Source: Candidatus Nomurabacteria bacterium (GTDB lineage Bacteria; Patescibacteriota; Minisyncoccia; Phycocordibacterales; UBA9973). Taken from it: 37,365 nt of DNA. A model generated the notes under the pieces. The model saw only the letters and a list, made by a program, of their open reading frames with translations. It was not told the DNA's origin and made no database searches. Positions 1 through 37,365 of this stretch are shown piece by piece. The position numbers and the translations under genes are program-made. Within the stretch, counting starts at the first letter, position 1, and each line of letters starts with the position of its first letter. The DNA lies in contig JACPXJ010000002.1 of NCBI GenBank assembly GCA_016196605.1, positions 1-37,365 of the forward strand, written 5' to 3'.

Positions 1-21
1 GTTTCCTTAAGGATTAAGGAA

Positions 22-312
22 TTAAACGAGTTCGATTTTTTTATCTAGAGCAGTGGCTATTTTACTAATAGTGGTAAAAGATAACCCTTGTCTCCCACTT
101 TCAAGCCGCGCTATGACTGATTGCGGCATATCTGCTTTTTTAGCAAGATTCTTCTGGGTCATTTTTTTAGCCAGCCGAGCTTGTTTTATCTGATGAACCA
201 TGCTTAGTCTGGCTACCTCTTTTTCATAGCCTTCCTTGAAGCCCTTTTGCTTCATTTGCTTTTTTAACACTTCTTCAAATGTATAAAATTTGTGTCCAGC
301 TATTATTTTCAT
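22..312 (-). CDS. XRE-family HTH protein, probable HigA-type antitoxin
   Basis: HTH_3 signature IKQARLAKKMTQKNLAKKADMPQSVIARLESG; start overlaps the stop of the upstream toxin-like gene by 4 nt. Confidence 0.85.
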   Translation of the reverse strand: MKIIAGHKFYTFEEVLKKQMKQKGFKEGYEKEVARLSMVHQIKQARLAKKMTQKNLAKKADMPQSVIARLESGRQGLSFTTISKIATALDKKIELV

Positions 313-629
313 ATATTTTGATTAAATTGAATAAAAGATTTATAAAATTTTGATGCTGATTCTATTTCTAATTTAGGAGTCTTGTTACTTTTCTTGATAA
401 ATATTCTTATAAAGTATATTTCGGATCGATGGATGAAGAAAATTAATCTATATTTTTTGACTTTTAATTCTTTTAAGATATTAGTCAGCTGTTTTACATA
501 AACTTCTTTAAATTTCTTATTACCTAAAAGATTTATCGCCCCGAGAATTTTGTTCTGTTCTTTCACTGAAAGAGCTTCAACAAATTCGAGAACATCATCC
601 ATGATGACAACACTAAACTTGGCATCCAT
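309..629 (-). CDS. RelE/ParE-superfamily (Gp49-like/HigB) toxin
   Basis: 106 aa with ELKVKKYRLIFF...FIKKSNKTPKLEIE, typical of Gp49/HigB; toxin-before-antitoxin order. Confidence 0.8.
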   Translation of the reverse strand: MDAKFSVVIMDDVLEFVEALSVKEQNKILGAINLLGNKKFKEVYVKQLTNILKELKVKKYRLIFFIHRSEIYFIRIFIKKSNKTPKLEIESASKFYKSFIQFNQNI

Positions 630-663
630 TACTTAATTATATTACAATCGCTCGACAAAATCG

Positions 664-693
664 AGTATAGCAAATTTGCTATACTGTTGTCAA
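664..693 (-). promoter_or_regulatory. Sigma70-type promoter of the TA operon overlapped by a perfect 22-bp palindromic operator
   Basis: Minus strand TTGACA(693-688)-N18-TATACT(669-664); palindrome AGTATAGCAAATTTGCTATACT at 664-685. Confidence 0.75.
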
Positions 694-724
694 GCTGGGT
701 TCTGTCTAGGTCTTGCTAGACGTT

Positions 725-1774
725 TTATTTCCTCCCCGCAATGATAGTCTCAGCAACGTTCTGAGGCACCATATCGTATCTAAAAAATTCCATGGTAAAT
801 GAAGCGCGGCCTTCGGTCATGGAGCGAAGTCCGGTCATGTAGCCGAACATTTCGGAAAGAGGCACGATCGCTTTGATGACTTTGTTCATACCGCGGTCTT
901 CCATGCCTTCGATCAGCGCGCGCTTGGAAGAAAGGTTGCCTGTTACGTCTCCCATGAATTTCTCGGGAGTAACGACCTCCACCTTCATCATCGGCTCGAG
1001 AATGACTGGGTTCGCTCTTTTGCACGCATCCTGCACGGCCATCGAGGCCGCGATCTTGAACGCCATTTCATTCGAGTCCACTTCGTGATAACTTCCGTCC
1101 CAAAGGTCTACCGACACGTTAACTATTTTGAATCCAGCCAAAACTCCCCGATCCAGGCCCTCCTTGAATCCTTTTTCACAAGGCGCGATATATTCCTGCG
1201 GGATGACACCTCCCTTAATAGAGTTGACGAACTCAAAACCAGGAGATCTCTTGGTATTCTTAGGCAAATATTCCAGTTCTTCTTTGGTAAGCACTTCCAT
1301 CGGCTTCACTTTGATCTTCACGTGGCCATAGTTTCCGCGTCCGCCGGACTGCTTGATGTACTTGCCTTCGGCTTCAGAACGGCCGTTGATCGTCTCACGA
1401 TATGCCACCTGTGGCTTGCCGACGTTTGCTTCCACGGTAAACTCGCGTTTCATGCGATCCACGATAATTTCAAGGTGCAGTTCACCCATGCCGGCAATAA
1501 TGGTCTCGCCGGTTTCCTGGTCAGTGCTTACTTTAAAAGTCGGATCCTCTTGAGCCAGCCTGTTCAAAGCCATGCCCATTTTTTCCTGATCCGCTTTAGT
1601 CTTTGGTTCGATGCGAAGAGATATGACCGGTTCCGGAAACACTATTCTATCCAAAATAATGGGATTTTCCTCATCACAAATAGTATCGGAAGTGATAGTA
1701 TCTTTGAGTCCGACCGCCGCCGCAATTTCTCCGGCAAAAACTTTTTTCACTTCTTCGCGGTCATTCGCATGCAT
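725..1774 (-). CDS. fusA: Elongation factor G, C-terminal part (this frame is open and EF-G-like back to about 1897)
   Basis: [53 protein letters not shown]; upstream in the same frame reads [17 protein letters not shown]. Confidence 0.95.
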
Positions 1775-1839
1775 TCGGAGTATTCGGCCGATGCGCTCTT
1801 TATTGCGGGTGCGCGGATTATAAATATAACTGCCAGCCG

Positions 1840-2790
1840 TTAAGGTTCCAGAATATACCCGGAAGAAAATAAGCTGACCGACGAATGGATCCGTGGCAAA
1901 ACTGCCTTGATGTCGATAGGTGAAGGCAGATAGTCTATGACAGCGTCGAGAATCAGCTGCACTCCTTTATTCTTGAGAGCGCTTCCTGCGAATACTGGAA
2001 AAATCTGGTTTGCAATTACGGCTTTGCGAAGAGTCTTTTTTAATACGTCAAAACTCGGAATCATGCCTTCCAAATATTCTGTCATCATGGCATCGTCCGT
2101 CTCCACTATTTTTTCTATAAGTTCCGAATGATATTTATCTGCTTCGGCTTTGAGCTCTTCCGGAATTTCCTTTTCAATAATTTTATTGCCCATGTCCCCT
2201 TCAAAGTAGTACGCTTTCATGCAGAGGAGGTCGATCACGCCTTCAAATTTATCTTCCAGCCCGATAGGAATTTGCACGCGCACGGCTCGCTTGGAAAGTC
2301 TATCCAATATAGTCGCATAAGAATGTTCAAAAGAGGCGCCTGTTCGGTCGAGCTTGTTTATGAAACAAACTCGGGGCACTTTCGCTTCATCGGCGTAACG
2401 CCAATTGGTTTCTGATTGCGGCTCTACGCCAGCCACACCGTCAAATACGACGACCGCGCCGTCGAGCACGCGTAGGGAACGCTTTACTTCCACAGTAAAA
2501 TCAATATGTCCGGGAGTGTCAATAATATTAAAACGATGCTTCTTAGTTTTGTCGGCTGGTGCGTAGGTCGGCGTCCAAAAACAAGTCACGGCGGCGGCGG
2601 TAATAGTGATACCTCGCTCTCGCTCCTGTTCCATCCAGTCGGTCGTCGTCTCCCCCTCGTGAACTTCGCCTATTTTATGTTTGACCCCGGTATAAAAAAG
2701 CACGCGCTCGGTCGTAGTCGTCTTGCCCGCATCGATGTGCGCTATGATTCCAAAATTTCTAACTTTTTCTAAGGGATAGTCTCGTTCCAT
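1840..2790 (-). CDS. fusA: Elongation factor G, N-terminal GTPase part (frameshifted at about 1900)
   Basis: [44 protein letters not shown]; homology ends at ...IDIKAV. Confidence 0.95.
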
Positions 2791-2879
2791 AATTATTTAT
2801 TACTATTAAAAAATGCGCTTTTCGCGCTAAAAGTAATATATATTATTACCCCGCTTTTTGCAACAAAAGGATAGCGGGC

Positions 2880-2923
2880 AAAAAAGTAGGGCCGGGGCGA
2901 CTTGCGTCGCACCCCGATCCCTT
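2880..2923 (-). terminator. GC-rich hairpin with U-tract (probable intrinsic terminator)
   Basis: Minus strand CGGGGTGCGAC-GCAA-GTCGCCCCG...CCCTACTTTTTT. Confidence 0.6.
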
Positions 2924-3016
2924 CAGTGAAATAAGCAAGGATCAAGTTTACAGGTAGAGGGAAGACTGAAGGAAACTAAAAAACCTCGCGGTTCGTTAGA
3001 TTTTTTAGTTTCGTGT

Positions 3017-3478
3017 TTATTTCCCAAATTTTTCTATTAGAGCATCGAAATTTTTTCCGCATTCTTCAAATTTTTCAAAAACCTCAGGACCAGTACCAAG
3101 ATTAGGGGCAACTGAATTATAAATTTCACTACCTTTGTTTGTTAATTCACTTAAAACAAACATCGCTCCTGGATTTCCCTTTGATCTTTCTGTAACATCT
3201 TTTTCAATCTGCGAATCAACCCCCGCCCCATCTTCTTGTGTTTCTGGTGAACGTTCTTTGGGCCAAGAAGTCTTCACACGGTTATACACCGCCCGAATAG
3301 ACTTCTCATAAAAAAGCGGGAAAACGTTTCCGTTTGCCTTATATACTTTTTCTTTATTAAGCTCCCACTCTTTCTGGCTTTTACTTGATTCCATTAAAGC
3401 AACTACGCCTTCTTCTCTTGTTAAGAGAGATCCGCCTTCTTGTTTTTTAGATGAAGGTGGAAAGATTTTCTCAAACAT
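3017..3478 (-). CDS. Hypothetical protein (shares a roughly 45-aa domain with 4429-4650)
   Basis: 153-aa ORF with a consensus promoter upstream; EGVVALMESSKSQKEW...KANGNVFPLFY. Confidence 0.75.
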   Translation of the reverse strand: MFEKIFPPSSKKQEGGSLLTREEGVVALMESSKSQKEWELNKEKVYKANGNVFPLFYEKSIRAVYNRVKTSWPKERSPETQEDGAGVDSQIEKDVTERSKGNPGAMFVLSELTNKGSEIYNSVAPNLGTGPEVFEKFEECGKNFDALIEKFGK

Positions 3479-3510
3479 AATTTTATTAGTTATTTACGAA
3501 TAATACTCAA

Positions 3511-3539
3511 ATTATACCCCCCCCGACGTACCATGTCAA
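3511..3539 (-). promoter_or_regulatory. Consensus sigma70 promoter with a G8 tract in the spacer
   Basis: Minus strand TTGACA-tggtacgtcgggggggg(17 nt)-TATAAT. Confidence 0.8.
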
Positions 3540-3577
3540 ACTAGAAGGTGCAAAACACGTCAAATGGTAAAATAGAA

Positions 3578-3605
3578 CATATATGCGCGATAGCGTAAAT
3601 ATGTA
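3578..3605. repeat. Imperfect palindromic 28-bp site, copy downstream of the Cas2/PaaX-like gene
   Basis: CATATATGCGCGATAGCGTAAATATGTA; 24/28 identical to 4015-4042. Confidence 0.75.
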
Positions 3606-3615
3606 AAAGGAAATT

Positions 3616-3993
3616 TTACTTAAATACACTTTCCTTCCCTGTATAAGCTTTTGCTAGTTTGAATGTCTTTAAATGGTCCTGTAAGCCAATTTCTTTGACA
3701 TAATCAAGAAATTCTTTCGGGAGAGGAGATGGACCAACCCAGACGCTTCTTTGGATCATTATATAATCAAAGTTTTTTAACTGGCGACGAAACCAATCTC
3801 TTTCTTTTTTCTTTTCTTCAACTACGTCATACATCAAAATCAGATTTTTCGGAGAATCTTTTATAAACGGTGAGCAAAAAGCTGTATGGTAAAAATTTCG
3901 CTTCCTGTTCTTCTTCTTTACGCGCCTTCGATGACTGTCTCCAAAAACTGGCAGACCAAAAGCATTTACCCGCATCCCTTTGTAATAAGCCAT
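3616..3993 (-). CDS. Stand-alone Cas2-like / PaaX-central-domain-like protein
   Basis: LILMYDVVEEKKKERDWFRRQLKNFDYIMIQRSVW matches the YD...R..L....Q.SVW pattern of Cas2/VapD/PaaX; no CRISPR array or other cas genes seen. Confidence 0.75.
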   Translation of the reverse strand: MAYYKGMRVNAFGLPVFGDSHRRRVKKKNRKRNFYHTAFCSPFIKDSPKNLILMYDVVEEKKKERDWFRRQLKNFDYIMIQRSVWVGPSPLPKEFLDYVKEIGLQDHLKTFKLAKAYTGKESVFK

Positions 3994-4014
3994 CAGTTAA
4001 TTATACACCGAGCG

Positions 4015-4042
4015 CATATATACGCTATAGCGTAAATGTGCA
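4015..4042. repeat. Palindromic 28-bp site, copy upstream of the Cas2/PaaX-like gene
   Basis: CATATATACGCTATAGCGTAAATGTGCA with perfect 14-bp core TACGCTATAGCGTA (4021-4034). Confidence 0.8.
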
Positions 4043-4064
4043 TACTGAAGAATAAGTTATAGAC

Positions 4065-4103
4065 AAAAAGCAGGGCTAGCGCGACCTCGGTCGCACTAGC
4101 CCT
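4065..4103 (-). terminator. Intrinsic terminator
   Basis: Minus strand AGGGCTAGTGCGAC-CGAG-GTCGCGCTAGCCCT-GC-TTTTT, just after the small ORF stop at 4115. Confidence 0.75.
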
Positions 4104-4114
4104 CTCTTGATGAC

Positions 4115-4249
4115 TCACAATCCATCTCGCGCATCTGCCACAGAGATCACCAACTTGGCTGCCCTCCGGATCTGTGCACGTTGAACTTTCTTCGACACAG
4201 CTACAAGCCGTTGTCTGCGAAGAATTTTCTCCTTGCTCGGATGTTTCAT
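4115..4249 (-). CDS. Small basic hypothetical protein (44 aa, MKHPSKEKILRRQR...)
   Basis: Strong Shine-Dalgarno AAGGAGGT just upstream of ATG 4249 and a terminator directly downstream. Confidence 0.6.
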   Translation of the reverse strand: MKHPSKEKILRRQRLVAVSKKVQRAQIRRAAKLVISVADARDGL

Positions 4250-4428
4250 TTTTACCTCCTTCCTTTTTTGATAGTTAAGAACAAGTCCACTCCCTCTAAA
4301 CAAAAACACCGCCTAGAGGGCTGGTGTTCGAGTTGTAAGTTTGTTTTTGAGATTTTTACAGCACAAATATCAGCCTTCTAGAAATAGTGAGGCTGAGGAG
4401 GAGGGCTCCGAAATTAGATTGTTTTTTA

Positions 4429-4650
4429 TTATTGTACATTTGTGCGAAAAGACTTGAACTTCTCATCTAAATATTCTTTAAAACTAGCTTCTTTCCAAAA
4501 AGGTGGAAAGGTGCCGCCATTTGCTTCTATCACTTTCTCGATACCTTGAGACAGTTCTCTCCTGCTTTGGCTTGATTCTATCAAGGCAATCACACCATCT
4601 CTTGTCTTTAATTTATCTGTTTCTACTGATGTAGAAATTCTTTCCAACAT
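4429..4650 (-). CDS. Hypothetical protein (paralogous domain to 3017-3478)
   Basis: 73 aa; DGVIALIESSQSRREL...EANGGTFPPFW; GGAG upstream. Confidence 0.7.
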   Translation of the reverse strand: MLERISTSVETDKLKTRDGVIALIESSQSRRELSQGIEKVIEANGGTFPPFWKEASFKEYLDEKFKSFRTNVQ

Positions 4651-4674
4651 CTGTTCATTATACTCCTTAGGAGA

Positions 4675-5145
4675 TTACCACGCAAAATGCGCAAAAGCCT
4701 TGTTGGCTTCGGCCATCTTGTGGGTGTCTTCTTTCTTTTTGATTGCCGAACCCTCATTCTTTGAAGCTGCAATCAATTCATCGGCGAGCTTGATGTGCAT
4801 AGGCTTTCCCTTTCCACCCCTAGCAGCGTCGCGAATCCAGCGCATAGCGAGAGCCGTCTTTCTTTCTGCCCGGACTTCGATAGGTATCTGATAGTTGGCG
4901 CCGCCAATACGCTTGGAACGCACTTCGGTCGAAGGGCCGGCATTTTTCATCGCCAAATCAAAAATCTCCAGCGGATTTGGATTGCCGGTTTTTTCCTTGA
5001 TTACATCAAAAGCGGCATACATCACCTTGCGAGCGGTCTCCTTTTTGCCAGACCACATAATGTAGTTGATGAATTTCTCTAATTTTTGAGAATTATATAT
5101 AAAATCCGCGGCAACAATATTTTTATTTTTAACTTTTCTTCGCAT
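4675..5145 (-). CDS. rpsG: 30S ribosomal protein S7
   Basis: GKKETARK, EVRSKRIGGANYQIP, KKKEDTHKMAEANKAFAHF. Confidence 0.98.
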   Translation of the reverse strand: MRRKVKNKNIVAADFIYNSQKLEKFINYIMWSGKKETARKVMYAAFDVIKEKTGNPNPLEIFDLAMKNAGPSTEVRSKRIGGANYQIPIEVRAERKTALAMRWIRDAARGGKGKPMHIKLADELIAASKNEGSAIKKKEDTHKMAEANKAFAHFAW

Positions 5146-5194
5146 AGTTTTGTTTAAATTTATTTGCTAGTGCCTAGCGCCTAAAGCCTAATGC

Positions 5195-5617
5195 CTATTT
5201 CTTGACTTCCTTTGGTTTCTTATTACCGTACATCGATCTGCCCTGTCGTCTCTTTTCGACTCCCTGCGTATCTAGAACTCCGCGAACGATATGGTATCGG
5301 ACTCCAATCAAGTCCTTCACGCGTCCTCCGCGAATCATAACCACAGAGTGCTCCTGCAGATTGTGTCCTTCCCCTGGAATATACGCAGTAACTTCCATAC
5401 CGTTGGTGAGACGCACACGAGCAATCTTTCGTAGAGCCGAGTTTGGTTTCTTCGGAGTTGTAGTCGTAACTTTAGTGCAAACTCCCCGCTTGAAAGGTGA
5501 AGAGAAAAATATCGGTCGGTTCTTTAAAACATTAAAACCGCGCGTCAAAGCCACCGTCTTGTCTTTCGGATGCGATTTAACTCTCGGTTTCTTGATTAAT
5601 TGATTGATTGTCGGCAT
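5195..5617 (-). CDS. rpsL: 30S ribosomal protein S12
   Basis: [41 protein letters not shown]. Confidence 0.99.
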
Positions 5618-5670
5618 ATGGAAACAAAATAGCCCGTTAGGACTATGTGGATAATATACTATTTGGCAAG

Positions 5671-6291
5671 CTAAAATGCAAGACCGGTAAAAAGACTGAA
5701 GAGGAACGCCAGTACCGGTATTAGATACTTAGAAAAGAGGACGATAAAGACAAGAAGCAATATCAGCGAATATCGCTCGTAATTGATGATGAAATTAAAG
5801 GCGGATTCAGGCAAGAAAGAGAAAAGTATCTTCGAGCCGTCGAGCGGCGGAATCGGAACAAGGTTGAATGTCGCCAAAGCCAGATTTACCACAACGATAA
5901 TAGAAGTTATGAAATAAAAACCGGCGGGCAAAGACGCATCGGAAGTAAAGCGAATGATTAGCCCGAATATAATCGCGATGGCAAAATTCGAAAGAACCCC
6001 CGCCGAAGCGACAGCCAGACTCCCCCATTTTCTATTGCTCAAATTGTCCGGATTATAAGGCACTGGCTTGGCCCAGCCGAATAAAAATGGGGAATGAGAC
6101 AAAACTAAAAGTACCGGCAGAAGCACGGATCCGAAAAAATCTAGATGCTTGATAGGATTTAAAGTGAGCCTCCCCTCGTTCCGCGCGGTATTGTCGCCAA
6201 AATATTCGGCCATAAAACCATGCGCCACTTCGTGAATAACGATCGACATAACTAATACAGCTATATAAAAAATGGCATTCGTTGCATCCAT
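5671..6291 (-). CDS. Site-2 protease (peptidase M50)
   Basis: HEVAH and [12 protein letters not shown] motifs; start moved to MDATN (6291) to avoid overlap with rpmB. Confidence 0.92.
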
Positions 6292-6319
6292 GCAAACTTT
6301 ATGATACCATAAATCCGCA

Positions 6320-6568
6320 ATGAAAATATGCGCCATAACTAAAAAAGGTTCGATCATGGGAGGCGGTTACTCCAACAGAACCCGCGCCACCAAATTCAAC
6401 CCGACCGGCAAAGTCCGCAAATACCTCAATCTTCAAAAGAAGAGAGTTTTTATTCCTGAACTAAATAAATCCATCAGCATCAAAGTCTCCACTAAAGGCA
6501 TGCGCACAATGAAAAAAAACGGCGCTTACGCCACTCTCCTAAAAGCCGGATTAGTACAAGCTAGATAA
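6320..6568 (+). CDS. rpmB: 50S ribosomal protein L28
   Basis: MKICAITKK...KYLNLQKKRVFIPELNK...KVSTKGMRTMKK pattern of L28. Confidence 0.88.
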   Translation: MKICAITKKGSIMGGGYSNRTRATKFNPTGKVRKYLNLQKKRVFIPELNKSISIKVSTKGMRTMKKNGAYATLLKAGLVQAR

Positions 6569-6571
6569 CTC

Positions 6572-6611
6572 AAACAAAAAAACCCCGCGAGAAACGGGGT
6601 TTTTTTGTTTT
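6572..6611. terminator. Bidirectional intrinsic terminator
   Basis: AAACAAAAAAACCCCG-cgagaaa-CGGGGTTTTTTTGTTT between convergent genes. Confidence 0.85.
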
Positions 6612-7843
6612 TATGCTGGCACAAAAGTCAGCGCTGTTCCCTTCTTGCCCGAGCGGCCAGTTCGGCCGATGCGATGTACGTAGGTGTCATACGTCTGGGG
6701 CACGTCGTAATTGATGACGTGGGTTACATCCGGAATATCTAGTCCTCTTGCAGCCACGTCCGTTGCTATCAAGATATTTATCTGATCTTTTTTGAAAGAA
6801 TCAAGAATACGGATACGTTCGCGGCTTCTTTTGTCGCCATGGATGCCGCCTACTTTGAATCCAAATGCATGAAGTTCTTTAGCTAGGGTGTCCACACTGT
6901 GTTTCATCTCGCGGAAAATGAGAACTTTATCGGACCCATCTTTCTTCAAAACTTCATGCAGTTTTTCCAATTTTTCTTCTTTGCTTCGCACACGTATAAC
7001 ATCCTGATCAATGTTTTTTGCTGTTTCTCCTGAAATTACAGAAATAAAAACCGGGTCTTTTAAATATTGTTTAGTGAGCTTTCTGATTTCTGGAGAAAGA
7101 GTCGCTGAAAAGAAAAGGGTCTGGCGCTCTTTTGCAGTTTTGCCTATGATATAGACCATATCGTCCCGGAATCCCATGTCGAGCATTCGATCCGCTTCGT
7201 CTAGGACGACGCTGCGGCAAGTAGACAAATCTAAAACTTTCTGGTCGATCAGGTCCCGCAAGCGCCCCGGCGTGCCGATCACGAATGAGACTCCGAGTTT
7301 TATCTCCCGGATCTGTCTCCCAATCGGCAATCCTCCGACGCAGGCGACAGAATACATTCCGAAGCCAAAAGCAAGATTCCTGAAATCACTCTCGATCTGG
7401 AGCGCAAGCTCGCGGGTTGGCGCCATGATAAGAACTTTTTCTTTCTTACTTTGTCCTTTAGTTTTAAAAATTTTATCAATAAGCGGCAAAAGGAATGCTG
7501 CAGTCTTGCCTGTGCCGGTGTTGGCCATGCCGAAAACATCCTTGCCGGAAAGAACCACCGGTATGGATTGATCCTGGATAGGCCGCGGATGAATATATCC
7601 GGCTTTCAAAATATTTGTATTAAGCTGGGGGTCAAAAGGAAAATCAGCAAAAATGTGCGTAGATACATAAGGCTTTTCTTCGGCATAAACGGCTTTTTTT
7701 ACGAAACGAGAAAAATCTATGCGCTCGCCGCCAAATCTTTTTTTGCCTCCGCTTTTTGGTTTACCGCGAAAGCTAGGCCGAGAATTATTAAATTTCCTTA
7801 CTCCTCCAAATTTCTTTGGAGGTTTAGAGTGACGTTTGTACAT
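6611..7843 (-). CDS. DEAD-box RNA helicase
   Basis: ANTGTGKT, PTRELA, TPGRL, DEAD, SAT, ARGLD, HRIGRTGR. Confidence 0.97.
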   Translation of the reverse strand: MYKRHSKPPKKFGGVRKFNNSRPSFRGKPKSGGKKRFGGERIDFSRFVKKAVYAEEKPYVSTHIFADFPFDPQLNTNILKAGYIHPRPIQDQSIPVVLSGKDVFGMANTGTGKTAAFLLPLIDKIFKTKGQSKKEKVLIMAPTRELALQIESDFRNLAFGFGMYSVACVGGLPIGRQIREIKLGVSFVIGTPGRLRDLIDQKVLDLSTCRSVVLDEADRMLDMGFRDDMVYIIGKTAKERQTLFFSATLSPEIRKLTKQYLKDPVFISVISGETAKNIDQDVIRVRSKEEKLEKLHEVLKKDGSDKVLIFREMKHSVDTLAKELHAFGFKVGGIHGDKRSRERIRILDSFKKDQINILIATDVAARGLDIPDVTHVINYDVPQTYDTYVHRIGRTGRSGKKGTALTFVPA

Positions 7844-7887
7844 AATTGGTCACTCTCGTTTATTAATTAGTTGAGAATGATGCGATG

Positions 7888-7916
7888 AGTATAGCACTTT
7901 GCAACTTAATTGTCAA
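7888..7916 (-). promoter_or_regulatory. Sigma70 promoter for the helicase
   Basis: Minus strand TTGACA-N17-TATACT with extended -10 TG. Confidence 0.7.
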
Positions 7917-7953
7917 TGTTACGTAAACTGGTGAAGAAAAGTATACTAAGAAT

Positions 7954-8913
7954 ATGAAATCTTATGAGTTCCACAAAAACCCAGATAAAGAATATCTGTC
8001 CTTGATGCAGCACATTATAGATAATGGAGTTGAAAGAAAAGAGAGAACTGGCATAGGCACAAAAAGTGTCTTTGGACATCAGATGCGTTTCGATCTTTCT
8101 CTTGGCTTCCCTCTCTTAACTACTAAGAAAGTTTTCATCAAGGCTATAATCCATGAGCTTTTGTGGTTTTTGACTGGCGACACTAATATCAAATACCTGG
8201 TAAGAAATGACGTAAAAATATGGAATGAGTGGGCCTTTCAAGTTTATTTAGAAAAAAATAAGCTGGATAAAAAATTAGCGCGTTACTCCAAAGAATGGGA
8301 AGAAAAATTGAACTGGTTTGTTGAACAAATCAAAACTGATGATAAGTTTGCAGATGACTGGGGAGAACTTGGACCCATTTACGGCAAGCAATGGAGAAAA
8401 TGGGAGACCCCGAAAGGAAAGACCATCGATCAAATCCAAAATGTAATTGATATGCTAAAAAATGACCCATCTTCTCGTCGGATTATAGTAAGCGGATGGA
8501 ATGTGGGGGAGATTTTCGATCTTATCCATGATCACAACCATGCTCCGCCCCCATGTCATTCACTTTTTCAATTTCATGTTCTTGATGGGAAATTGTCATG
8601 CCAGCTCTATCAGAGAAGCGCAGATTTTTTCTTGGGTGTTCCATTCAATATAGCTTCCTATGCTCTACTCACGATGATGATAGCGCAAGTAACAGGATAC
8701 AAACTGGGTCATTTTGTATGGACAGGAGGAGATATCCACTTATACTTAAATCATTTGGAACAAGCCAAAGAACAGATATCACGCGAGCCTAAAAATTCAC
8801 CGAAAATGAAAATAAATGCGGACGTAAAAAATATATTCGATTTTAAATTTGAAGATTTTATATTAGAAAACTACGCTCCGCATCCTTCTATAAAAGCATC
8901 CATAGCAGTTTAA
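7954..8913 (+). CDS. thyA: Thymidylate synthase
   Basis: [45 protein letters not shown]. Confidence 0.98.
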
Positions 8914-8917
8914 CAAC

Positions 8918-9415
8918 ATGATTACCTTAATCGCAGCCATTGGAAAAAATAATGAATTAGGGAAAAGCAATGATCTTGTTTGGAAACTGCCGGCGGACCA
9001 GAAACATTTTCGAGAAAGGACGACGGGACACACAATGATCATGGGTAGAAAAACTTTTGAGTCGCTGGGTCAGATTCTTCCCAACAGAAGACATATTGTA
9101 ATAACAAGAGATAAAAATTATTCCACCCGTGGCGTAGATGTAGCACATTCTCTAGAAGAAGCTGTAAAACGAGCAAGGACTCCCCTTGCTCAAGATGAGG
9201 AAATATTTATCATTGGCGGGGCAGAAATATTCAATCAAGCGATGGATACAGCAGACAGATTAGACATTACTCATATCGATGGAGAAGATAGAAATGCTGA
9301 CACTTTCTTCCCCGAAATTATTCCAATAGTCTGGAACGAGATATCACATGAAGAACATCAAAAAGACGAGAAAAATCCTTTTAATTATACTTTCTCTGTA
9401 TACGAAAGAATATAG
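8918..9415 (+). CDS. folA: Dihydrofolate reductase
   Basis: IMGRKTFES, LPNRRHIVITR, FIIGGAEIF, ADTFFP; 4 nt after thyA. Confidence 0.97.
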   Translation: MITLIAAIGKNNELGKSNDLVWKLPADQKHFRERTTGHTMIMGRKTFESLGQILPNRRHIVITRDKNYSTRGVDVAHSLEEAVKRARTPLAQDEEIFIIGGAEIFNQAMDTADRLDITHIDGEDRNADTFFPEIIPIVWNEISHEEHQKDEKNPFNYTFSVYERI

Positions 9416-9448
9416 TTTACTATACTGACGGTCGTCAGTTTAGTAAAC
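9415..9448. terminator. Inverted repeat between convergent folA and MazG-like gene
   Basis: GTTTACTATACTGACG-gt-CGTCAGTTTAGTAAAC (16-bp arms, 1 mismatch). Confidence 0.55.
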
Positions 9449-9455
9449 AATCCTT

Positions 9456-9782
9456 TTAAGGATCTTCCGATGTTTTGATGCGGATAAAAATATCCTTGCC
9501 ATCCGGAGATTTTTCTTTTTTATATTTTCTTTTCCTGTTTTTTTCTACTTTTGACATAAGTTCCTTTTCTAGATCAAATCCAAGATTGTGAGACATGCCG
9601 AGCAAAAAAATCATCACATCAGCAAATTCTTCCGCAATACCATCTTGTCCTCTGTCGTATTTTGAAAATGCTTCGGACAGCTCTTCAAAAGCGCGGCAAA
9701 AATCCCTCGTTACGTCATTGCCAAAACCCTTTTCCTTTCTATTGTCCATTATGGACTTCTGAAGTTGCTTAAAATCAAGCAT
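9456..9782 (-). CDS. MazG-like nucleotide pyrophosphohydrolase
   Basis: EELSE...EEFADV acidic motif followed by KVEKNRKR. Confidence 0.8.
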   Translation of the reverse strand: MLDFKQLQKSIMDNRKEKGFGNDVTRDFCRAFEELSEAFSKYDRGQDGIAEEFADVMIFLLGMSHNLGFDLEKELMSKVEKNRKRKYKKEKSPDGKDIFIRIKTSEDP

Positions 9783-9785
9783 AAA

Positions 9786-10292
9786 TTATTGTCTGTCGTA
9801 TTTCTCGACTTGCTTATTTATAATTTCCAGCTTCATTCCGGCTTGTTTAAAAATTTCCTTGCTTCGCTTGGATGAGTGATAATCCTTGAGTGCAACTACT
9901 CTCACAATACCAGCATTGATTATGCTCTGGCTGCATTTATAACATGTAACCATTTTACAATATATAGTGGCACCCAAAACAGGAACACCGACTCTGGCAG
10001 CATTATTGATTGCATTCTGTTCCGCATGCGCAGTCCGAACACAATGTTGCGAGATTGTCCCATCCTCATTAGTCACAGTCTGCATCTCGTGACCGGCCTC
10101 ATCGCAGTCCGGCAGTCCAACCGGGGCGCCCACATATCCTGTCGCAAGAATTCTTTTGTCCTTAACAATAACTGATCCAGACCGTCCCCTGTCACAGGTC
10201 CCCCTTGACCCGATAAGTTCAATCATCTGCAGGAAGTATTCGTCCCACGAAGGCTTCTTGTGTTTTCCCAGTTTTGAAACAGGCTTATGCAT
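9786..10292 (-). CDS. dCMP deaminase (ComEB family)
   Basis: PSWDEYF, ATGY, HAEQNA, CYKC zinc motifs. Confidence 0.92.
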   Translation of the reverse strand: MHKPVSKLGKHKKPSWDEYFLQMIELIGSRGTCDRGRSGSVIVKDKRILATGYVGAPVGLPDCDEAGHEMQTVTNEDGTISQHCVRTAHAEQNAINNAARVGVPVLGATIYCKMVTCYKCSQSIINAGIVRVVALKDYHSSKRSKEIFKQAGMKLEIINKQVEKYDRQ

Positions 10293-10311
10293 CTCTATTA
10301 ATATAACTTAA

Positions 10312-11376
10312 TTAATCTTTCTTTCCAAGAGCTTTGATAATTTTTAGATACATATCCTCCACAATCTTTCTTTGAGCTTTACCGGTAGTCACATAATGAT
10401 CCAGCCCGGGAGCGGCGTTTATTTCGATAATGTAATAACTACAGTCTTTAACATTTTTCGTGATATCCCCTTCTGTCACCATGATATCGACTCCGGCTAT
10501 TCGCAATCCCATATCCTTGGTTAAATTTATAGCAATCTTTCTGAAGCTCGGATGAATAATATTCGTAACGTCTTTAGCGTCGCCACCAGTAGAAAGATTG
10601 GCATTATCAAGCAAAAAAATTTGCTCGCCCTTCTCTAAAATACTCTTAAAAGTAAGCCCTGTTCTCTTTAATTTTAATTTGGTTCTCCTGTCATCAAAGT
10701 CAATTTTGGTATCCCGTCTTTCCTTCTCGAATTTTTCTTGCTTCTGTTTTAAAAGTGTAAAAATGGAATGCTTCCCATCTCCGGTCACCGAAAGAGGAAT
10801 GCGCTCATAAGCGGAAATTATTTTTCTATCCAAAACAACGATCCGATAATCGTGCCCCGGCAAATATCTTTCAATGATGGCAATTTTATCTATTTCAAAA
10901 ACTGATCGGGCGGCAGAAATTAACTCACTTTGGTTCTGCGCCAGAGAAACTTCCACACCCTGGCTTTGGCTATTTGGCTTTACAATCAAGGGGTAACCTA
11001 ATTTTTTTGCATATTTTATACCAGCGCCAATTTTTCGATCACTTCCTATTGCCTTGGCCCACGAATTTCTGAAAAAAGTCTTACCTTCGGCCACGGGGTA
11101 TCCGCGATGCCGCATGAAAAATTTCGCATAGTCTTTGTCTTTGGCAATGTCAGCTGAACCAACATGATTTAAGTCTAAAGTATAATAGCGCAGTGATCTC
11201 ACTACCCCATTTTTATAAATTATTTGCGCCGCAATCCCCCATTCCGGCTCGATGATGACCTTCGCGCCAATTTTTGGGGCAAGCTTTTTAACTAGTTTCG
11301 TCAAATATGGAAATTTATTTCCGCCTCTTCGGCGGATCGCCGTTGAGGCGATTTTATCTCTTATTTTTCTTTGCAT
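10312..11376 (-). CDS. ATP-grasp ligase similar to the cyanophycin synthetase / GshF ATP-grasp domain
   Basis: YPLIVKP..SQG, IIERYLPGHDYR, ANLSTGG, AGVDI, IIEINAAPGL; no Mur-ligase domain. Confidence 0.85.
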   Translation of the reverse strand: MQRKIRDKIASTAIRRRGGNKFPYLTKLVKKLAPKIGAKVIIEPEWGIAAQIIYKNGVVRSLRYYTLDLNHVGSADIAKDKDYAKFFMRHRGYPVAEGKTFFRNSWAKAIGSDRKIGAGIKYAKKLGYPLIVKPNSQSQGVEVSLAQNQSELISAARSVFEIDKIAIIERYLPGHDYRIVVLDRKIISAYERIPLSVTGDGKHSIFTLLKQKQEKFEKERRDTKIDFDDRRTKLKLKRTGLTFKSILEKGEQIFLLDNANLSTGGDAKDVTNIIHPSFRKIAINLTKDMGLRIAGVDIMVTEGDITKNVKDCSYYIIEINAAPGLDHYVTTGKAQRKIVEDMYLKIIKALGKKD

Positions 11377-12073
11377 ATTTTTTTATATTTGCAAAAAGCG
11401 GTCCATACATGTCTTTTTTTTGATCAACAGATATTTCACCTCGTTTTGTCTTATCAGTAAAAACAACCGGCGCATCATAAATTATAGCAAGAGGTGTTTG
11501 TTCTTTTCCTTCACCCATAGTAAGCACTGCCGTAGCTGCCAAACTATCAGCCACATTAGTCTTGGACATTTTTAGAATCCTGCCGAAAATATCTTTCTTG
11601 CCTATGTAGTTTCGGACGCCTCGAAAACCAGCATAACCAACAGCCATGCCTACGGCACCGTTTCGGAGAGGCATAAATCCTGAGTCAGTTATTAAAACTC
11701 CTAAATTTCTTAAACGGAATTTTCTCATGAGCTTTTTCCTTAAAGTTTCCGCGCTTTTGTAACTATCTTTAGGGAGGCATGTTAATTTGCCGTTTCCGTT
11801 TGATTCGTCCACACCTGCAAACGCCATAACTATGTTATTTTTTATGGTAAATAAGATGTTGTTTTCAAGAATAAAATCGCTTTCTGTCTTTATAAGATTT
11901 GCTCTAGTTTTCTCTCCTTTATATCCTGCTACCCTCCCTTCAGAAAGGGAGACTATTTTAGAAGTTACAACCAAGATAGAATTTTCTCTTATTATTTTGA
12001 CGTATTTTAAAACAAAAGAAAATAAATCCTCATGTTCGCGGAATATTTTAGTTTTGATTGATTTGACTTGCAT
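11354..12073 (-). CDS. CofE-family (F420:gamma-glutamyl ligase-like) protein
   Basis: VVTSKIVSLSEG, AGVDESN, GVLITDS..PLRNG, ADSLA..MGEGKEQTP. Confidence 0.85.
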   Translation of the reverse strand: MQVKSIKTKIFREHEDLFSFVLKYVKIIRENSILVVTSKIVSLSEGRVAGYKGEKTRANLIKTESDFILENNILFTIKNNIVMAFAGVDESNGNGKLTCLPKDSYKSAETLRKKLMRKFRLRNLGVLITDSGFMPLRNGAVGMAVGYAGFRGVRNYIGKKDIFGRILKMSKTNVADSLAATAVLTMGEGKEQTPLAIIYDAPVVFTDKTKRGEISVDQKKDMYGPLFANIKKYAKKNKR

Positions 12074-12155
12074 CCCGTTAGAAATCACATCAGATACATT
12101 TTTTGATAATTTTGATAATTGCGAAGAGAAGTAAGAAAATTTCTAACGGGATGCA
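12069..12155. repeat. MITE/REP-like element with perfect 17-bp terminal inverted repeats
   Basis: TGCATCCCGTTAGAAAT (12069-12085) and ATTTCTAACGGGATGCA (12139-12155), 53-bp spacer. Confidence 0.75.
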
Positions 12156-12793
12156 TTACCTTTGCCTTTAAGGAGATAAATTCCAAGATATGAAAGCGGA
12201 GTATAGGCAAAACCCATCGCTACTTTAAAAAGCCACCACGGAATGATGATAGAAATTATGGTTGGGATTGAATAAACCCCCACAAAAGCAATCGACATGA
12301 AAATCACCGTGTCCAAGAACTGGGACCAGATATTGGATAGATTGGATCTAAGCCAGAATTTCTTTTCTCCGATTCTTTTCTTGAAAAAGAAAAATGAAAT
12401 GACATCCTGATATTCAGCGATAACAAAAGCTACCAGCGAAGCAATAGAAAAACGAGCAGATAATCCAAAAACTTGTTCATACCCCTCTTTTGCCCAAAGA
12501 CTTTTTTCCGCCCACGGCAACACCGCAGAAATAAGGGAGTAAAGAAGAAATAAAGCAATAGAGATGATTCCGGCCAGCACGAAATTCTTCGCCATTTTTT
12601 TTCCGTACACTTCTCCGATAACATCCGTCATGATGAAAACTATCGGAAAAGAAAAGACGGCAACCGAAAGATTCGTCTCAAAGAGAAAAGGCATCAGCTT
12701 TATCCCGAGAGTGTTCGCTGCAAAAAGAGAAGTGATATACAGAGTGAGACAAATCAGAATTTTTTTATAATCTCTCTCTGTAAGTGTCTGCAT
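12143..12793 (-). CDS. YhhQ / VUT-family (queuosine-precursor-type) transporter
   Basis: TDVIGEVYGKK, ASLVAF, WLRSNLSNIWSQFLDTVIF; multiple TM segments. Confidence 0.88.
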   Translation of the reverse strand: MQTLTERDYKKILICLTLYITSLFAANTLGIKLMPFLFETNLSVAVFSFPIVFIMTDVIGEVYGKKMAKNFVLAGIISIALFLLYSLISAVLPWAEKSLWAKEGYEQVFGLSARFSIASLVAFVIAEYQDVISFFFFKKRIGEKKFWLRSNLSNIWSQFLDTVIFMSIAFVGVYSIPTIISIIIPWWLFKVAMGFAYTPLSYLGIYLLKGKGNASR

Positions 12794-12794
12794 A

Positions 12795-13217
12795 CTATTT
12801 TACCTCAATGCCCATCGAACGAGCAGAGCCGGCAATGATATTGATAGCGCCTTCGTCGTCTTTAGAATTCAAATCCGGCATCTTTTTCTTGGCGATTTCA
12901 AGAGCTTGCGCGCGAGTAATTTTCCCAGCTTTTGTAGCGACATTTTTTCCGGAACCCTTTTCTACTCCGGCCGCTTTGAGAATAAGGCCTGAAACCGGAG
13001 GCGTTTTAATGATAAAATCATAAGTGCGGTCGTCATAGACAGTGATGGAAACTCCGACTTTTTCCCCTGCCATCTTTGCTGTGGCAGCATTGAATTTAGT
13101 CACGAAGTCTCCGATGTTAATTCCGGCTTGACCAAGCGCTGGTCCTAGTGGCGGCGCGGGAGTGGCCTTTGCGGCTTGAATTTGTAGCTTTATTTTTTTA
13201 GTAATTTTTTTAGCCAT
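12795..13217 (-). CDS. rplK: 50S ribosomal protein L11
   Basis: [29 protein letters not shown]. Confidence 0.98.
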
Positions 13218-13231
13218 TTGTGTAGATTAGC

Positions 13232-13777
13232 TTAAATTTTGCGGACTTGCAAGAAATCCAGCTCGACCGGTGTCTCGCGACCGAACATGGAAACAAGCAC
13301 TTTGATCTTGCCGCGTTCCTGATCAATAGAGTTAACTTTTCCCTCGAGATCCTTAAATGGACCATCAGTGATCAAGATACTTTCTCCTACCACCATGTCG
13401 ATATTATGTTTAGCTGTACCAGCGTCCATTTTCTTGAAAAGGAATTCAACCTCGTCAGACTTTAAAGGTACAGGATTGACCCCGGCGCCGACGAAGCCGG
13501 TCACTCTGGGAGTGTTGCGCACTACGTACCAAGAATCATCGGTCACGATCATATCTACCAAGACGTAGCCGGGGTAAATCTTCTCTTCCACCTCTACTCT
13601 TTTTCCTCCTTTAATTTTGATTTTCTTCTCGATCGGCACAATGACGTTGAAAATTTTATCGTTCATGCCGAGCGAATCAATACGCTGTTTCAAATTGCGC
13701 AGAACGACATTTTCGTATCCGGCATATGTATGGATAGCATACCAATTTCTAGCTCCCTGACTCTCCTGTTTAGACAT
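13232..13777 (-). CDS. nusG: Transcription termination/antitermination factor NusG
   Basis: WYAIHTYAGYE, YPGYVLV, VRNTPRVTGFVG, KOW motif, FGRETPVELDF. Confidence 0.98.
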   Translation of the reverse strand: MSKQESQGARNWYAIHTYAGYENVVLRNLKQRIDSLGMNDKIFNVIVPIEKKIKIKGGKRVEVEEKIYPGYVLVDMIVTDDSWYVVRNTPRVTGFVGAGVNPVPLKSDEVEFLFKKMDAGTAKHNIDMVVGESILITDGPFKDLEGKVNSIDQERGKIKVLVSMFGRETPVELDFLQVRKI

Positions 13778-13832
13778 TGTATGTAAATTATTAATTACGG
13801 ATTACGAATTTCAAATTGTTAATTCGTAATTT

Positions 13833-14015
13833 TTAATTGATAATTCGTTCCAGACCTCTCGAGAAAATAAAATCGAAAATACCTAAGTAATATGCCACTA
13901 TTACAGACAAAATGATAACAATTAAAGTATAGTAAAAAGTCTGGCTTTTGTTCGGCCAAATCACATGCTTTAATTCCGTCCTGGTTTCTTTTAAATATTC
14001 AGTGATTTTTGACAT
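13833..14015 (-). CDS. secE: Preprotein translocase subunit SecE
   Basis: ELKHVIWP followed by one TM helix; upstream of nusG. Confidence 0.95.
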   Translation of the reverse strand: MSKITEYLKETRTELKHVIWPNKSQTFYYTLIVIILSVIVAYYLGIFDFIFSRGLERIIN

Positions 14016-14115
14016 GGTTATAAAAATATAGTCGCTTACGCTCCTTATTTTTTATAAGAAAGCCCCTCGCAGGGCTCTTTTGAGACTACTCTTTTTCTAA
14101 AAAAAGTCAACAGAA

Positions 14116-14970
14116 TTACCTTATCTCATAAGTTATGGTCACATCCGAGCTGATAGTGTTCTCGCCCTTTGGAAGCTCGGCCGGAGCGGGAGCAGAACCT
14201 GCGCCCATCATGGAATCCTTGGCGTAATAAATAGGTCCCCCATAACCGCCGTCTTCGCTGAAGTTTGCTATCCTGCCCAATTTTACCCCCAAGTCCTTTG
14301 CCAGTGTTTCCGCCTTTTCTCTTGCATCTTCAATTGCCTTCTTTCTGGCCTCTGCTTTGAGAGCGTCTTCGTCATCTATTGCAAAATTGGGGCCGCTTAA
14401 ATTGGAAACGCCAGTCGCGCCGAGCCCCTGCATGATCGCGCTTGCATCATCCGTATTGCGGATTTTCACTGTAATGCTTTCGCTTGCGGTATAGCCAGTA
14501 ATTGTCTGCTTGCCGGGAGGGCAATAATACGGAGACGGCATGCTTGACTCGACTCCGGACCCGGACGATCCTAGCGGGATCGGCGGACATATGGCCTCTC
14601 TGTATTCATATTTTGGATAAAAGGAAGCATCGGACGTCTTGATGTCTTTGTCAGCCACGCCCTTGGCTTTTAACAAATCCAGCGCCTTTTTTTCAATAAC
14701 AGCCACTGCTTCCTGAGCATCTTTGACCGTTTTTGCATCTTTGCTTATAGTAAAATATACGCTTGCGATATCAGGAATGGCGGTAACTTCTCCATGTCCG
14801 GACAAAGTGATGGTATTCGCGTTCGAACTGCCCATCATGCCATAAGACCGGAATTCGGCCAACAATTTTACGGCAAAAAACAAAGAAAGCACCACTAAAA
14901 AGGCGAACAAGGCCTTGCACAAATTCTTTAAATATTGGCTCGGTATTTCCATCTTTTCATTATACTTCAA
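14116..14970 (-). CDS. SIMPL-domain (DUF541/YggE-like) protein
   Basis: N-terminal TM, ITLSGHGEVTAIPDIA, AIEDAREKAETLA, VTITYEI; exact start uncertain. Confidence 0.88.
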   Translation of the reverse strand: MKYNEKMEIPSQYLKNLCKALFAFLVVLSLFFAVKLLAEFRSYGMMGSSNANTITLSGHGEVTAIPDIASVYFTISKDAKTVKDAQEAVAVIEKKALDLLKAKGVADKDIKTSDASFYPKYEYREAICPPIPLGSSGSGVESSMPSPYYCPPGKQTITGYTASESITVKIRNTDDASAIMQGLGATGVSNLSGPNFAIDDEDALKAEARKKAIEDAREKAETLAKDLGVKLGRIANFSEDGGYGGPIYYAKDSMMGAGSAPAPAELPKGENTISSDVTITYEIR

Positions 14971-14977
14971 GATTTTG

Positions 14978-16045
14978 CTAAATCAAGTTTACTTCCAGAA
15001 TAAGCTCAATGTTAAACTTTTCTTTTACATCTGCAATAATTTTATTGGCCAAAGAGAGTATTTCTTCGCCAGTCGCTCCGCCATAATTTATCAGAACAAG
15101 CGCCTGCTTGTCATGCACACCCACATTGCCTGTTTTCTTCCCTTTCCATCCAGTTTGCTCGATAAGCCAGGCAACAGGAATTTTCACAAAAACGGAAGCC
15201 TTGCTTCCGTTTTCTTCATCATCCTTGAAATAAGGCATATCGGGATAATTTTTTAATAATTCCCTCAATTTTTCCTGATCTACAAAAACATTTTTAAAAA
15301 AACTGCCAGCATTGGGAATTATCGCCGGATCGGGAAGCTTGGTACGGCGAATATGTGAGACTGCAGAACTTACATCTTTCGAACTCTTAATTGCAATCTC
15401 ATTCTTTTCTAAATACTCCCGCAGAACTTTATAACTAAGGTTCTTCCGCTCAATTTTGCTCAATTTTAAAGTTATGGCGGAAATAAAATACTTATCCTTT
15501 AGTTCATTTTTGAAAATACTGTCGCGATAGCCAAAATTGCATTCTTCACTCCTGAAAATTCTTTTCTCTCCATTCTCTATGTTGTATGCTTCCACGTTTT
15601 CGAGCACATCTTTGAGTTCCGCTCCATACGCCCCGATATTCTGCATCGGCGCGGCGCCGACTGTTCCCGGAATGAGCGAAAGATTTTCGATGCCCCAGAG
15701 TCCGCGCTCTACGGCAAAATTAACCAGGTCGTGCCAGATCTCCCCTCCCATGCACCTTATTAAAATACTTTCGGGATCCTCATCAAGAATCTTTATACCC
15801 TTTAACTTATTCAAAATAACCAGACCGTCAAAGTCTTTGGTAAACAAAACATTGCTCCCTCCGCCTAAAAATAACTTTGGGATATTTTTTCCGCCATAGG
15901 CGGATCCGCCTCGGGCGGAGAATTCTTCCATGCCAAAAAGCTCTTTTAAATCATGCTCGTTCTCTATTTCAACAAAAAATTTCGCCTTTGCAGATATGCT
16001 AAAAGTATTTAGTTTAGACAGATTGTAATCATATTTAATTTTCAT
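14978..16045 (-). CDS. murB: UDP-N-acetylenolpyruvoylglucosamine reductase
   Basis: LGGGSNVLF, ENLSLIPGTVGAAPMQNIGAYG, FGYRDSIFK, NAGSFFKN. Confidence 0.97.
   Translation of the reverse strand: MKIKYDYNLSKLNTFSISAKAKFFVEIENEHDLKELFGMEEFSARGGSAYGGKNIPKLFLGGGSNVLFTKDFDGLVILNKLKGIKILDEDPESILIRCMGGEIWHDLVNFAVERGLWGIENLSLIPGTVGAAPMQNIGAYGAELKDVLENVEAYNIENGEKRIFRSEECNFGYRDSIFKNELKDKYFISAITLKLSKIERKNLSYKVLREYLEKNEIAIKSSKDVSSAVSHIRRTKLPDPAIIPNAGSFFKNVFVDQEKLRELLKNYPDMPYFKDDEENGSKASVFVKIPVAWLIEQTGWKGKKTGNVGVHDKQALVLINYGGATGEEILSLANKIIADVKEKFNIELILEVNLI
15890..15919. repeat. Tandem 15-bp mini-hairpins in frame inside murB
   Basis: TCCGCC-ATA-GGCGGA TCCGCC-TCG-GGCGGA, encoding SARGGSAYGG. Confidence 0.8.
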
Positions 16046-16050
16046 TACAT

Positions 16051-17094
16051 TTATATCCTATCATATAATTCTCTCCTAATTTTTCCAGCTAATTTGTAAC
16101 TATTCCCATGTGAAATCAACCCTAGATAAGATTGGACTGTTTCCTGCTTTGGATTATTCCTTAAATTTTTCAACATTCGGTTCTTGGTAGTCGTCCGTAA
16201 AACTCGATGCTTTGGAAAATGCACCCAGCCGAGGAAATCAAGGCCGGAAGCAAAAGTTTTAATAAAAACTTTGTCGGGATGAAGTTGTAGCTTAAGTTTG
16301 TGTTCAAAAAAATCAGAAATTTTAGGGAGCAAATTTTCAAGATAATTTTTACTATCGCTTAGTATCGCAAAATCATCCGCATACCTGATATAATATTTTA
16401 CTTTCAATTCTCTTTTCATAAACTGATCAAATTCGTTCATGTAAATATTTACCAGAAGCTGGGAAGTTAAATTCCCTAACGGCAACCCCTTGCATATATC
16501 AGCCCCGCCGACGCTAAAGCTTTGGCGGGCAGGCATGGCGTAGGTATGCTTTGAATTGAAACTATCTATCACCTGTGAAAGCAGCCAGAGAACATCTTTG
16601 TCAAAGAGACACTTTGACAATATCGATTTCAAAATACTGTGGTCAATGCTCGCAAAGAATTTCCGAATATCGCATTTGAGCACCCAGCAGGTTTTGGTGT
16701 TGTTTTTTGAGACTTTTCTAGAGAAATCGCGAAATCTACTTATGGCTTTATGCGTTCCTTTGTTTATCCGGCAGGAATATGAGTCGTGAATGAATTTGGA
16801 ATCGAAATACGGATAAAGCTCTTGGTAAATTAAATGGTGAAGCAATCTATCTCTGACTAGTGCCTTATGTATCTGCCTCGGTTTCGGATCGGAAATATTA
16901 AAAGCATGATAACCGCCATGCGTGTAAGTTTTATTTTTCAAATCATTTTGTAGAGACAGAATATTATCCATCAGGTGCAGCTGAAATTCTTGAACGTCTT
17001 TTCTATTTCTTTTGTCGCGTAAAAATTCCTGCCAAGCTTTAAGCAGATTTTCTATGGTTATGATATTATCATATGTATGAACAAATCTTTTCAT
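16051..17094 (-). CDS. DGR reverse transcriptase
   Basis: KPRQI, RDRLLHH, SYSCR..KGTH, LKCDIRKFF, GLPLGNLTSQ, YIRYADDF, DFLG; 347 aa, no maturase or endonuclease domain. Confidence 0.96.
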   Translation of the reverse strand: MKRFVHTYDNIITIENLLKAWQEFLRDKRNRKDVQEFQLHLMDNILSLQNDLKNKTYTHGGYHAFNISDPKPRQIHKALVRDRLLHHLIYQELYPYFDSKFIHDSYSCRINKGTHKAISRFRDFSRKVSKNNTKTCWVLKCDIRKFFASIDHSILKSILSKCLFDKDVLWLLSQVIDSFNSKHTYAMPARQSFSVGGADICKGLPLGNLTSQLLVNIYMNEFDQFMKRELKVKYYIRYADDFAILSDSKNYLENLLPKISDFFEHKLKLQLHPDKVFIKTFASGLDFLGWVHFPKHRVLRTTTKNRMLKNLRNNPKQETVQSYLGLISHGNSYKLAGKIRRELYDRI

Positions 17095-17482
17095 GATTCC
17101 CGGACCCCCCCCCGCAGCGCCTTCAGCGCTTCTAAAAACAAAAACCGCCTACTTTATTTGGTTTAATATATACAACGATTTTCCTAAAGCCCATCGCTAT
17201 ACTCTGGGCGGAAAGATTGAGGATTACTTTCTTGGCCTCTTGGAAAATATTTTTATTTCTATATATCTGCCGCCGGAAACTAAAATCCCCCGCCTCATCT
17301 TGGCAATTTCCAAACTTGATGGAGTCAAATTCTTCCTGCAAATTGCCTGGGAAAACAAATGCGTTCCCAATGAGAAATATTCCCTTCTTTCAGAAAACTT
17401 GGATGAAATAGGCAGAATGCTCGGCGGCTGGAAAAAAGGCATAGAAAACAATTTGCAAAAGAAAACTCCTCCAAACAAATGA
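17093..17482 (+). CDS. avd: Avd-like four-helix-bundle accessory protein (antisense to RT/TR)
   Basis: FPKAHRYTLGGKI...LDEIGRMLGGWKK, typical of bAvd/four-helix-bundle proteins; lies between TR and RT. Confidence 0.88.
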   Translation: MIPGPPPAAPSALLKTKTAYFIWFNIYNDFPKAHRYTLGGKIEDYFLGLLENIFISIYLPPETKIPRLILAISKLDGVKFFLQIAWENKCVPNEKYSLLSENLDEIGRMLGGWKKGIENNLQKKTPPNK

Positions 17483-17497
17483 AGGAGAAACAGCGAG

Positions 17498-17611
17498 TTT
17501 CGGGGTTACGAAGCGATGCCGATACTTGGCATTCCAGACGTTGTCGTTTGAGAACGGATTCACGTTGACCTTGAGCTGACCATTGTCGTCGAAATTCACG
17601 TTGGCAACGAA
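17498..17611 (-). repeat. DGR template repeat (TR)
   Basis: Aligns without gaps to 18015-18128 (offset 517); 32 adenines and 8 AAY codons in the VR frame. Confidence 0.95.
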
Positions 17612-17943
17612 GAATTGTGCAGAAAGCCATCCATTCCACTGCCGACTCAAGCAATTCTTAATATATTATATATGATAGTCTAAGAAAATCGGGAGTCGTG
17701 CTGTATATTATTTGGGGCTTAAAAGCCCGCAAACTCACTGCACCAACTTTATATGTTTTTTATTTGTTAAAAACTAATTCACTCTTTCGCAAGATATAAT
17801 TACCCGACAAAATTCTCAAATCAATTTTTAAATAATCATGGCTTAGAGTCTTGACCCATAAGCATTACCCGATTACAGATTTAGTATAGCAAAATTAAAA
17901 AAATAAAGAACCAAAGAGTAAAAGTTTCAAAGTGTATAAATAG

Positions 17944-17991
17944 AAAAAGCCGCGCACACTTTCTCTGGTTAGAAAAAAGCGTGGCGGCTTT
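17944..17991 (-). terminator. Hairpin downstream of VR (terminator and/or DGR homing stem-loop)
   Basis: AAAGCCGC(17946-53)...GCGGCTTT(17984-91) closing a longer imperfect stem, followed by TTTTT on the minus strand, 20 nt after the target stop. Confidence 0.7.
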
Positions 17992-18011
17992 GTGATTGGA
18001 AAGTAGCAAAG

Positions 18012-18623
18012 CTACTGCGGGGCGACGAAGCGACGCCGACACCAGGCATGCCAGACGCAGCCGCGAGAGAACGGAAACACGCGGACCCCGAGCCGACCAC
18101 CGCCGCCGAAAAACACGCTGGCAACGAAACCCCCTTCAAGCTCGAAGAATGTGGCATAACCGTCGGTACGGAGAGCATCCGGATGGTCGTCACAGAAGAT
18201 CAGAACTTGTTCCCGGTTCTGCCAGCGGCCGCGTCCTGCGCCCAGACTGCCGAAGACCTTGGCCCAGCTGCCGTTCACGATCTGCTCGTAAACGATGGCA
18301 TCTGTTGCCCTAGAGGATTTTTCCTCCGGCACAGCCTCTTCTCCGTAGACCCTGTCGCCGAAAACACCACTCCCCTTGAATTTTTTGGTGCCATGGGTGG
18401 CGGGAACGTGGAAGGTCGTCCTATCGAACAAACGGCGAAGGTAAACGACCGGCTCGGCTTTCGGACGTTTCCAATCGCCGAATTGCTCTTCCCGATCTTC
18501 TGGAGAGAGATTGTTGAACCGCTCCCATTGATCGAGTGTGATCTGGCGATCACGATACTTTTGCAGTGTGTCAATTTGCAGACCAGCCAACTTAGTGGCC
18601 GTATCCGCTTCGATGGTGTTCAT
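18012..18623 (-). CDS. DGR target (variable) protein, function unknown
   Basis: Last 38 codons are the VR; likely start MNTIEAD (18623); no signal peptide or TM segment evident. Confidence 0.9.
   Translation of the reverse strand: MNTIEADTATKLAGLQIDTLQKYRDRQITLDQWERFNNLSPEDREEQFGDWKRPKAEPVVYLRRLFDRTTFHVPATHGTKKFKGSGVFGDRVYGEEAVPEEKSSRATDAIVYEQIVNGSWAKVFGSLGAGRGRWQNREQVLIFCDDHPDALRTDGYATFFELEGGFVASVFFGGGGRLGVRVFPFSRGCVWHAWCRRRFVAPQ
18015..18128 (-). repeat. DGR variable repeat (VR)
   Basis: 85/114 identical to TR; all 29 differences fall at TR adenines; ends at the stop codon. Confidence 0.95.
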
Positions 18624-18768
18624 CGTTTTCCTTTTGTTTATGCAACGACGGAATGTCGTCACAAGTTTAAAGAAACACTTGTCAAACACTCGATGTTTGA
18701 CACTTTTATTTCCTAAAACCTGTGGCGAATCCGTCTTTATTTAAAGAGCTTATCTGTATATTGTACAC

Positions 18769-19332
18769 CTAATACCTTATTATGTCAATAGAACCGTTTT
18801 TATGCAATCTAATGACTTTTGACGCTTTGCCTGTAATTTCTCCAACGTCCACATATATATCAACAAGATTGCCAAAATATTTTCTTGCTTCTTTGATATT
18901 TTTAGCTGGAGCAGATGCTTCTGTGTTAGCTGAGGGCGCAATAAGCGGTCCGGTTTTTTTCAATAGTTCTTGCAAACTTTTGTTTCCGGGTATGCGAAAC
19001 GCTAATGTCTTTGCGCCTCTATGCAAGTACTCAAAGCTTTCATCTGCACAGTCTAAAACAAAGCTAATAGGCTCCACACTAGCTAGGACGGTCCTAGCTA
19101 GTGTTTTTTGTTGCTCAAATGTTGGGATTATTCCAAATTTTTCGAGCTCATCTAAATTCGCGATCAATATGATACAGGGTTTTTCCGGACTTCTTTTTCT
19201 TATTTTATAAATCCGCTCGACTGTGTCCTTGCCAAGCGCGCTCCCCACTATCCCATACAAGGTGTCAGTCGGCATGACTGCGACCCCGCCATTTTTTAGC
19301 TTCAGAATAGTTTTTTCGTCACTCCAGTCCAT
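18769..19332 (-). CDS. tsaC: L-threonylcarbamoyladenylate synthase (Sua5/YrdC family)
   Basis: PTDTLYGI, KIRKRSPEKP, AFRIP, APSAN. Confidence 0.92.
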   Translation of the reverse strand: MDWSDEKTILKLKNGGVAVMPTDTLYGIVGSALGKDTVERIYKIRKRSPEKPCIILIANLDELEKFGIIPTFEQQKTLARTVLASVEPISFVLDCADESFEYLHRGAKTLAFRIPGNKSLQELLKKTGPLIAPSANTEASAPAKNIKEARKYFGNLVDIYVDVGEITGKASKVIRLHKNGSIDIIRY

Positions 19333-19333
19333 T

Positions 19334-19864
19334 TTAAAGATTGCCTATTTCCCTCTCCAGCTTTCTTTCGATCTCTTCCTCGCTGACCGGCTTAAGCAAT
19401 TTATGCAATTCCGGATCGGCGGAGAGATTGACTCCTTGTTTTTCCAACAGAATCTCCATCATTTTCATGATTTTCGTTATTTCCTTTTCGGAAATAAGGT
19501 TAATCTGCAAATGAGTTTCCTCCCGCAAATCATCTATTTTAGCAGTGCGATTTTGGGAGATAAGCACAAAAATAGCCAGAATAATAGCTTCCAAGGAGAC
19601 AACCATGGTCAGAAGATTAAACGGAAAAGGGTCGAAGGCAGGAATGCCTCCTATCTTGCCAGTGTTAATGAGAATCCAAACCAAAAAAAATATCGAGTTT
19701 GCCGCCAGAAAAGCCATGCTTCCGAAGCGCGTTGTCATCCAGTCGGCTATGCGCTCGGAGCCAGTTCTCCTCGAATCGGCCTTGGCTTTGATGGTCTTGT
19801 ATATTTTTCTCTTTTGGTCTTCTTTTTTCCAAAAGAAAGAATTGGGAAGCAAATGGTCTCTCAT
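19334..19864 (-). CDS. DUF1003-family membrane protein
   Basis: ERIAD...FGS, FDPFPFNLL..VSLEAI...ISQNR. Confidence 0.88.
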   Translation of the reverse strand: MRDHLLPNSFFWKKEDQKRKIYKTIKAKADSRRTGSERIADWMTTRFGSMAFLAANSIFFLVWILINTGKIGGIPAFDPFPFNLLTMVVSLEAIILAIFVLISQNRTAKIDDLREETHLQINLISEKEITKIMKMMEILLEKQGVNLSADPELHKLLKPVSEEEIERKLEREIGNL

Positions 19865-19868
19865 ACTG

Positions 19869-20264
19869 TTATTGTAACACGCGTTCTTCCGTTTTAAAGG
19901 AAATATATCCGAGCAAGCCGAGCTGAATCGCTGGTGAGAGCCCTACAGAAAGGAATGGTACGAGCGGCATTAAGCTATTGTATGCCCATCTTCCAGTTTT
20001 GAGCGCGTAATATTCAATAAAAATGGAAATAAGAAATAATGCGGGAATCATTACCCAACTTTGTTTTTTAAGTGAAGAGAAAAATAAAAATGGCAAAGCA
20101 ACCAAAGTTATCATAATCGCATCCGCCAAAGTAGCCCGGAGGAGAATAAATTGCGTAATTTCCCCGCCCATATAATTGTCATAGAGCAGAGAATGCAGAT
20201 TCTCCCAGATCAAATTCAAAATAAAGGCGATGGAAAATACAAAAAGTGTTTTTTTCATCCCCAT
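19869..20264 (-). CDS. Hypothetical membrane protein
   Basis: About 4 hydrophobic segments, WE..H..LY and GRWAY..MP motifs; start moved to MGMKK because the longer ORF overlaps tRNA-His. Confidence 0.75.
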   Translation of the reverse strand: MGMKKTLFVFSIAFILNLIWENLHSLLYDNYMGGEITQFILLRATLADAIMITLVALPFLFFSSLKKQSWVMIPALFLISIFIEYYALKTGRWAYNSLMPLVPFLSVGLSPAIQLGLLGYISFKTEERVLQ

Positions 20265-20283
20265 AAGTATAGCAAATTTTTTG

Positions 20284-20356
20284 GGTATCCGAAGGGATTT
20301 GAACCCTTTCTTCACCCTCCACAGGGGTGCGTGCAAACCAATACACCACGGATACC
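20284..20356 (-). tRNA. tRNA-His (GTG)
   Basis: G-1 plus acceptor GTATCCG/CGGATAC, C73, anticodon arm CACCC-CTGTGGA-GGGTG, T arm AAGGG-TTCAAAT-CCCTT. Confidence 0.95.
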
Positions 20357-20364
20357 ATATATCC

Positions 20365-20880
20365 TCATCTACCAATCAAGCGAAATAATTTTTTCCGCTC
20401 TTTTTCGTCATGATGGACAAGATAATGGCAATTGTGGCATAACCATTCTAGGTTTTCAAGTTTTTGGTTTTTCCTATTTTGATCAACATGATGTACGGCA
20501 AGAACCCGAAGATTATGTTGTCTGCATAATACACAGCGTTTTATTTTTTGACTGTTCAATAATTTTCTCCGATAAATTTGGGATCCATCTTTCCAATTCT
20601 TGTTCCTAACCCCTGAAAATACTTTATTGCGCCATCTTGTTTGGCATGATTTATCACAAAAAAATTTACCGCTTTTTGATTTTTGTATTTTTGAATGCAC
20701 AATAAACACATCCTTACCACACGTAAAACAACTAAACCTCCTTCGAGGTTTTATCATGCCCCAATGATGACAAATACGGGAGCAGTACAGACCCCATCCA
20801 CGTTTTAAGAAAGATGGTCTTGCATAAAATTTCTTATTGCAAATTTTACATTTTGTATTTGCTTTTAACATATTTTTCAA
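20365..20880 (-). CDS. HNH endonuclease with N-terminal Cys-rich zinc-finger repeats
   Basis: CxxC..YCSxxC repeats, NKNWKDG, VHHVDQNRKNQKLENLEWLCHNCH. Confidence 0.85.
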   Translation of the reverse strand: MKNMLKANTKCKICNKKFYARPSFLKRGWGLYCSRICHHWGMIKPRRRFSCFTCGKDVFIVHSKIQKSKSGKFFCDKSCQTRWRNKVFSGVRNKNWKDGSQIYRRKLLNSQKIKRCVLCRQHNLRVLAVHHVDQNRKNQKLENLEWLCHNCHYLVHHDEKERKKLFRLIGR

Positions 20881-21367
20881 ATTTCCTTTGGAAAATGTTG
20901 GTTATTTCTTCATCATGATGAACTAAAAAATGACAATTTTGGCAAAGCCATATCAGATTATTAAGTAAATTATTGTTTCTATTTTTATCAGCGTGATGAA
21001 CTATTAGAATCCTTTTATCATGGGTATGGCAGATAAAACACTCCGATTTTTTAATATATCTTTGTAATATTGTTTTATAGGAACTCTTGCCCCCTTTCCA
21101 ATTGGGATTTTTTTCTTCTCGCTGTGCTAAATTTAGATATCGCGTGGAGCATTGGCGACTGCAGAAAAATTTCTGACTCTTTGAGATCTTAATATTTTTA
21201 AGGGATTTGTAAGTTTTTTTTCCGCAAACAAAACAGTCGAAAATTTTTCCATTTTTTCTGCTTAAATACCCACACTTACTTGAGCAATAATGCTTCTCCG
21301 CTCTTTCTATTTGGAATTTTTTGCGTTCGAAACTTTTCTGGCAAAAATCGCAAAAAATAGTTTGCAC
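20846..21367 (-). CDS. HNH endonuclease with N-terminal Cys-rich zinc-finger repeats (paralogue)
   Basis: Same architecture: NPNWKGG, VHHADKNRNNNLLNNLIWLCQNCH; GTG start. Confidence 0.85.
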   Translation of the reverse strand: MQTIFCDFCQKSFERKKFQIERAEKHYCSSKCGYLSRKNGKIFDCFVCGKKTYKSLKNIKISKSQKFFCSRQCSTRYLNLAQREEKNPNWKGGKSSYKTILQRYIKKSECFICHTHDKRILIVHHADKNRNNNLLNNLIWLCQNCHFLVHHDEEITNIFQRKFEKYVKSKYKM

Positions 21368-21444
21368 ACCTATATTATATCATCTACAGTCTAAAACTGT
21401 AAACACAAAATCCTGTAGAAAAATCCACAAGCTTTTATACTACC

Positions 21445-24096
21445 TTATCTCGCTTTAAACAATTTAATATAGTACTCTTTATCAAAAAAATGGCTCTTGC
21501 TGCGCAATATGTACTTTGCGCTCTCAACAAGAATAATATTCAGAACGATCCAAAAAAGAATAAAAGGCAGCCACGAGAAAGGAAGTGGGGCGAGCTCAAA
21601 AATATTTCTAAGCGCTGGCAAAGTCATTGTCAGAACCAGAATCGTTACTGCAACAAGAATACTCCAGTTGAGTTTTTTATTAGAAAAAATTTTATAAGAG
21701 AAAAGCGGGCGATGCAGGCTCCGGAAAGAAAAAGAAATCGCCAGAATGTAGGAAGAGAAGCAGGCGAAAAAGACAGAGCGGGCAACAGGAAGGTCAAGAC
21801 CGATCTCCAATAGGAAATAGTAGAGAATAAACAAAAGAAGCGAGCTCAAGATCCCGACGCCAAAAATAAATATTTTTACACTTTTAGTAAATATGAGATT
21901 AGACCCAGTTATTTTTTTCTTTTCCTTATCCATATTCTCGTCAAAAGCGAATGCCAGCGCCGGCAAACTTCCGGTAAAGAGATTCACCCAGATTATCTGG
22001 AGCGCGGTAATGGGAAGCGGCAGGGCAAAAAGTAAAGCTCCGCCGATAACAAATACCTCATCAAAGGAATTCGACATAAGATACGTGAAGGCCTTCCGGA
22101 TATTGGCGAGAATTCTCCTGCCTTCATCGATCGCCATGCTGATAGTTTCAAAATTATCATCCAGGAGAACCATGTCGGATGCGGATTTGGCCACATCACT
22201 GCCGGACCCCAGCGCTATGCCGATATCCATTGCCTTGAGGGACGGCGCATCGTTTACTCCGTCTCCCGTCATAGCCACTATCTCTCCCAGCCGCTGATAC
22301 AGCCGGCCGATATGGAGCTTGTCTTCAGGCGTAACCCGAGCGAATATTTTTATTTTTGGAATGATGCCGAGGAGCTCTGCATCGGACAAGCTCTGTAGAT
22401 TCGCTCCGGAGAGCACTTCCTCTTCTTTAACCTCCCAATCCAAACTTTTTGCCACTGAAACAGCTGTTCCAAGCAGATCTCCGGTCACCAGAACCATTTT
22501 CATTCCATGCGATTCTATATTCTTTATCGCAAGAGGAACTCCTGGCCGAATAGGATCGTAAAAGACAAAAATTCCGAGAAAGTCAAGCTCGGCCGCATCT
22601 TCCACTTTGAAATTTCTCTTGTGTTTTTTGGGGATGGTGGCAAGGCCGATCAGCCGTTTGCCTTCGCGGCTGGTCTCTTCAATCCAGGATTCTATCCGCA
22701 AATATTCTTCTTTGCTAATTTTTGATCTAGAAAGCAGGATATCGGGCGCGCCCATAAATATATACTGCCCGTCTTTATCGCTAACGGAAAATTTATTGGT
22801 AGAATTAAATGGGAGAACTATGTGAGAAGTGAGAGAAGAAATAACGTTGAGCGGAATACCGTGCTGTCGGCAGGCTTTCGCAATGTTCACTTCGAAGGGC
22901 CGGCCCCGGAAAACCCATTTACTTGCATTTTCCTCCGGATTTTCAATCGAAACGTCGACATTAGAGAGGGACAGTTCAAGCAATTGTTTTTGCTCCGGAG
23001 AAAATGCCTTAAGCGATGCCTTTTCTCCATTCGCATCATGCCCCCCTAGGATTTTTTTTACTTCACTTATGCTCACCAGCCGCATATCCGCAAGCGTAAG
23101 CGTTCCTGTCTTATCCGTCATAATGAGAGTCGTTGATCCGAGAGTCTCGGACGCAGTGAGTTTCCTGACAATTCCCTTTTTGCCGGCAATTCGCTCGGAT
23201 CCCATTGCGAGAATCACAGTAAGAACTATCGGCAGCGCCTCCGGCACCGCTCCGACAGCGACTGCCGCCGAAAGAATGAGCATAGGAATAAGCGAAACGC
23301 CTCTAGTTACCCCTAAGATTAAAATGAGAAAAACAATGAAGCACACCACAAAGAAAATCAGCCATGCTAATCGCCCTACGCCCCTTTGCAGAGGAGTTTT
23401 TGTCCTCTTAGTTTTAGAAACTACGCTTGCAATTTTTCCAATTTCAGTTTCGTTGCCTGTACCGTATACGATTCCCGCGGCATAACCCTGCACCACCAAG
23501 CTCCCCGCGTGCGCGATATTCTTGCGCTCTGCCACAGGCGCGGTAAAAGCCGCTGTCTCGATACCCTTTTCTACAGGCGTAGACTCTCCGGTAAGTATCG
23601 CCTCATCCACGCTGAAATCGTTTACGGAAATTATGCGGGCATCAGCCGGCACCCGAGCGCCGTACGATAATTTTATTATGTCTCCGGGAACTAAAAGCAA
23701 AGAATCTATCTCTTGCTCAACGCCATTTCTGATTACTCTCGCCCGATCTTTTATATAAGTCGTGAGTTTATCCAGCGTGTTTTCAGCATGATACTCATGA
23801 TAAAAGCCCAGAAACACATTTAGAAGCACAGCCAGAACAATAATAATGGTCTCGGCCGTTTCGCCAAGAATAAAAGTAAGGGTGCCGGCGCCCACAAGCA
23901 GGAAGATAAGCGGACTTAAAAACTGTTTTAGAAATAAAGCTATGAAACTTATCTTTTCTTTTCCATGAAAAGTATTATTACCGTATTGGGCCAGGCGGGC
24001 AGAAGCTTCCTTATCGGTTATTCCGGCCAAGGTCGAACTCAATTCGGCAATAACCTCTTCTCCTTTTTTTGCCCAAGGTTGTTTAATTATCTCCAT
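21445..24096 (-). CDS. Cation-transporting P-type ATPase (type II, Ca2+-like)
   Basis: [32 protein letters not shown]; start moved to MEIIKQ (24096), overlapping the VKOR stop. Confidence 0.95.
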   Translation of the reverse strand: MEIIKQPWAKKGEEVIAELSSTLAGITDKEASARLAQYGNNTFHGKEKISFIALFLKQFLSPLIFLLVGAGTLTFILGETAETIIIVLAVLLNVFLGFYHEYHAENTLDKLTTYIKDRARVIRNGVEQEIDSLLLVPGDIIKLSYGARVPADARIISVNDFSVDEAILTGESTPVEKGIETAAFTAPVAERKNIAHAGSLVVQGYAAGIVYGTGNETEIGKIASVVSKTKRTKTPLQRGVGRLAWLIFFVVCFIVFLILILGVTRGVSLIPMLILSAAVAVGAVPEALPIVLTVILAMGSERIAGKKGIVRKLTASETLGSTTLIMTDKTGTLTLADMRLVSISEVKKILGGHDANGEKASLKAFSPEQKQLLELSLSNVDVSIENPEENASKWVFRGRPFEVNIAKACRQHGIPLNVISSLTSHIVLPFNSTNKFSVSDKDGQYIFMGAPDILLSRSKISKEEYLRIESWIEETSREGKRLIGLATIPKKHKRNFKVEDAAELDFLGIFVFYDPIRPGVPLAIKNIESHGMKMVLVTGDLLGTAVSVAKSLDWEVKEEEVLSGANLQSLSDAELLGIIPKIKIFARVTPEDKLHIGRLYQRLGEIVAMTGDGVNDAPSLKAMDIGIALGSGSDVAKSASDMVLLDDNFETISMAIDEGRRILANIRKAFTYLMSNSFDEVFVIGGALLFALPLPITALQIIWVNLFTGSLPALAFAFDENMDKEKKKITGSNLIFTKSVKIFIFGVGILSSLLLFILYYFLLEIGLDLPVARSVFFACFSSYILAISFSFRSLHRPLFSYKIFSNKKLNWSILVAVTILVLTMTLPALRNIFELAPLPFSWLPFILFWIVLNIILVESAKYILRSKSHFFDKEYYIKLFKAR

Positions 24097-24509
24097 ATTA
24101 TTAAAATGAAAATAAGAAAACAAATAATCGCGGAAACAATACACCAAGAGCATCCTTTTTTCAAAATAAAAATCTGCACGCCTATAAGATACGCGGAAAA
24201 AAGAAGAGCAAGCAGAGAGACGAGGGCTGTTAAGCCGAGAAAAATATTGGGCAAAATTTGTCCTAAAAAAATAGAACCGAGATAAAAAACTGATATAAAA
24301 GCATAATAAATCATGCCAAAAATCTCTACTGGCACGCCGAAAAATCGGGAATAATCGCTGTGGACCACAGCATGGCAATCAAACCCAATCGGACAAATAA
24401 GAGGCATGTTTTTTACTTTATGGTTACGGATATGTTTGGCCACCATAAAACCGGCTATTCCTAAGACAAGAATTATTATCTGCGTCAAAATATCATTTGA
24501 AAATAGCAT
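24087..24509 (-). CDS. Vitamin K epoxide reductase (VKOR) family protein
   Basis: CPIGFDCHAVVHSDYSRFFGVP and C-terminal CSWC. Confidence 0.92.
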   Translation of the reverse strand: MLFSNDILTQIIILVLGIAGFMVAKHIRNHKVKNMPLICPIGFDCHAVVHSDYSRFFGVPVEIFGMIYYAFISVFYLGSIFLGQILPNIFLGLTALVSLLALLFSAYLIGVQIFILKKGCSWCIVSAIICFLIFILIIWR

Positions 24510-24579
24510 GAGAAAATTATAGCATACAATGTGTGGCTCCCTTAAAGAAAAATTTCAAAAAGTAAAATCAATGTGTGAT

Positions 24580-25059
24580 TTATGGAAAATTAACAGCTAC
24601 GCAATACCAATATGCGTCGTTGTAGCAAGATAGATTAGTGTTAGGAATATTTTCCATGTGCTGAACGATTCTATACCCCTGACCGGACTTTTCACTTCTA
24701 TATTGTATTTTACATTCTCCCGTTATCGGATCGTCAATATAAGTAGTTAAGAATCCTTCATCAATTAGTGGTTTTAAGAATGTATTAGTTGGATCATTGT
24801 CTCCGCGGAAACCACCGCAATCCCTTCCCCATGTAGCAGTACTCCATTCCGGGTATCTGCCGTATTTATAATAATAAAATTCAAGAGCCGTTCCTATAGA
24901 TTTTAGTTCAGAAAGGCGACGCGCGTCTCGTGCTTTTACACGCGCAGTATTTAAACTGGCAAGAACAACTGACGATAAAATACCAATAATTGCAATAACA
25001 ACAAGGAGCTCTATCAGCGTAAATCCCTGGTTCTTTTTTTTGTTATATGATTTTATCAT
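24580..25059 (-). CDS. Type IV pilin / GspG-like prepilin
   Basis: GFTLIELLVVIAIIGILSSVVL N-methylation motif, ARDARR. Confidence 0.93.
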   Translation of the reverse strand: MIKSYNKKKNQGFTLIELLVVIAIIGILSSVVLASLNTARVKARDARRLSELKSIGTALEFYYYKYGRYPEWSTATWGRDCGGFRGDNDPTNTFLKPLIDEGFLTTYIDDPITGECKIQYRSEKSGQGYRIVQHMENIPNTNLSCYNDAYWYCVAVNFP

Positions 25060-25319
25060 ATTGGAAACTCGCTCATTACTCTTTCAGGAGGTAAGTCCTG
25101 ACCACCTCCCAAAAAAAACAAAAACAGCGAAATAATAATCGCCGCCGCCGCAAACCCGATCAAAACATAATTCGCCTGTTTTTCATCTTTAATTGCTCCA
25201 CCAGAATATTTAATCACCCACTCTGTGATTTTTGGCGTTGCCGTTTGAAAAGATCGGGCAGAGTGTTGAAACTCTTCGCCCTCAAACACTATTTTCCCCG
25301 GTTCGTTGTTTTGGTCCAT
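25056..25319 (-). CDS. Small membrane protein, hypothetical
   Basis: 87 aa with a single TM; stop overlaps the pilin start. Confidence 0.7.
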   Translation of the reverse strand: MDQNNEPGKIVFEGEEFQHSARSFQTATPKITEWVIKYSGGAIKDEKQANYVLIGFAAAAIIISLFLFFLGGGQDLPPERVMSEFPI

Positions 25320-25449
25320 AACTTTCTAAAAATATTGTTGCAGTTTTGATTTTCCACAACTGTTTTAATTATATCACTTACGCCCCCTGCAAGAAAAAAG
25401 TGGACTATTTCAACAACTTATCCACCGAAAAAATCATTGAGTTCCTTAT

Positions 25450-25535
25450 TGGTGCGCGGGAGAGGAATCGCACCTCCACGCCCTTGCGGGCACTGCCACC
25501 TCAAGGCAGCTCGGCTACTGTTACGACACCCGCGC
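25450..25535 (-). tRNA. tRNA-Leu (GAG)
   Basis: Acceptor GCGCGGG/CCCGCGC-A-CCA, anticodon arm CTGCC-TTGAGGT-GGCAG, long variable arm GCCC-GCAA-GGGC. Confidence 0.93.
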
Positions 25536-25559
25536 ATATTTAGTAGTATATCAGATTCA

Positions 25560-26030
25560 CTAAGCAGCTTTAACCTCTTCGGCTGGACCTTCTGATGCTT
25601 CTTCAGTCTCTAGATTAATTACCGAACGCATTTTTTTGCGGACATCTTTGATAGCTTTATCACGGATATAGTACAGCTTGGATCTGCGGGCCCTAGCTTT
25701 CTTGGTCACTTCAATTTTATCCACCATCGGAGAGTACAGCGGAAAAATTCTTTCCACTCCCACCCCGGACGCGATTTTTCTCACAGTGAAAGTGGCGCCG
25801 AGTTCTGTACCGTGCTTCCTTGCAAGGACAATGCCCTCAAAAGCCTGCAGTCGGTACTTTGGGGCTGATGGCTTCTTGGCTTCGCCCTTCTTGGCATCTT
25901 TTTTGTCAGCCGCTTTTTCCTCTAAAATCTTGGACCACACGATTATAGTGTCGCCTGCCTTAAAATCAAGCCGCTTGCGAGCCTCCATATCTACCGGACT
26001 CCATTTTATATTGCTTGTTATGACTGTCAT
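25560..26030 (-). CDS. rplS: 50S ribosomal protein L19
   Basis: [43 protein letters not shown]. Confidence 0.97.
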
Positions 26031-26119
26031 ATTAGTTCGTACACTTTAGCATAAAATATTTTTTGGGGCAAATTTAAAATAGACCAAATATCATAATAGA
26101 CACGGCCGTTGCTATTATA

Positions 26120-26839
26120 TTATCTTGTTAATTCTTTAAATTCTTTCGGCAACGATGACTCCACTTTGATAGTTTCTCCTTTTAGGTTCTTAAACTCGAT
26201 AGATTTAGCGTGAAGTGCAAGACGCTTAAAACCAGGAGGACACATACCCGCTGGATTATAAAGCGAATCGCAGGCGACTGGATGATTGATATATTTCATA
26301 TGGACGCGGATCTGATGTGTCCGGCCAGTTTTTGGCTTCACTTCCAAAAAAGTGAAGCTACCGATAATACTGATACCCTTCTGATTAACACTGATATCAG
26401 GGTCGATCTGTTTTTGATCAGTTTTTATCCGTAGGTGCTTTAGCACCCTGTATTCCGTAATCGCCTCCCGCATTTCTCCGCGCGCGCCGCGGCCAGCAAG
26501 ATACCGGCGGAAATCTCTTGGACTTCGTCCAATCGGCTTGTTGATCATTCCCCGATCATTTCGAAACGAACCGCTTACTATAGCGTTATAAATTTTCTTC
26601 ACAACTCTCTCTTGAAATTGCTTTTTGAGGGCCCCATGAGCTTTTTCATTTTTGGCTATGAGCATCACTCCTGAGGTTTCTCTATCCAAACGGTGCGCTA
26701 GTTCTGCTTTGGGATATTTTTTTCTAGCCCAGTCTAAAATTGTCCTGCCCTCTGCAATCTTGTCCGGATGAGCCAAAACACCCGAGGGCTTATCAATAGC
26801 CAAAATATCCTTGTCCTCGTATAAAACTTTGATTTTCAT
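26120..26839 (-). CDS. RluA-family pseudouridine synthase
   Basis: DKPSG, HRLDRETSG, TGRTHQIRVH, LHA. Confidence 0.95.
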   Translation of the reverse strand: MKIKVLYEDKDILAIDKPSGVLAHPDKIAEGRTILDWARKKYPKAELAHRLDRETSGVMLIAKNEKAHGALKKQFQERVVKKIYNAIVSGSFRNDRGMINKPIGRSPRDFRRYLAGRGARGEMREAITEYRVLKHLRIKTDQKQIDPDISVNQKGISIIGSFTFLEVKPKTGRTHQIRVHMKYINHPVACDSLYNPAGMCPPGFKRLALHAKSIEFKNLKGETIKVESSLPKEFKELTR

Positions 26840-28095
26840 AAGCTGTTGCGGCTAATAATATTTCCAATCTCCATCAACCTATCGTATTTACAAACTCTCT
26901 CCCCTCGCGCAAGCGAACCGGCTTTGATCCAATCGCACCCAAGTCCCACAGCGAGATCGGCGATAAACGTATCTGTCGTCTCACCCGACCGGTGAGATAT
27001 GAACGGCAGCCAACCCTGCTTTTTTGTCAATTGTATCGCTTCTATAGTTTCTGAAAGAGTGCCAATTTGATTTAATTTTATCAGTATCGAATTTACAGAT
27101 TTCTTTTCCACGGCAGTCTTTATCCTTTCTATATTTGTAACAGTCAAGTCGTCACCGACAATTTTTATCTTTTTACCCATTCTTTCAGTCATTTCAGTAA
27201 AACCCTGCCAATCATCCTCCGCTAGAGGGTCTTCAATAAAAACAATGGGATATATATCAACTAATTTTTCATACCAATCAATCATTTTTTTATTTGTATT
27301 TTTTTCTTCTACTCCGGATATCTTTAGCTCATATATGCCATTTTTGTAAAAACTAGAGGCAGCGGCATCTATTCCGATTTTGACTTGGTCAAAAGAATAG
27401 CCAGAATCTGCAATCGCCTGCCTAATAAGTTCAAAGGCTTCTTCGTTGGAGGTTAATTTTGGAGCAAATCCACCCTCATCTCCGACACTTACCGCATAAC
27501 CTTTAGTTTGCAATATTTTTTTTAAGGAATAAATGATTTCTGCCGCAGCTTCTATTTTTCTGGCAAAAGAATCAAGGCCGACCGGCGCGAGCATGAATTC
27601 CTGCAGGTCAAGTCCGCTGTCGGCATGCTCGCCCCCGTTTATTATGTTCAGCATGGGTTGCGGCAGATTGAAAATTTTATTGCCTGCAAGATTTCCCAGA
27701 TATTCGTAAAGCTCAATTTTCTTTTCTGCCGCGCAAGCTCTGGCAAAAGCTAAGGAAACTCCAAGAATGGCATTCGCGCCGAGCCGTGATTTATTTTCTG
27801 TCCCGTCTAGTTTTATAAGACTTTGATCAAGCGCTGACTGATTAAATTCTTTACCTTTTATGTGGCCATAAATTTCAGTATTCACGTTATCGATTGCCTT
27901 AAGCACCCCAAGTCCGTTATATCTGCCCTCATCATGATCGCGCAACTCGCAAGCTTCATGGACGCCAGCGCTTCTGCCGGAAGGTACGGACGCTCTGCCA
28001 GAAATAGCATTCTCTAGTTCACAAGAAACTTCTATCGTTGGCTCGCCACGCGAATCGATAATTTCCGCGGCTTTAATAGATATTATTTTTGACAT
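26836..28095 (-). CDS. eno: Enolase
   Basis: DSRGEPT, NIINGGEHA, GDEGGFAP, VGDDL, SHRSGET. Confidence 0.97.
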   Translation of the reverse strand: MSKIISIKAAEIIDSRGEPTIEVSCELENAISGRASVPSGRSAGVHEACELRDHDEGRYNGLGVLKAIDNVNTEIYGHIKGKEFNQSALDQSLIKLDGTENKSRLGANAILGVSLAFARACAAEKKIELYEYLGNLAGNKIFNLPQPMLNIINGGEHADSGLDLQEFMLAPVGLDSFARKIEAAAEIIYSLKKILQTKGYAVSVGDEGGFAPKLTSNEEAFELIRQAIADSGYSFDQVKIGIDAAASSFYKNGIYELKISGVEEKNTNKKMIDWYEKLVDIYPIVFIEDPLAEDDWQGFTEMTERMGKKIKIVGDDLTVTNIERIKTAVEKKSVNSILIKLNQIGTLSETIEAIQLTKKQGWLPFISHRSGETTDTFIADLAVGLGCDWIKAGSLARGERVCKYDRLMEIGNIISRNSL

Positions 28096-28098
28096 ATC

Positions 28099-28902
28099 TT
28101 ATAAAGGATTAATTATGGCATGGCTGTCAATGTGCCGCTCAGCTTCAAGTACGATTTTCTTCATAACAATTATGGCTTCTACGGGATACTTGCCAGAAGC
28201 GGTTTCTTCAGAAAGCATGACGGCGTCGGACCCTTCTAAGATAGCATACGCCACATCAGTCACTTCTGCTCTAGTTGGCAATTTCTTTTCAACCATTGAA
28301 AGAAGCATCTGGGTCGCCACTATTACCGGCTTTCCGGATTTTTTACACATTTTAATTATCTTATCCTGAATAAAAGGCATCCTCTCAAGAGGCACTTCGT
28401 TCCCCAGGTCGCCTCTCGCGACCATGACTGCATCTGACGCATCAATAATCTCTCCTAGAAATTCTAGAGCCATCTTTCTTTCTATTTTTGCGATTATTTT
28501 TTGCTTTCCAGAAAATTGTTTTACGAAACTGCGGCATTTTTCTATGTCAGAAGCTCCCGTGACAAACGATACAGCAACGTATTCTATGCCGTGTTCCGCC
28601 GCAAACTTTAAAAACTCAATATCTTTGAGAGTAATAGCAGAAATATTCTTTTTTTCATATGTATGATCTCTTCCTTCTTGGATTCTTGGTCCGGGCAAAT
28701 CGGCGATTATCGGAATTCTCCGATTAAACCCCTTCGACAGTTCTCGAATAAGTTTTATTTCTTCTTTTCTTTTATCGAGATCACTCCATGAAAAATTCAT
28801 CCTTACCGCATCCAGATTATTTTCAATCATGGATTTAAGAATCTCCGGATGAGACGAAGCCGGGCCTATGGTAGCGATAATTTGCGCCTTTGAATTTTTC
28901 AT
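28099..28902 (-). CDS. pyk: Pyruvate kinase (short form)
   Basis: IATIGPAS, RMNFS, DLPGP, IAKIE, MVARGDLG, ATQML, PTRAEVTDV, DAVMLSEETA. Confidence 0.92.
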   Translation of the reverse strand: MKNSKAQIIATIGPASSHPEILKSMIENNLDAVRMNFSWSDLDKRKEEIKLIRELSKGFNRRIPIIADLPGPRIQEGRDHTYEKKNISAITLKDIEFLKFAAEHGIEYVAVSFVTGASDIEKCRSFVKQFSGKQKIIAKIERKMALEFLGEIIDASDAVMVARGDLGNEVPLERMPFIQDKIIKMCKKSGKPVIVATQMLLSMVEKKLPTRAEVTDVAYAILEGSDAVMLSEETASGKYPVEAIIVMKKIVLEAERHIDSHAIINPL

Positions 28903-29531
28903 GCTGGCACTTGTGATTTAGTTTCTCTAACTTCTTTGTTTAGAATGTGCCCCTCGAGGTCCAAATCGTAAATGAAAAGCGCGCCAAACGGCATCTGAAA
29001 ATCCGCTATGCCGTCCTCAGATATATTTTCTATATATTTAACGAGCGCTCGAAGTGAATTCCCATGCGCCACAACAAGGACATTTTTTTCTTCCTTTAGG
29101 GCTGGCAATACTTTTTTAAGAAAAAAAGGAACGACTCTTTCATATACCATTTTAAGAGTCTCGCCATTTGGCACGGGATAATCCCAAGCTCGGCGCAACT
29201 TATTAAATTTTTCTTCGCCGAGAGATTTCTCTAAATCCCATTTATTCATACCGGTGTATTCTCCATAATCGCGTTCATTTAAAGCCGCAGAGTGAACGGT
29301 TGGCACTTTTTCTAAATTGCAGACATTGAGGATGCAGGATAAAGTCTCAATCGAACGCACTTCCATAGAAGCAAAAGCTTGGTCTATTTTAATATCTTTG
29401 ATAATCAAACCCATGTCCTCAGATTTCTTGAAGCCATATTCAGTCAAATGCGCATCATATTGGCCGGTCCAAAGGCCTAATTTGTTCCATTCTGATTCGT
29501 GATGCCTGGCGATGATGAGTTTGCCTTTCAT
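28899..29531 (-). CDS. gpmA: 2,3-bisphosphoglycerate-dependent phosphoglycerate mutase
   Basis: RHHESEWN, LNERDYG, AHGNSLRAL. Confidence 0.9.
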   Translation of the reverse strand: MKGKLIIARHHESEWNKLGLWTGQYDAHLTEYGFKKSEDMGLIIKDIKIDQAFASMEVRSIETLSCILNVCNLEKVPTVHSAALNERDYGEYTGMNKWDLEKSLGEEKFNKLRRAWDYPVPNGETLKMVYERVVPFFLKKVLPALKEEKNVLVVAHGNSLRALVKYIENISEDGIADFQMPFGALFIYDLDLEGHILNKEVRETKSQVPA

Positions 29532-29533
29532 AA

Positions 29534-30508
29534 TTATTTGTTCACTATATTTTTTGGTGTCTTTCCTTCGAGGAAATCAATAATGTTTTGAGCAGCTATT
29601 TCAGCCATTTGATTGCGTGCCTCAATGCTCGCCGAAGCAATATGCGGAGTGAGAATGACATTATCTAGTCGGAGCAGTCCCGGTGCGATGTCCGGCTCAA
29701 ATTCAAATACATCAAGAGCGGCGGCGCTAATAACTTTTTTTTGTAAGGCTTCTAAGAGATCTTTTTCATCTACCACCGCTCCGCGAGAAGTATTAATCAG
29801 GAAGCTAGCCGGCTTCATGAGTGAAAGATTGCTTTTGTTTATGAGATGTTTAGTTGAATCAAGCAAAGGAACATGCAAGCTGACCACATCCGATATTTTT
29901 AATATTTCTTCAACTGATTTCAGGTAGACGGCCCCATGCTCCTTTTCGATCCGCTCATTTCTTACAAGATCAGTATAGAGAATCTTCATACCCAAACCTT
30001 TGGAATAATATGCCACCCGCTCGCCAATCCTTCCGGCGCCGATGAGGCCAAGAGTTTTACCCAGAATGTCTGTGCCGATAAAATTCATAGCTCTCCAGCC
30101 TTTATACTTGCCTTGACGCACAAATTCGTCAGCTTCGACAATCCTGGCTGCGAGAGCAAGCATAAGAGCAATCGTATGTTCTGCTACAGCTTCAGAAGAC
30201 ATATCAGCAGGCGCATTGGCAATGTGTATGTTTCTCTTTTTCGCTTCCATAACATCGATATTGTCATAACCAGTAGCATAGTTGGCATACAATTTTATAC
30301 TCGGAACAGCATCGAAGACATGCCTATCTATTTTATCGGTTAAAAAACAAAGTACCGCATCATAGTCCTTATTTTTAAGAAATTTTATTAGTTTTCTCTG
30401 CGTGAGTATGGATTCTTTTGGGTTGCTATCTATTAAATACCCTTTATCTTTGAGCATTTTTATTCCTATTTCAGGAATTTTTCCAGTTATAAAAATACTT
30501 TTTGTCAT
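29534..30508 (-). CDS. D-2-hydroxyacid dehydrogenase (glyoxylate/glycerate reductase-like)
   Basis: GYDNID, GLIGAGRIG, INTSRG, LDVFEFEP, TPHIAS. Confidence 0.92.
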   Translation of the reverse strand: MTKSIFITGKIPEIGIKMLKDKGYLIDSNPKESILTQRKLIKFLKNKDYDAVLCFLTDKIDRHVFDAVPSIKLYANYATGYDNIDVMEAKKRNIHIANAPADMSSEAVAEHTIALMLALAARIVEADEFVRQGKYKGWRAMNFIGTDILGKTLGLIGAGRIGERVAYYSKGLGMKILYTDLVRNERIEKEHGAVYLKSVEEILKISDVVSLHVPLLDSTKHLINKSNLSLMKPASFLINTSRGAVVDEKDLLEALQKKVISAAALDVFEFEPDIAPGLLRLDNVILTPHIASASIEARNQMAEIAAQNIIDFLEGKTPKNIVNK

Positions 30509-30564
30509 GGACGCATTTTAACATTTATTAATGCCTATTGCATCAGCGCAAATACGGAAAAAAG

Positions 30565-30957
30565 TTAGCTGAAATTAATTACAAAATTATACATTCCCAT
30601 AGAGCATACTCCCTGTATCGGAACGCCTACCTTCGGTATGCCAAGATCGATTTCTGTTTCTCCAGTTTGAGGTAAAATCTTTTGGAATCCTATAGAACGA
30701 ATGACAAGCGACAGAGAACAATTATAAGTGCCGCTTGTTTTCATGATAAGTTTAGTTGGTATGCCTGCTTGAGCATCAGATATTTGTGGAAAATAGCCGC
30801 CTTGGGTGTTAATGGTAATATATTGGACACCGTCTTTTATTACTATGCTTTGTGGCTCCCCCGCGCCAGTACTATCTTTTCTTGAGCCACCTGTAAAAAT
30901 GATAACAGCAGTAGCGACAAGCGCGAGAGTGATTATGACTAATACGGTTTTGTTCAT
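30565..30957 (-). CDS. Cupredoxin-like domain protein with N-terminal anchor
   Basis: GGYFP, C-terminal CSMGMY copper-ligand-like motif. Confidence 0.75.
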   Translation of the reverse strand: MNKTVLVIITLALVATAVIIFTGGSRKDSTGAGEPQSIVIKDGVQYITINTQGGYFPQISDAQAGIPTKLIMKTSGTYNCSLSLVIRSIGFQKILPQTGETEIDLGIPKVGVPIQGVCSMGMYNFVINFS

Positions 30958-30976
30958 ATAAAGATTATATTAGAAA

Positions 30977-32017
30977 TTAAATGCTAAATAATGGACTAAT
31001 GATACCTATACCAGCCAACCCTGCCAGTAACGCAAATATGCCAAGTCCTATTACTACCACTCCGGCTGATTTAAAGAAAAGAGGCGCATGTTTCCCATGA
31101 GCGAAAGATGCTGACCCAAAGGAGAGCAATGCAAGCACCGGCAGAGTTCCGAGGGCAAAAGCGAACATAATGAGCATTCCAGTAATGAAAGACCCGCTCC
31201 CGATGGCCGCTATCTGCATTGATTGAGTAAATCCGCAAGGTAAGAAGAAAGTCCCGAACCCCACAACAAGCGGAGTGAGGGTTTTGTGCTCAATCTTCCT
31301 AAAAACAGAAGAAACCTTCTGAAAGATTCCGGCAGGCAATGCGATTTTATTTTTCATAAATACTCCAACTAAATTCAAACCAAGCATTAACATCACAATC
31401 GATGCCGCAATCCCAAGTATGGCTGTAAAAGTAAAATTAATGCCGATAGCGTTGCCGACCAACCCGAGAATTCCGCCCAAGATAGCAAAACTTGCCAGTC
31501 TTCCCGCGTGAAATAGCATGAAAGTTTTGGTATCGCTCTTATTTTCATCTTTGTTATCTTGTGATATTTTAGCTGAAAGCGATAATACTAATCCGCCAAC
31601 TATTGCCAAGCAACTTGAAACTGAGGCAATAAGGCCAATAATAAAACCGGTCGCCGAGGTTGTTTTGCCGCCAAGGCCAAAATTGAGAATACCTGACTTT
31701 TGCAGCATAAAGAACAGAATCAAAAACACAAGACCGATCGGTATGGCTTTCCAAATCACGTTATCTGCCTTAGCTAGGTCTTGCCTAGCTATTTTATCTA
31801 CTGAAAGAGTGTAGCCGTTTGACTTAATTTTTTCATTCAGAATGTCCGCAATTTCTTCAGGACTTTTTCCGCTTTCAGTTTCCACTTCGACAGTTTCTTT
31901 TTTTAAATCCACCCGGACGCTTTTTGTCAGATTCTCTTCTCTCAGAACATCTTCAATCAATATTTTGCATGAGGCGCAGTGGGTTCCAGAGACATGAAAT
32001 ATGTATGTTTTTAACAT
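30977..32017 (-). CDS. HMA-domain plus DsbD/TauE-like membrane protein
   Basis: N-terminal GTHCASC; SSCLAIVGG, FHAGRL, FLPCGFTQ, FALGTLP. Confidence 0.85.
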   Translation of the reverse strand: MLKTYIFHVSGTHCASCKILIEDVLREENLTKSVRVDLKKETVEVETESGKSPEEIADILNEKIKSNGYTLSVDKIARQDLAKADNVIWKAIPIGLVFLILFFMLQKSGILNFGLGGKTTSATGFIIGLIASVSSCLAIVGGLVLSLSAKISQDNKDENKSDTKTFMLFHAGRLASFAILGGILGLVGNAIGINFTFTAILGIAASIVMLMLGLNLVGVFMKNKIALPAGIFQKVSSVFRKIEHKTLTPLVVGFGTFFLPCGFTQSMQIAAIGSGSFITGMLIMFAFALGTLPVLALLSFGSASFAHGKHAPLFFKSAGVVVIGLGIFALLAGLAGIGIISPLFSI

Positions 32018-32125
32018 TGAACCTACAACTTATCATGAAAAATTGTTTTACGCAATCCGCTCTTTTAATTGTAATGACTTACGCTATAGCGTGATAATGT
32101 ACAATTTTTTTACGCTGTCAATAAT

Positions 32126-32656
32126 CTAAATAGCCGCTTTCTCTGGAGCTCTGTCATTATTTGTTTCGATAAATTCCTTAATCTTTGCTTCATCGATTGT
32201 TTCCAGCTTCAGAAGATAACCCCAGGACGTCAAAGCGACCGGCACATCAAGATCTTTCCGCGCCAGCATTATTTTCTTGCCGTCAGAACTTGTAAAAGCT
32301 TCTCTGATTTTGTCTATTTCGCTTTGTTCCAAGCCTTCCCTGTACCACACGACCGCCGCGCCATGTTCCATGCTGTGTAATATCAACTCGTCAGGGATAA
32401 ATTCAGTTTTCATCCCAGGCCCGGCCACACCTACCCAATGAGGTCCAGAAGTTGGAGGATTCGATTTATAGGGGGGATGTGTCTGATTGCGGCCCACATG
32501 TCCTGCGCCCTCATCAGGAATCTTTTCACCCAGCATCGGTTTGCTAAGTCTTACGCTGTTGTCCGCCACATTCTTGCTAGACAGCCATGTTCCAGCAACT
32601 ATAATAACTAATGTTAGCAACACAACTCCTATAATAATTTTGTGTTCGGTTTTCAT
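32126..32656 (-). CDS. DUF3105-family protein
   Basis: YKSNPPTSGPHW, HSMEHGAAVVWY, VALTSWG; N-terminal TM. Confidence 0.85.
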   Translation of the reverse strand: MKTEHKIIIGVVLLTLVIIVAGTWLSSKNVADNSVRLSKPMLGEKIPDEGAGHVGRNQTHPPYKSNPPTSGPHWVGVAGPGMKTEFIPDELILHSMEHGAAVVWYREGLEQSEIDKIREAFTSSDGKKIMLARKDLDVPVALTSWGYLLKLETIDEAKIKEFIETNNDRAPEKAAI

Positions 32657-32696
32657 AATTTTTATTCGTAATTCGTAATTAATAATTCTTGATTAC

Positions 32697-33353
32697 TTAC
32701 GCTCCGCAACCAGTCCCTTCTGTTTTTGGAAACCAATAGCCATTTACTTTCTCTGCTTGCTTATACATATCTTCTTCTATTGCTCCCTGTGAAGCCATCA
32801 GTTCCATCAACCCTAGCATTGCCATCCCGTGGTTGCAATCGGGAAAGTAAGTTGAATTCTTGCAGCAGGGCCGGAAAATTTTTTTGGATACTTTTTCCAC
32901 CAGCGCCTGCTCTCTATCGGTGAGAGTTATCCATCTATGCATACTGTAATGATCCATTACGTTTCCTTTGGCTAAAGTCCAGCCACCGGTCGAAGCGAAT
33001 CTCTCCGCTCCGCCATATCTAGGGTCCATCATCGGGCCTTCTTTTAGAACAGGGTTGTCATTGCTTAACCCGAATGCCCAAAGCATGTTGAGCATCATTC
33101 CCGCATTTTCTTCCGTAATCGTAATATTACCCCCGTCATTATAGAACAATTCTTTATCCGCTTCACTGAGCCCTCCCCGGTTTTTATAAAGATTTTCGAA
33201 TTTTTCTCCATCAATTACTCCCGCTTCCACCATCTTTGCGCCCAGCCGTCCCCACTTGAGCGCAAATACCCGATCCACCGGCGCCAAACCGAGAGCGGTG
33301 ATTATCAAAACTATCAGCCCTCCATAAAGCGATTCTTTTATTATTTTTTTCAT
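32697..33353 (-). CDS. Conserved-looking Cys/His-motif exported protein, unknown function
   Basis: FASTGGWTL, IFRPCCKNSTYFPDCNHGMAMLG, C-terminal GCGA; N-terminal hydrophobic segment. Confidence 0.75.
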   Translation of the reverse strand: MKKIIKESLYGGLIVLIITALGLAPVDRVFALKWGRLGAKMVEAGVIDGEKFENLYKNRGGLSEADKELFYNDGGNITITEENAGMMLNMLWAFGLSNDNPVLKEGPMMDPRYGGAERFASTGGWTLAKGNVMDHYSMHRWITLTDREQALVEKVSKKIFRPCCKNSTYFPDCNHGMAMLGLMELMASQGAIEEDMYKQAEKVNGYWFPKTEGTGCGA

Positions 33354-33354
33354 A

Positions 33355-33480
33355 TTAGCAACAGTCTTTTAGCTTATTTTCTAATGTTTCTGCTTCTTTG
33401 TTTTCCGCTTTGCCTTTGTTTTTAATTCTTCTAATTCTTGAGAGTATTTTTTTAACAATCGATATTGTTATATAAATCAT
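33355..33480 (-). CDS. Possible small protein ending in Cys-Cys (41 aa)
   Basis: ATG 2 nt after the upstream stop and stop 1 nt before the next start, exactly filling the gap. Confidence 0.45.
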   Translation of the reverse strand: MIYITISIVKKILSRIRRIKNKGKAENKEAETLENKLKDCC

Positions 33481-33482
33481 AA

Positions 33483-34262
33483 TTATATGAAGAAGATTAA
33501 TACACCGATAATAATCATGGCAATTCCGGTCCATAGATGAAGTCCGCTTATATTCTCCCGTTTCCATGTTTCCACTTTTTCAACCATTTCTTTTTTGGCG
33601 GCAATAAATAAGACTGCCGCAAGCGGGATAATCAGGATCAGATTGTAGAGCAACAGATAGCCAAAACCGCTCATGTAAGTCACTTGGTCTTTCAGCAGTC
33701 CGATAATCATGAGGTACGGGCCGCCCATGCATGGGAACTGGCACAATCCAACTAGAATCCCAAGTCCGAATACTGCCGGACAGGATGCCTGATCCATCAG
33801 CTTGCCCATTGGTCCCTTGAGAAAAGTGGGAATTTTTAGCTTAACCGGAAATGCCGGAAAGAACCGGTTTATAAGGTTAACAACTCCGAATACTATGAGA
33901 ATTGTTGCTCCCAATTTCCCCATGAAATGCGGAGTGTTGAAGATGTGCAGAACTTTCAGAATTCCCAAACCTATCAGAAAATATGCTGTGAATATTCCGG
34001 CGATATACGTTCCGCCTAATTGAAGAATTTTTGTCCGGCTCATCTGTATCCCAAAGAGAAAAGCGATAGTGATGAGAAGAATGGAGAACGAGCACGGGTG
34101 CACGCTGTCTAAAACTGCCGATACTAAAAGAAGCGGCAAAAGCCAGGTACCTTCCCTGCTCAAGTCCCAGATAAATGAGGCCGTCCATGGGCTATTTTTC
34201 AGAATAATAATAGCGATTAAAGCGACAAGCAAAATACCAATCGTAATAATAATTTTTTTCAT
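33483..34262 (-). CDS. CcdA/DsbD-like (cytochrome c biogenesis-type) membrane protein
   Basis: DSVHPCSF and FPCMGGPY Cys motifs, YLLLYNL, 6-7 TM segments. Confidence 0.82.
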   Translation of the reverse strand: MKKIIITIGILLVALIAIIILKNSPWTASFIWDLSREGTWLLPLLLVSAVLDSVHPCSFSILLITIAFLFGIQMSRTKILQLGGTYIAGIFTAYFLIGLGILKVLHIFNTPHFMGKLGATILIVFGVVNLINRFFPAFPVKLKIPTFLKGPMGKLMDQASCPAVFGLGILVGLCQFPCMGGPYLMIIGLLKDQVTYMSGFGYLLLYNLILIIPLAAVLFIAAKKEMVEKVETWKRENISGLHLWTGIAMIIIGVLIFFI

Positions 34263-34268
34263 GCAGTT

Positions 34269-34778
34269 TTAAGGAGTTACATTTGCTTTAACCTCGAATT
34301 GAAGCCTGTTCCCGCTCTCATCTTCGAGATAAATAAACCTATTAATCATCCCGACACCGGCCGGGCCATGGGCGTTCGGATCGTAAACAACTTCGATGCT
34401 TAAGGACCCCCCAGCTTTTACAATTTCATTCGCTCGGGTGGCACCTCCACCATGCCCCGGCATCCCAAAGGGACCCTTCTTTGTTCCATCCGCTCTGACG
34501 ATGTACGCATTCGTACACATACATGAAGTGCTTAAGCTGGATATTTTTATATTCTCATTGGAAGAATTATTCACGCTGAATACTTTGCTCACATTCCCAT
34601 TCTTCATCGAGATAGTTCCAAAATCATAGAAAGTCTCCGTGGGAGCAAAAATTCCTTCGATTCTTGCCGGATGCGATTTTGCGCTTAATTCTTCTTTTTC
34701 TGTATATTTGCTCCACCATACCAGGCTGGCTATCCCTATAACAATCACAATCAACGATATAATAGTCTTTTCGTTCAT
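34269..34778 (-). CDS. DUF1573-like Ig-fold protein
   Basis: YDFGTI, TSCMCT, FGMPGHG, YDPNAHGP; N-terminal TM. Confidence 0.75.
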   Translation of the reverse strand: MNEKTIISLIVIVIGIASLVWWSKYTEKEELSAKSHPARIEGIFAPTETFYDFGTISMKNGNVSKVFSVNNSSNENIKISSLSTSCMCTNAYIVRADGTKKGPFGMPGHGGGATRANEIVKAGGSLSIEVVYDPNAHGPAGVGMINRFIYLEDESGNRLQFEVKANVTP

Positions 34779-34856
34779 AGATTTTAATTATTAACATAGT
34801 AAAAAATCCTTTTATGAGGATTTGAAAGACACAGCTAAAATTTTACGACAAAATAC

Positions 34857-35267
34857 TTAGCTGTGCCTTATATATGAAAAAGATGGGCTATTTTCCAAAA
34901 GCGAGAGCCATTTGGTTAGTTTATTCGGGTACGTGTATAATTTCTTATTGTATAAATAATATTGCCATTGATAAAAATATTGTTTCCATTTTAAAAAACT
35001 TTGTTTGTTTAAAAAATACAGGACTATTCCTAGAATAAGCAGGGAAAAAACATATAATGTAGAAAATGTCGAATTTGAAAACTGTTGCCATTCGTTTATA
35101 TGATCAAGACTGTTTTTACACACTGAAAAGCTGTTTTGAGTATAGGGGCAGTTGACCATAGGTGTTTCGACCGCGTGACTGAATTTGAACAGACCGAAAA
35201 CGCCTATAGCCATATAAGCAAATAAAACGAAAAAGCCAATAAATAATTTTAGATTATGCAACTTCAT
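34857..35267 (-). CDS. Hypothetical membrane protein
   Basis: Two TM segments flanking CP...C...H; ends ENSPS; start MKLHN 1 nt after the upstream small ORF. Confidence 0.65.
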   Translation of the reverse strand: MKLHNLKLFIGFFVLFAYMAIGVFGLFKFSHAVETPMVNCPYTQNSFSVCKNSLDHINEWQQFSNSTFSTLYVFSLLILGIVLYFLNKQSFLKWKQYFYQWQYYLYNKKLYTYPNKLTKWLSLLENSPSFSYIRHS

Positions 35268-35268
35268 A

Positions 35269-35388
35269 TTATTTATTGATTTGTTTGAACAGCCAAATGC
35301 CAAGCAGAATCAGGTCAATCGTCACCATTATGGCAACAATAGAACCAAATCCTCCGCCCATCATTCCGCTGTACCCATATCCCATCAT
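35269..35388 (-). CDS. Small Met/Gly-rich membrane protein (39 aa; not in the ORF track)
   Basis: MMGYGYSGMMGGGFGSIVAIMVTIDLILLGIWLFKQINK; AGAGGA upstream; lies between copA and the next gene. Confidence 0.7.
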   Translation of the reverse strand: MMGYGYSGMMGGGFGSIVAIMVTIDLILLGIWLFKQINK

Positions 35389-35438
35389 ATTAATTAATTA
35401 TCCTCTTATTTTATAAAAAGTAAAGCTGTTCTCGACCT

Positions 35439-37365
35439 TTATAATTTCTTTGCTTTAATTCGTAATGAATTAGATACCACCGACACCGAAGACATCGCCA
35501 TCGCAAAACCCGCGAATACCGGCGAAAGAAGCCAGCCGAATATCGGATAGAGGATTCCAGTTGCAAGTGGAATACCGACAATATTGTATATGAAAGCCCA
35601 GAAAAGATTCTGTTTGATCCCTCGCATGGTTATTTTAGAAAGTTTGATAGCTTTGGTAAGCTTTGAAATATCTCCGCCCAAAAGGGTAATTCCAGCTGAC
35701 TCTATAGCCACGTCTGTGCCAGTGCCCATGGCGATGCCTACATCAGCTTGCGCCAGCGCCGGAGCGTCATTAACTCCGTCTCCAGCCATTGCCACAATTC
35801 TGCCTTGCGATTGAAGTTCTTTTATCTTTTCTAATTTATCTTGCGGCATTACATGAGCGACTACATCATCAATGCCAACAAGTGATGCCATATATTTTGC
35901 GGCCTTCTCATCATCTCCGGTCAACATTATTACTTTAATGCCGAGTTTGTGAAGATCTTGCACCGCTTGCTTTGACTCTGCCTTTATTTCATCTGCCACC
36001 ATGACAAAACCCAGCACCTTTTCTTTGGTTGCGAGTAAGACTGGCGTCTTGCCTTCGCTGGTAAACCGCTCTATTTGTGAAACATCAAAAGGTAGTCCGA
36101 GATCATTTATCAATTTAATATTGCCGACAAAATATTCTGTATTGTTGATCAATCCTTTCAGCCCTTTGCCTTTTATGCTTTCAAAATTTGAAATATTTTC
36201 TAATTTAATTTTTCTCTCATCTGCATAACTTACAATTGCATGCGCGATGGGATGTTCTGATTTTTTTTCAAGAGAAGCCAGCACGGATATAAACGTGTCA
36301 ACCTGCCAGGTTGACACGTTTTGAATATTGACGAGTGTCGGCTTGCCTGCGGTGATAGTGCCTGTCTTGTCAACGATAACTGTATCTACTTTATGTAATT
36401 TCTCCAGTGTGGCCGCATCTTTGATCAAAATTCCTTCTCTTGCCCCTTTGCCGACACCTACGATAATGGCGGTAGGAGTGGCGAGGCCAAGTGCACACGG
36501 ACAGGCAATGACCAAAATTCCAACAAAAGAAACCAAGCCAAACGATAGGGCTTGTGAAAATCCGAGTAAACTGGAAAACAAAAGCCATATTCCGAGAGTT
36601 GCAAAAGCAATCACAAGCACGATCGGCACAAACACACTTGAGATTTTATCAGCCAGAGCTTGGATTGGCGCCTTGCTTCCTTGCGCCTCTTCCACCATCT
36701 TTATAATGTGGGCCAGCAGGGTTTCTGACCCAACTTTTGTCGCTTTGAATACAAATGAACCACTTGTATTCATTGTAGCGGCCACCACACCATCTCCCAA
36801 CTTTTTTTGAACTGGCATGGGTTCCCCAGTCACCATTGACTCATCAACGAATGATGATCCTTCGGTTATTATTCCATCAACAGGAATCTTTGCTCCGGGC
36901 TTCACTATAATTAAATCTCCATGCTCTACTTCATTGACTGAAATTTCTACTTCCCTGCCATCACGAACGACAAGAGCAGTTTTCGCTTGAAGATTAAGAA
37001 GTTTCTCAATTGCATCGCCGGTTTTTAATTTTGATTTGGCTTCTAAATATTTACCAAGCGCGATAAAAGTGATCACAATAATCGTAACGTCATAATACGT
37101 CGCATCAACATCTATAAACTGCTTAAGTGGTTCTTCAAACGCAGTCACCGCAAAACTGTAAAGATATGCCGTCAGGGTGCCTATCCCAATAAGCGTATCC
37201 ATATTTGCTTTGCCATAACGCAGAAAACGATAAAAACCAAGCAGATAAGGCTTCCCCACAATAAAAAGAACGTAGGTAGCCATCAAGGGCAGAAGATGGT
37301 GGAAGAATTCTTCTACAACTAGAGACATTTCGGGAATAATTTTATATTGCCCTAAAATTTCCCAG
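35439..37365 (-). CDS. copA: Copper-translocating P1B-type ATPase (5' end outside the window)
   Basis: [32 protein letters not shown] and MAMSSVSVV Cu(I) ligands. Confidence 0.95.
36291..36321. repeat. 31-bp palindrome within copA
   Basis: AAACGTGTCAACCTG-C-CAGGTTGACACGTTT (15-bp perfect arms). Confidence 0.8.

Follow-up and report, generated by a model that had tools for sequence, protein, structure and literature searches.

To our knowledge, no natural system other than diversity-generating retroelements (DGRs) carries out targeted hypermutation of proteins in prokaryotes. They are especially frequent in CPR bacteria. The BPP-1 DGR has the order mtd-VR, avd, TR, spacer, brt (architecture B1; Handa et al. 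2018, PMC6182149), and in this model system cDNA synthesis requires Avd. The cited passages of a Handa et al. preprint (10.1101/2023.10.23.563531) describe a putative Avd-binding stem-loop just after TR in 207 of 278 Avd-carrying DGRs, CPR elements included, with 9-bp stems the commonest. For CPR bacteria, the relevant passages of Wu et al. 2018 (NAR 46:11, PMC5758913) assign 90% of the set to architecture B3, TR-(avd)-RT, and state that such cassettes require at least two transcription units.

The locus studied here lies in a stretch of 37,365 nucleotides from a Candidatus Nomurabacteria genome (the window, meaning all of the DNA analysed) and contains all four DGR parts, each intact (Table 1). 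RT, TR and VR are co-oriented, and avd alone runs on the opposite strand, its 390 nt occupying the 406-nt gap (17095-17500) between RT and TR. The coordinates thus bear out the strand assignments of the original prediction. With avd reversed and placed between TR and RT, the cassette falls within B3 as defined in the Figure 5 legend of PMC5758913, the class to which that source's cited passages assign most of its CPR set. The reversed-avd layout is nothing new: it has already been catalogued as typical of CPR bacteria, and the element is an ordinary, apparently active DGR of the CPR/Patescibacteria type, ordered target-VR, TR, reversed avd, RT. The layout itself adds no novelty, and the points of interest are the details of the TR RNA and of the C9 repeat.

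Table 1 Features of the DGR cassette (positions in the window).
Feature	Position	Strand	Description
RT gene	16051-17094	-	347 aa DGR reverse transcriptase; RVT_1 match
TCATGA palindrome	17091-17096	.	contains both start codons, 2-nt overlap
avd	17093-17482	+	four-helix-bundle accessory protein; convergent with TR, divergent from RT
C9 homopolymer (G9 on RT strand)	17105-17113	+	avd codons 5-7
Stem-loop and interrupted U-run	17457-17487	-	resembles an intrinsic terminator; candidate Avd-binding stem-loop
TR (template repeat)	17501-17611	-	111-nt direct repeat with VR
Conserved non-coding stretch	17612-17945	-	between target terminator and TR
Terminator hairpin and U-run	17946-17991	-	predicted end of target gene transcript; strong fold
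Small hairpin	18002-18016	-	just 3' of VR; target stop codon inside; fold
Target gene	18012-18623	-	DGR target, 203 aa from ATG 18623
VR (variable repeat)	18018-18128	-	3' end of target gene

The RT was recognized by the Pfam RVT_1 profile (E = 3.3e-24), and its translation shows YADD, a YxDD motif, together with LGNLTSQ, which we take to be a DGR-specific motif. TR and VR share 76% identity over their 111 nt, and all 27 mismatches fall at TR adenines read on the minus strand (16 to G, 7 to T, 4 to C), the pattern that defines a DGR. Aligned without gaps, the repeat reaches 17501, which leaves 18 nt to the avd stop; counting in three further positions compatible with A-type changes gives the 15 nt originally proposed. 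VR lies inside the target ORF, whose stop codon follows 6 nt past the repeat and whose frame stays open up to a GTG at 18689. The target gene matched no Pfam or NCBIfam family and has a GC content of 55-61% vs ~38% in its flanks. We considered the sole other match to TR in the genome (C23:22197-22292, 72% identity) as a remote second target and rejected it: its mismatches involve all four bases, and it belongs to a paralogous DGR. VR was identical in contigs from three DNA runs of one study, one of which may be the source of the window; contigs drop rare variants, and this identity speaks neither for nor against mutagenic retrohoming.

The plus-strand ORF is a genuine Avd, as had been proposed. 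Its 129-aa product scored above threshold against the Pfam bAvd profile (PF22296; E = 6.5e-13, 49.5 bits vs a cut-off of 40) and also matched NCBIfam DivGenRetAVD (E = 5.6e-16), there with 58.7 bits, below the equivalog cut-off of 80. The AF2 model (pLDDT 89.7) has four helices, and Foldseek matched it to BPP-1 Avd (4dwl; TMt 0.89-0.90, rmsd 1.4) as well as to the DGR RNP 8ub7. Profile, fold and conservation together rule out a spurious ORF. The ATG at 17093 is the sole canonical in-frame start ahead of helix 1, and it shares two nucleotides (17093-17094) with the ATG of the RT inside the palindrome, which confirms the predicted overlap.

Among relatives the layout is uniform. We identified 381 RT relatives in species genomes. 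Of 80 species-genome loci, 77 have a reversed avd immediately upstream of RT, and the remaining three have less than 120 nt of upstream sequence. With metagenome loci added, avd is reversed in 154 of 161 sequences, the other seven being too short upstream, and in none of the 161 does it lie on the RT strand; the suggested recurrence in Parcubacteria therefore extends to all 154 related loci that could be assessed. An A-specific TR/VR pair was detected in 65 of 78 sequences, and in these 65 loci TR ends between -20 and +61 nt from the avd stop. The shared start, which was to be tabulated alongside orientation, is real in the window but not general. By heuristic start calls, a 2-nt ATG overlap occurs in 4 of 53 loci, window included; the second DGR of the same genome has one too, and only close relatives share the palindromic start. 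On contig C18, a decayed copy of RT has no detectable avd and a 4-C remnant only.

Downstream of TR in the window, a stem-loop of 7-8 bp with its U-run reaches across the avd stop codon into the final ~8 codons of the gene (-13.2 kcal/mol, z -2.17). The hit of a terminator scan has 8 base pairs, of which 4 are G-C, and a T-run comes next; on the transcribed strand this makes a G+C-containing hairpin directly before a U-run, and intrinsic termination is predicted. As read from alignment A2, a stem-loop with a U-tract follows TR in 64 of the 65 loci with a TR/VR pair. It lies 14-45 nt after TR, its pairs begin ~15-25 nt after TR, and its U-tract motif is at least 90% conserved. Every one of its 9 pairs shows compensatory changes across the 65 loci, and 86.1% of alignment cells are paired vs 71.4% in shuffles (0 of 500 as high) and 40-58% in slid controls. 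In 64 of 65 loci the element agrees with the ~9-bp Avd-binding stem-loop of Handa et al. in its stem, though its loops are mostly of 6-16 nt, where the Handa et al. element has a tetraloop cap and flipped-out bases. An Rfam search returned only a chance-level match (HCV_SL1412, E = 0.47, below the gathering score). The U-tract also encodes the conserved Lys-rich tail of Avd, and part of its conservation may be at the protein level; it is interrupted by C or G, and termination may be leaky.

On the other side of TR, the target gene has a terminator of its own, predicted from an 81-nt stretch with a folding energy of -31.3 kcal/mol (z -5.62, equalled by none of 200 shuffles). The non-coding stretch between this terminator and TR is conserved at 60-94% per column in 15 close relatives. 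Within it, positions 17700-17712 form a 13-nt A/T-rich block whose core is -10-like, and positions 17714-17730 fold as a hairpin; 57 of 65 loci have the block, 45-113 nt ahead of TR. We presume that the stretch comprises the promoter and 5' leader of the TR RNA. Within avd, identity at synonymous codons among 19 close relatives is 0.44-0.59 in the middle and 0.67-0.75 at both ends. Because it is raised only at the ends, most of the avd antisense strand gives no sign of a functional spacer. The conserved stem-loop, the target's own terminator and the lack of extra synonymous constraint in mid-avd together suggest that TR is most likely a self-contained short RNA.

The original prediction was a different one: TR, a long spacer and RT would form a single minus-strand transcript, the priming spacer and RT leader being the antisense of avd, with mutual antisense or interference control. 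Some features would suit such a transcript. Between TR and the start of RT, a promoter scan of the window's minus strand found no sigma-70-like site, so RT may depend on read-through, and the interrupted U-tract could allow partial termination. The G9 run, ending 10 nt before the RT ATG, resembles the G-rich ribosome-binding site of a leadered mRNA; the first ~17 avd codons past the tract, which adjoin the RT start, show raised synonymous constraint; and the cited passages of Wu et al. 2018 (PMC5758913) note only that two or more transcription units are needed. Against it stand the terminator-like, covarying stem-loop directly after TR, present at nearly all loci, and the central ~90 avd codons, which show no excess synonymous constraint. 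Other lineages, moreover, show a -10-like hexamer belonging to RT itself: of 123 non-redundant contexts, 32 have TAnnnT immediately after the tract, vs a background of 2.6%, and in 15 of the 32 the ATG lies 7 nt past the hexamer, a leaderless geometry. On balance we consider the single transcript unlikely. The outcome named at the outset as contradicting it, a TR RNA that ends ahead of the avd antisense with RT on a separate transcript, is the better-supported reading: at the stem-loop and U-tract the TR RNA is predicted to stop, or at least to be attenuated, inside the final ~10 avd codons. We also examined whether the G-run spaces a fixed -35 element from the -10 of an RT promoter, but the distance from a conserved TGGCAA-like block to the -10-like hexamer, judged by eye, ranges over 11-18 nt, and this was rejected as a general rule.

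For avd, the scan found no sigma-70-like promoter on the plus strand of the window; as anticipated, the layout requires any avd promoter to lie within the RT coding region. A further way for the two strands to interact would be for avd transcripts, having no terminator of their own, to run antisense across TR, pair with the TR RNA and damp cDNA synthesis. The stem-loop has its U-tract on the minus strand only, and the terminator scan found no terminator-like site on the plus strand between 17482 and 18537. The model is nonetheless drawn purely from a missing motif, and polymerase might yet pause or stop at the palindromic stem-loop; we regard this model as highly improbable. Antisense or interference control by avd is not supported by these sequence comparisons, and we retain the short, self-contained TR RNA as the preferred reading.

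A C/G homopolymer marks the avd/RT junction in 147 of 154 related loci. Its length is 6-12 (mode 9-10), and it lies from ~6 to 60 nt from the RT start across lineages, the C9 run of the window stopping 10 nt short of the RT ATG. The 617-kb genome has just two G/C runs of at least 9, where 0.7 would be expected under independent bases, and both are at DGR junctions, the other being that of the second DGR. The C9 run is a homopolymer of at least 8 nt placed so that a one-base change alters predicted expression: the +1 register stops 17 codons past the tract, C10 would truncate Avd, and an alternative ATG at 17077 falls in the dead register with C9. The contig from one run (X2) is identical over 934 nt apart from one extra C (C10), the contigs of another (X3) break at the tract, and two pairs of relatives (L043/L137 and L097/L099) are each identical over ~1,410 nt except for tract length; all of this evidence comes from assembled contigs, in which one-base differences could be homopolymer errors. 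Tract length is shared in 16 of 19 near-identical clusters, many of which are probably the same data filed twice. A search for MutS domain V was negative in all 21 genomes (the window genome and 20 relatives) vs 11 positive among 14 control genomes.

A hairpin beside the G-run was also considered. Individual folds are stronger there than in an avd control window (mean -6.8 vs -1.9 kcal/mol, Wilcoxon p = 3.5e-11), but the region is G+C-richer and only 24 of 73 reach a z below -1.5 against shuffles. RNAalifold found no shared structure next to the G-run across 73 loci, and for the window stretch 165 of 200 shuffles gave as good a fold (z +0.88). Such a hairpin is at most a feature of a subgroup.

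Homopolymer contingency loci of Neisseria, Haemophilus and Campylobacter undergo phase variation by slipped-strand mispairing, and the tract at the avd/RT junction is a candidate for an on/off switch of this kind. Alternatively, the homopolymer may be kept as a proline-rich Avd N-terminus, as part of a 5' UTR or promoter, or as a structural element, its length differences being noise. An in-frame canonical start lies upstream of the tract in only 27 of 75 tract-bearing loci, about the chance level; many lineages have an in-frame TTG after the tract, which may be untranslated there; the distance to the RT start varies; and, as noted, the lengths come from contigs. These points favour the alternative. 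Yet prolines in a genome of 41.5% GC need no pure CCC run, and relatives differ in tract length, with the tract always placed at the start of avd. In three independent lineages it is the sole difference over 0.9-1.4 kb, the decayed RT copy that lacks detectable avd keeps no more than four Cs, and MutS was not found in the genomes searched. We therefore find the non-switch explanation doubtful. The figure of 27 of 75 fits a switch that is frequently OFF, and equally a tract serving as 5' UTR in lineages with the in-frame TTG.

The slipped-strand switch could extend across the Patescibacteria as a conserved contingency device in lineages where no MutS was found, with slippage toggling Avd at random (and RT too in some lineages), no more than a subpopulation hypermutating at a given moment, and a terminator-capped TR RNA serving as template. 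We put this forward tentatively, as a real possibility that falls somewhat short of an even chance. Were it true, a programmed mutator would itself be under the control of a mutable repeat, with a stand-alone, terminator-capped RNA as its template. A slippery repeat that gates Avd would, if confirmed, be a direct answer to the question of how the cost of a standing mutator is kept in check. Among the papers searched, none combined diversity-generating retroelements, homopolymeric tracts and avd.

Taken as a whole, a B3 DGR with four transcription units, a stand-alone TR RNA and a tract switch is the explanation we favour and hold to be moderately probable. The target gene transcript would stop at its own strong terminator. 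The TR RNA would be short, consisting of the conserved leader, the 111-nt TR and the stem-loop with its U-tract, which would end or attenuate it ~45 nt after TR. By analogy with the element predicted by Handa et al. in most Avd-carrying DGRs, the same stem-loop would most likely also bind Avd. Its overlap with avd is limited to the last few codons, which points to the packing of two convergent units rather than to a long antisense spacer. Avd and RT would be expressed divergently from a compact head-to-head junction around the slippage-prone homopolymer. Gain or loss of one C in C9 would truncate Avd and, because Avd is required for cDNA synthesis in BPP-1, tract length could act as a stochastic on/off switch of mutagenesis, with the window copy in the ON register. 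If so, the template would amount to a small RNA gene that terminates itself, its terminator serving also as an Avd handle; this would simplify the reconstitution of CPR DGRs and indicate that a long spacer is unnecessary for them.

Compared with known systems, the locus is closest to the CPR B3 cassettes. In the B3 passages of Wu et al. 2018 (PMC5758913) the layout is identical, with TR, reversed avd and RT ordered and oriented alike, the same host group and a target without a known domain; the stem-loop and U-tract after TR, the junction homopolymer and the overlapping starts are features of the window without a description in those passages. With the BPP-1 DGR, as covered in the cited parts of Handa et al. 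2018 (PMC6182149), it shares adenine-specific TR-to-VR differences, and the four-helix bundle of Avd is common to both. The avd gene lies upstream of TR in BPP-1, a position taken in the window by ~330 nt of conserved non-coding sequence, whereas the avd of the window is reversed and between TR and RT. Where the cited preprint passages (10.1101/2023.10.23.563531) describe BPP-1, a stem-loop directly follows TR, as in the window, but with a tetraloop in place of the 6-8-nt loop and following U-tract seen here; the 140-nt BPP-1 spacer with its priming site has no counterpart identified in the window. The junction tract resembles the contingency loci of Neisseria, Haemophilus and Campylobacter, in which a G/C run of 7-12 nt likewise sits close to the beginning of a coding region or separates divergent genes, a change of one base in length shifts the frame, and lengths differ between otherwise identical sequences. 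Unlike those runs, the tract may be untranslated in many DGR lineages, and whereas contingency loci control a surface antigen, the tract of the window lies in the helper of a targeted mutagenesis machine.

A complete DGR lies on the minus strand of the window at 16051–18689, with avd on the plus strand. The translated reverse transcriptase (RT) contains both YADD and LGNLTSQ. All 27 mismatches between the two repeat copies fall at adenines of the copy at 17501–17611, read on the minus strand, and for that reason we assigned this copy as the template repeat (TR) and the other as the variable repeat (VR). The target ORF matched no Pfam or NCBIfam family in profile searches. Against NCBIfam DivGenRetAVD, Avd gave an E-value of 5.6e-16, yet under the equivalog cut-off. 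Its AlphaFold model (66 homologues as input; pLDDT 89.7) has four helices, and the top Foldseek matches include BPP-1 Avd (4dwl) and, from structures of the DGR ribonucleoprotein (8ub7 and others), the Avd chains. Together with the Pfam match, these results show that the plus-strand ORF is a real Avd, as originally predicted. The coordinates of the start-codon overlap and of the avd stop, 15–18 nt from the end of TR, were likewise verified.

Features of the DGR in the window
Feature	Position	Strand	Details
RT ORF	16051–17094	-	RVT_1 match, E 3.3e-24
TCATGA holding both ATGs	17091–17096		RT and avd starts share 2 nt
avd	17093–17482	+	Pfam bAvd, E 6.5e-13, above family threshold
C9 tract	17105–17113	+	codes Pro5–Pro7 of Avd; ends 10 nt before RT ATG
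Stem-loop and U-run	17457–17487	-	terminator scan, minus strand only; -13.2 kcal/mol, z -2.17
TR	17501–17611	-	111-nt direct repeat with VR, 76% identity
Conserved non-coding DNA	17612–17945		~330 nt, upstream of TR; 60–94% column conservation, 15 close relatives
A/T-rich 13-mer with -10-like core	17700–17712		in 57/65 loci
Covarying small hairpin	17714–17730		inside 17612–17945
VR	18018–18128	-	3' end of target gene
Target gene		-	203-aa ORF with VR at its 3' end

To tabulate avd orientation, we took the best 80 of 381 RT relatives in species-representative genomes and the best 80 of at least 566 in metagenome contigs, and searched them by tblastn with the window's Avd (160 loci plus the window). 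In 154 of these 161 sequences, RT is immediately preceded by an avd on the opposite strand; the other seven have less than 120 nt upstream of RT, and avd was found on the RT strand in none of the 161. The survey is partly redundant, as metagenome loci duplicate some genome loci (19 near-identical clusters). Among the first 78 avd-bearing sequences, 65 have an A-specific TR/VR pair; of the remaining 13, ten have short upstream sequence, two yielded no pair (L008, L045) and one came out with TR and VR exchanged (L059). Where a pair was found, TR always shares the strand of RT, and the distance from its 3' end to the stop codon of avd is -20 to +61 nt (mostly 0–30 nt). Overlap of the two starts by 2 nt is a detail of the lineage: by heuristic start calls it is present in 4 of 53 loci, and the second DGR of the window's own genome has it too. 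The inverted arrangement is not new: it is already in the literature as architecture B3, TR-(avd)-RT, defined by Wu et al. 2018 (PMC5758913), who point out that a cassette divided between both strands requires two or more transcription units. The element is a DGR of this architecture, with every sequence-level defining feature that we tested present.

A stem-loop followed by a U-run, broken by one C or G, starts ~15–25 nt after TR. By our own reading of the alignment it is present in 64 of 65 loci, L062 being gapped there. RNAalifold predicted nine pairs in the 65-locus alignment, each with compensatory changes; 86.1% of 575 cells were paired compared with 71.4 ± 1.2% in shuffles, none of 500 shuffles reaching as high, and the covariation score of the stem-loop was 0.541 vs. 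0.274. Sliding the partners by 1–3 columns left 40–58% paired. In the window the structure takes in the stop codon of avd and the part coding for the Lys-rich tail of Avd; the length of this tail differs among homologues while the position of the stem-loop is constant. According to a preprint by Handa et al. (10.1101/2023.10.23.563531), 207 of 278 DGRs with an Avd, those of CPR among them, have a putative Avd-binding stem-loop immediately 3' of TR, with 9-bp stems commonest. The window's stem-loop agrees with theirs in position and stem length but not in the tetraloop.

Across the stop codon of the target gene lies a small hairpin, followed by a strong terminator hairpin and U-run (-31.3 kcal/mol, z -5.62). 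TR is therefore flanked on both sides by terminator-like elements. The conserved non-coding DNA upstream of TR is probably the promoter and structured 5' leader of a TR RNA; it also carries a TTGGTG-like block and, close to TR, the block GCAGTG...AGATGG. In our reading, the TR RNA is a stand-alone molecule of ~240 nt that ends or is attenuated at the stem-loop, which would thus serve twice, as putative Avd handle and as end, or attenuator, of this RNA.

Comparison of avd in 19 close relatives gave a synonymous-codon identity of 0.56 overall and 0.44–0.59 over the central ~90 codons, against 0.70–0.75 in the first ~17 codons past the homopolymer and 0.67–0.69 in the last ~15. Extra nucleotide-level constraint is therefore limited to both ends of the gene. 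The original prediction had TR, an avd-antisense spacer and RT on one transcript, with possible antisense or interference control. The post-TR stem-loop and U-tract, the target terminator and the synonymous sites all argue against such a spacer beyond the last few codons of avd, and the antisense control was unsupported. Co-transcription would fit the imperfect U-tract, and no sigma-70-like promoter was found between TR and RT on the window's minus strand; in other lineages, however, RT has a signal of its own: of 123 non-redundant contexts, 32 have TAnnnT directly after the G-run (background 2.6%), 15 of them with the RT ATG 7 nt past the hexamer, a leaderless-mRNA geometry. We consider the single-transcript model unlikely.

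Contigs of other organisms from three sequencing runs of one study match the window from 17395/17403 to 17503 (7 mismatches, 2 gaps) and lose their similarity right at the edge of TR; those from the strain of the window itself break at 17395–17422. The avd 3' end and stem-loop are therefore nearly unchanged between different DGRs of the community.

In 147 of 154 loci a homopolymer of 6–12 nt lies between the body of avd and the start of RT; it reads as G along RT and as C along avd. Lengths in the first 78 sequences were 9 nt (n = 29), 10 nt (22), 8 nt (8), 11 nt (8), 7 nt (5), 6 nt (2) and 12 nt (1), with no tract in three. The window's genome (617 kb, 41.5% GC, 83% complete) has only two G/C runs of at least 9, where independent bases would give 0.7; besides the window's C9 there is one on contig C22, where avd and RT of a paralogous DGR meet. 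One of the genome's four G/C runs of 8, a C8 at 3517–3524, is intergenic between minus-strand ORFs 3017–3478 and 3616–3993.

One-base slippage in this tract could act as an on/off switch for Avd. A contig from run X2 matches 16489–17422 with no mismatches and one additional C in the tract, and contigs from run X3 break at 17104–17133. In two pairs of loci (L043/L137, L097/L099) a single G of the tract is the sole difference over ~1,410 nt; the members of a third pair (L089/L096) differ at 11 positions besides the tract, and length is the same within 16 of 19 near-identical clusters. With C10, Avd from the ATG at 17093 would stop 17 codons past the tract, and with C9 the upstream ATG at 17077 falls in the same dead register. 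MutS domain V was detected in none of 21 genomes (the window's and 20 relatives; 16 at least 90% complete) by a search that matched 11 of 14 control genomes. Several points count against a simple switch: in-frame ATG, GTG or TTG codons precede the tract in 27 of 75 tract-bearing loci, about chance level; an in-frame TTG immediately follows it in many lineages; and the tract lengths come from contigs throughout. We regard a switch as possible, though somewhat doubtful. In the library that we searched, no paper joined DGRs, avd and a homopolymeric tract, and DGRs were mentioned in none of the 25 papers listed on homopolymer contingency loci.

The second DGR of this genome, of the same type, spans C22:1–1430 and C23:21700–22424, the C23 end overlapping the C22 start. 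Its avd and RT are 85% and 76% identical to the window's, its two ATGs likewise overlap by 2 nt, and it carries the same stem-loop along with a G9 tract. Adjoining this stem-loop is A-poor sequence that runs on into a GC-rich ORF and hence resembles a VR, not a TR; either TR was lost through VR/TR recombination or the repeat collapsed in assembly. A third RT relative (C18:9987–10908), in two reading frames (residues 7–151 and 175–339), has no detectable avd upstream and only a 4-C remnant at the expected tract site; it looks like a decayed copy. bAvd (PF22296) occurs in 12 of the 21 genomes, with up to five matches each, so it is common for the tiny genomes of this group to carry several DGRs. 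Target genes are G+C-rich along their whole length, beyond VR (window 18129–18623; loci L001–L080). Mean GC over 62 loci was 49.5% in the 450 nt 5' of VR, 34.7% in RT and 40.7% in far flanks, the excess over RT exceeding 8 points in 45 of them; the window's target gene has 55–61%.

Two points of interest remain: the homopolymer at the junction, and the proposed TR RNA, which would stand alone and be capped by a terminator. Like the BPP-1 DGR, the element appears to combine A-specific templated diversification with an Avd helper. Unlike in BPP-1, the gene order differs, the 140-nt spacer of BPP-1 has no recognisable counterpart here, and BPP-1 carries avd where the window has ~330 nt of conserved non-coding DNA.
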